A DNA stretch of 63,191 bases, counting the filler, from Octopus bimaculoides (lineage: Eukaryota), in NCBI RefSeq assembly GCF_001194135.2. It is 6 parts of 6 records of this genome, joined end to end, with 100 filler letters (N's around TTAATTAATTAA, not from the genome) between each part and the next. Parts side by side here need not be neighbours in the genome. Positions count along the whole stretch, not along the records: positions 12,646 to 27,713 come from NC_069003.1; 5 more parts are not named here. One strand, 5' to 3'. Position 1 is the first letter of the stretch. Each line of letters opens with the position of its first letter. Below the pieces are notes generated by a model, which was not told where the DNA came from, made no database searches, and saw nothing but the letters and a program-made list of their open reading frames with translations. Shown here piece after piece: positions 1 through 63,191 of this stretch. The translations under genes and the position numbers were made by a program.

Positions 1-66
<66 letters not shown>

Positions 67-94
67 GTGTGCGTGTGTGTCTGCGTGTGTGTGT
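1..94. repeat. (GT)n microsatellite, one of many dinucleotide tracts (others about 478-517, 1201-1264, 2596-2681, 7915-8001, 23514-23622, 47704-47766)
   Basis: Read directly from the sequence. Confidence 0.98.
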
Positions 95-97
95 GAA

Positions 98-372
98 TAT
101 CTTTAAGAGAACACATACGAATGAAATAATTCGCGAACGGAGTGCAGTGAAAGATGTGATCTTATAGAACTGAGAGCGGATTTTTCGCTGGCCTGGACAT
201 ATTGCAAAATTCACAGACAGCAGGTGGACCTGTGTGGTAGGCCAGAGATCGGAAAAGGCCACTTGGAAAGCCATCACGATGACGGGAAGACGATTTAGTC
301 AAGTAATTTGAGTCAAGATGAAATAGAATAACGCAATCAAGACGGAATTGGAAGCGCATTGTGGCCAGCGTT
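98..372 (+). mobile_element. Degenerate 3' end of an RTE-clade LINE ORF
   Basis: Translation across frameshifts gives SLREHIRNEIIRERS..FRWPGHIAKFTDSRWT..RDRKRPLGKPSR*REDDL, matching the RTE C-terminal WAGH..RW..KRPLGRP.RW.DD pattern. Confidence 0.8.
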
Positions 373-477
373 ATATAATAACATCTGATGGCGTGGTTAA
401 TACTATGATACTGTATGTATACATATATATGTGTGTGAGTGTGCTTGTGTGTGAGAGATAGATAGATAGATAGATAG

Positions 478-525
<48 letters not shown>

Positions 526-1200
526 ATGGAAATAGAAAGAAGAGGGTAAAGTGGTGAGTAATATAACTGTTAAAGAAATACTGCTGAAAATAAACTATAA
601 AATGTAAAAAAGAATGCAATGCCAGAAAGTAAACTAAACCGTCTCTCAGGAAAATGTAATGTTTTATTTTGTTTTCTTATATTTTTCTGCAGTAGAATCT
701 TTCCAATTCAATGATGTAAATGTTACACTAATTTTTTTTATTTTCTTTAAATTTCTTTGGTTAGCTTGCATGCAATATTTTTGATTGAAATTATGATTCG
801 TTCAGATTTATTTGAATGATGATTGTTGATGATTATACAAGTGTTGACAATCGAATATTTCTGTGTCTGTCAGTCTGATTTGCGTTGTTTCTCATCTCTT
901 CTGGTAGTGTTTGTAATATTGTTTGCATATTTATTGTAGTTTTGGTTTTCGAGAGAAAATCTTGAGTAAATTGTAACAAGAATGAAAATAAAATTTGCAT
1001 TAGATAAAATCCAAAGGATTTAAGATGATATTTTTTTCCTGTGCTACGAACGCTTATAATGTACAAAAAAACAAACAAACAAAGGAAATAAAACAAAATT
1101 GCGACTGACAGATAAAGAGATCCTGATAACATTTAGAAATTTATATGGCTTTTGATTACATGATTCTTGAATAACAGACGGGCAAGGATTATACACACAT

Positions 1201-1265
<65 letters not shown>

Positions 1266-1419
1266 TATTCTTCTCTGGTACGGAGTTAGAAATGTTTAGT
1301 TAAGCTTGCGTTACATCGATTGTCTGGCGCAACAAGTGAATAAAACTATCAAAATATCAAATAAAAATTTTACCATAAGCATTGATTTATTTTTTTAGAT
1401 AGATATACTGAATAAACAG

Positions 1420-2150
1420 AATACGAAGATTTCTAAAACGTTGAAAAGATTATTTTTCAATAACATAGCCAGACAAAGAAGCTCAATACCGACTACCTGT
1501 TACTCCTTTTAAGAATATTTCAAAGACATGAGCTCCAGAGAGGAAAGTTTCGTCGGATACGTGACAGGATTTTACGTATATAATAACATTGACTCTTCTA
1601 AATTTGACCCGTAGCTAAGTGAAATGTTAAAGCGGAAGATGACCTTAGTTTACCATCCAAACCACCCATTAAGAGGCATGATTCATCTGGCAGGCTTCTA
1701 CACAGTTTCTGTCAACTAAAGTTTTAAGGTTTTATTATATCCAAATTTATAGAGGAAGACACTTTTTTAAACGTACTGCTTAGTTGGATCACGCTGAAAA
1801 GCTTACTTCGCATAGTTGCGTTTCGTTTTGCACCATAAAATAAGCTCGTTCTGCTCAAGTTTATAGAACGAAGACATTCTTTCCACGACCATGACGTCTT
1901 TTTTTTATTTAATGAAGACTGGAATGCGTTCTTTCTATACGTTTAAGGACGGCGGGTATATGCCAGATGTGGCTGATATGTTGGTTAAGACATTGACTTT
2001 ACAACATTATGATCCGGTATATGTGTTCATTGCAAAGCATCAGGACATGCACATTTAATATATAAAAAATCCATTGGGTGAGAAGTCCATTGGATTGACT
2101 GCACCTGAAATTGGAGGTCCTGATTTGTCAAACTTGTATCGCGCTGATTC
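1420..2150 (-). mobile_element. Highly decayed hAT (Buster/Charlie-like) transposase remnant
   Basis: Stop-riddled translation has HIPAVLKRIERTHSSL (cf. KPSKLKRHLETKHSSL), YGSNLEESMLLY (cf. YxxxIxEDxLFC) and QVVGIELLCLAM (cf. CVGICTDGAPAM). Similarity was recognised from memory only. Confidence 0.45.
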
Positions 2151-2184
2151 TATTTGAGAATTACACATATCCTTTCATTCTTTT

Positions 2185-2350
2185 ATTTTGTTTCAGTCAT
2201 TTGACTGCGGCTATGCTGGAGCACCACCCTTAGTCGAAGAAATCGACTCCAGGACTTATTCTTTGTAAGGCTAGTATACTTATTCTATCGGTCCCTTTTG
2301 TCAAACCGCTAAGTTACGGGGACATAAACACACCGGCATCGGTTGTCAAC
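2185..2350 (-). mobile_element. SINE family B, 3' half
   Basis: Reverse complement matches the 3' part of the copies at 38583 and 56400 (GACAACCGATG..GTGTTTA..CCCCGTAACTTAGCGGTT..AATGACTGAAAC). Confidence 0.85.
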
Positions 2351-2633
2351 TGGCTAAATTGCAAGAGCAATATCTTCCATTTAGTTCCGGGCGCTCCTAT
2401 TCTGACGGCAACATCTCCTATGAGTTATTACATTTCTCACAGGCAACATTGGGGAAAATTCTGTTCGCTCATAACAAATTAAGAAATTCTTGTACAATCC
2501 CGCGTCTTACAAAAGGAATTTCCATTGCGCATTGAATAATCATACCAAATGTACGTAGGACTACGTATGTCATGAAAGTGTGTTTGTGTTTGTCTGTGTG
2601 TGTGAGTGAGTGAGTGAGTGAGTGAGTGAGTGA

Positions 2634-2682
<49 letters not shown>

Positions 2683-3073
2683 TGCTCTTTTCCGTACAAA
2701 ATTATTAAAGTGGGCCATGTACATGTAGCCATTCTGTACATGAAAGGACCCAAACTTATGTAAGACTACAGAATATATACATATACAGGAGGTAGAACCC
2801 ATCACACACTTCATATACAACAACGAATGATGTGACAACTTTGTCATAACAACAACCATCCACCACATTAATATAAGAATAAGAGTAAAATAATTCAAAC
2901 ATTAATTAAAGTCAACCCTCATACGTGTTGTGATGTTAGCTATAACGAAACGAAGCGAACTACATAAAGAAGCAGCTCATTAGTTTACGTGTTTAATAGA
3001 GATTTGTAAGAACCATAGAATCAGATGAAAACTAAAATACAGGCATTTAGTACAGAATATATAGCCCATTGTA

Positions 3074-3322
3074 GTGGAGACGCGTGGCTCAGTGGTTAGG
3101 GTGTCAGCATCATGATCGTAAGATTGTGGTTTCGATTCCTGGACCGGGCGACGCGTTGTGTTCTTGAGCAAAACACATCATCTCACGTTGCTCCAGTCAA
3201 TTCAGCTGGCAAAAATGAGTAACGCTGCGATGGACTGGCGTCCCGTCCTGCTGGAAAACACATTCACCATTGAAACTGGAAAACATGAACCTGACTAGGC
3301 TTTAAAAGGGCGCATTTATTTT
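3074..3322 (+). mobile_element. tRNA-derived SINE family A, full length with a 16-bp TSD
   Basis: A-box TGGCTCAGTGG and B-box-like GTTTCGATTCC. TATATAGCCCATTGTA is duplicated at 3058-3073 and 3323-3338. Confidence 0.92.
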
Positions 3323-6300
3323 TATATAGCCCATTGTACAGGCTGCAGATACTTATGGCAGAAAGCATTTTGGAAGACATAAATAAACATCAACTGCTTC
3401 GGTAAAAGAAAATGTGGTATAATATAGGCAAACAACAAATAGTGAGCATGTTTAGTATTTATGACTCTTCCCAAGTTTAACAGTATGTTATTCATTTTAA
3501 CAATTTAAATAATGTGCTTGTGCATGAATAGTATTATTTCAATTAAATAATATTTACTTCTGGAATAGTAGGAAAGAAAATCAGTTGTTTATTGTTGTTG
3601 TTTTTTTTCAAATTTATGATTATGTCACTGTATTCATGTATGTTGTAACTGCATGTGTGATCGTTTGTATGAGAAGACGGACAACATATTGAATTATGTC
3701 TGGGCATAATAACCTTTATGATTAAATCTGATTTACTTTCAAGACTGCAGATATAATCTTCAGACGGACGATGATAGATTTTAGTTATATTTGAGCAACC
3801 GGGATTTAATACGCCTGTCTATGAATGACAAATTAAGACGTAGATGATAAACAAACAGCTCTGATCGGATACTTTGTTGTCGATGTAGCCATTGTCTAGG
3901 AGTAGATACAATGCAAACTATTCGTTTCGGCAGCGTGAACATTCTTGCAGTAACTCATATTAGTGCATAATAAACCTTACAACACTTCAGAATATGATTG
4001 TTTATAAAATGATTCACATGAATGGATCATCACAAATACAAGGACTAAATCAATAGTTATTATATTATTATTGCTTTCATTTCATTTTTAAACAATTTTT
4101 TCCGTTATTAAAGATGTTTCCCTTTTTAGAAATGAGATACTATTTGTAAAGTGGTAAACGTTAATTGATGGTGTATCTGGGAAACTATGCGCAATGCCCA
4201 GAAACAATGCACCTTTATATTAAATATCCCCCAAATGTTGAATTGTTCATTATATTTATTCCACTGAACAATTCTCTCTTCTTTCTATGAACAATTGAGA
4301 ATTTAGCTGAAAACTCCTCATTTATTAACTCACATAAGGTGGCCTTTTGGTATGTTTCATGTAGTGGTTAAAGTTCTTCAAATCACAGTCTACATCGTCC
4401 TAGATATACAAACGAATGAAATTGTCAGTTAGAAGCATTTTCTCATAGTTTTTCTCATTTGCCAGGACAACAAAAGTTACATATCCTTTTTCTCAAAGAA
4501 AATACATCTCTCAGTTCTTATTAACGCCACCAACTCTGTTATTCATACTGCACTCTAGACCTCGACTTTGGGCTTTCGCGTATGCCATCTTCATTCATCC
4601 GTCTTCTTTCACTTAGATATCATCTTCTTTCACTTGGATATAAAACAACAAGAACGTCTAGTTATACGTGCGTAAGCTTTCAATCACTCCCTCACACAAA
4701 TTCATCAACTACACTCTTCAAAACTTTTCGCTGCACCAACAAAGGTTTTATCACCTCTCGTTTACCATAGATGGCATTTATGGAAGGTCTCCGTTCATCA
4801 CATTCTAAAATTCATATATTTCTTTCACCGTTCTCAAAATCTTCCCAAGTATCAAGATCTTCTCAAGTGCTCAGCCATTTCTCTTAATGTATTGATGATA
4901 TTTGTATTATTTCAGCTTTCTCTGAATTATTGGTCTTCAATGACATAGCTACTCACATTGAAAGTCTTTCGAGTACCATTTGCAGCTATGCTGCTTTTGC
5001 GTAAGTAAGAATTGTGCATTTTTTAAATTTCTTTTGTAAGAATTAACACTCACCTCACATGTAGTGTGAATTTCAGGTTGCGAGTTTTAATTCTCTCAAC
5101 AAATGTCCTACTTTTTGCTTTGATTTTCAACGGAAAGCGATAAATCGACAAACAAATCTCAAATGTTTATATTATGCATGTTCCTGATTATTAGTTATGC
5201 GGGTCTCTTTTTACGGAAATATTACAAACCCATACTATACAAGCCTTACTGTGTTTCGATACAACACTATAAAGCTCCTAGTTTCAAATGCCACCAAAGA
5301 ATTTCACCTTCAGTTCCTCTGAGGTGGTTGGATTAAATAAGTAACAATTATTTACCTATATCAATGTAATGGATTTCTTACAACTTGTGTCCTTCTTAGA
5401 AGGAGAGCAATTGTAAGCAACATTTATTCTGTATCTTGCAGCATAAACTTGTGATTAATTTTGTCTTCAATTAACTCTAAGTGATATAATTCTGTATATA
5501 TAGGCATATCATTTGACAAATAATTAACGTGCTCACTATGAGTTTTAACACTGGTATCCATCCAATGTGTCGAGTAATATATATGACGCAAACGTGACGG
5601 GAAATTGAAAATGATGCTGTTCGAAACAGAAAAGCAGAAAACATGAAGTTAATGTGTGATCTACAAGTTAGGTATTTGGCTTGCAATCATAATTATGGAC
5701 TGAGTGGTGCGTTGTGATTTAAAGCACATCGCTTTATTTCACGTTGCTCCAGACTAATTAATTTTATATAAGTACTAGATGGATGCTTGTGCGTCTCTTT
5801 CCCTCCAGCTCTTATATCCAAATCAATTAGTTTTAGTATGGTATATGCCGCGAAAGCATACTTGCTCTCGGGTGATAGCTAATAGTACTAATGTACCCTA
5901 ATAAGCAGTTAATACTGCAAACCTCGCCATATTAATTAGTCGTTTGTTAATATTAATCCGATAACATTGACAGAAATGGGATAACATGAAAACGATTTAG
6001 TTTCATTGTTTTACTTTATGAGTTCGAATTTCACACGTCTGTGTTGGATTTTAATTCTTAAGCAATTCTTATAACGTATAATATATTTTATATATTATAC
6101 ATATAATATTTTCCTGTGTATATATATATTTTATAATGGCATATTTCAAGTAGTACTTGCAATAAATAATATTGGAGACCTATGATTAAAATATCAATCA
6201 ATGTCTCACTATTATATTATGGAACTAAATTCAAGTGAGTATTCCCCTTCACCTAAAGAGGCAGAAAATTAGTGCACATAGACAGCACATGCATAATTTT

Positions 6301-6334
6301 GATTTTTTTCTGTTCGTTGATAATATCAAAATAT

Positions 6335-6570
6335 TTATTTCTTTATTGCCCACAATGGGCTTAAACATAGAGCGGAAAAAACCATGGACAGACGAAGGTA
6401 TTAAGTCGATTACATCGACTCCAGTGCGTAACTGTTACTTAATTAATCGACCCCGAATAGATGAAAGGCAAAGTCGACCTCTGCGGAATTTGAACTCAGA
6501 ACGTAATGGCAGACGAAATGCCGCTAAGCATTGCACCCGGCGTGCTTACGATTCTGTCAGCTCGTCGCCC
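6335..6570 (-). mobile_element. tRNA-derived SINE family C
   Basis: Reverse complement has the head GGCGACGAGCTGACAGAATCG and the core GAGTTCAAATTCCGC..GGTCGACTTTGCCTTTCATC..GGGGTCGAT shared with many other copies in the window. Confidence 0.9.
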
Positions 6571-7954
6571 TAATAATATCAAAATATTGCAATATTATCA
6601 ATACTCTTTTGACTATTTTCCCGCATTAAATGATTAAATATAACTTACTAAACTATCATGAAATTCATCAACTAAGGGGCAATATAAACTAACAACATGT
6701 GTATCAGACGTTGTGAAGTAAATGCATTCTCTAAATGCATTTACAGCTTGAGAGAAGTGTGTTGATTTCATACAATAGGAGAAAAGGAACCGTACGGCAG
6801 AATGCATTTAATGATGACATAGCAGTTGGTTTTGAACTCTTCTCAAAGACAAAGATTTACTATATAGCAGATTAAGCGTTTAATCGTTCCCAAGATCTAT
6901 CTCTATATTTTCTTTTAAAGGCAAAATTGAATATAGTAGGTTAAAGTAATCTTACATATTTTTTGCTCGATACGCGTATGGCGACAGACGAATGTAAATA
7001 CTAAAGCTATTTGATCTGGAACTCCATTATTTGAATGGCACTATACGTAAGAGTAATAAATCGTATCATATATATATTTATATTGTTTTGTATATAGCAT
7101 ATAGAAATATACATATCCAATATAACAGTAATATATTGCTAGGAATATGCATACACGGAAATAAAACTAAATCATGATCTTTTTAACTTGAAAGAGAGAA
7201 AAATAACGTAGATAATATAGCTATTAATAATTAACGATCATGAAACGTAGAGAATGCATTCGTATTTCATATTCTTCGCTGTGTTCAAATATATTAATAA
7301 TTAATAAATCTACTATATATTTTCTTGGAAATGCTTTCTTTCTTAACACAAATGCACATAGAAATGAAATAAATGTAAACTTTAAGAAAAAATTGAAGAT
7401 TTTAAAACTGTGTAACGTCTGCGAAATATAATGTTTGTAAAATGTTTTGTACTTTTGTTCTACTTTCTACTGTGGAAGTATACAGAAAAACTGGGTTTTA
7501 AAGAATATTTTTCGAAACATAAAACTGTTTTAAATAAATCTTAGAATCGTTTCCTAAGATATGTATTCTTTTATACTTTATATAATTAATAATCCACCTG
7601 GAAAGGAGTTAGATCATCTGAAGGTAACTGAAATCTTCCAAATATAATTTCAACTTAGCAGTGTTTTAGCAATGCTTTCAAATCGAATATATTTTGGTAT
7701 AGTGTTATGGAATCTATTTAAAACCGCCATATTTTTGTCATATTACCCTATCTGTAGCTGAAACTTATACTGAGGACTGCAAGTCATAAATGGTATTTAA
7801 CGAAACACCCGTTAATTAGAAGATGAGTAACAACTGGTTGCGTTCTTGTGTTGCATTTATCATGGTATAGCGAAACTAAAGTCTTCTCGTCTTCGAAACA
7901 GTGACACTAAGCCAGTGTGTGTGTGTGAGAGAGAGAGGGAGAGAGAGAGAAAGT

Positions 7955-8005
<51 letters not shown>

Positions 8006-11000
8006 GTGGTGATCTGCGCCGGCGAAAATTCTATTTTAAAGAGAAAAATGTTAATTTCTAAACGTCGTTGACAATGCTACCCACTGACGGTATAAACAGT
8101 TCTGTTAATTGTTGAAATACAGAGAAGAATCTTAATCGAATTCATTAGTGTATAAATAATGATAGTAAACCTAAATTTTCAGTGAGTACCTATAGATATA
8201 ATGTTTGCTGTAGTAAACAGAAAATACAATAATTTTATAAGCAATAAAATTCATTGATTGAAATAATGGAAATAAGGATTTGAAAAGAAATAAATGTTTT
8301 GGGTATCAAACCATTATTTTCGTTTACCAAAGTTATTCTTTCCATCGGGTAAATTATAACATCGTCTAAATTTCAATTAAATTTACTAAACGCTAGGAGG
8401 AAGAATGTTGCGTATCTTGGGGACTTTATTGGTACGTGCAGCTGCACATATATACATATATCCCTAGTTAAGATGATTTGAGGAGGTTTGGCTGTTGCTC
8501 ATGCATGCAAAACTTCCCTCTCTACGGCACCGATGTTTATTCAAGGGAATGATTGCTGATTTAGTTTTACACAATTTTACACTTGTGATGTCAGTGCATT
8601 AATAGCTCTATCAGTTACTGCTAACAACGAAAAATCCACTGCACTAGATTGGTACTTCTTTATCGATAGGATGAAAGGCAACAGTATTCCATATTACGAT
8701 TAAACAACTTTGCTTTGTAAGTAGTAAAAATTATAGGAAATTGTTCATTGTTACTTCGAGTCTGACGAGACCAGACTCAAGATCTAGACTCCCGAACTTT
8801 TATTTCATGAATAATTCAATTCTGATATATCCGTGTGACTCGTTTATCCTTATGATTAAAGTAAATTATAATAATCTCACTGAACTTTTAATGCCGTTGC
8901 AAAACTGCTATCTAACTTGCCTTTATAAGTATACTGCTCTTTATTAAGGTTTTGACTGTTCTTTAAACGAGACTGAGACACTAATAATGAACGCGCTGAG
9001 AGACTAATCAACTTGTCTATGACAAGTGAAAACGAAATGTAAAAATTGTATCTCTAGAGATTATCTAGGAAATCTTTTGTAAAATCAATTTCGAATTTTG
9101 CTTAGTTGGTTTCTGCGGGACATTTGTTTCTAAAAGTATATAAAAATAAATTATTATATAAAACAAAAAAAAAAACATTCCGACATTTAATCAATATTCC
9201 AAGTCCAAAACAAAATTCCCAAAACATATTATGGAGTTATGTAGAATGAAACAACTGACTATATCTACAGACAAAAGAAAGAAAAAAATTTCGAATGATA
9301 TTGAAATATAGACAATGATGTTTTTTCTGACAATACGTAAAGAAATACAAACCTTTATTATTTGAACTCATTTGAAAATTTTAAATGAATTTAAAAACTT
9401 CGGACAAATTAATATCTTTTTTTATACGTAAAGTCAACAAATGATAATGATTTGTTTTTGAAATCGACAATCCTATAATATTTCAAGCATAATTTTTAAA
9501 GACACTTTTGCCACCATCGGATATATTTCAGAATAGCTTGGTCATTTCACTGATTTCCAGTTGCTTAAATACTGTAATTGCTAGTATTTCTGTTGGCTAA
9601 TACATGATTAATCAAGCAACGATAACTGAAATTTCTAAGGCTAGATTTCTCTCTACCTTTAAGAGAGTGAAAATTTCACAGTTTTACGGTTATGAATTCA
9701 TTCAGTTAGCCGAATATAACCCGTGGGTGCAACACCGAGATGTTTAGTTTGAATGTAATTAAACAGCGTCACCAATATCTCGGAATGTGATGGTCAATAT
9801 GGCGTTCACAAAATATTTTGGTCAATTAAATTCAGTATAATATTGTTGAGCGATTTGTAAAGATTCATTTTCCTCAATATATACATTAGCATATAACATT
9901 CCAGAAATCGTGTAATGTGTAAACGTCAAGTTTTCCATTGTCTGTGAAAACCACGAAATAAGGTGTACGTTCTTGATGCAGTTATATTCTCTTATTCGTT
10001 TATTTTGTTATACACATGCAGAGATCTATTTAAAGTTTCTGTTTGTAATAAAAAAAAAAGAAATACATTTTCCTTGAAGTATATTTTTTATACACCAAAG
10101 AGCTCTGAGGGGGAAACTGAAAAACGAAGTATAAATCATAATGGATGTGAAATTGAACAGTGGAGGCTAAATTCCTTGTTAAAGTCCTTTCACTTTTTTA
10201 TGACCCGTAAGTAAAATGCGGAAATATAGGTTCATCCAATCTCCCTTAGTAAATGCATAAGAAATTAAAACAAAACCAATATTGGATACAAATAAAATAA
10301 GGTTGCGAGGCGTCCCTAGTTAAGATTAATGTGAATGAAAATACTGTATGTGTCACAGCTTAAGAAAATAAATACGTTTTAAGTCATGATGACTTCACGC
10401 CTAGTTTGTCACTTGATTTAGGGCTGTATTTCTCACCTTGATGTTGTCAAAGAAGATTTACCACTTTTACTCAGCCTCATTGAGTCGTGGTGAATATTTG
10501 TGAATGAAATAAATAATTGTCATATAACAATCATTAATATTTCTGGCTTCTATAAATTATCTTTTCCTTAACGTAGGTCTTACTTAACAAATCAGTGAGG
10601 TCTCTACGTTCGGTTTACTGAACAAGAAACAATGATTTAAATCATACTATCAAGTTAGAATCTACATGTTGAAAATGATCAACACGTCAGAAATATTTCA
10701 AATAGTCTATTTTCATGAGTTTGTATTTTTACTATTACTTCTGTGATTCTGAAAGAATAATACGTAACTCAATAATTCACCCATTTAAATGTGAGTAGAA
10801 AATCCACGGGAGAAAACGGTAAATCTGACGTATTTCCAAAACGTACATTTCTGCGATAGAATTATATAGGCGTCAAATTGTTCAGCTTTGGCAAACAAAA
10901 TATTTCTAAATATTTATCAGTATTTTCTAATACAAATAAAACAATAGACAACATTCCTTTATAAAATAATGATATATGGCATAGGCACACGGTCATACAT

Positions 11001-12434
11001 TTGTAAGTTTGTAAATAGCTGAATCAAAACAACGCAATTACATATCAGGAAAAATCTGGTTCAAAAGGATTTGAATTCATACAGTAAAGTAATATAATGT
11101 AACTAACTGATGCAGCAATGCATATTGTGATACTATATCAATTCTATCAAACATTGAGACAATGTTATGTTAATATTCATTGTAAAGTTTCCAAATGACT
11201 AAATAAAATCAAAAGAAAAGCATGAAGCTTATATAAGCATGACATATTACAAGAAAATAAACGCAAGGTTTAAATCGGAAGATAAAAATAGTTCTACTAG
11301 CTTGTAGGTAATATGAGGGAGGAAATCCACAAGGAGGTAGGGTTGTAAAAAGTAGGAACTTGGTTTGAAAGCAACTCTACAGTGTTTTCACTAAGTTTTC
11401 AAAACGAACAGCATAAAGAATATATAGAGATGAACAGAGAGCAAATATACAAACATAAGTTAAAGCGCACGAGTCGGAAAAAAATTTAAATGTCAATAAC
11501 AAATAGTTCTAAAACCGATTAACTGCAAACTCTGTTACACACTAGATATTACACATGAAAAGTCAGAACAGCATAGAATAGGAAGAACTCGGATTCGTAA
11601 ATAATCAAGATATTGATTATCGAAATATCAAAAAATTACTCATAGATAATAAGTGAAATATTTTCTCCAGCGAAATGAATTTTATTTCCCTAATTTAGAT
11701 ATACATACATATATACATACATATATATANNNNNNNNNNNNNNNNNNNNNNNNNNNNNNNNNNNNNNNNNNNNNNNNNNNNNNNNNNNNNNNNNNNNNNN
11801 NNNNNNNNNNNNNNNNNNNNNNNNNNNNNNNNNNNNNNNNNNNNNNNNNNNNNNNNNNNNNNNNNNNNNNNNNNNNNNNNNNNNNNNNNNNNNNNNNNNN
11901 NNNNNNNNNNNNNNNNNNNNNNNNNNNNNNNNNNNNNNNNNNNNNNNNNNNNNNNNNNNNNNNNNNNNNNNNNNTATATATATATATATATATCAATAGC
12001 AAACTGAACTCGCTGAACCTGTTTGAGATGGTTTGCCATTTTCGACATTTCAATAATAATATTAATAATAATAATAACAGCAACAACAACTATAATAATA
12101 ATAATAGCAATAATAATCATGATGTTGTTGTTGTTAGTGTTATTGTTGATAAGAATGATGAGGATGAGGAAAAGGAGGATGACGATGACAAAGTTGATGA
12201 TGATCTTGATGAATTTTATTATTTGGAGTTATACTATTTGTATTACTACAATAGTAGTAATAGTAGTAGTAGTAGTAGTTTTCGTAATCATTATCATCAT
12301 TATTGTTGTGGTTGCTGATATTATAACACGCAGCTTTACGCAATCAATTTCTGTACACACACGCTTCCACTCCCACATATGTAAGCATCATTATATGCAC
12401 ACTCATACATACACGATTATATACACAGGCAGAA

Positions 12435-12472
<38 letters not shown>

Positions 12473-12589
12473 ACTCACACACATGTATATACCAAGATTA
12501 TTTATATACACACATGCATAAATATATATGTATATATATATATATNNNNNNNNNNNNNNNNNNNNNNNNNNNNNNNNNNNNNNNNNNNN

Positions 12590-12601
12590 TTAATTAATTA
12601 A
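12590..12601. other. Assembly join marker TTAATTAATTAA inside N44...N44 (also at 27758, 44349, 49882, 56854)
   Basis: The same 12-mer, with stops in all six frames, sits centred in a 100-bp N block five times; it is artificial. Confidence 0.93.
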
Positions 12602-12645
12602 NNNNNNNNNNNNNNNNNNNNNNNNNNNNNNNNNNNNNNNNNNNN

Positions 12646-12678
<33 letters not shown>

Positions 12679-13412
12679 TATATGTATGCGTGTATATGTA
12701 TGTATGCATAGGTAATATCTATATATATTATCTATATAATACATACACGCGTATACATATATGTGTGTGTGTATGTATATGCATACATATCTATCTATCT
12801 ATCTATGCGTGTGTGTGTGTCATATAAAGAAAATATTATACACAATCATACAATACATAAACGCATGAACATACATAGGAGCAAACGCAAAAATACATTC
12901 TCCTAATTTTCTAGCACACACGCAAACCCTCGACAGCACGCGTTTAAAACACACTCACACACATATACACACACATAGACGCGCACACACTTACACGTGC
13001 TCACGCATGTTGCAGAAAGTGTGCAGTAGTTAGAGAAATGCATCGGATTGTGCAGTGAGTACAGTATTTCAGTCGCACGCTGTTTAAACGCGCACCTGTT
13101 GTAGTCTAAATTCTTTTTGTTACCTGTGTGTGTCTCTCTTCGACACTGCACCGTACTTGCACCGTCACCATCAACACCACCATTTTCACAGTCATTATCA
13201 TTATAATTAATAATAATCATCGTCAACGTTATAATTTCTTTTTCCTTCGTCATCGTCATTATTGTCATCACTTGTGGTCGTCCGTCCATCGTCCTCTTCG
13301 TCGTCATCATCATCATCACCACTGTAATAGTCATGTTATTACAATCATCTTTGTCATCATCCTCATTATCGTCATCAATGTTATTGTTATTCTTCTTGCC
13401 GTCGTCGTCATC

Positions 13413-13443
<31 letters not shown>

Positions 13444-14104
13444 AACTCGTTGATGTAATTATTGTCATCGTCATAATCATCGTTTTCATTATTTATCGTT
13501 TTTTATCGAGTTTCCTGTTCTTTTTAGTTTTGTCATAATCGTCGTCGTCGCACAATATTCTTTTGCAGTTGTTTTTTTTTCTTTCTAGCGTAGTTTTCTT
13601 TCTTTTTTCACTGTTTGCGTATTTTGTCTTTGTTGTTGTTATTGTCGCCGTCGTCTTTTTTTTGTTGTTTTTTAAAGTTGTCATGTGTGTCTTATAATAA
13701 TAATGGTTCCGAAGATTTTGGCAGATAACGTCTACAGCTGTCTGTGAGGTAACGTCCGTCAACCGCGAATAGAAACAGCTACAACAACAACAACAACAGC
13801 GACGACAGAAAGAACAGAAACAAACAGGAGCAACAAGAAAATAAATAAAAGAAATTCGCAACTTCAACTTTAGCGACAACAGCAACAACATCAACATCAA
13901 CGGGGACATCAACGAGAACAAGAACAACGACAATTGGACAGATACCGTCATCCGTGTCAACAACGACAACAAAAGTACCAACAACAGCACAAAGGAAAAA
14001 AAAACAGAAGTTGAAATAAAAACACAACAACAACGTAATAATATCAACAAGGATAAAAGGATATCATCATTATCATCATCACCAACATCATCGACAACAA
14101 CGGC

Positions 14105-14302
14105 ACGATCGAGCCCTCTTCATGGACGCTTGACTGCCTAGAAATAGCAGCGAAAAAAACTTCCTCGAAGAATATCGTATACAGACTTTACAAGGAACAA
14201 ACAAAATAATACAAGACGGGATTGTGACGGCTAGAACACCTGATCATAGTCCTTCCTGCTAAATCGGGACTGACCTGGTGCTAAACAACAACAACAACAA
14301 CA
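14105..14302 (+). mobile_element. SINE-like family F with an (AAC)n tail; related pieces about 17745-17845 (+), 21557-21655 (-), 22110-22480 (+), 8470-8520 (-)
   Basis: Recurrent motifs TAGAAATAGCAGC, GACGGGATGGTCACG and CTGACCTGG..CTAAACAACAAC occur in several copies. Confidence 0.7.
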
Positions 14303-14500
14303 ATATCTACAGGGTGACCACAGCCACTAACAACAACGACGACATAAAAAATACAACAATAATAACAACAAAAATAATAACAATACCCATATAAAAAAAA
14401 GCAATAAAAAGCGCCAACAACATCAAGAAGAATATTCGTATTAAATTACAGCAACGGCAACAACAACAATATTGATATATAAAAGCAATAACTACAACTC

Positions 14501-14571
<71 letters not shown>

Positions 14572-14723
14572 ACTACTACTACTGCTACTACCACTTCATA
14601 AAAAACAATTGTTGAAAGACATCAGTACCTTAGAACTACAACATCAACAACTACGTTTATNNNNNNNNNNNNNNNNNNNNNNNNNNNNNNNNNNNNNNNN
14701 NNNNNNNNNNNNNNNNNNNNNNN

Positions 14724-14762
<39 letters not shown>

Positions 14763-14924
14763 ACTACTACTACTGATATTACAATAATACTATACTGCTA
14801 CTGTTACTACTACGATATCAGAGGGATATAACATCTTCAACGAAAACAACATTAACAGCAACAACAAAAACAAAAGCAACAACAACAATAATAGCGAGAA
14901 AAGTAAAAGAGAAAGGAAGAGAGA

Positions 14925-14966
<42 letters not shown>

Positions 14967-15910
14967 GTGAGAGAGAGGAAGAGAGAGAGAGATAGAGAGA
15001 GAGAGAGACTGAGGGACAGACAGACCGGTGGTGGTGAACGCTGACAACAAACTGACCGGTGAATTAAGGTGGACAGTGCCTTCAGTGTGTCACAGCGGGG
15101 CAGCGTGGTGGGGGGCAGTGGGAGAGGAAGCATAGAACATCATCATCATCATCATTATCATCATCGACATCATCAGCAGCAGCTGTAGCAGTAACAGCAC
15201 TTGCAGCAAGCACGAGCATCACCTACAGCAGCAGCATCAGCGGCGTCACCTGAAGCAGTAATATTGCTTTCATCATTAACAAAGTCACCAACTTCACCGC
15301 CGCCACCACCACCACCACCAGCAGCAACAGTGACAGCGACATCATCAACATCATCACCACCACCACCACCAACATCAACAGCAGCACTATCTTGTCGTCA
15401 GCATCACCATCGACATCGCCAAAGGCAGCAACATCCACATTTATTAGCAGCAGCAGTAACATCGTTTCCATCAACCGCTTTCGCTGGAGAACAACATTAA
15501 CAACGACAAGTAGCGCCACCATCACCACCATCATAACCAACAACAACAACAACAACAACAGCAACAACAACAGTAGGGGCTGCAAAATCAGCTGCAAAGG
15601 AAGAAGGAGAGGGTAGAGAAAGATACATGCGAAGAGAAACGAGAGGGGCAGGAGGTAGAGAGGAGGAGGAGAAGTGAGTGGTAGTGGTGGTCGTGGCTGT
15701 GGTGGTGGTGGTGGTGGTGGTGGTGGTTGTATTGGCGGTGGTGGTGGTAGTGGTGTTTGTGGTGGTTGTGGTGTTGGAAGTAGTGAGGGGTGGGAACTCA
15801 AGTGGACGCGACAGAAAGGAGTTGCTCTGCTGCGGGGGAGCGAGAAGAAGAGTTCGCCGTGTAACAACAACAATAACAACAACAGCAACACATACTACCA
15901 CTACTACTAT

Positions 15911-15955
<45 letters not shown>

Positions 15956-16075
15956 CTCTGTAAAATAAAAATAACAATACCAACATCTGTAACAACAACA
16001 ACAGCATCATAACCACAGTTATGCCAAACTAAAAAGAAAAATACTTACTACTACTAATAATAATAATAAGAATAA

Positions 16076-16108
<33 letters not shown>

Positions 16109-16879
16109 CACTACAATAACAATATCAATACCATCAACAACAATAATAAGTATAATCTCAATAATACCTACATAGCAACAACAATAGTAACGAGAATTGC
16201 GGCCAACGTCAGTGACAACAACAACAGCGACAAACAGTTATTTCAACAACAACAACAGCAGCAGCAGCAGCGATAACAAAAAAAAACACAAACAAAAATA
16301 CAGCGGTTGTTGTAACAACAACGATATAGTTATTATAGCCATCATCATCATCATCATCATCATCACAAACGACATAGAAATAGAGAAGGTGACAGCGAGG
16401 GTGGCGCCAACAACAGTAACAACAACAACAATTATAACATAAAGAATAGCAGTGACAAGTGACATCGCAAAAGGAGCAGCAGCAGCAGTGAAGCATGAGG
16501 CAACAACAACAACAACAATAAAAACAACTACAGTGGTAGTAGTAGTAGAAGAAGAAGAAGAAGAAGAAGAAGTAGAGGACAACGCAACAAAAACAAGCGT
16601 GTTGACGACACCATCAGCAGCAGCAGCAGTAACGTCGGGGGTAATAGCAACAACAACCACAAAGAACATCAGATATAGTTGAAACAGTGACAGCAGTGAC
16701 AACAACAACAAGAAGAAGCACTACACTAAGTGTAGCAACAACGGCGGTGCGTCTGTCACCACTACTGCTGCTACTGCTGTTGCTGCAGCGGTGACAACAA
16801 TAACAACTACAAAAACAACAAGAGAAACTTAGCACGACCATAGAATTGGCAGGAAATAACGGCGGGTGACATCACAACG

Positions 16880-16918
<39 letters not shown>

Positions 16919-18134
16919 CAAGCGACAACAACTTTATTAGGAGTTGCAGTAAGCAACAGGTGTGACAATATCACCCTCAGCACCTGTAGCAGTCGTAGGG
17001 ACAGCAGCAACCAACAGCAGCGACTAATAAGCAATAACAACAACGGCAGCGACAACAGCAACAGCAGCAGCAGCAGCAGCAGTAACGGACCAATCAAGCA
17101 GCGGTTTTAGAAATTGTTCCTACCTTTCTACCACCACCACCACCACCACCACCACCATCACTTCACCCCTCTTCTTTATACCACTGAGTATAACATCAAC
17201 CCCCACCGCCTCTATCAACAACAACAACAACAACATACTTTGAACATCACAACCAACAACACCACCTCATCTAACATACAACCAATAACAACATCAGCAA
17301 ATAACAATACACTTCCCTCCATCGTTTCGACGGTCAAAAAAAATACCTACTTCACCACCAACAACCACAAGACAACACTAACATTTTAAAACAACCACAA
17401 CAACAATAGCCGAAACAATAAGAGCAACACTACTAGTACCGACACTGTCTAAAATACCTTCAGCGCCATTCGCCTTCTCACCGTAACACCAACACCACCA
17501 CCAACACCACCACCACCAAAATCAATACTACAAGAGTGTATATATTTGTATATATAACAACAATAACAACAACACAACAATAGCATAACAGGACATCTAT
17601 AACGTGACAACAACAACAATAACAACAATACTGCCTTGCTCAGCACTAAGCTGACGGTGGTGGCAAAACAATAACAATAACAATAACAGTTGTATCAATA
17701 TTAAGAACATAAACCAAGAACAATCCACTTGGTCCTCTGATCTGCTGGCAATAACACTTCCAAAATAACGGGATGGTCACGACAGGAATACTTTTTAACT
17801 GTATATTTGCGCAGTCAGAGATGACCTCGGGTTAAACAACAATAGCGATCATATCGATAACACTAACAGCAATAACAATAATAGCAACAACAACAACAAC
17901 AGCAACAATAACAACAACAATAACAACAACAATAACAACAACAATAACAACAAAGACATCTCCCTTCGAACTCCCACGCCACCCACATTTATAACAAAAT
18001 TTGTAACAACGCCATCATCATCACCACAATCATCTAAACACCACAATCAACAACAACAAGTGTGACACCTGTAAAAAGTACCATCATTAGCACAATAATC
18101 ATCACTTAACAATCTGTAACGTAAACGTCATCAA

Positions 18135-18169
<35 letters not shown>

Positions 18170-18350
18170 CCGTCACAGGCAGCATCACCTTTTCTATATT
18201 TTCCCTCTCACCACAGCCCCTTTATTTTTTCCTTACTCCGCCGCCTCCTTTCTTTTCTTCAACCTCCCCCTCCGCCTCTTTTTCTTCGCACACCCCCTCC
18301 ACCCTCCCCCTATTACTACGACAAACGGTGCCACCATCACGCCTTTCTTG

Positions 18351-18384
<34 letters not shown>

Positions 18385-18757
18385 TTGATCGTCCTCCTCC
18401 TCCTCATCGTCGTCATCGTTATCAACCCCTCAATCATCATCATCACTATCATCATCATCACTATCATCATCATCACTATCACCATCATCAACAATATCGC
18501 CGCCGTCGCCATTACCACTTCTACAATAACAACAACAGCCACAACAACAACAACGAAAACAAAAACAACTGCAGCAGAACTTGCAGCAACAGCGGCAACA
18601 AGTGCAACGAAAGTAGCAACAACATCAACAACAATACCAACAACAGTAGCAACAGCAACAACAATAATAATAACAACTGCAAAAACAACACCTGCAACAA
18701 CCACTGCAACAAAAGCAACAACAGCTGCAACAACAACCACAACAAAAGCAACAATAG

Positions 18758-19861
18758 CAGCTGCAACAGCAGCAACAACTGCATCCACAAGCTGCAAAAA
18801 TACCGGCACCAAGACGAACACCAGCAACAACCCTCACAGTCACAATAACTCCTCCGCCGGCCCCACCACTAACACCCACATCACCACTACCTACAAGCAC
18901 AACTATAGCAACAACAACTTCAACTACAACAACAACAACAGCAGCAGCTTCTGCTGCTGCTGCTGCTGCTGTTGCAGCCAAATCAGCAGCCTCGTCGGCG
19001 TCAGCATCATTATCAACAACAGCTCGGAGATTATCGTCAGCCGTTCCGCTAGATTTTTCCTCGTTGTCTTCATCGCTTTCCACCTCGGTTCAGTCCTTAT
19101 CGCCTCGACAACCACCACGGAAGCGGGGCCGAAGCCCACGCCCGAGTCCCAAACCAAGCCCGAAACCAAGCCGGCTTCTTCGTCACCATCATCAGCAAAA
19201 ACACAAGTCACCAGCGGCATCACCATCATCATCGTTATCATCGGCGATACCACAACTGTTTTCGCAGGCAGCGGCGGCGTTAAAAAGTGTACCTTCGTCA
19301 GTTTCCTCGTCGCAATTGAAACCGTCGACACCACCACCAAAGGGAGTACGAACGCCTACACAGAATCGGAAAACAACAACGATAGTTCTTCTCCAGCCGT
19401 CGGTACAGACAAAGCAACAGCCACCACCGTCACCACGCCGACTCTCACAAACACAATTACAGCCACCGTCGCCCTCTCCACGCCGCTTATCAGACACACA
19501 ATTGCAACAACCAGCGTCCTTTCCACGCCGTTTATCACAAACGCAACTTCAACAACCACCGCCGCCGTCACCACGACGCTTATCACAAACACAACTACAG
19601 CCCCCATCGCCCTCCCCACGCCGACTATCAGACACACAGCTACAACAACCGCCGGCCTCGCCACGCCGCCTGTCGCAAACACAACTCCAACCACAACAGT
19701 GGCCGCAAGCGAGCCCACGGCCAAGCCCAACGTGTCCCGTTTCGCCCACTCCATTTGCGGCATCGCCTCCCTCTTCATCGGCACCTTCTTCTCCGCCGCC
19801 TTCTCCACCTTCACCGCGATGTTGTGAGTGTTTCGGTTGTGGTAGTGTTCTGACGAGGAGA
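18758..19861 (+). CDS. Putative in-frame N-terminal extension of the SCYL2-like exon (Q/T/A/S/P-rich, six SPRRLS(Q/D)TQL repeats, Cys cluster)
   Basis: Stop-free from 18758 into ATG 19862 in the same frame as ORF 19064..20188. Repeat variation is almost purely synonymous. No in-frame ATG and no clear splice acceptor, so the 5' boundary is unknown. Confidence 0.55.
19415..19687 (+). repeat. Coding tandem repeat: six 45-48-nt units (15,15,15,16,15,15 aa) arranged ABC-ABC
   Basis: QQPPPSPRRLSQTQL / QPPSPSPRRLSDTQL / QQPASFPRRLSQTQL / QQPPPPSPRRLSQTQL / QPPSPSPRRLSDTQL / QQPPASPRRLSQTQL. Confidence 0.9.
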
Positions 19862-20011
19862 ATGGAAGTTTTATCCATGCTAAAATTGTCCTTAAACACT
19901 GACAATATTAATCCTATAACAAAATATTATGATATAGGCAAACAGGTCGGCAGTGCAGGACCAGAAATGGTATGGAAGATTTTCGATGCAGTGCGCCTTG
20001 AGGACAAAAGA
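19862..20011 (+). CDS. SCYL2: SCY1-like protein 2 family (SCYL2/CVAK104-like) pseudokinase, exon encoding the conserved N-terminus (50 codons, phase-0 donor)
   Basis: MEVLSMLKLSLNTDNINPITKYYDIGKQVGSAGPEMVWKIFDAVRLEDKR resembles the SCYL2 N-lobe (human, from memory: NPVTREFDVGRHIASGGNGLAWKIFNG). It ends at a canonical AGA|GTAAGT donor. Orthologue versus paralogue is unresolved. Confidence 0.85.
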
Positions 20012-20017
20012 GTAAGT
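20012..20017 (+). promoter_or_regulatory. 5' splice donor GTAAGT
   Basis: Perfect consensus, located exactly where protein similarity ends. Confidence 0.85.
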
Positions 20018-20209
20018 ACATATTTTAGCTTTTGTTTCCTTCTCCCTTATTCCTTCCAAATATTTTTATATCAGTTGTGTTGGTTCATAATGCTGTTGTA
20101 TTTTTCATTCGCTCTCCCAGTCTATATAACGATATCTAAGCGAGGCGCAAAACTGCAAATATTGGGCGGTGTGGAAAGGGGAAAGTAGTTTTTCCCTAAT
20201 ATTCTGTTG

Positions 20210-20440
20210 AAGTTCATCGAGGTCGGTTTTGCCTTTTATCCTTTCAGAGTCGGTAAAATGTGTACCAGTCGTGTACTGGAGTCGATGTAATGACCAAACC
20301 CCTCCCTCAAAATTTCAAGTTTTGTTTCTATAGCAAAAAGGGTTATTCATCTTTTCAGGGTCGATGAATTAAGAACCAGTTGTACACAGAGGTCGATGTT
20401 TAGCCCCTGCCCCAAAATTGCTAACCTTGCGCCGAAAATC
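20210..20440 (+). mobile_element. SINE family C, partial and partly duplicated
   Basis: GAGGTCGGTTTTGCCTTTTATCCTTTCAGAGTCGGTAAAA core, with a second CATCTTTTCAGGGTCGATG piece about 100 nt downstream. Confidence 0.75.
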
Positions 20441-20445
20441 GAAAC

Positions 20446-20483
<38 letters not shown>

Positions 20484-23247
20484 TGAGATCTAGTATGCTT
20501 TATAACAATATTTAACACGCTTTTTAGCCTCCAGTATTGCACTGGTACTTTATTTTTGTCGACCCTTCAGAAGGTTATTTGTCACATGTTTACAAGAAAA
20601 AGAAAAAAANNNNNNNNNNNNNNNNNNNNNNNNNNNNNNNNNNNNNNNNNNNNNNNNNNNNNNNNNNNNNNNNNNNNNNNNNNNNNNNNNNNNNNNNNNN
20701 NNNNNNNNNNNNNNNNNNNNNNNNNNNNNNNNNNNNNNNNNNNNNNNNNNNNNNNNNNNNNNNNNNNNNNNNNNNNNNNNNNNNNNNNNNNNNNNNNNNN
20801 NNNNNNNNNNNNNNNNNNNNNNNNNNNNNNNNNNNNNNNNNNNNNNNNNNNNNNNNNNNNNNNNNNNNNNNNNNNNNNNNNNNNNNNNNNNNNNNNNNNN
20901 NNNNNNNNNNNNNNNNNNNNNNNNNNNNNNNNNNNNNNNNNNNNNNNNNNNNNNNNNNNNNNNNNNNNNNNNNNNNNNNNNNNNNNNNNNNNNNNNNNNN
21001 NNNNNNNNNNNNNNNNNNNNNNNNNNNNNNNNNNNNNNNNNNNNNNNNNNNNNNNNNNNNNNNNNNNNNNNNNNNNNNNNNNNNNNNNNNNNNNNNNNNN
21101 NNNNNNNNNNNNNNNNNNNNNNNNNNNNNNNNNNNNNNNNNNNNNNNNNNNNNNNNNNNNNNNNNNNNNNNNNNNNNNNNNNNNNNNNNNNNNNNNNNNN
21201 NNNNNNNNNNNNNNNNNNNNNNNNNNNNNNNNNNNNNNNNNNNNNNNNNNNNNNNNNNNNNNNNNNNNNNNNGGCTGTGCTGCTGCTGTTGTTATAACCA
21301 GTGTTATTGTAGCTGTGGTTTCTGCTGGGGAAGTAGATTGGCAAAAATCATTAGAGAAATAGTTGGAAACACTGCTTCCGGTTCCTTTCCGGGCTGAGTT
21401 CAAATGCTACCCAACTCAATTTTGCCCTTCATCCTTTCAGTGCAGATAAAATAACGTAGCAATCTTCTACAGAGATCGATTTAATCTCTTACCACCACCA
21501 CCACCCTGCACACACATCTCTCACTTCCTAAAAATAAAAAAAGACATTTATTGTAATTGCTGTTGTTGTTGTTGCTTAACTCCCGGTCAGACGCGGTCGA
21601 GCTGACCAATGACCAAAGGTATTACAGTTGTGACCATCCCGTCTTTTATTTCCCTGTGATCACGGAAAGGATAAACCGGCAACCATTTAATTCCTGGGTG
21701 CTTTTTCCAAGACAGTGGGTATCGGAGGGGGGAGATTAGGTTACTATTTCTAGCCGGTATGTGTGTCTCAGTTGTTGGTTCGAGATGAGGCGTGACTTTA
21801 ATTGAAATTCTGCAATGCTACCTACATTTGACAAAATGTGTGGGGGGTGGGGGACATGTTCCTAATAATTTTCACTCAGCTTGTTAGAAATAGCAGCTAA
21901 ATCTCCCTCAAACTCATGTATTATTCTCTTCAAAGAAAATTAAACAGGCAGGACACATTGTGGAAGAGACAGCCTCACATACGCGGTGATCACAGTGGAA
22001 CGCATTTGCGTCGGGTGAAAGGGTGTGGTGCTAAGCTTAACCACCATCGCCACCACCGCTGCCATCAGCAATAACAAACATCAGCAACGAGCAAATGAGG
22101 GAACCTCTATGTGGTCGCTCTGCATGCTAAAAATAGCAGCTAATTTCCTCCATTCAAATCACATACTAGTGTCTTTGATAAAAACATGTTGAATGTCGTA
22201 GTCATATGTTAGGATGGTCACGGCTGGAAAGTCTTTAGTCCTGGAGTTTTGTCGATTAAACAATAATGAATAATAATTATCAACACTATTGAATCAAAGA
22301 AGTAGCTTCTATGTGGTTGATCAACCTGCTAGAAATAACAGGTAAATATGCCTCAAACTTCACAATGTCATTTAAAATATGAAAGGGTAGAAAATAAGGC
22401 GAGACGGCTATGGCTGGGACCATTTTGATGGTAAGTCTTTCTGTCAGTTCAGGTCTGACCTGCTTCTAAACAACAACCTGCACTTTCACTAACAACAACC
22501 ACAGCTACAATAACAAGAAGAACACTAACATCTCCACCAACACTATCACCGCCTCCGTTACGAGCAAAAACAACATTTGCAACAACAACAACAACAACAC
22601 GCACAACAGCACTAACAAATGCTACATCTACACCACAAGCAATAACAAGTGCAACAACAACAACTACTACTACTACTACTACTATATGTCCATATCCCAC
22701 TGTTAAGTAACAGACCATATGTCGATGTTTGACAGAAAGGCAATAAAAGTAGATGAAATTGTTACAAATTGGAAAATTTTTCTGGTGGACATGCTGGATT
22801 AGTAAACGCCACACCGGATTAAGTGACTTAATTATTTAATTATCTCCCTTTACATTCAGAGTTCAAATATTGTTGCCGATAAGCAAAGAAGTAGGATTAA
22901 TAAAATAAGCTCACACCTTTAGCAATAAATTAAATTTGTAGTCTTGTGCCTATATTCAAAGTCATATGTGTATATATATATGGGGGTTTTGTAAATTCGA
23001 TATCGTTTCCATTTCTTTTTCTCTTGCGGCTCTTAATGCTTTTTCTTCTCATTAATGAATTATATGATCCAAACTGTTAGATGTTCTTCATGTTCCTCGT
23101 ATTACTGTATTTATTTTCATTCTTGCTGTTTCGCCTCGTAATTCCGAGCTTTTTGATCACCACTTTTACTCCTCTACCTCCTTATATATTTCTTTATTCA
23201 TACTTCGTAATCTCCCTAAGTCTAATGTGTGTGTTTGTGTGTGTGTA

Positions 23248-23289
<42 letters not shown>

Positions 23290-23394
23290 TGTGTTAATGC
23301 TTTTTATGTGAAATTGTACATAAAAGCAATTGACCATTACTCAATACGGTTTAGTAACTGCATGTTTATCAACTGTTTCAAAGAAAAGGTTGAT

Positions 23395-23468
23395 AGTGAC
23401 TTCAAAGTTTTGGCTTTCTCTCCTTCATCTATTGACAACGGAAAGCAAGCCAAAACTTCGAAGTCACT
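23395..23468. other. 74-nt near-perfect hairpin
   Basis: AGTGACTTCAAAGTTTTGGCTT is the reverse complement of AAGCCAAAACTTCGAAGTCACT with 1 mismatch in 22; further pairing continues into the spacer. Confidence 0.9.
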
Positions 23469-23511
23469 GCCAAGCCTTTTCTTGTAAAAGTTACTCTGTG
23501 CATATGTCTGT

Positions 23512-23625
<114 letters not shown>

Positions 23626-23727
23626 ATGTGCGTGTATGTGTGTGTATCATTTATTCAATTTCTCAGTAAGCACTGAAATATTTTCTATTTTGTAACCTAT
23701 TCCATTAACCCCCCACTTTATTCGTCG

Positions 23728-23780
23728 CCTTTGTCGCTACCTGACCCTTTGTCGCTACCTGACCCTTTGTCGCTACCTGA
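23728..23780. repeat. 18-bp tandem repeat x3 (CCTTTGTCGCTACCTGAC)
   Basis: Read directly; the third unit is 17 nt. Confidence 0.95.
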
Positions 23781-24263
23781 GTAAGGTCCCTTTCTGTTCT
23801 GACGAAACAATTTTAAAAAATAGTAATACAAAGAAACGCTTATAATTCTAACTCACAGTACATATGGTAGAATTTCTACGTTACTATTATTTCCATTTTT
23901 CTAATTATTATTGTTGTTACTGTTGTTGTTATTGTTATTTTTGCCGTTTTTGCTGTTATTATTATTATTATTATTTTTACTTATTTCTATTTGTATAAAT
24001 TTGTAAATCTGCCAAACAGTTGCTTCCTTATATCAAAGATTTCGACTTTTCCTTCGATTTCGGTCAATATTTGAGGTTGACTAAAGCGTAACACACGAAC
24101 GCACATTTTGCTCAGCAGAAAAAATAATACGCTAGATCCATCCCTCCAATTTTTCAGCCTACTATTCCTGGAAGTGTTGTGGAGGTACAAACTTCTGGCA
24201 TCTCCTCCATGTGGTTATTTCAGAAGCAAGCTTCATTACACTTTCCAGTTGGATTCCCAAGCA

Positions 24264-24395
24264 TCACCAGCTGTGACCCTGGATATTATCCAACCATCTC
24301 GTTCTTGGTCTTCCCTTGGTGTAACCTACCTGTTGGCTTGGTTTGAAGAATCCGTCCAACGATTCTTTCCTGCGACATTCAAATCCCATGAGTGA
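24264..24395 (-). mobile_element. RTE-type LINE extreme 3' fragment
   Basis: KGRPRTRWLDNI motif in ORF 24264..24479. Confidence 0.65.
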
Positions 24396-25349
24396 CTCCG
24401 TGGTGGTGGTGGTGGTCGCGGTGGAGATGAAGTGGTGAGACTCCCTGATCTCTGAAATATGCATGCTGTCGAGCAGCATTACTCCAGAAATAATGATTGT
24501 TATGAAAGAACAAAGCTAAAATGACGGACTAAATCGCTTTGCAGTGTTTAGTGATTACGTCCCTTGAACGTTCAGAACTTCCAATTGATTTGTTTGTTAA
24601 CCCGATCGATAATCGATACGACTTACCAATCAGTTGATTTGATCGATTATACATCTCATCTTACTTTACCACCTCACCCCATCAGCTCTAAAACCCAACA
24701 GCAAGAAGGACTCAAAGAAGAAGCCTCTGCATGGTCTACGGACATGCCAGGAGTGGCAGCTAAATCATCCTCGAGTTATACCATGCGGCCCTCTTTTTTT
24801 TTCTTGCAAAAAATTCACGTTGGAGACTGAGAAACTGGATTTACTACATATTGAAGGGAAAAGGTGGGATGGTCACCATTGAAATTATCTAATCTGTCTG
24901 TATGGAGTTGATTTGGGCTTAAACAACAAAGCATATTCTTCGATTCGTTACGTTGGGAGACGAGGTAAACTGCCGAACTAAATGATTTTGTAGTCCTTAG
25001 TTATCTCCCCTTTACTGATCTGAATGCGAATACTACTAACATTGAGTTCACTTTCCAACTTTTAGGTAAGACGGAAGGAATAATGTTTGTTCAATAAAAT
25101 TAAATACCAGGCATATGCAAAGGGTTACTGGGGTGGGGAGGAGGCCTTGTACTTAATTCAGAAATTAATCTTACTATTGTCTTTCATGCCTGATTTATTC
25201 TTCTTTGCTTTTATTTTTGCATTCATAATGAATTCTATGCAGCCCCACTTGCCCCCGCTCACAGACGCACACACTTGCACTCTCGCACCATTCCTGTAAT
25301 TTTTACCTATTGATGTCCTCCTTTAATTGTCAACAAATGAAATTAGTAT

Positions 25350-25554
25350 CGACGAGCCGAGAGAATCGTTAGCACGGCGGGAAAAAATGCTTAGCGACGT
25401 TTCGTCCGTCTTTACGGTTCAAATTCCGCCAACGTCGACTTTGCCTTTCATCCTTTCGGGGTCGATACATTTAGTACTAGTGAAACAATGAAGTCGATGT
25501 AACCAACTAGTCCCCTCCCTACAAATTTCAGGCCTTGTGCCTTTAGCAGAAAGG

Positions 25555-25596
<42 letters not shown>
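25350..25596 (+). mobile_element. SINE family C with an (ATT)n tail
   Basis: Head GACGAGCCGAGAGAATCGTTAGCAC and core GTCGACTTTGCCTTTCATCCTTTCGGGGTCGAT. Confidence 0.9.
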
Positions 25597-26349
25597 NNNN
25601 NNNNNNNNNNNNNNNNNNNNNNNNNNNNNNNNNNNNNNNNNNNNNNNNNNNNNNNNNNNNNNNNNNNNNNNNNNNNNNNNNNNNNNNNNNNNNNNNNNNN
25701 NNNNNNNNNNNNNNNNNNNNNNNNNNNNNNNNNNNNNNNNNNNNNNNNNNNNNNNNNNNNNNNNNNNNNNNNNNNNNNNNNNNNNNNNNNNNNNNNNNNN
25801 NNNNNNNNNNNNNNNNNNNNNNNNNNNNNNNNNNNNNNNNNNNNNNNNNNNNNNNNNNNNNNNNNNNNNNNNNNNNNNNNNNNNNNNNNNNNNNNNNNNN
25901 NNNNNNNNNNNNNNNNNNNNNNNNNNNNNNNNNNNNNNNNNNNNNNNNNNNNNNNNNNNNNNNNNNNNNNNNNNNNNNNNNNNNNNNNNNNNNNNNNNNN
26001 NNNNNNNNNNNNNNNNNNNNNNNNNNNNNNNNNNNNNNNNNNNNNNNNNNNNNNNNNNNNNNNNNNNNNNNNNNNNNNNNNNNNNNNNNNNNNNNNNNNN
26101 NNNNNNNNNNNNNNNNNNNNNNNNNNNNNNNNNNNNNNNNNNNNNNNNNNNNNNNNNNNNNNNNNNNNNNNNNNNNNNNNNNNNNNNNNNNNNNNNNNNN
26201 NNNNNNNNNTTTCCATTTCTTTTAGAGAGACGTTGTCATCTGCTGGTATTGATACATCAATTAGAAAGCATTTTTTTCTTCATGATCTTTGACAACTATA
26301 TCTGGTCTATTTGCCTTAATTTCTCTATCTTATTATTATTATTATTATA

Positions 26350-26402
<53 letters not shown>

Positions 26403-26532
26403 CTAATCTTTTTTTATCATGTGTTTTCACTGCACTACCGGCACAGCTATGTGCCTTGGGTATGTGCTGTGGTTTGTTGTCGTGTTCTTATTTTCCCTGT
26501 ATTGAAAGTGCTTTACGTAGGACGTGTGCTTG

Positions 26533-26925
26533 TTCTGAATTTCAATATCACCGAGGTCGACCCTGCCAATTCTCTTTACGGGGTTGATAAAACAGGTACC
26601 ACCTGAACACTGGGATCGAAGTGATCGACTACTCCTTTGCCACTAAATTCCAAGCCTTGTGTCTATAGTAGAAAGACTTATTAATATTATCAGTATCGGC
26701 GTTAAGGCGTCGAGCTGACGAATCGTTAGCACGTCGGCAAACAGGATTAGCACAATTTTTTCTGGTTTCAGATTTTTTGGGTTCAAATTCTGCCTAGGTC
26801 GACAATGCTTTTTACCCTTTCTGGATCGATAAAATAAAGTAATATTCACGTACTGGGGTAGATATACTCAACTCATCATCCCAACCCCCTAAAATTGCTA
26901 GTGTTGTAGTAAAAAGAATTATTTA
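26533..26925 (+). mobile_element. Two adjacent diverged SINE family C copies (about 26533-26680 and 26705-26925)
   Basis: Both carry the GAGGTCGAC..GTCGATAAAA core and the family tail. Confidence 0.75.
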
Positions 26926-27059
26926 TATTGTCATTGTTACCTGAAAGATTCCTTGGTTGGCCCTCGATAGATGTATCCCCAGCCATTCCATGTAAGTACA
27001 TTCCATGTATGGACATCGCTCTTTTGATGTTTTCAATGATTAAATAGTGTATCTTTAAA

Positions 27060-27245
27060 ATGATTCTTCTAAAGGCACAAGGCCTGGAATTTGTGGGGAG
27101 GGGGATAGTTGATTACAGTACTCGACTCTCACTTATTTTATCGACCTCGATCCTTGGCGGAATTTGAAATCAGAATGTAAAAACGGACGAAGTGCCGCTA
27201 AGCATGTTGTCCGGCGTGCTAACAATTCTGCCAGCTGATCGCCTT
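27060..27245 (-). mobile_element. SINE family C, internally deleted
   Basis: Reverse complement has the family head and tail with the central part missing. Confidence 0.8.
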
Positions 27246-27367
27246 ATGTATCTTTAAAAGAATAGCTCGTAATATAAAAGAAACAAAAATTAACCTTTGA
27301 GTTACCGTACTTAATAAACGTAACCGCAAGATGTGTATCGATCTCTAAACCATGATGGTAACTATGA

Positions 27368-27592
27368 TGTGGGGTGCTGAAAAGTTCCTGGCTTTAAGGG
27401 TATGGCGAAAAGCTTGGTTGAAAGCCCAACCTTCCGATTTCTTTTTACAGCGTTTAGAAAGACTGAAGGACCACTGCAATAAGTGTGTGAAGGACCACTG
27501 CAATAAGGAGAATATATTGAGTAAAATCATAATTAACTGATCCTCCAGTATTTTCTTTTACCCAAAGCCAAGAACTTTTCAGCCACCCCTCG
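27368..27592 (+). mobile_element. mariner deletion derivative (MITE-like) with TIRs
   Basis: Left TGTGGGGTGCTGAAAAGTTCCTGGCTTT matches the reverse complement of the right end, CGAGGGGTGGCTGAAAAGTTCTTGGCTTT. Internal FFLQRLERLKDHCNKCV..EYIE* resembles a mariner C-terminus. GAAGGACCACTGCAATAAG is duplicated internally. Confidence 0.8.
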
Positions 27593-27917
27593 TGTACAAA
27601 ACAAAAGAATAAATAAATAAATAATTTAAATAATTAATTTGAATAAATAAATTATAAGACATTAGATGCGGGAAGGCACTGCTTTCTGTTGCCTAGCTTC
27701 ATCAGGACAGGTTNNNNNNNNNNNNNNNNNNNNNNNNNNNNNNNNNNNNNNNNNNNNTTAATTAATTAANNNNNNNNNNNNNNNNNNNNNNNNNNNNNNN
27801 NNNNNNNNNNNNNATTAGATTGGAGTCTGGTGTAGCCATCCGGTTGCACCAGTCCTCAGTCAAATCGTCCAACCCATGCTAGCATGGAAAGCGGACGTTA
27901 AACGATGATGATGATGA

Positions 27918-27958
<41 letters not shown>

Positions 27959-27962
27959 CGCA

Positions 27963-28802
27963 CAGGGCGTGATGGGTAAATTGTTGCTATTTTATATTTT
28001 TAATTTTGCACATGCGCATTGTTTTTGATTTTGTTGACTACACAGTATAGTAGGGTCAGTTGAGCACCATCTGTGAAAAAAACAGCACCATGATGCAATT
28101 CACTCTGCCAGAAATTTGGAAACGGCATGCTGTACTGTTTGGCATTTGTACTTGAAGCCCCAATACGAACATTTCAGAGGGCTGGATGACAATCCGAGTC
28201 TCAAAAGCATGTACCAAGATTGATACAAATCAAACATCCAATCAACATCATGGTGTTTGGAGCAATCACTTCCATTCATCTTCCCACACAACCTCAGACT
28301 TAATATGGAAGCCAACATCAAGTACCTGGAGGAGGTAGTGCTGCCTTGGGTCAAGACCCTGTGTCTGGCAACAGGACTCTGCACTATGCCACACAAGCAG
28401 GAGAGCCTAGTCATGGCTGTCAGACAATTTCTGTGACCACATCACCCCTAACATCTGGCCACCTAACTCCCCAGACTGCAACTCCCTTGATTATCATGTG
28501 TGGGGCTCAGTTGAGTGGAGAGACCAACAAAACTCCTTGTAACACCAAACATGAACTGAAGGCAAGGATTATGGCAGCATTCATCAAGTGAAACAAAGAG
28601 TACTATCCAGAAGAGTTGGAAGAGATTCCGAAGCCACCTGGAAGGTGTGGTTGAAGCCAATGACAATTTCATTGAATAAATTTACTCTTTAATATTTCAA
28701 GTTATTTTAATGTAATTTTGGTAAATACATATATCTGTTAAAATGAGATGTCAGTGTTATTTTCATTTTATGTAATTTAGAAGACAATTCATTCACTGCA
28801 CC

Positions 28803-28805
<3 letters not shown>
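27963..28805 (+). mobile_element. Internally deleted Tc1/mariner-superfamily element between TA runs
   Basis: KHPINIMVFGAITS, WQQDSALCH, WPPNSPDCNSLDYHVWG and ELKARIMAAF..RFRSHLEGVVEANDNFIE*, with degenerate CAGGG..AATTG TIRs. Confidence 0.88.
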
Positions 28806-28842
<37 letters not shown>

Positions 28843-29144
28843 NNNNNNNNNNNNNNNNNNNNNNNNNNNNNNNNNNNNNNNNNNNNNNNNNNNNNNNNNN
28901 NNNNNNNNNNNNNNNNNNNNNNNNNNNNNNNNNNNNNNNNNNNNNNNNNNNNNNNNNNNNNNNNNNNNNNNNNNNNNNNNNNNNNNNNNNNNNNNNNNNN
29001 NNNNNNNNNNNNNNNNNNNNNNNNNNNNNNNNNNNNNNNNNNNNNNNNNNNNNNNNNNNNNNNNNNNNNNNNNNNNNNNNNNNNNNNNNNNNNNNNNNNN
29101 NNNNNNNNNNNNNNNNNNNNNNNNNNNNNNNNNNNNNNNNNTAT

Positions 29145-29570
29145 ATATTGCTTTCCACTTACAAGTTCCCCATATAGCATCTGTTTAAGGATCCTGCTAT
29201 CATTCATTCTAACAAGGTATCCAGTCCAATGTAACTGGTGTTTGTACATCATTGCCTCAATACTCAGGCTTTCCTCAGGACCTGTGTATCTGGAGTTTAC
29301 ATTCAGAATGCATCTCAGACATCCCTGAGGGAAGTGTTCAAGGTCCTTTACATGATGTTTGTAAAGAGTCCATGTCTCACATGAGTAAAGGAGCAATGTC
29401 AGTACACATGCATGGTACACAGCAATTTTTGTTTGCTTTGTGATGCCATGTTGGGACCAGACACGAGACTCAAGAGACCTGAAGGAATCAGTTGCTCTCT
29501 GCAGCCTGAAAGATATTTCATCATCCAAGGAGCAAGAACAGCTGAGTGTGCTGCCCCATAAATAAGCTTG
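29145..29570 (-). mobile_element. RTE-type LINE, post-RT region (inverted segment)
   Basis: GSTLS..LDDEISFRLQRA..TKIAVYHACVLTLLLYSCETWTLY..QLHWTGYLVRMNDSRILKQMLYGELVSGK. Confidence 0.92.
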
Positions 29571-29574
29571 TCTA

Positions 29575-29795
29575 CCACTAGTCATTACCACGGATGGAGG
29601 AAACAAGTAAAGGAGGGAGTTGATGCCTTTGAAAAAGCATATATTCTTCATGAAGAATTTAAGCGTGCTGCTAAAAAATGCACTGCTAGTGTAATGAATG
29701 GGGAAAGCTTGATCTGCAGTGTTTGTAGTTGTGTATGTTTGTCAAGAGCCGGGCTCATTAGACACCAACGGAGCCAGAAGTGTAATGTATAGGTT
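29575..29795 (+). mobile_element. RTE-type LINE extreme C-terminus with a C2H2-like finger (non-inverted segment)
   Basis: GWRKQVKEGVDAFE..ICSVCSCVCLSRAGLIRHQRSQ. Confidence 0.8.
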
Positions 29796-29859
29796 AGTCT
29801 TGAGTGCACAATGTTCCTAAAGGTCAGTAATGGTTTTCATTGGTCACGAGTGGATGGCT

Positions 29860-29898
<39 letters not shown>

Positions 29899-30689
29899 GC
29901 ACACACACACACATACAAAGACAGACAGACAGATGCATTATTAATGCCCAAAAGGTAAAATATTCACTACTTAAAAGTGGATGTTGCTTGTCCATTCTGC
30001 CCTGCAGTGGAACTGAACCTGAAACCAACTTAACCATACAGCCACACCTGCACCCTATTTATAAAAACCAAAAAAAAAAAAAAAAAAAATTTAAGGGTCC
30101 TGAGTTGCATACTTTGATTGTAGAACTGTTCAATCAAGGCTGACCTGGGATGGGATCTAACAAACACTATCAAGAAAAGCTAAACAGTAGTCCTTATAAA
30201 CTCCCTTTCAAGGGTTAAGTGGTTATTTACATGTCAAAACATCTCTTCACCTTGATTCACCATTGAGATTCGACAGTAGTTACCCATCCTGCCACAGTTC
30301 ATCATAAATACATGAATAGGGAGATGGGCAGTTTGTATTCTGCACTGTAGAACTTTGTAGCATGTCATTTTCTGGAAAAATAGAAAATTAATTTCATTTT
30401 AATTTTTTTCTTAATTTAGTCAATAACTGTGAAAGATGGTTGAGGCTGTAAAGGCATACTGGTGGTGGTTGTGCTTATAGTTGGGTAGTGATGGTGATGG
30501 TGGTAGTAGTAGTAGTAGTAGTAGTAATGATTGTGTTAGTTGTGGTGGGGGGTAATGATGAGTGATGGTGGTCAAGGTGATGGGGCTGGTAGTTAATGAT
30601 GACAGTAGGGGTTACTGTTAGTTGTGGTGATGGAGATAGTAGTAGCAGCAATGGTGGTGGTAATAGTGTTGTAATTCTTAATGTTGGAT

Positions 30690-30863
30690 TGTTATAACGC
30701 TCACTCTGGTATAGCAGTATAGTTAGTTAGACAGGTAAGACCACAACTATCTATGACCATCTACTTCATACTCTCTGACCAATATCGTCTTATTTATAAA
30801 GACTAGCACATAACACTTGTCATGTGGGAGGGGTATACCATTATTACTATTATCCCCACAGCA
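30690..30863 (-). repeat. 3' LTR of the Gypsy element (about 174 bp, TG...CA)
   Basis: On the minus strand the purine tract AAAAAGGGAGA is immediately followed by TGCTGTGGGG...GCGTTATAACA. Confidence 0.7.
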
Positions 30864-33560
30864 TCTCCCTTTTTAAGTTTTTCTTTTTTTCTTAGAGAGC
30901 GTCATTTTATTTCTTTTAATAGCAATACTTTTTATATCACCCCACCTGTTTTTGAGTTCTTTTTTTCTTAGTTACACATTTAATATTTTTTCCGTTTGGC
31001 ATCCACTTGCAGGAATTCCATACATTTTCTTTTTCCTATGCTTGTGCGTCTTGGTTCAGTCACCTGTGGTGGCAATGGCTCTTCCATTCTCTTGGGTTCG
31101 CTCTCAATGAATCTTTTTTTCAGTTGGTTCACATGTCTCTTGTATATGCCTTTTCTACTTTTTACCAAGTATAGCATTTTTCTTATGTGTTTAGTAATCA
31201 TGTCATTTTCCCAACTCTATTTTCCATTCTTATATGCCCTCACAAATACATTTTCACCAATTTTCTAAAAGCTTGCTGTATTTTCCTTTGCAATTTTTCT
31301 TTTCTTGCCCAGTAGCAATTTGTCGAAGAGTGATTTTATTTTCATCACAAACATCAGCTCCGCAGGTGTATTTCAATCTGGTGTCACATAGTTTACTCTT
31401 AAGAATTGTAGAGCTACCTCATCCATGACTACCTTAATTGACTTTCTTAGGGCTCTCTTGAATATATCAACAAAGCGTTCTCCTTGTTCGTTATATCTGG
31501 GATGGTATGGTACCATAGTTACATGTTCTATAGCAAACATTTTACAGAACTTTTTAAATTCAAAAGACACAAATTACATTCCATTGTCAGACACTATAGT
31601 GTCTGGGATGCCAAATCTCGCAAACAGCTCGTAAAAAAAATTGTCACAGTTGAGGAGGTTGGTTTTTTACACTTACAAATTTCTGGTCATTCAGAGAAAC
31701 TATCAACTACCACTAAACAGTATGAACTGTTTAAAGGACCAGTGAAATTGATGCGTAGTCTCAACCACGGAACATCTACTTTTGGCCAAGGTTCACTTTT
31801 ATCATCAGTAATTTTGCTGCTAGAGCACATCCTCTACAGCCTTTCACTAAATTTTTGACTTCTCTTTCCATTTTTGGTCAGTACTCGTAGCTGTGCATTA
31901 AAGCTTTCATCCTTGAAATAACTAGGATGTCCAACATGAAATTTTCTCAACATTTTCTTTCATAGTGTGCCAAGTATCAGTACTCACTGTTTATAAATCA
32001 GTATGCCATCACAAATTGAGTATAGGTTCATTTCTTGGTTTTGTTTTGCACCAATCCTGTTCCTATTTACTTTACCTGACCACAATATTCTTTTCACTTC
32101 TGTTATTAATTTGTCCTTTACCACATTTCACTTTATGTCTTCTAGGGTTACTGGTAATTCACGTACTACATTACTCATTACATTTTTTATTTCTCCTTCT
32201 GATCTTAATGCTGCAATTATCGTATCTTCGAATGGCTCACAGTGTTTCGGTATCAGTCTGGACAAACCATCCACATGCCCTAGGTTCTTGATGGTAAATA
32301 TTCCATTTTGTTGTCATAATTCAATAATGTAGTGCCCCATCATTGTTTAGTGGATCACCAATTTAGTGTGAATGGTCTGTAATTTAGAGTGAGTGTTCTG
32401 TGATTTAATGTATGAAGAGTGTTCATGAGAGAATCCATTGCAGTATGCTTTTAATAAGCGTGAATAAAGAATGTTTAGAAGGAGTTCATTTACAGTTCAA
32501 TTAAACTTTATCTAAATAAAATGAATGCTGGCAAGTAACAACAATGATTAATCTGCATGTGTATGCGAATCATCTACATGTGTATGCATGACAGGAAAAA
32601 TCTCATAACTTACTTTTAACACAGACAGGTTATGTGGAAGCTGTTGTAAGCTAATAAGAACAAGAATGTACTGCTCATTTTGAAGCAGAACTGTAACTGA
32701 TATCATTCACATGAGTTGCGTGAAGCTGGTGGTGAACACAAAAATCATTGCATGTCAAAGAAAGAGATGTTGCTTCTAGGCTGTCTAGTCATCAACTAGT
32801 TTGAAACTGCCACTTCCCTGTTAAGACAGATCACTGCCATTTTTTATACATATGCCTCTAGCCTTGATTGGCTGGAGTCTTCCACAGCACAACTGAACTA
32901 TGCCACGATGACAAGATTAGAGCTTTCCTGACTTGCTACAGTTGTAATCTATTTGCTGTGTGTGTTGATATTCCTTTTGTAGAACTGTATAGTAACAGTA
33001 GTGGGTGATGATCCATTTGTAGACAAACTTCTTCCATGAATAAATCTATGGAATTTTTTCACACCGAATATGATTGTAGTCCCTTTCAGCTGATAATAAC
33101 AATTTGTGCAGAAACACAGCTCCTACACTGTACTCACTCACATCTGTCTGACACCATTTTGTATTTTTCTTTAACAGAGTGGGGCCCTTACATTATGTAT
33201 ATTGGGAATGTAAATTTGATAATAATTTACTAAACCCAAGAATGCTTGAAGCATAGTCACATTATTCAGTGTGGGCATATTTTTTTTATCACAGTTGCAC
33301 TGGATGGATCCTGTTTCCATCCATTTTTATCTATTATCTGGCCCAAGTATTTAATTTTTTTTCATAAAAAATTCGCATTTTACTTCCATTAACTTGAAAC
33401 TGTATTCTCTAACCTTCTCGAATACCCTTTTAATGTGTTCTGCATGGTTGTTCATGAGATTCATTATTTATTAGAATATCGTCTAAATAGGCGATAGCAA
33501 AATCTCAGTCACTCAGCATTGTATCCATTATTTGCTGAAATATGGAAGGAGTCTGTAGTT
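30864..33560 (-). mobile_element. Decayed Ty3/Gypsy pol (RT-RNase H-integrase), interrupted at 32347-32940
   Basis: PSIFQQIMDTMLSD*DFAIAYLDDILI, KYLGQIID, QAFLGLVNYY, FGVKKFHRF, ANRLQ|RWGT, HVDGLSRL, HVGHP, FGIPDTIVSDNG, PYHPRYNEQGERFV, YKRHVNQLKKR. Confidence 0.93.
32347..32940. mobile_element. Unclassified 594-bp insertion nested in the Gypsy RNase H
   Basis: It splits ANRLQ-RWG. Flanks are ATTGT and GTTGT (a 5-bp TSD differing by CpG decay); removing it restores AGATTACAACGATGGGGC. Confidence 0.75.
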
Positions 33561-33840
33561 GTAGGGGCACTCGGAGCTCTAACAGCCAAGTTTGAGAAAT
33601 ATGTGAAAGTAATTGGAATTGACATGAGAGCAGAACAAGCCCCAAAAAACTGCTCTGTCGGGGACAGCTAGGATTTCGAGATTGATACTTGGATGTTGAA
33701 CATCTCCCATGATAATTAACAACCAAGTATCAAAGCTTATAATGTGTGGAAAGAGACCCTGTGAAACCTTTGACAGCAGGCTGTTCTCCGCTCTCACAGA
33801 ATCTAACAGAACAAACAAGACCGAATGCTCTGAGAAGTAA

Positions 33841-33872
<32 letters not shown>
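33550..33872 (+). mobile_element. 3' end of an RLE-type non-LTR retrotransposon (R4/Dong-like) with an (AAT)n tail
   Basis: VVVGALGALTAKFEKYVKVIGID..QKTALSGTARISRLIL* is the typical C-terminus after the restriction-like endonuclease; it is followed by a 3' UTR and (AAT)n. Confidence 0.75.
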
Positions 33873-33874
<2 letters not shown>

Positions 33875-34392
33875 GAAGAAAAAAAGGCATCGATGGGGCA
33901 ATGCATACACTCTGCACATAAATTTTTTCACAAATTATAGTATGGTTTACAATGCACTGTTTACCTCTGCTTTTTAATTGAACTGAATTAATTTTTTTTT
34001 TTAGTACCACCATTAAAGGTATTTTGTACTCTGGTGAAATTAAGAAATCAACTTGTAAATAAACGAAACCTATATGTTAAATGACTGAAACAAGTAAAAG
34101 ATAAAAAGAGTATATGTATATATATTTATATATATGTATATGTATTTATATAGTATATATATATATATATNNNNNNNNNNNNNNNNNNNNNNNNNNNNNN
34201 NNNNNNNNNNNNNNNNNNNNNNNNNNNNNNNNNNNNNNNNNNNNNNNNNNNNNNNNNNNNNNNNNNNNNNGTTCATTTGAATTTATACGTTTTTGCATCG
34301 TAACTCCTTTATTATTATTAGTAAATATATATATATATATAATATATATACATACATATATGATATATATATATATACATGTATATATGTAT

Positions 34393-34750
34393 ATCTCAAA
34401 CCAGTTGAATGGAGAACTGGAGGATAGGAAAAGGGCTAAATTAAAACTAACACTGTCAGAAATAGAAAACAAAATTAAACCCTCCCATGAAAAGGAGAAA
34501 GAGAACAGAACAGTAGAAAGTATAAAAACAAACCTCAAGGCTTTCTATAGATTTGCAAAGGAGACTGCTACAGCACAGTACAAAGTAGGACCCCAATTCT
34601 TGCCTAATGGCTCACTGCCTGCGGATCCCAAATGGATAAGTGAAGTGCTCAGTGTTTTCACTTCTCCTCTGAGTCACATGCAAATAAAGAACACAGCTGA
34701 TTTCTTTGACAATATCACTCAGCAGAAAATGACTGCATCCATTACTTACA
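34393..34750 (+). mobile_element. CR1/L2-like LINE ORF2 linker fragment (between APE and RT)
   Basis: IKTNLKAFYRFAK..KVGPQFLPNGSLPADPKWISEVL..SVFT. Confidence 0.7.
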
Positions 34751-34754
34751 TTGA

Positions 34755-35885
34755 CGTGGGTGTGTGTAAGTATCCTATTTATTTCTTATCGTGTTCTCCG
34801 CTGATGAAGGAAAAATCCTTTATGGATTAATCCAGAAATCTGTCCGATTCAGTGATAACGAAATTTTTTAAAATTTCTGTTAGCTTGCTTTCCTTGCTTT
34901 CAACATGCTGTGTATTTATAGTGAAAAATATTGTATGTGGTGATCGACTATAAAGTCTGTTTCTCAGCATATTGGCATAGAAATTGTTTTCTTTTGCCCT
35001 TATTTATAATTGCTTATAATTTTCACCGTAAGAGGTATTTTAATATGCTGGCCGCTGATGAAATTTTTTGAAAAAATTCTATCCTATATCAGAAGTATCT
35101 ATATATACTCTGTCCAGTAACGAGTTTCAGACCTGTGCGGATATCCAGCAATTTGTGTGCCATATCAGGCTACATCTGCTATCCCACAACACTTCACCTG
35201 TGTCAAATGAAGAAGACTGCTTCACTGACCTGGGCAAACGACCATCCCACTGGATGCCAGCTCCTGACCAGTTCCAAGCAATTGATCAATTTGAAAGCAT
35301 CTGTCATGTTGTAGGGTGGTTCAACTTTGGGGTAGTTGTTGCAACAATGACCCCAAAAGCATACTCTCCACTCCAATTAGGAAGAAAAAGAGAGGATGAG
35401 ACTGATAAACTGTCCACCGTCTGTCTACCCTATGTGAAAGGTCTCTCCGAAAAGATACAAAAGGTATGCGGCCCATATGACATAAGGACAGTATTCAAAA
35501 GTAATACAATATTTCGCAAATATCTCCTTCAAGTAAAACCACCAATAGAAGAGAATATGACTAAGAACTGCGTGTACTCCATCCCATGCAGCTGTAGTAG
35601 GCGAAACATGCCCCGCCTCAAAATAAGGGAAGAGGAACATCGCAAAGCTGTGACATGGGGAGATATTGATCAATCAGGTATAGTTGATCATGTATGGTAA
35701 AATGGAGGCGACCTCCCTTTGTGGGATGAAGTTAAAATAATAGACAGAGAACACCACTAGAAAATATGAAAACTAAAAGAAGCAGCACATATGCTAGGAC
35801 ACAATAACCTCCTAAGCAGACTGAGTGCAGATATGAACAGCATATGGGAACCGGTATTAAGGAAGGATAGGAGAATATTAGATTT
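34755..35885 (+). mobile_element. Penelope-like element with a GIY-YIG region and an upstream pseudo-LTR-like segment
   Basis: VCLPYVKGLSEKIQKV..IRTVFKS..KNCVYSIPCSC..LKIREEEHRKAV..GIVDHVW..WDEVKIIDRE..KLKEAAHM, plus a hammerhead-like core at 34795-34855. Confidence 0.88.
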
Positions 35886-35911
35886 ATAAGCCCTAAAATT
35901 CTCTCCATAAT

Positions 35912-36020
35912 TGCCCATGGGCATATGGCTTAGTGGTTAAGAGCGCGGGCTACTAACCCCAAAATTCCGAGTTTGATTCCAGGCAGTGACCTGAATAACA
36001 ATAATAATAATAATAACAAC
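35912..36020 (+). mobile_element. Short tRNA-derived SINE head with an (AAT)n tail
   Basis: TGGCTTAGTGG A box and GAGTTTGATTCC B-like box; no CCA end or proper acceptor stem. Confidence 0.75.
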
Positions 36021-36339
36021 ATCGAATAATACCTTAGGAATGAGACACTAAGACACCTGATGAAAGCTGGAGGGTATATCAGCCGAAACATTGTTTTAAC
36101 AACAAACAAGATGAGGACAAATATCCGTCATTGTAAATAATGTACATAATTCCTCATCTCTTAAGTATAGAACTGTATCTTCTATTAAATTTCTTGAAAT
36201 TTCTGTCTACGTACATCACTCCACTGTCACCACCTCCATCCACTGCAAACACACACACTCACACTCCTACCTTAACTTCTCCTCCCACCCTACCAACACC
36301 AAGCCCTCCATCCCCTATTCCCAATTCCTCTGTCAACTC

Positions 36340-38310
36340 AGGCTCTGCAGTGACAACCATGATTTTGAGAGATGACTCACCACTTCATCCTACATGTATA
36401 TTTCCTCACCATTATACACACTGCCATCGTCCTGTAGACTTTGGACTGTACCTCTGCTCTTTCTCCTCACATCCACCTCACTCTTACCTGTCTCCCATTC
36501 CCCCTCCTCTACCAGCCCGTCACCTTACCCCCTCCAAAGCACCATTCTCTGAGCCTTCCGGCGACTCCAGTTTGACCCATCCTTCTTGTACATTTTCCCT
36601 AACCCACCCCTTACCTCCTTCAAATTAGCCCTGTGTAACTTCCTGGTCCACAGTTTCTTCCCTACCCCTTCCTCCCAGCTTGGTTCCTTCTCCTGCTCTC
36701 ACCCACACTGTTGCACCTACCCCTTCCTCTCCAACATCACTGACCTCACTGGTACCCTCCCATCACATCATCGATTCCTTTACCTGCACCTCCAGTAACG
36801 TTATTTACTGCATCTTCTGCTCTCTCTGTCCTTTCTGGTACATTGGCCAAATGGGACACTGCTTGGCTGACTGGTTGCAGAGCACCTCCGAGACATCAGA
36901 CTTGGCAATTACATCCTGGTCTCATGCTATTTCTGCTCTACTGGTCATTCGCTACACCTGTCTGTGTTTGGATTGTCTCTGCACAGGGGCCACCCAGACT
37001 CTCACCTTCTCCATGAGCAGAAATTAATCTTCTCCCTTCGCTCCTTTGCACCTTATGGGTTCAACTTGCTACCTCTCTTCATCTGACACCACCTCACACA
37101 GATTACCACTCACCTCCCACATTCACTTGCCCCTCCCTCCACCTCCACACCTGCATACCACCTACCTCAGTGTCCTCACCACACACACGCCACTATTCAA
37201 ACACCCATACACACTGTTCAACTTATTACTCACTTCACACACCATTTCACACACACCCACAAACACCTTCCCACTCCACACACACTGCCACGAAACATTT
37301 CTCAGTACCTACATCACACACCATTATCTACATACTCCCACACATTCTTCAATAGCGTCCTCACACATACCACTATATGAACATCTCTATGCACTGTTCA
37401 ACTCAGTACATACACCACACACCATCATCCACATTCCCACACCCACACAAGCATGTAATGCCTGAACACTGACAATATATACACACACACATGCAACATG
37501 CATAAATACAGATAACTTTCACCCAGAAACATACACTATACACATGCACACTATATGGTCACAGTCACACACACACAGACACACAGACACACGTGCACAC
37601 ACCACCTGAACAAGCACATATCAACTGCTTAACGCAAGTGTTTGCACATGCACACACACATACACACATGCACATGTTAGCCTCACACATATACACATGA
37701 CCATACTCACACATCCATACACACACACAGATACACAAATACACAAAATGCACATTACTCCACATAACACATACACTTGGTTACTTGTACACATAGGCCA
37801 GTGTGTTTGCACACATACACGATAACCACACACATAAATACACATGTCCATATGCACACACACATACATACTAATACATGTAACACACACAACTCCACAT
37901 AATGTATGCACTGGGTCACTTACACACAGGTCCACATATTTTTCAGCTTGCTCACACATACATACTTACACACTCACCCCTATTCATACATACATACTCA
38001 CACACACCATTCTTACATATATGTGTGTGCAAGAATAAATTCATTCAGCCAGGTCACTGTAATTATCTCCTTTTCATTCAGCCTTCTTCTAGCAATTTCG
38101 TCATGTTGAACTGTTAACTGCTAAAAAAGTGTTTTTTCTCTCTCCATTTTTTTCATTCTCTCTCCTTTTTTTCTTCTTATTTTTTTCTGTTGAAGATCAT
38201 AGGCGCAAAATGTAAAAGACTGTTCCATTCTTCCCGAGCATTAAACTAATACACCTGCTTGTTTACCTACACCTGTCTTTGTCTTTTGTTTTCTGTAAAT
38301 TTGAATAATA
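36340..38310 (+). mobile_element. Penelope-like element (second family): RT C-terminus, GIY-YIG, CA-rich 3' region and terminal repeat
   Basis: GSFSCSHPHCCTYPFLSN..DSFTCTSSNVIYCIFCSLCPFWYIG. The segment 38130-38310 matches 43960-44120. Confidence 0.85.
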
Positions 38311-38396
38311 CACACACACACACATGCATGCATATATATATATATATATATACTGATCAAATTAGTCTAGTCTCATCAGACTCTAATCCGAAGATT

Positions 38397-38458
38397 AGAG
38401 TCTGATGAAACGCCTATGAGGTTAAGGCCTTTGTGGATGTGAAACCATTGGTCACTCT
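38397..38458 (+). ncRNA. Minimal type I hammerhead ribozyme-like motif (PLE type)
   Basis: AGAGT-CTGATGA-A-[imperfect stem II]-GAAAC-CATTG-GTC-ACTCT. Stem I AGAGT/ACTCT is perfect, stem III is near-palindromic, and the cleavage triplet is GUC. Confidence 0.65.
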
Positions 38459-38582
38459 GTGACCAGACATTAACTTTATTACTTTAATAATTTACTACTC
38501 TATGTTTTAGAGTGTGCTTCTTTTTCAGATACATGATACATTGACAAGGATGAAACATAAAATAATAAAAGAATATATATAT

Positions 38583-38965
38583 AGGCACATGCTGTGTGGT
38601 AAGAAGCTTGTTTTCCAACCACGTGACCCAGTGTTCAGTCCCACTATATGGCACCTTGGGCAAGTATCTTCTACTATAGCCTCAGGCCAACCAAAGCTTG
38701 TGAGTGGATTTGGTAGATGGAAACTGAAAGAAGCCCGTCATGTGTGTGTGTGTGTCTATGTTTGTCCCCCCTCCATGACCGCTTGACAACTGGTGTTGGT
38801 GTGTTTATGTCTACGTAACCTAGTGGTTCGGCAAAAGACATAAAAGAATAAGTATTAGGGTTTAGAAAAATAAGTCCTAGGGTCAATGTTTTTGACTAAA
38901 ACCCTTCAAGGTGATGCTCCAGTGTGGCCACAGTCAAATGACTGAAACAGGTATAAGAATAAAGG
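38583..38965 (+). mobile_element. SINE family B, full length, CpG-decayed
   Basis: GCTGTGTGGTAAGAAGCTTG head, GGCACCTTGGGCAAGT, GTGAGTGGATTTGGTAGA, internal (GT)n, AATGACTGAAAC tail. Confidence 0.9.
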
Positions 38966-38986
38966 AATACATTTAAAAGATAAAAG

Positions 38987-39044
<58 letters not shown>

Positions 39045-39822
39045 GCATATGTGCGAACAGAGATGAAATAAATTGGAATAAACATAATAATCAATCATGC
39101 AATAATGTAATAAATATCAAAGGGACATAATAAATTATAAAGCTCTATAGTAATAACAATAAGAACAACAACCATAGCAACAACAAATCAATCAACCAAC
39201 AAGATTTAATGTATGTATTTTTGTTATGATTAAGACAAATAAAATTATAGTACATCATCATCATCATCACCACTTCTTACAGCCACCACCACTACCCTCT
39301 TGCTCAACACCATCATCACCAGCACCACCATCTCCACAACCATCATCATTTTTGCATTCCATGATATCAGTTCATCACGGAGTCTATCCTCATCTTTTTC
39401 TACAAACACATGATTTACTTCACTGTGACTCACAGATCTCTCCCTTCTTCCCTCTTTCTCAATGAATCTCTGATGTCTAAGCTAAACTCAATATACAAAA
39501 CTCCACTCTGAAATCCTCACTCTCTACCACTAGTAATTCTGACTTGATGAATTGCACACCGTTTTATGGTCACCTGTTGTCTCCACCACTCGTTGAACTC
39601 CTCCAGTTGCCAACAGTTACTTAAATATTTCTTGCCCTGCATTCTAAATATTTGTCTTTCTTCACCAATTTGATTATCACATTCCTAAGAGATTAGTGTT
39701 GATCCTTTACTGAACTACCTGCATCTACCTGTATAACTAACCAATTTACTGACCAGGGGCTATTCTGAACTGTTTACATCAGTGCAGAATACCCACACAT
39801 ACACATGCACTAGCGTGCACAC

Positions 39823-39871
<49 letters not shown>

Positions 39872-40516
39872 TTACAAAAAAATTAAAAAGCAAAACATTT
39901 GGCATCACTCAAAAAAAGCCATTTAATTTAGATGGAGAATATAAACATACAAAGTCTCTTACAGCTGCTTCTAGAGTAATGAAGCACGTGTATCATGACA
40001 CAGAGTAAGGATTGCATAAGCTGAGTATCCTCTGCTATTAGAGAGGGAAAACGTAAAGATGAAGAAATATCCCCAATCAAGGATATTAGTAAATTTTAGC
40101 TTGTCAAAAATGGAGGAAAAAATCAGAGTAAAATAAATATGTATTACACATTTCCATGATCAAATAGATAATAAAGTTATAGGTAAGGCTCATTGGCAGT
40201 TTTGAATTAGAATGTTTGATGATAATCCATGGCAAGGAATAACATAAGTTATCAGTTCCATTTTTGAAAGGAGAATGAATTTGGGTTGAGTAGAAATAAC
40301 ATACTACAGTGTGAAGGAAAGACAGAATGTATATTCACTATATACATACATATACTTCCTCTATTTGTAGATTTTCAACTTAGGTGTTGTACATTACAGT
40401 CCTGAGATAGTATCAAAATCAAAAGTTAACAAATCAAAGAAAGTATTTATCCACCATTGCAGTGTTGAGTACTCATCCTCATTGTTTACATCAAATGTGT
40501 GTATATATATATATAT

Positions 40517-40905
40517 CTTTTACTTGTTTCAGCCATTAGACTTTGGCCATGCTGGGGCACTGCCTTGAGGAATTTTAGTCAAACAAATCAACCCCAGGAC
40601 TTATTTTTTTTATAAGCCTGGTACTTATTCTATTGGTATTTTTTGCCAAACTGCTAAATAGGGAAATAAACACAACAACTCCAGTTGTCAAGCAGTGCTG
40701 GAGAACAAACACAGATATGAAAACATGCATACACAGATATATATATATATGACGGGCTTCTTTTTGTTTCTGTCAATCAAATCCATTCACAAGGCTTTGG
40801 TCAGCCTGCAGCTGTAGAAGAAGGCATTTGCACAAGGTTCCATGCAGTGGGACTAGACCTGCAACCATGTCGTCGGGAAGCAAACTTCTTACCACACAGC
40901 TACCT
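40517..40905 (-). mobile_element. SINE family B, full length
   Basis: Reverse complement aligns end to end with 38583-38965 and 56400-56765. Confidence 0.9.
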
Positions 40906-41120
40906 ATTTATATAAGGTTTTGCAAAAAATCCTTCATACAGTCACAATATTTTCAGAAAGATGTTCTTATAATAAAAATGATTAATTACATTAAAAATTC
41001 TTTAACCCCCCCCCCCCAGAAAACAGAGTTCCGTGTAAATGCTTTTGTTGTATTGCTTTTCAAACACACGTGTTATAGGGTAATCTGTATAGAGGAAGTT
41101 GATTTTTGTACTGGTGTTGA

Positions 41121-42760
41121 CAGTAGTGTAACTAGTGGGGTGGGACATATGCCCCGAGTGCTGATTGAAGGAGGCACAGAATTGACCATAATACAACAAG
41201 CTTGAACTCCATTTGTGAAATTGCAATTGTAAAGATAGATCTCCAACTTATCGTTTTATGCTGTTATTGAAGGTAAACACGATATGATGGCTGTCTACAT
41301 TCATGTCTAGACATTTTCACAAAGGATGTCAAAAAAGGCTTGAGGCTCAATTGAGTGAAACCTGCATATTTTCGCCTTGCTTTCTACACATGCTGCACAA
41401 CTAAAAGAATAAAATTAAGTGTTGTGGTAAACATTCTATGTTAAATTTACTTAACTGTTGTTTATTCATTTAACTGTTAATCATTCTTTGTGGCTCTAAA
41501 AATAGTTCATTCTTATCTTATCAGTGTTAATCGATTTTCCCTTTCCGCATAGCTTGCAACTTCTGGTGTACATACTGTAAATGGTTTGTTATGTTATCAA
41601 TAAAGACTTCGACTTCCTACCCCAAGCGGACATGTGACTGCTAATAAGATCATTCAGAAGTGGTTGTGCCATTTCTATCCTTAGATATTTGGGGTACTTC
41701 AACAAAACAACACTACAAGCAGTAGAACAGTTCAGCTGGGTTCTACAATATGATTTCTTCTATAAGCTTTAAAACAGACTAATCCATTTGACTACTTCTT
41801 ATTATGACTACAGTATGGTTTACTATTTTCTCTGTACAATGTTTGCGACTTTTACTTGTTTGTCACAAGAACATGAAGCGTGCCTTCCCTAAAAAAGAAA
41901 GTGGAGCTGAAGGAAGGAAAAGGCAGAAGCAGGAGACTGAAAAAGCTTTGAAACCAAACAAGACTCTCATTCATTATTTTGGCAAAAACAACCTTGCATT
42001 GTGAGGACACAGGGAGTCACTTCAGTTAAAAGATGAGTCAAATCTTGGTAATTTCATCAGGTTGTTGAAACTTTTGGCCACATTCGAACCCATCACAAGA
42101 GAATTTCTCAAACATGTAGAAAGCCATCCTGGATCTACATTTTATCTTTCACCATCCGTTCAAAATGAATTTATCCATATCTTAACTACCAGCATAAAAA
42201 ACAGTCTGCTTCAATGCATTCGAAAAGCATGTTACTATACTTTGATGATCGACATGACTCCTGATCAAGCCCACAGAGACCAAATGTCATGAGTCATGCA
42301 ATACGTTGACATTGATTTTAAAAAAAAAGACAGTTTGTGTTCGGGAGTCATTCCTAGGCTTCTTCCAAATTAGCCAAAAGGACGCCGTCTGTTTGTTAAG
42401 GTAATTTTGAATGAGTTATATAATGATGACTTAGCATTGACTGAATGCAAGTCGCAGTGCTACGACAATGCTGCAGTTATGGCCAGCAATATTAAGCGGT
42501 GTTCAACACAGAATCAAGGAATTGAGCAGTCATGTTTTGTTCATGAATTGTGACAATCATTCACTGAATCTTGTTGGTTTGAATGCTGCAAAAGTGATAT
42601 AGTTGTCATTTTGTTTTTTAATGTTATTGATCCACTCTTTGCCTTCTTTTCTAGATCAACATGGTGTTGGGAAAAACTGAAACAGGCTATTCCTCTTATT
42701 CTCAAGTCTCCATTGGACACAAGGTGGAGTGCAAGAACAGATGCTGTAAAGACTGTTGCG
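41121..42760 (+). mobile_element. hAT transposon (ZMYM1-like/TTF-type transposase), internally deleted and 3' truncated
   Basis: Left end CAGTAGTGTAACTAG resembles a CpG-decayed CAGTGGCGTA-type TIR. Translation gives MKRAFPKKESGAEGRKR, LAL*GHRE..GNFIRLL..YLSPSVQNEFI..YTLMIDMTPD..QCYDNAAVM..CDNHSLNL..DTRWSAR. Confidence 0.9.
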
Positions 42761-43929
42761 GAGAATTCCGTAATAAATATGAAGATAATCTTAGAACTAC
42801 AATCACTAGAACCTAAATTATGGAATTTTTCCATATATAGGTTTATTTTTCTATTGGATTGACTAGTAATCAAAAACAGTACATCATCTCTATAGAGTGC
42901 ACCTTTAATGTCTGGAAATTCTTAATGGAAATGATATGGTATGTATATACATACTAAGTCTGTAACTCAATCCTTGTTTTTGTTTATATTACTTAAGATT
43001 TATTTACTGAGTTCTCCCTTCCACAATATACGAATAATAATCCTTATTCAACTGACTTCAAATTTGGTTACTTCTAAAAAACTAGTAATATCTTGATATC
43101 CATTATTATAGCTTAATTCTATATCTACGGGGTTATTTAGGTTCTAGTGTTTGTAGCTCTAAGTTTATCTTCATATTTATTACGGAATTCTCCTTACGAT
43201 AAATTAACTAAACAAAGAACATTTTTGTTAGGTATCTCTTCATATTTATTATGGAATTCTCCCTCTGATAAACTAATAAATAAAGAACACTTTTTATTAG
43301 TTACTTTAAACAATTTTTTTTTATATCAATAACTTTAAATAAATAGAAGAGTTCTTATATATTACCAATGTAATTATCATTTATATTTTTTTACACATTT
43401 TATTACAGTTTCTAGATTAAGTAAGACCCTGATACTTAATTTAAATACCTATATATTATTGTATGTTATTGTAATAGCAAAAGATTGTCTTTGACCTAAA
43501 CGAGTTTGGATTAATATTATTTGAGATATATAGAAATATATTTTGATAGTTGTAGATTCTACTTACTTAATTATTTTATTTGTTATAATTTTGTTGTTTT
43601 TTAATTGTAATTGCTATGTAGTTGAAAGTTAACACTCATGCTCATAATTAATACGAATTTGAATTAATTTTTTTACAATCCAGCTGTCCTTTCAAACAAA
43701 ATTTCATCTGTCTTTAAATTTTAGCTCTGATGAGACTTATATAAGTGAATTGAATTGTTTATATATCAAAAAATGTACACAAGTCGAAACAAATTGTTGA
43801 CTTTTTTGGTTTTTTAATGCTATCTTATCTTATCTTATATTATATTCATAGTATATTATGTTATAATATAAATAAATTATTGGATTGTCAATTGTATCTC
43901 TCTATTTAATTTATTGTTTGTATGATAGA

Positions 43930-44303
43930 TTGCTGACCACTACATTTATATTTTTTCTCCTTGTTTCTCTCCTTATTTCTTTCTGTGTTCCTTTCAGTTG
44001 AAGAGTGTAGCTCGAAACGTCAAAGACTTTCTCTATTCCCGAGCGTTAAACTAATACATCCATTTGTTGTTTACACCACCTATCTTCGTCTGTTGTTTTT
44101 TTCGTAAATTCTCCCATATATCCCCTCCTTCAAACGAGCCCACAACCTACGGGACCTCTTGGTCCACAGCTTCTTCCCCAACCCAACCTCCCAACCTGGC
44201 TCGTTCCCCTGCTCCCACCCACGCTGCCGCACTTGCCCTTACCTCTCCAACACCACCCTCCTCACCAGCACCCATCACCGACCCTATTGCATCACCGACT
44301 CCT
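43930..44303 (+). mobile_element. Penelope-like element: terminal repeat followed by a 5'-truncated GIY-YIG-proximal segment (same family as 36340-38310)
   Basis: HSFFPNPTSQPGSFPCSHPRCRTCPYLSNTT..ITDS; the repeat-then-body arrangement is typical of PLE pseudo-LTRs. Confidence 0.85.
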
Positions 44304-44403
44304 TNNNNNNNNNNNNNNNNNNNNNNNNNNNNNNNNNNNNNNNNNNNNTTAATTAATTAANNNNNNNNNNNNNNNNNNNNNNNNNNNNNNNNNNNNNNNN
44401 NNN

Positions 44404-45323
44404 NGATAAGATACTCAACTTCACTAGAACGTTTCTCGTGTCATTCACTGACCACAGGATGAATTTGATCAGATATAATGCTTAAATAGTGTTGACTATT
44501 TATTTTGCCATGAAGGGAAACCATTGGGCCAGCGGATTTCCAAGATATATACCAGCCCCCACCAGATCATCACAGATCCTCCTCCATGTTTAACAGTTGG
44601 AAGAAAGCAGTCTGAATCAAGTGCTTCTTTTGGCTGTCTTCACACGTATACTTGACTGGTGATCGGAAATAAGGTAAAGGATGACTCGTCTGTGAAAATA
44701 ACATTCTTCCACTGCTCTAGGGACCAATTCTGTAGGTTTTTACTCCTCTCTAAACGCTTTGCAACGTTTCTTTTTGAAAGTAGTAGTTTTCTGATTGCAG
44801 CCCACCCTTGAAATCCGGCCTTGTGTAGCTCCCGGCGAACAATATTTGTGGAAACTCTGTTTTCGAGGTGGCCATTAAGCTCTGCAATAATTTTGGGAGC
44901 TGTACTGTAGTGATCCTTTCTAACAATTCGCATAAGAGTCCGACTGTCCCTGTCTGAAAGTTTTGGTTTTCTTCCGGAGTTTTGTTTCGATGAGGAGGTT
45001 TTTCCCTCTTTCTCAAAGGCTGTCATTACTTTCGAGACAGTACTTCTTGATACACCAAACATTTCGGCTGTTTTCGTTGCGCTAGCTCCTGCCATACAAA
45101 CACCAACAATTTGACCTCTTTAAAAGTCCGATAGATCTGTAATTTTAATGAATTTTAATTATCTTTTTCTGATGATATCTGAAAAGAAACAACAAGTTTA
45201 GCAAAACATATTAAGCAACACTAATAATAAATTAAAAAATATAAAAATAAACAAGCTTTTATAGATATTTCAAAATTATGATGCTATGATGCTAGATGTT
45301 TCCATTATTTTGTCCAATCCCTG
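44404..45323 (-). mobile_element. Tc1-type transposon, cut by an assembly join
   Basis: TIR CAGGGATTGGACAAAATAATGGAAAC next to TA. ORF 44640..45095 has paired-like HTH, GRKPKL, WKNVIFTDESSF, then TVKHGGGSVMIW after a stop. Confidence 0.95.
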
Positions 45324-45570
45324 TACATATAAATGTATATTATATGCATTTCCTAACATAGTTCACTGAGAACTTCTAATCAGAGCCAAAGAGTTTCAGG
45401 ATTCCAAGCAGTTATCAATAAATAATCTCGTTCACGCTGTTTGTAAAAAGTGATCACATCTTAGAGAATCTGCCATCAATGTCTATGCATGAAACTTGTT
45501 TGGATTTGAAAAGAAACTTCATGCACAGGGATAAAATTTAAAGCAAATAAGCTGTATATATGTATGTGTG

Positions 45571-45609
<39 letters not shown>

Positions 45610-47249
45610 TGTGTGTGTGTGCGTGTGTGCGTGTGTATGTGTGAGAGAGAGATAGTGCGTGTGTGTGTGTAGTGGTGAGAAGCTCTCGAGAGATTTAACA
45701 GCAAACAGCCGAAGGTCTTCAGAGAAGAAACGCCACTCAACCGAGTGTCTAAGCACTTCTTACTCTCTAAAGGTTCCGGCTGCATCCAGATCATAACTTC
45801 CGGGTACCTTCTGTGGATATATTTTAGCCACTTGGATATTGAAGACTTGTACAAGTAAACTAATTGGAGATACGATCTAGTTGGAACTTCTTTGTATTTG
45901 CCCAGCTTTGAAACTTATACTTAAATAAGAAATAACGTTGGTTGTCATGGTAACGGTGAAGCATCAGGGCTACAGCAATGACTCACTCAAAGTTACTTCC
46001 CTTAGTGTTAAAGTACAAAAGCATTGTCCTTACATTGTATGGAAGTTGTAGGTATATATACACACACACACATGCACACACGCGCACACAATCACATACA
46101 GTCACACACACACTCACACACATGTATATGTATACGTGTGTATATATTACGTGTATACACATATATATGAGTATGTATGCTGTTTGTGTACGTGTATGTG
46201 CTTGTACTTGTGTATGTGTGTGTGTGTATGCCTGTTTGCGTGCGGTTTCTGAGTATTGTGCACCACAAAAAGGATAAGCAGTAAGGGCAAGGTCAGAAAT
46301 GTACAAGCTCTACTAGCTTATTGATCAATTTTGCTTAATAGTGAAGCTTACACCTTGAATAGGCTCAAGCCTTTGTCAAACTGCTTAGGCCTACTACACT
46401 CAGAAAGTGAAAAGGATGCACGCGATCTCACTGTTACTCGATATTGTTCGAATCACTTTAATTGTATTATCTATGCTCCATACAAAACTTTCATATATGA
46501 TGGTGAGCGATTTGGCAATTTCATCTTGGATGGTATATTCCTAACAGACATGGAACATGACCTTTCTGTTGCGCAAATTCATTGCTGAATTTGTTTAGAG
46601 ATTCTCATGTGTGATTCTTCTAAGAGCGAGGATTTTCAGTAGTGTTGATATGCCATTGAGGAAGCCGATTTTGTTAAGTCGCTTGATTTTTATTAATAAC
46701 TGTCGAGTTAACTTTTGAGTTTGGTCGTGAAAGGTAATCGCTTAGTTGTTCTGATGTGAGTTTTAGCAGCTGTAATTGTTTCGGTTTAAGTCGGTGCGTT
46801 TCTCTAAGCAAAGAAAACTGAGTAGATATCGATCAATGAGGACGAAAACCATCAGCCAATGAGATCAAAAGCTTCGAATAACTGGGTCTTATATTACTGA
46901 CACTAAGGAAAACTTTTTGTCAAGCCTAAAATTCTCTTAACATGGACATTTTATGTATTTCGAAGTAAACGAAGCTGGACATCTTTGGAGGGCCAGCTTT
47001 GTTTACTTCTTTATAGAACCGAAAGCTGAAGTATGAAAGATGAATATCAAAATCATCTTGATGTTAACTACACCAGGCGCAACCAAAGTTGGGCCAAAGT
47101 GAATATTTATGGATATATTCCTGGCTTTTCTGCTGCTTTTGTTCAACGCAGATATTCTTTGCTGGCCACTGAAGGACATATATTATATTTCGGGGACCTC
47201 CGTTGCATAATAGAGAACTACAAGCATTCAGGGGCATTAATATTGGTTA

Positions 47250-47458
47250 GAAATTTTGGCACAAAGCCAGAAATTTTAGGGAGAAGGAATAAGTCGATTA
47301 CATCGATCCAGTGCTCAACTGCTATTAATTTATTGACTCCGGAAGAATGAAAGGCATTGTCAACCTCGGCAGAATTTGAACTCAGAACATAAAGACTGGT
47401 GAAATTCCGCTAAGCATTTTGCTAGGAGTAGTATCGAGTCTGCCATCTCGCTGCCTTA
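47250..47458 (-). mobile_element. SINE family C
   Basis: Reverse complement matches the family head, core and tail. Confidence 0.85.
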
Positions 47459-47703
47459 TTCAGTTGCATTACTATTATTAGCAAGAAACCCACGACAGCA
47501 CCTTGAGGACCGATTAAAGCTGACGAGAGCCAGATATTTTGGCATTAGGTGGAGACATACTTCCACGTTGAGACCGCTTGAATATGTGTGTGTGGCTACA
47601 CGTGTATAGGTATGTATATTTGTGCATATATACATATACGTATATATATATGGGTGTGTGTTTATTTACGTGTCTATGTGTATATATGTGTGTGTGTGTG
47701 ACA

Positions 47704-47768
<65 letters not shown>

Positions 47769-48622
47769 TGTGTGTATTATACAAAAGTATACTCAAACCA
47801 GATATGAAGTTTTTACATAGCTGCTTGACCTTTTATACCAAGCAGCCAATTCTCGTTACAAATCATATTCCGCATCCGTAAATGAAGACAGAAAATTCTG
47901 ATATTAAATATACACAAAGACGAGATGGTCAAATTTGAAGCGCCTTTCATATATATCATAATGATATTGGACTAAACAACAAGAATAGCATGAAACTTAT
48001 GGCTGAGCAATTCATTTGTCCACCAATAATCTTCCATCAAATTCCGTATGTCCGTACATTTTCCGAAGAACAATCGGCCTTCTCATTCTACGTCAATATT
48101 TTTCGTTTTATCCCGCGTATGTTTTTTGCAATTATATTATCTTTATTACATTCGTTAACCGCTATGTGTATATACTTTATACACTGTTATCTACACACAC
48201 CATTGTTTCTATAATGAAATAATCCTTTTATTTTTCTTGAAAACATGAGAGGTAGCCTATTCTTGTGTTTTTTCTTCTCCTTTTGTTTGTTTATTCTTGG
48301 TGTTTGTATAGTTTCGTTATTGTTATTTTTGCTCATCCTTTCTATTTTCGTCGTAGAGTCTTGTTTTTAGACATTGTTATCGTTCGTTGTTATTGTTGTT
48401 GTTCATATTATTTGCTGTAGCTATCTTTGCTGTAATCATCATGTTTATATGTTCTGCCTGTATTTTTCTGAAGAGTTTTCTTTTCTTCTCCTCGTTTCTT
48501 TTTAACTATACAGAGAAAACATTATAATGTCTTCATTTTTGTGTGTCATTAGTGCGTTTCTCGATCTATTTTTACTCCATTGTCTTTGGCTCCCCTCTTA
48601 CTATCTTGTTCCCTCTTGTCTC

Positions 48623-48661
<39 letters not shown>

Positions 48662-49279
48662 CACACGCATGCAGACACAGAGACATCTGATTATGTACCT
48701 GTGTGTGTAAGTGAGTGTGAAGCAGTTACCCATTTCACTGAGTTTTTGTTATCATTATGACTACTTTTAATATTATTCTTGTTTAAATCATTTTCTCTAT
48801 TTTTTTTTCCTCAAAAGTATTACTGGTTTCATGAAAACAAAAACACCAATTCGAATGACGACAGCAAAAATGAAGGAGCTTTGGAACATTAAGGTAATTG
48901 AGAGATTCTTAACAAACAGCAACATCACTCAGCCTCCTTCAACTCCCTTCCGCCCCAACCACAAACCAGCATCATCATCATCATCATCATTAGCACCAAC
49001 AACAGTACAAATCACAACAACAATATCAACCACTAAGAGCAATAATATTCCTCTAAGTAAGTGGACTAATTGAGAGTTTTCTAAAGCACTCGATCTTGGT
49101 CGGTCCATTTACTTCTGTTTCACTTGCATTCATTCTATCTATCTTTTCTTCTCTTCTCCTTCGTATTTCTTAATCATACTTTCCTTCTTTCCATAATTAT
49201 ATAATTGTTTCTTTTTTGTTTGTTTGTTTGTTTCTTTTTTCTTTCTTTCTTTCTTTCTTGCTTTCTTTCTTTCTTTCTG

Positions 49280-49311
<32 letters not shown>

Positions 49312-49800
49312 AGTTTATTTAATTATTCATAAGCTTACGTCTTTCTTGTTTAGATATATTTCTAAGTAACTTATATTTCTTTCTTCACCACTTTCTTCTT
49401 TTCTTTCGTTATCAATGTAGTCAATGTAGTCATTGTTCTGTTTGTACATCAATGGTGTATTTTTCTTTTCCTTTCTGTTTTGTTTTGGCTGGTTTCTTTA
49501 TTTGTACTGTTTTCTTACTCTCTTGCTCTGTCCCTATCATTCGTTCATCCATTGATTCTTTCTGTCTTCCTTCCTACCTTCCTTTCTTCTTTTTTGCCAT
49601 TCCGTATTCCATTTTTCCATCCATTCATTTATTCATTCATTAAATCAATTTCTCTTTCATTATTTCCATGAAATTTTCTTTCGTTCTCTCTCATTCATTG
49701 TTTTCTTGCACGTTCACGTTTCTTTTAATCATTATTTTTCAGATTTCTGTATTTTTCAATTGCAATCTAACTGTTACTGATGTACATACATCTTGGCACG

Positions 49801-49837
<37 letters not shown>

Positions 49838-49937
49838 NNNNNNNNNNNNNNNNNNNNNNNNNNNNNNNNNNNNNNNNNNNNTTAATTAATTAANNNNNNN
49901 NNNNNNNNNNNNNNNNNNNNNNNNNNNNNNNNNNNNN

Positions 49938-49974
<37 letters not shown>

Positions 49975-50335
49975 TGTCTTTATATACACATATTGTTATT
50001 GTACGTTGTTATTGAGGAAAACACTTCATTTCACGTTGATCTGCGATCATCTCGACATCTGACGTATTGCACACACTGCATTTGTACAGCAATATCGATT
50101 TGATTGAGAGAGTGAGCTAATGTACAACTCAATCATTTAATCACAATAAACCAATCACCCTCTTTCTTCTTAGTGCATATTTACATATTTAATTCTAATG
50201 AACCTTTTAATAATTTATGCTTGAACTAAGTTAAAACCTATTGTCTTTCGGGTGGACGTAACCTTCAGATCAAATGTACTGAGTTTGCATTTGAAGCTCA
50301 ACAGTGAATTAGTGTAGTATGATTTCGAATATTGT

Positions 50336-50635
50336 GAAGGCGCGTGTCTAAGCGGTTAGCGTATTCGACTCACGATTGTAAGGTGGTGAGTTCAATGCCT
50401 GGCGGCATATTGTCTTCTTAAGCAAGACACTTTATTTCACGTTGCTCCAGTCCACTCTGCTGACCAAAAAGTGAGTAGTACCTGTATTTCAAAGGGCTAG
50501 CCTTGTCACATTCTGTGTCACGTTGAATCTCCCTTAGAAATACGTTAATGGTATGCGTGATTGTGGAGTACTCAGCCACTTGCACGTTAATTTCATGAAT
50601 ATGCTGTTTCGTTGATCGGATCAACTGGAACCCTT
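50336..50635 (+). mobile_element. tRNA-derived SINE with a family A body and a family D tail
   Basis: AGCAAGACACTTTATTTCACGTTGCTCCAGTC (as at 3160-3200) is followed by CAAAGGGCTAGCCTTGTCACA..GATCAACTGGAACCC (as at 51403 and 55457). Confidence 0.8.
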
Positions 50636-51215
50636 TCTTCCTGCGCATGGTTGCGAAACAAACTTCTTAACCTACGTCTTCAATAATGCAACAAAATTTC
50701 TCAACTTACTTCTCCATTTAAATACACCGCTAAAACTATTTATGCCTTTGCTTTGATACCCCGTAGTCTGTCTCCCAACTTAAGACCCTTTCATTATATG
50801 GTAGTTTAACGTTGTGAACTTCACTGCAATTTAAGATCTTATGTAACAAACTTTTAATTAATGCCTGTTTACATAATGAGTAATTGGAATCAACTACCTT
50901 TAAAAGATATAGCTTTCTCATTCAAGAATAGTCTCGATATAATAACTGAGAATCCATTCTATGCATTGGGAAATTTTGCTGCTAATTAAGTCAGTAATTA
51001 CAATCTGACATTAAAACAATAATTTAAACGAAACTGGTACTTCTTAATCGATATAAGGTATTCGTAAGTAAATTTCCTATCAATAAGTAATTGAAGGAGA
51101 ACATTTTCATAACATATTGTAGAGCAAAGGTTTAGGTGTGTGTGTCTTTCTCTGTGTGCATGTCGAAGGGCATACGTGTATGTGTGCGTGTGTGTGTGTG
51201 TGTGTGTGTGCGTGC

Positions 51216-51254
<39 letters not shown>

Positions 51255-51402
51255 CGTGCGTGTGNNNNNNNNNNNNNNNNNNNNNNNNNNNNNNNNNNNN
51301 NNNNNNNNNNNNNNNNNNNNNNNNNNNNNNNNNNNNNNNNNNNNNNNNNNNNNNNNNNNNNNNNNNNNNNNNNNNNNNNNNNNNNNNNNNNNNNNNNNNN
51401 NN

Positions 51403-51756
51403 CGTCGAGGGTTCCAGTTGACCCGATCAACGGAACAGCCTGCTCGTGAAATTAACGTGCAAGTGGCTGAGCACTCCACAGAACACGTGTACCCTTAACG
51501 TAGTTCTCGGGGATATTCAGCGTGACACACTGTGACAAGGCTGACCCTTTGAATTACAGGCACAACAGAAACAGGAAGAGTGAGAGAAAGTTGTGGTGAA
51601 AGAGTACAGCAGGGTTCGCCACTATCCCCTGCCGGAGCCTCGTGGAGCTTTAGGTGTATTCGCTCAATAAACACTCACAACGCCCGGTCTGGGAATCGAA
51701 ACCGCTTTCCTATGACCGCGAGTCAGCTGCCCTAACCACTGGGCCATTGCGCCTCC
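51403..51756 (-). mobile_element. tRNA-derived SINE family D
   Basis: Near-identical to 55457-55836; head GGCGCAATGGCCCAGTGGTTAGGG..GTTTCGATTCCC. Confidence 0.93.
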
Positions 51757-52149
51757 ACGTGTGTGTGTGTAGACAGGGTAAATTCCAGCTGTTTCTTCTT
51801 GAAGCACATCTGCTTATTCCATTATTACAATCCAACATGTGGCTTTAGTTGCAGCTGTGTATTAATACAAAATACATAATAAAGTTGAAAATTATGGAAA
51901 CATTATTAGCAGAGTTGTTGTATAACAAAACAGGAAGGTGGAAAAATATTTTGATAGCATTTTCTTTTACCATTACACATGTTTTATTTGCCAATAGGAA
52001 TTACAGAGTTTTATACGTTAGACAGACAAGTAAAGAATTTCCCTTTTAGGGCCGAGAGAAAACAAAACATGGATAACAAGCAATACAGAGAGGACATACG
52101 AAAGTGAATAAATGTAATTTAAGATGATGGACATAGATGAAATAAACAG

Positions 52150-52661
52150 GGGTACGTGTCTTGCTATTTGTTGTTTTCTAATCCTTTAGGATGCCTTCTA
52201 AGCGTTACCCACCATTCTTGTCTTTCTGACCCTAAAGCTATATTTTGCTCCTTTCTTATTTATTTCGTCTTTGCCCATCGTCTTAAATTACAGTTATTCA
52301 CTTTCGTATGTCCACTCTGTTATCTACGCTTGTTATCCATGTTTTGTTTTCTCTCAGCCCTATATTCTCCGCAACTTTCGAGGGCACCGCTAGCATGGGA
52401 AGTTCTCAGTCTTATCGTTGGTAGTACAAAACTGAGTAATACCATCTGGTTGATAACTGATGAAGAATTAGGGACTTTCTGTGTCAGTTTCCCGTCCGGT
52501 TATACACTCAGTATACGTTATATTTTTTTTACTTGTCGTATGTTTATTTACAATACATTTTTTCATTTATTAAGTAACGGAATGCAACGCACACCGGCTT
52601 CATTAACAGTCAGTGCTAGATACCCGTGCGACTCTATTTCTAGCCTTAACTCTTTCCCCTT

Positions 52662-52718
<57 letters not shown>

Positions 52719-53150
52719 NNNNNNNNNNNNNNNNNNNNNNNNNNNNNNNNNNNNNNNNNNNNNNNNNNNNNNNNNNNNNNNNNNNNNNNNNNNNNNNNNN
52801 NNNNNNNNNNNNNNNNNNNNNNNNNNNNNNNNNNNNNNNNNNNNNNNNNNNNNNNNNNNNNNNNNNNNNNNNNNNNNNNNNNNNNNNNNNNNNNNNNNNN
52901 NNNNNNNNNNNNNNNNNNNNNNNNNNNNNNNNNNNNNNNNNNNNNNNNNNNNNNNNNNNNNNNNNNNNNNNNNNNNNNNNNNNNNNNNNNNNNNNNNNNN
53001 NNNNNNNNNNNNNNNNNNACCGGTCTTAAATTCTCTGTGTCTCACTGGCACGTCATGCTATTCTTTTTTTTTTTTGTTTTCTAATCTTTTAAGATGCCTC
53101 CTAAGCGTTACCCACCATTCATGTCTTTTTGGCCCTAAAGCTATATTTTG
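52150..53150 (+). repeat. About 100-bp imperfect direct repeat pair (52150-52255 and 53047-53150)
   Basis: TTTTCTAATC..GATGCC..CTAAGCGTTACCCACCATTC.TGTCTTT..CCCTAAAGCTATATTTTG occurs twice. Confidence 0.85.
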
Positions 53151-53199
53151 TATATTTATAAATGACTAGGAAAACAGAAGTTACACTAATTAGAGAGAG

Positions 53200-53670
53200 A
53201 ATTTCAAAGAATTTCAAAAGATGTAGCAGCCTCAGTGTATGCCTGAACATCATTAGTGACGGTATGTCCGGTCCTCCACTCAGCGAATGTTGGCAGCAAA
53301 GTGAAACGTATCTCCTCCATAGAAAGCGGAAGAGCATGCACTGCAGTCAAGTTAGACGTGAACTGAGGCAAGGCACGACAGCCAGGTGATAATATATGAC
53401 GGATGTGATGTAATCGTTCACCACCTTGTCCCAACCTTTCATGGGATGCACCTCAACGTCTGTAATTTCTGCAGTGGTGGCTCAAGAGTGAGTACATAGC
53501 ATAGATGAGAGGAGAAATCTTGACAGATCGAACGCATGATACTGAGTGATTCGAGTACCTAACCGCGAATATGGGACCGAACTGGCTGTTGTATGAACAG
53601 CCGCCAAGTACTGGTGGACAACCCTATGGAAGGTTTTCGACTAATCTAAATTGATCAGGGCTCTACCCAT
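53200..53670 (-). mobile_element. L1/Tx1-clade RT fragment, degenerate and internally deleted
   Basis: ALINLD*SKTFHRVVHQYLAAV and SVIYYHLAVVPC..LFRFLWR..CCQHSLSGG..LMMFRHTLRL. Confidence 0.75.
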
Positions 53671-53949
53671 GCTAGATTTGTTATCCAACTTTTCTATTAT
53701 GTATCACATGAGGTGGAGGTTATCGTTCATCGGTCTGTTTGGGATAGCGCATGCTTGCATAATGAAAAATAATAAAAAATAATACTTAAAAACAAAATAA
53801 CAAGAAAGAAAAGTCACAAATAGGGGCGACAGCCATCTAGGGCCATTTAGAGAACCCCACAGATTCAAGAATACCCCAGTTACCAGAAGCAAGTTCCATC
53901 GCCCTGTTGTCCTTTTCCAGTCCAAGTTGTTGGTTTATTAGAGCAACGC

Positions 53950-55420
53950 TTGCCACCTTTCAATAAATTTACTAAGAGCAAGACAACTTCTCCAGTCTCA
54001 ACCTTTGCTCTAAGTGAAACTTGAAAAAGTCGATGAAGAATTGGTAATGGAGGAAAATGTCTGTTTTCAGTTCTTGCATTTGTATCCAATGGGCAACCTA
54101 TTTTTTCATAGCCAACTGAATAAAAACTACCTCTGGTCAAAGGAAGACTGGAGTACGATATCACATTGGACTCGCTCTGTATCCAGATCTGTCATCCACG
54201 TTTCAGCAATATTTGACAGAAAGTCAATAATACTCAGACACCGAACATCTGACTGCAGAACAGTTTCTGTGTACATCTCAGGAATATGCATTTGAGGATA
54301 TTTCCTGCATAAAGAATCATCTAGAACTGGGAATGACTCCTCCTCTCCCGGTAGCACTGCAAGACCAGGGATTTCTGGAAGTTATCCATCGTTCCCGGAC
54401 CAAAAGTCTTCTAAAGCAAACTAGTCAGTTGATATTCGTTAACGCCCAGAGCTTCCCAGAAAACGACCACGGTCTTCCCCGCCACTTATCCTCTGATAGA
54501 GAATCTTCCGGCATATTACTCGACTGGCAGAGGGCCATGGCTGCTTGCCAATATTCTAGATGCCAAGTGCTTAGCCTCGACCTTCGCTTGATCAATCACC
54601 GCAGCTGCATGGAAAAGACAAGCTATGGCAATATAACCAACGAACCTAACAAAGAGCAACTCATCTGTTCACTGTTCACAAAGAATCTTTGTGAATACCG
54701 CAATTTCAACGTATGTCTGTGCATCGTCATCTACTGTATACCGTTTCCCCATCTCTGCACAAGTGTGTGCAGAATAGACAGCCTACTCTTTTGCGTCTTC
54801 CATGACACTCCAATCTAGTTGGACGAATAGTGGAGAGTTCGCCATCTCCGCTCGGCGTTTCAGAGTTAGCTTCCTCTTAATCCCCTTCTGATCGAGAATT
54901 ACCGAACCAGACCTGATGCAACTTGACCAATCCGTGGGTCCAGTGATCAACGTTGCTGGCCTTTGGCATGATCTTGCCTCATCAAGTGTCTACTGACATG
55001 TCTAGATTAACAATTGCTCCTATAACTGCTTCTATTGTTTTTCGTTAGGAAGGGGCTGACTTCTTCGATTTCTATGTGTCCAATAACGCCATATTAGTAT
55101 TGCCGTTTATATATGCCAATTTGGCTCTTCAATGCCTCAATTCGAACTGATAGCACCCAAAAACCTTTAGTCTCACAGCAGTGACTCAAAATTACTTAAA
55201 TACAGAAGGAACAAGGTAGGACCACCGTGACAGACGGAGCACGCAACTTGAAGCGGTTCAAGTCACATGCCGCCGTCCAGTTTAGTTTGCAGTGCATTGA
55301 AGCCTCTAGAAAGCATCTACTTTAAGAGGAGCCCCTTGATAGAGTCGACCATCGTTACATCATTGACCCTATCGAGGATTTCCGATTGATCTGAATTGAT
55401 CACTGCCCTATCAAAGCTAT
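53950..55420 (-). mobile_element. L1/Tx1-clade ORF2 3' half, highly degenerate
   Basis: AVINSDQSEILDRV, SVCHGGPTLFLLYL (cf. SVRQGCPLSPLLY), EAVIGAIVNLDMSV, HWTHGLVKL, RKLTLKRRAEMAN. Confidence 0.65.
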
Positions 55421-55456
55421 GTTTGTTACCTATTTTCTCCCAGTACAATGTACTTC

Positions 55457-55836
55457 GTTGTTGTTGGCACTCTGTCGCTTACGACGTCGAGGGTTCCAGT
55501 TGATCCGATCAACGGTACAGCCTGCTCGTAAAACTAACGTGCATGTGGCTGAGCACTCCACAGACACGTGTACCCTTAACGTAGTTCTCGGGGATATTCA
55601 GCGTGACACAGTGTGACAAGGCTGACCCTTTGAATTACAGGCACAACAGAAACAGGAAGTAAGAGTGAGAGAAAGTTGTGGTGAAAGAGTACAGTAGGGT
55701 TCGCCACCATCCCCTGCCGGAGCCTCGAGGAGATTTAGGTGTTTTCGCTCAATAAACACTTACAACGTCTGGGAATCGAAACCGCGATCCTATGACCGCG
55801 AGTCCGCCGCCCTAACCACAGGACCATTGCGCCTCC
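55457..55836 (-). mobile_element. tRNA-derived SINE family D, full length with a 12-bp TSD
   Basis: ACAATGTACTTC at 55445-55456 and 55837-55848; (CAA)n tail. Confidence 0.95.
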
Positions 55837-56399
55837 ACAATGTACTTCATAGAGTAGATATTTTTATGCATGAACAGTCTGAGATTTCATGTGTACGCGC
55901 TTTCACGATCACGCTACCGACTACAAACGCCAACCTCTCCTCTTCTCATGTGTCTTATATAAAAATCATCAGCTATATATTCAACGGCATTATTGGACAG
56001 GAAATATTAATAACGATTGTTTTGTTTGCGTCTTTAACACCTCACAGAATAGAAAATTCCCAAAATATAGAGACATGACTGAGTTATTCCCCTTGAGTAA
56101 ATTAATTAACTGTACTTTTCAGAGTTGCTTCTCTTGGAGAAGAGTTCCTTTCCTTGTTCAATAAACAAGTTATTTCCCTTGCGTTTAGTGGCACTACGTA
56201 TGTCTACGTTCTCAGAACAAAGTCCCTCGAGATTGGCTTTGTCCTTTCGTCCTTTCGGCTAGATTAAGTTAGTACCAGTTGCGCGTACTAGGATCGATAT
56301 GTTAGACTCGTCCATTCTCTCAAAATACCAGGCCTTGTGCCTATAGCTGAAAGGATTGTTATAGCTTCGTCAACTTGCAGTTGAATACATGTAAGTACA

Positions 56400-56762
56400 T
56401 GAAGTTTGCTTCCCAACCACATGGTTTCGGGTTCAGTCCCACTGCGTGGCACCCTGGGCAAGCGTTTTCTACGATAGCCTTGGACCTACCAAAGCTTTGT
56501 GAGTGGATTTGATAGACAGAAACTGAAAGAAGTTCGACGTTTGTATATGTGTCTTTGTATCTGTGTTTGTCTGCACCACCGTTTGACAACCGATGTTGGT
56601 GTGTTTACGTCCCCATAACTTAACATTTCGGAAATGTGATAGAATAAGTACCAGGCTTAAAAAAAAAATTAAGTACTGGGGCTAATTCGTTCGACTAAAA
56701 TTCTTCAGTGCAGTGCCCCAACATAACCACAGTCTAATGACTGAAACAAGTAAAAAGATAAA

Positions 56763-56765
<3 letters not shown>
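56400..56765 (+). mobile_element. SINE family B (CpGs largely retained), preceded by a family C fragment at about 56248-56358
   Basis: Aligns with 38583-38965. Confidence 0.9.
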
Positions 56766-56809
<44 letters not shown>

Positions 56810-57499
56810 NNNNNNNNNNNNNNNNNNNNNNNNNNNNNNNNNNNNNNNNNNNNTTAATTAATTAANNNNNNNNNNNNNNNNNNNNNNNNNNNNNNNNNNN
56901 NNNNNNNNNTTGGTCCTGAGTGATGGAGAAAGATTTGAAAAGATTTGTTAATTTGCAAAACAATGTTATTTTATTACATTTTTAAACCGATGAGGCACAT
57001 CCCATTGTGCGTAGTGCAAAATAAAAGAAATGGACGAAATCATTCCGAAAGTGGGGGAATTGGGGACTCAAATTTTCAAAAATATTTTTCATAAAACGTT
57101 AGCCTCTATCGTGTGCAAATATATAGGGGCAAACATTTTTTAAATCCCAGTCATAACGGAGAAAATCCAACCAATGTAATATTCCGAATGTCTGCCAAGA
57201 CATTCTATCGTGAAACTTACCCAGTAAGGATGGGATACTTAGCTAGCATATATATATATGCGTGTGTGTGTGTGTGTATACATACATACACATTTATATA
57301 CACATACATACATGCATACGCATACACACACAAACATATATTATTAAAAAGGGGGAGAGAGAGAATGAAAGAGTGAGATGAATNNNNNNNNNNNNNNNNN
57401 NNNNNNNNNNNNNNNNNNNNNNNNNNNNNNNNNNNNNNNNNNNNNNNNNNNNNNNNNNNNNNNNNNNNNNNNNNNNNNNNNNNATATACATACATAAGG

Positions 57500-57835
57500 C
57501 AAGGCAAAAGTTAAGATTCTCTTCAGTTATGATTAGCCATGCAATTGCATCTAGAAAGTTCTCCTCTGAGGCACAAGTCTGGGCAAAGTCGTATATGGAA
57601 GACCCGTAGTCACCAATGCATACCAGCCTCTCCTCTCCACACGATGGATGTTATCCAAGGTAAAAGCAAAGACCGATACCGCTTGGCACGAGAGACGTCG
57701 CATCTCATTTCTACAGCTGAGTGAACTGGAGCATCGTGAAAAACAAAATGTCTTGCTCAATAACACAACATAGCTCTGTCGGGGATCGAACTCGCTACCT
57801 CATGATTGTGAGCCCAACCCTCTAACCACTGAAAC
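57500..57835 (-). mobile_element. tRNA-derived SINE with an A-like body and a distinct tail (family E)
   Basis: Reverse complement head CAGTGGTTAGAGGG..GAGTTCGATCCC, then GAGCAAGACATTT..GCTCCAGTTCACTCAGCTGTAGAAATGAG. Confidence 0.75.
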
Positions 57836-59387
57836 ACAAATATATAATTTATTACGAGAATGAATTGAACAGGCTTTATTACAAATCACTACAATTGTCA
57901 CCGCAACATTATCAGCTGTTAATTGATGAATGTTGCATGTATTATGTGCAATATAGTACTAATATGGTTCAACATTAGCTGTATTTTCGGGTGACCAGAG
58001 TCGAAGCCCTGCAAATCTTTTCTGTTGCTGTCACAGTTTTTTTTTTAATTTTAAAATTAAGAGAACTTGGTATATGGATGTAAAATTTTTACGCTGAATC
58101 TGATTTTGCTATTCACTTGTTCCATGAAAAATACTTAGAAATTGTTACAGAGATTTAAAATTTAATAATTTTTACCAAATCAGAAAACAAGATTTGGAAG
58201 CTGGCATTTTGGGCGTGATAGCTGTCTATGACAACTTTGCGACAACATTCTAACCACAAACTTGTAAGAAGTGTTAAAGTTTTAATAAGTTTTAACGAAT
58301 GAAGTCACGTGAAATGTTGGAACAATATAAAAAAGAAAAATACTACCGATATAAAAAATATAAACAATATATAAAGGAAAAATACTCAAAGAATTTTTTT
58401 CGAGAAACAAAACCTGTATGTTAAGTTACAACCCCCCCCCCCCAAGAAAACAAACAAACTGTAGTTTAGTTCATATAAATTAATACATTTTTGTAGCGAA
58501 AATTCAAAAAACGAAAGCTTGAGATACTCTCTAGGAGTTTTCCCTCAANNNNNNNNNNNNNNNNNNNNNNNNNNNNNNNNNNNNNNNNNNNNNNNNNNNN
58601 NNNNNNNNNNNNNNNNNNNNNNNNNNNNNNNNNNNNNNNNNNNNNNNNNNNNNNNNNNNNNNNNNNNNNNNNNNNNNNNNNNNNNNNNNNNNNNNNNNNN
58701 NNNNNNNNNNNNNNNNNNNNNNNNNNNNNNNNNNNNNNNNNNNNNNNNNNNNNNNNNNNNNNNNNNNNNNNNNNNNNNNNNNNNNNNNNNNNNNNNNNNN
58801 NNNNNNNNNNNNNNNNNNNNNNNNNNNNNNNNNNNNNNNNNNNNNNNNNNNNNNNNNNNNNNNNNNNNNNNNNNNNNNNNNNNNNNNNNNNNNNNNNNNN
58901 NNNNNNNNNNNNNNNNNNNNNNNNNNNNNNNNNNNNNNNNNNNNNNNNNNNNNNNNNNNNNNNNNNNNNNNNNNNNNNNNNNNNNNNNNNNNNNNNNNNN
59001 NNNNNNNNNNNNNNNNNNNNNNNNNNNNNNNNNNNNNNNNNNNNNNNNNNNNNNNNNNNNNNNNNNNNNNNNNNNNNNNNNNNNNNNNNNNNNNNNNNNN
59101 NNNNNNNNNNNNNNNNNNNNNNNNNNNNNNNNNNNNNNNNNNNNNNNNNNNNNNNNNNNNNNNNNNNNNNNNNNNNNNNNNNNNNNNNNNNNNNNNNNNN
59201 NNNNNNNNNNNNNNNNNNNNNNNNNNNNNNNNNNNNNNNNNNNNNNNNNNNNNNNNNNNNNNNNNNNNNNNNNNNNNNNNNNNNNNNNNNNNNNNNNNNN
59301 NNNNNNNNNNNNNNNNNNNNNNNNNNNNNNNNNNNNNNNNNNNNNNNNNNNNNNNNNNNNNNNNNNNNNNNNNNNNNNNNNNNNNNN

Positions 59388-59446
<59 letters not shown>

Positions 59447-59599
59447 GACATCAATATAATGATAATAATAATATAAAAACTCAAATACATTTATAAGTAT
59501 ATGGATGATTGATGGCCATAAACAGTACTTTTTGGTTTGTATACTACGTCTATCTCGAAGAGGTTTTATAAAGATATAATCATAAGTATCAGAGCTTTC

Positions 59600-59770
59600 T
59601 TCCAAATTCCAAAACCGAGCTTTTAAGTCTTCTGTTACATTTTTCAGCAATTTCAGAGTGCCTGTTAGTGATACTATCATTGCATAATACAATGTATAGT
59701 GTCTCTTCAAAGCATAGATTACACGATTCTGAGTATACGTTGTACGGGTATACATTCCGTATTAGCGACA
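59600..59770 (-). mobile_element. Penelope-like element C-terminal remnant
   Basis: PYNVYSESCNLCFEETLYI..ITNRHSEIAEKCNRR resembles the PLE PYN..CNLCL.EK..LLNKRSE..KC motif. Confidence 0.6.
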
Positions 59771-59893
59771 AAGTCATTTTGCATTGTATCTTATTCTGTT
59801 TGAGGCTTCAAATGGCAAAAAAGAGGCAATACAGCACGACTTGGTCAGTGATACGGAATGCATACAATTACGACAATAGTTTTAAGCTTTGAT

Positions 59894-60076
59894 GCAAGGC
59901 CAGCAATTTCGGAGAAAGGGTTAGGTCGATTACATCGACCCCAGTGCGTAACTGCTATATATTTTATCGAACTTGAAAGGAGGAAAAGTTAAGTCGACTT
60001 CGGCAGAATTTGAACTCAAACGTAAAGACGGACGAAATGCTGCTAAGCAGTTTGCCCGGCGTGCCTCCTCGCCGTC

Positions 60077-60080
<4 letters not shown>
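59894..60080 (-). mobile_element. SINE family C, followed by (AAT)n and a further repeat tail at about 60140-60350
   Basis: Reverse complement matches the family core. Confidence 0.85.
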
Positions 60081-60131
<51 letters not shown>

Positions 60132-60351
60132 TAAATAAATAAATAAATGCCCTGATGCAGTACCAGGCAGTGGATCTCATGGCTTCTGATCTTAACTGAT
60201 TGAAAGTGTTATCATGTACATTGTTTTGTCTTGGTTTATAAGACTGGCTACAGCAAATATTCTGCTCAATACCTTAGATTAACTTGTCAGGTGTTTGATC
60301 TTTACCAGTTGAGCAGGTCCCTTGGTGGCTGACGATATGTGCATCTCTGAT

Positions 60352-62223
60352 TGCATATGTTTGTGCCTCCCCGACCAGACTACAAATGACAAACGCCAGC
60401 CTTTTCGTTAACACCTTGGCCAAAATCTGTGTTTAGCAGATTTAATTCCTTAGCACGTCTCCATTGTCGGCGTTCTTTCTCAGCAGTGTTACCACACGCC
60501 GGCTAACAGCACCAGAAATTCTCCCTTTCTGCTGCTAGTTACTGCATACATCTGCCAAGATGCAGCCAAACAAATCTGGCATGAAAAAGAGAATTCTTCC
60601 GGCGATTTGTGCCTTGTGCAATCGCTCATCGCCTCCCGTATTTCAGTGACTGTAATCGGCTTTTCGCAGAATCTCGAGTCTGTCACCGAGAGCCGTGGTA
60701 GGCCGTCTAGGTACGAGGTAAAGTCCGCTACCATCGTCGACCCATCACCCTCCCCAAACAGCCGTGCAAAGTGTTGCTAGAAAGCTGCACACATTTGCCC
60801 AGAACCGAGTAGCATGCGTTGATCCTGCTCCGTGAAAAACATGATCGTGGTTTTGTTTCCACGTCGCGTCTCTACTGTTCGGGCCGATCGGACGTCTTTA
60901 GTTCCTTCGTGTTTTAGCGCACGGGCCTTAGCTCTGACAACGCATCCTTCGTGTTTCACCTCAAAGAAATGGCCAAGGGCCATTCTCGCCGCCAACACTT
61001 CGGTCATGATGTCTTTACTAATAGCCTCTTCTAGTTTGCTAACTAATTCTCCTTTTAATCTATTTCTTTCTAATTCTAAATCTTTGCTAAACGCTATCGA
61101 TTCTACTCTAATCGCTCTCTTCAGGTCGATCCATCACCGGTTGTTAGCCCTCGTCAACTGCCGCTTAACAAGTTCGCTGATCCGGTCCCTGTAATCTTTG
61201 TGAGCGTATAAGTAACCAGGACTCTGTCTCTGGGTCCTAGCTAAATCGACTGAGCATATCACAAATTTGTGATCTGTGTAGCCGACCAATTTAAATTGTG
61301 AACAACCTATGCAGTCCTTATCCTCTGACCTAACAAATACTCTATCTAAATACGATCTAGAGGACCCGCTGTGGTTGCTCCATATCCACACTGGCGCATC
61401 AGGGAAATCCAGTCGGATACCTGTCAGAAAGCTGGAAAGTCCTGAGCAGGTTTTCGAGGCTTTTACACCCCCATCTACTATGTACTAAACCCACACAGTC
61501 CTTCTGTGCGTCGAAAATATTAATCCAGTCTCCGACTTGTACAAAAATCCAAGACGTTCCCAAGAATGTTTTTAGACGTCTGAAGAAATTTGGCCTTCCA
61601 TCACCTGTTGGGACACAAATAACCACCAGTCGAAATACACCACCTTCGCTGTTCACGCCAAGGACCACCACTCTACCATCTGGGTCCAAAAAGATAGCCC
61701 GTACTTGGAGATCTAAGGACTGCTACATCACCACCCGATCCCAATAGACCACAAGATGAGAATACCTCGTAGTTTTTGAAAATGGATACAAGAGCGTGTT
61801 TTCAGGAGATGCATGTTTCACTAATGGCAGCCACATCTAAATCAGGTGGCCTGAGATTATTGAGTAAGTGACTTTGCTTCCAAGATGATCCCAGGCCACG
61901 CACATTCATACACCTCACTCTTAGTACAGCCATGCTAGTCGGAGAAAGAAAATGCGGAGGTTACTTATCTTGACTTTTAAGAAGCCCAGAAGTTCCGGGC
62001 CTCTCTTCTGGCGAAACGTTTTAAAAGGCCCTTCCAACAGCTTTTTATCAACTGATTTTTTAAAAATCCCCACACTACCTGGGAATTTTTCTATTATAGT
62101 TTTATAAATGTCTGACGACATTTTAATTAAAAGTCTGTCCTTGGGGATTTTGAGGATGAAATCCTCAAATCTCTTTCCCTCTGTCTCTATTTTGCTTTTG
62201 TTTTGACTTACAAAATCCATCAA
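60352..62223 (-). mobile_element. L1/Tx1-clade LINE: ORF1 end (61921-62223) and ORF2 (ATG 61933) covering APE, linker and RT start; frameshifted
   Basis: MAVLRVRCMNVRGLG, DVAAISET, VGDWIN, WIWSNHSGSSRSYLDRVFV, YTDHKFV, PITVTEIREAM, ILAKVLTKRL..LVGEAQT. Confidence 0.92.
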
Positions 62224-63191
62224 TTCACTGTTGCACTTGTTTACAACAGTATAATTGATGGATACATTTCGTCTACAGTCTGATGAATCGTTTTAAGTCC
62301 TGTAATTGGTTGTATCTGTGTTTCTGTGATTTTATGTTGTTGTTGATGATGTTGCTCTTTTTGAAATTGTTGTTCTTGTTTTTTGTTGTTTTTGTTGGAG
62401 TGGTTGTGAATTGTGTTTCAGTTATAGTTTCAGAATAAGTTTTGTTGATTTCTTAGAGTACTCTTGTCCTCTTTCACCTCCCCACTTTTGTCACCGTGAT
62501 CCATTTTGTCACTGTGTTCGTTCGGCTCTTCTTTCTCCATGTCATTGCAGTTGGTGTTGGTGGGAGGAAATGACATATTCAGATGTCACAACATACGGCA
62601 GGTGCAACAAACGAATGTTAATATACATTACCGTATGGTCACAATTTTAGCTGTTACTACAAGGTATACCTTTTCATACCTAAGTACAAGTTACGTCTCT
62701 CAGCATTATCTCAAAGTACAGCAAGTCACAGCTTGCAAATATTGTAAAACTATTAGTTAATACAATTAAACCTTGGGAGAGGCATTATGCCGGTAATAAA
62801 CACACGCACTGGTTCAGTCCTTTATTAATTTATATAGTTTTCTGTTAAATTATTTCATTGCACTCTTGCAATCTCTTCAGTAACTTGTCTCTCCACTTCC
62901 ATTTATTTTGAATGTATGATCTGGCGTTGTTTTGGCGTTGTTTTAGCGTTGTTTTGAAACTGTTTGGTATGAACATGTGAGTATGTGCAAGCTCGTATGT
63001 GTGCACGCTCATATGTGTGCACGCACTTATGTGTTCGTGCTTATATGTAAGTATGTGCGTCCATATGTGTGTTTGTTAATACATTAAGGTATATATGTAA
63101 ACTAACAGATACCGAAAGTTTCAACGTTTCACAACCAACAAATGTTACAACATGGTAGACACATCAAAATTCATAAGATTTAAAATGAAAT

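Follow-up and report, generated by a model that had tools for sequence, protein, structure and literature searches.

A tandem repeat array under peptide-level purifying selection, probably part of a lineage-specific N-terminal extension of SCYL2 in Octopus bimaculoides

Upstream of the start codon of a SCYL2 gene in Octopus bimaculoides lies a short tandem array whose units, read in the frame of that start codon, spell SPRRLS(Q/D)TQL, which raises the question of whether the array encodes protein and, if so, as part of which gene. The array lies on the NC_069003.1 part of the window, by which we mean the whole 63,191-nucleotide stretch of DNA that was analysed. A first-pass annotation had proposed that the six repeats carry a protein-selection signature and belong to an unannotated N-terminal extension of the SCYL2-family protein. 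The two features on which the question turns are the following.

19415 to 19687, + strand: six tandem units of the putative coding repeat array, encoding QQPPPSPRRLSQTQL-type repeats
19862 to 20011, + strand: conserved coding part of SCYL2 exon 1, 50 codons, MEVLSMLK...EDKR

The identity of the downstream feature is well defined. The 50 codons from ATG 19862 read MEVLSMLKLSLNTDNINPITKYYDIGKQVGSAGPEMVWKIFDAVRLEDKR and are closed by the donor GTAAGT at 20012-20017, and the ATG itself stands in a strong Kozak context, with A at -3 and G at +4. The segment matches fragments that JGI names SCY1-like protein 2 as well as the SCYL2 N-termini of many invertebrates, including a Biomphalaria glabrata UniProt entry, is 60-67% identical to the RefSeq SCY1-like protein 2 of Pomacea canaliculata, and carries the SCYL2 N-terminal signature M[ED]VLSM...NPIT...G.Q.GSAGPEMVWKI.... 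These sequence matches identify ATG 19862, previously described as a SCYL2-like start, with the conserved N-terminal Met of SCYL2. A Pfam search of the Pomacea orthologue found Pkinase. Exon 1 is the only SCYL2 exon found within the NC_069003.1 piece.

The intron that follows contains long (TG)n microsatellites at 23226-23294 and 23505-23645, which have similar counterparts 3′ of exon 1 in the related locus L005 (10645-10779 and 14436-14584). A perfect 18-nt tandem repeat, CCTTTGTCGCTACCTGAC, is present in 2.9 copies at 23728-23780, and within 20200-20400 a motif like that of a short interspersed repeat (…gtcgat…gtaccagt…ggagtcgatgtaatgac…) occurs twice, presumably resembling octopus SINEs. 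Runs of N at 14661-14723, 20610-21272 and 25597-26209 are assembly gaps, and open reading frames that span them are artefactual.

The array is read in the frame of ATG 19862 (frame 2, position mod 3 = 2). Its six units, on the + strand, are 15 residues long in the typical case.

Unit 1, from 19415, 45 nt: QQPPPSPRRLSQTQL
Unit 2, from 19460, 45 nt: QPPSPSPRRLSDTQL
Unit 3, from 19505, 45 nt: QQPASFPRRLSQTQL
Unit 4, from 19550, 48 nt: QQPPPPSPRRLSQTQL
Unit 5, from 19598, 45 nt: QPPSPSPRRLSDTQL
Unit 6, from 19643, 45 nt: QQPPASPRRLSQTQL

Tandem Repeats Finder recovered the same periodicity (period 45, 5.8 copies, 72% matches, 19433-19694) and detected a higher-order repeat of 138 nt present in 1.9 copies (81%); units 1-3 and 4-6 form a duplicated three-unit block (blocks A and B). 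The consensus core is SPRRLS[Q/D]TQL, and the array as a whole is basic and rich in Pro, Ser and Gln (P 24%, Q 22%, S 15%, R 13%). Two further features in the same frame lie upstream of it.

19025 to 19036, + strand: seventh, isolated RRLS motif, about 130 codons upstream of the array
19133 to 19171, + strand: SPRPSPKPSPKPS mini-repeat, by direct reading

The copies of SPRPSPKPSPKPS (AGC/AGT, CCA/CCC/CCG) vary for the most part at the third codon position of frame 2. Tryptic peptides predicted from the extension are LSQTQLQPPSPSPR, LSDTQLQQPASFPR, LSQTQLQQPPPPSPR and LSDTQLQQPPASPR.

The codon-aligned units bear out every codon-level detail that had been claimed for them. The first Ser codon of units 1-6 is TCA, TCT, TTT, TCA, TCC and TCG, which includes the single ttt exception, and the second Arg codon is CGA, CGC, CGT, CGC, CGA and CGC; one Leu of the core is encoded by CTC, TTA, CTA or CTG and the other by TTA, TTG, CTT, CTA or CTC, and never by TTY. 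The sole length change in the array, the extra CCG of unit 4, is one whole codon, again as had been stated. Across the 30-nt core the variable columns fall 3/1/9 at codon positions 1/2/3. Blocks A and B differ at 26 nucleotides, distributed 7/1/18 by codon position, and at no more than 3 of 45 residues. Of the seven changes at first positions, five swap CTN and TTR codons for Leu and are therefore synonymous. A dN/dS comparison between units had been suggested at the outset, and we computed it by the Nei-Gojobori method as pN/pS between the two blocks, which is 0.08 (sd 21.5, nd 4.5). When 26 random substitutions were simulated 200,000 times, the mean number of residue changes was 16.8 and the minimum 7, and no simulation reached three or fewer.

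Other frames give a different picture. The array has pN/pS values of 0.65 and 9.9 in the other two + frames and of 0.51, 0.26 and 9.4 in the three - frames. The frame-1 open reading frame at 18328-19827 was rejected as the coding frame of the array, since array pN/pS there is 0.65-0.89, in line with the earlier remark that the other long + frame alters residues. Antisense open reading frames over the array were likewise rejected, since their pN/pS is higher and the one with shared wobble positions (pN/pS 0.26) runs into a TGA that had been placed near 19549 and lies at 19549-19551. The low pN/pS, the failure of any simulation to match it and the broken antisense frame together mean that the array clearly evolved under purifying selection on its peptide, in the frame of the SCYL2 start, so that the protein-selection signature stands. 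The divergence between blocks at synonymous sites (pS 0.57) indicates that this selection was long-lasting. The signal is a within-gene one, detectable without any second genome.

These results bear directly on the simplest alternative, in which the array is a non-coding minisatellite of the promoter or 5′ UTR and its codon pattern reflects chance, nucleotide constraint or an antisense frame. The upstream 6 kb are indeed microsatellite-rich and non-coding, and composition alone suffices to keep two of the three + frames open. However, a synonymous excess that none of the 200,000 simulations reproduced, five Leu changes that are all CTN/TTR synonymous swaps, and a wobble-sharing antisense frame that carries a stop and has a pN/pS three times higher argue against it. 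The minisatellite explanation is already strongly disfavoured, and we regard it as very improbable.

The array lies within two wider features.

18761 to 19861, + strand: open frame upstream of the conserved Met, 367 codons, mod 3 = 2, lacking ATG
19000 to 19800, strand not assigned: CpG-island-like stretch, GC 0.51-0.65, CpG observed/expected 1.2-1.7, including the array

The open frame is limited at its 5′ end by TAG at 18758-18760 and, as had been claimed, runs from the array into ATG 19862 and beyond with no stop. It is rich in Pro, Ser, Gln and Thr (P 19%, S 18%, Q 11%, T 11%), and its 367 codons contain 0 stops compared with 5.95 expected from dinucleotide shuffles (P=0.002), while the stretch 19688-19861 taken alone is free of stops with a probability of 0.42 in shuffles. 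Openness alone is weak evidence, because the strand is C/A-rich and frame 1 is open as well. That second frame spans 18328-19827 on the + strand (499 codons) and encodes a Thr/Ile-rich sequence, mucin-like in appearance, with a hydrophobic C-terminal tail. A Pfam search of the window's 416 residues returned no domain match, and per-phase nucleotide entropy was uninformative for the 5′ limit of coding periodicity. The CpG-island-like stretch is likely to mark the promoter and 5′ end of the gene. Farther upstream, 5-6 kb of imperfect CA-rich trinucleotide microsatellites (CAA, CAT, ACT, CAG, TCA and others) precede position 18950 or thereabouts, about 5 kb of them at 13800-18950; they are strand-asymmetric and have stops in every frame.

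A further feature lies immediately before the conserved Met.

19820 to 19840, + strand: Cys cluster CCECFGC, in frame with the conserved Met and 7 codons upstream of it

The position of this cluster is common to other mollusc SCYL2 N-terminal extensions, and a tblastn alignment of Pomacea XP_025110543.1 begins at 19817 and passes through the cluster into exon 1. In 36 orthologue fragments, the 20 in-frame residues that lead up to the conserved Met contain 11.8% Cys, and a Cys-rich run is found in almost all fragments whose open reading frame extends upstream. The residues that precede the Met are as follows.

Pomacea and Biomphalaria: CRPWTCT-M
Locus L004 (about 3971-4009): MSCGCSAKLCT-M
Loci L001 and L005 (L001 1062-1100): GCTECRGCHHLLCK-M
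Loci L022 and L023 (1501-1614): KTCGKCSFLHCSSLTRS-M
The window: RCCECFGCGSVLTRR-M

In annotated gastropod SCYL2 proteins the start precedes the conserved Met by 29 and 56 residues. Between L001 and L005, pN/pS is 0.25 over the 68 extension codons from a conserved upstream ATG, and the only indel inside the extension is a single one of 3 nt, with indels of 4, 2 and 1 nt upstream of the ATG. Between L022 and L023, pN/pS is 0.20 over 38 extension codons from a conserved ATG, at which DNA similarity ends. These two pairs of closely related species (pN/pS 0.20-0.25) show that the 'canonical' Met of mollusc SCYL2, which corresponds to the vertebrate start, is internal and that a short Cys-rich N-terminal extension is coding, which affects gene models. 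Our literature search on SCYL2 N-terminal extensions returned nothing relevant. Several orthologues begin with MCC..., MGC... or MSCGC..., like N-terminal or Cys-string palmitoylation motifs, a resemblance that would fit a membrane- or vesicle-associated protein. The Cys-rich segment may be a lipid-anchoring motif absent from vertebrate SCYL2.

The Cys cluster also bears on the proposal that the array is an exon of another transcript, either of an upstream or overlapping gene or of an alternative SCYL2 isoform, which would exit through GTGAGT at 19824-19829 and bypass ATG 19862. That hexamer fits the donor consensus, and the window holds no start codon for the extension. On the other hand, GTGAGT is made up by the codons TGT GAG TGT (Cys-Glu-Cys) and is absent at the matching place in L001 and L005, the frame runs into exon 1 with no stop, and the extension has no homologue in any other gene family. 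We consider such a transcript quite improbable.

A difficulty for an N-terminal extension is the missing start codon. From the stop at 18758-18760 to 19862 no ATG stands in frame, and frame 2 has none from about 13703 to 19861, whereas all relatives examined have an in-frame ATG 13-68 codons upstream. The + strand has no ATG in any frame from 17824 to 19818 (0 versus about 11 in dinucleotide shuffles), and the only other + strand ATG within 2 kb lies about 40 nt before the conserved one.

19819 to 19827, + strand: ATG TTG TGA, two-codon open reading frame, out of frame, inside the Cys codons

Counterparts of this start-stop are ATG CAC TGA in L001 and L005 (L001 1061-1069) and ATGTGA in L003. 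A+TGY Cys codons may be enough to account for it; alternatively, should the region be a leader, it may act as a start-stop element. The first-pass proposal of an N-terminal extension is upheld in part: mollusc SCYL2 genes do code upstream of the Met, as judged by the Cys cluster, by RefSeq and UniProt models and by the pN/pS of the two species pairs, while a simple open reading frame begun by an upstream ATG is excluded in the window.

For want of an in-frame ATG, the array could be translated only by way of a coding exon farther upstream or from a non-AUG codon. Among the near-cognate codons upstream of the array, the best candidates are ACG 19379 (A at -3) and ATA 19382 (A at -3, G at +4), and CTG 19256 has a poor context; as candidate starts they are unconvincing. 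Pattern matching alone points to two candidate acceptors, 19094 and 19196, each of them in phase with frame 2, and pairing upstream ATGs and GT donors with them yielded no consistent exon model. A spliced upstream exon explains the missing ATG equally well as non-AUG initiation, and with its missing ATG the locus is a useful test case for either non-AUG initiation or unannotated 5′ coding exons.

Loss of the start would account for the same facts differently. In this scenario the array once coded within an ATG-initiated SCYL2 extension whose upstream start was lost in the lineage, and today it would lie untranslated in a 5′ leader within a CpG island, with translation beginning at ATG 19862. 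The lack of an in-frame upstream ATG, the strong context of ATG 19862 (which could be the sole start used today) and the position of the array in a CpG island typical of a promoter and 5′ leader are all consistent with this, as is a mild depletion of ATG over 18960-19818 (0 versus 2.8 expected, P=0.04) of the kind that a leader would show. However, frame 2 is intact over 367 codons, the Cys cluster conserved among molluscs would have to be untranslated too, and the long selection implied by the divergence of the blocks would require the loss to be recent. Both the loss of the upstream start and the present role as a CpG-island leader seem unlikely to us.

We searched for the array in other sequences. 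Neither blastn nor tblastn of the extension found it at the loci L001-L005 of four other taxa. The conserved ATG is the exact point from which these loci resemble the window, save for the Cys cluster, which can be aligned weakly. That they lack the array is weak evidence, because the nearest relatives, with synonymous sites saturated relative to the window (pS 0.79-1.0), are more diverged from it than the array blocks are from each other. An exhaustive HMMER search of 1.84 billion representative proteins found no relative with the array, and a word-indexed protein search with the 331-residue extension found no match, although low-complexity words possibly swamped that search. When metagenome contigs were scanned with a degenerate DNA pattern of the core, the 15 matches were all isolated chance ones, and no array was among them.

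The HMMER matches to the array, namely the bacterial protein P0005 and phage or bacterial RGRLSWTEFEVP repeats, were set aside as convergent repeats. The best of them, P0005, is a bacterial metagenome protein (E 7e-28) that shares with the array a 15-residue period and an identical RLSQTQ core. Unlike the octopus array, it comprises about 25 tandem copies of PAPTSGDTRLSQTQI (L006 8359-10575), its gene lies on a bacterial contig next to genes for glycosyltransferase, PHO4 and helicase, and it has no similarity to the window outside the repeat; the resemblance looks like convergence and not homology. The octopus array is most readily regarded as a gain specific to its lineage.

Given the in-frame Cys cluster, the selection signature of the array and the uninterrupted frame, the best reading is that the array is coding sequence within a long, disordered, lineage-specific N-terminal extension of SCYL2, which we hold to be fairly probable. 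A 15-codon unit was first duplicated in tandem, and a block of three units was duplicated in turn; the resulting array has since stayed under purifying selection on SPRRLS(Q/D)TQL. On this reading it would sit in a Pro/Ser/Gln/Arg-rich extension, upstream of the mollusc-shared Cys cluster and the pseudokinase domain, translated from a start outside the contiguous open reading frame, either the ATG of an upstream spliced exon or a non-AUG codon.

What the repeated peptide might do can be approached from its motifs. By direct reading, SPRR is found in 5/6 units and RRLS in 6/6, SQ in 4/6, SD in 2/6 and TQ in 6/6. By established consensus, S-P-R-R would suit proline-directed kinases (S/T-P-x-K/R) and SQ/TQ would suit PIKK kinases. 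R-R-L-S agrees with the consensus of basophilic kinases such as PKA, CaMK and AMPK, and the combination of R at -3 and L at +4 also resembles the AMPK/MARK pattern. A CDK/PKA/ATM reading of the array would be pattern matching only. An ancestral RRxS site in the extensions of other orthologues was considered and is unsupported, RRxS being not enriched there (5 observed versus 2.5 expected).

The repeated motif of the extension may be a multivalent short linear motif, most plausibly one of R-R-x-S or S-P-x-R phosphosites or docking sites, which would tune the membrane or clathrin association of SCYL2, with the Cys cluster as a possible palmitoylation site. Taken to its full extent, this would be a SCYL2 with an extension of at least 150 residues that lacks its own AUG, owing to non-AUG initiation or a novel 5′ coding exon, and in which the array is a new multisite phospho-switch beside a palmitoylatable Cys cluster, a version that we regard as doubtful. 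If true, a clathrin-trafficking pseudokinase would have acquired a lineage-specific regulatory module. Disordered regions otherwise often show repeat expansions confined to one lineage; the array, if translated, would be a clean example of a trafficking pseudokinase gaining a disordered module by tandem duplication.

The organisation proposed here resembles three known systems in different respects. The gastropod SCYL2 extensions (Pomacea XP_025110543.1 and Biomphalaria A0A2C9JL58) are, like the putative octopus extension, coding sequence in frame upstream of the MEVLSM/MDVLSM Met, with a Cys cluster just before it (CRPWTCT versus CCECFGC) and a basic, Ser-rich composition. Unlike it, they are short (29-56 residues), start with ATG and lack tandem repeats, whereas the window has a 367-codon open frame devoid of ATG and a six-unit array. 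PTEN-L, FGF2 and MYC have non-AUG-initiated N-terminal extensions that were recognised by conservation upstream of the annotated AUG. As in these genes, a selection signature precedes a well-conserved AUG in the window, and neither an AUG nor a stop is found in frame there; it differs from them in that no conserved near-cognate start was identified and the extension has no cross-species alignment. Finally, the KSP repeats of neurofilament-H and the CTD heptads of RNA polymerase II are, like the array, tandem Pro/Ser-rich kinase-site units in which the peptide motif is conserved across copies. The octopus array is unlike these in having six copies only, in lying at the N-terminus of a pseudokinase trafficking protein, and in that its kinase sites are consensus matches only.
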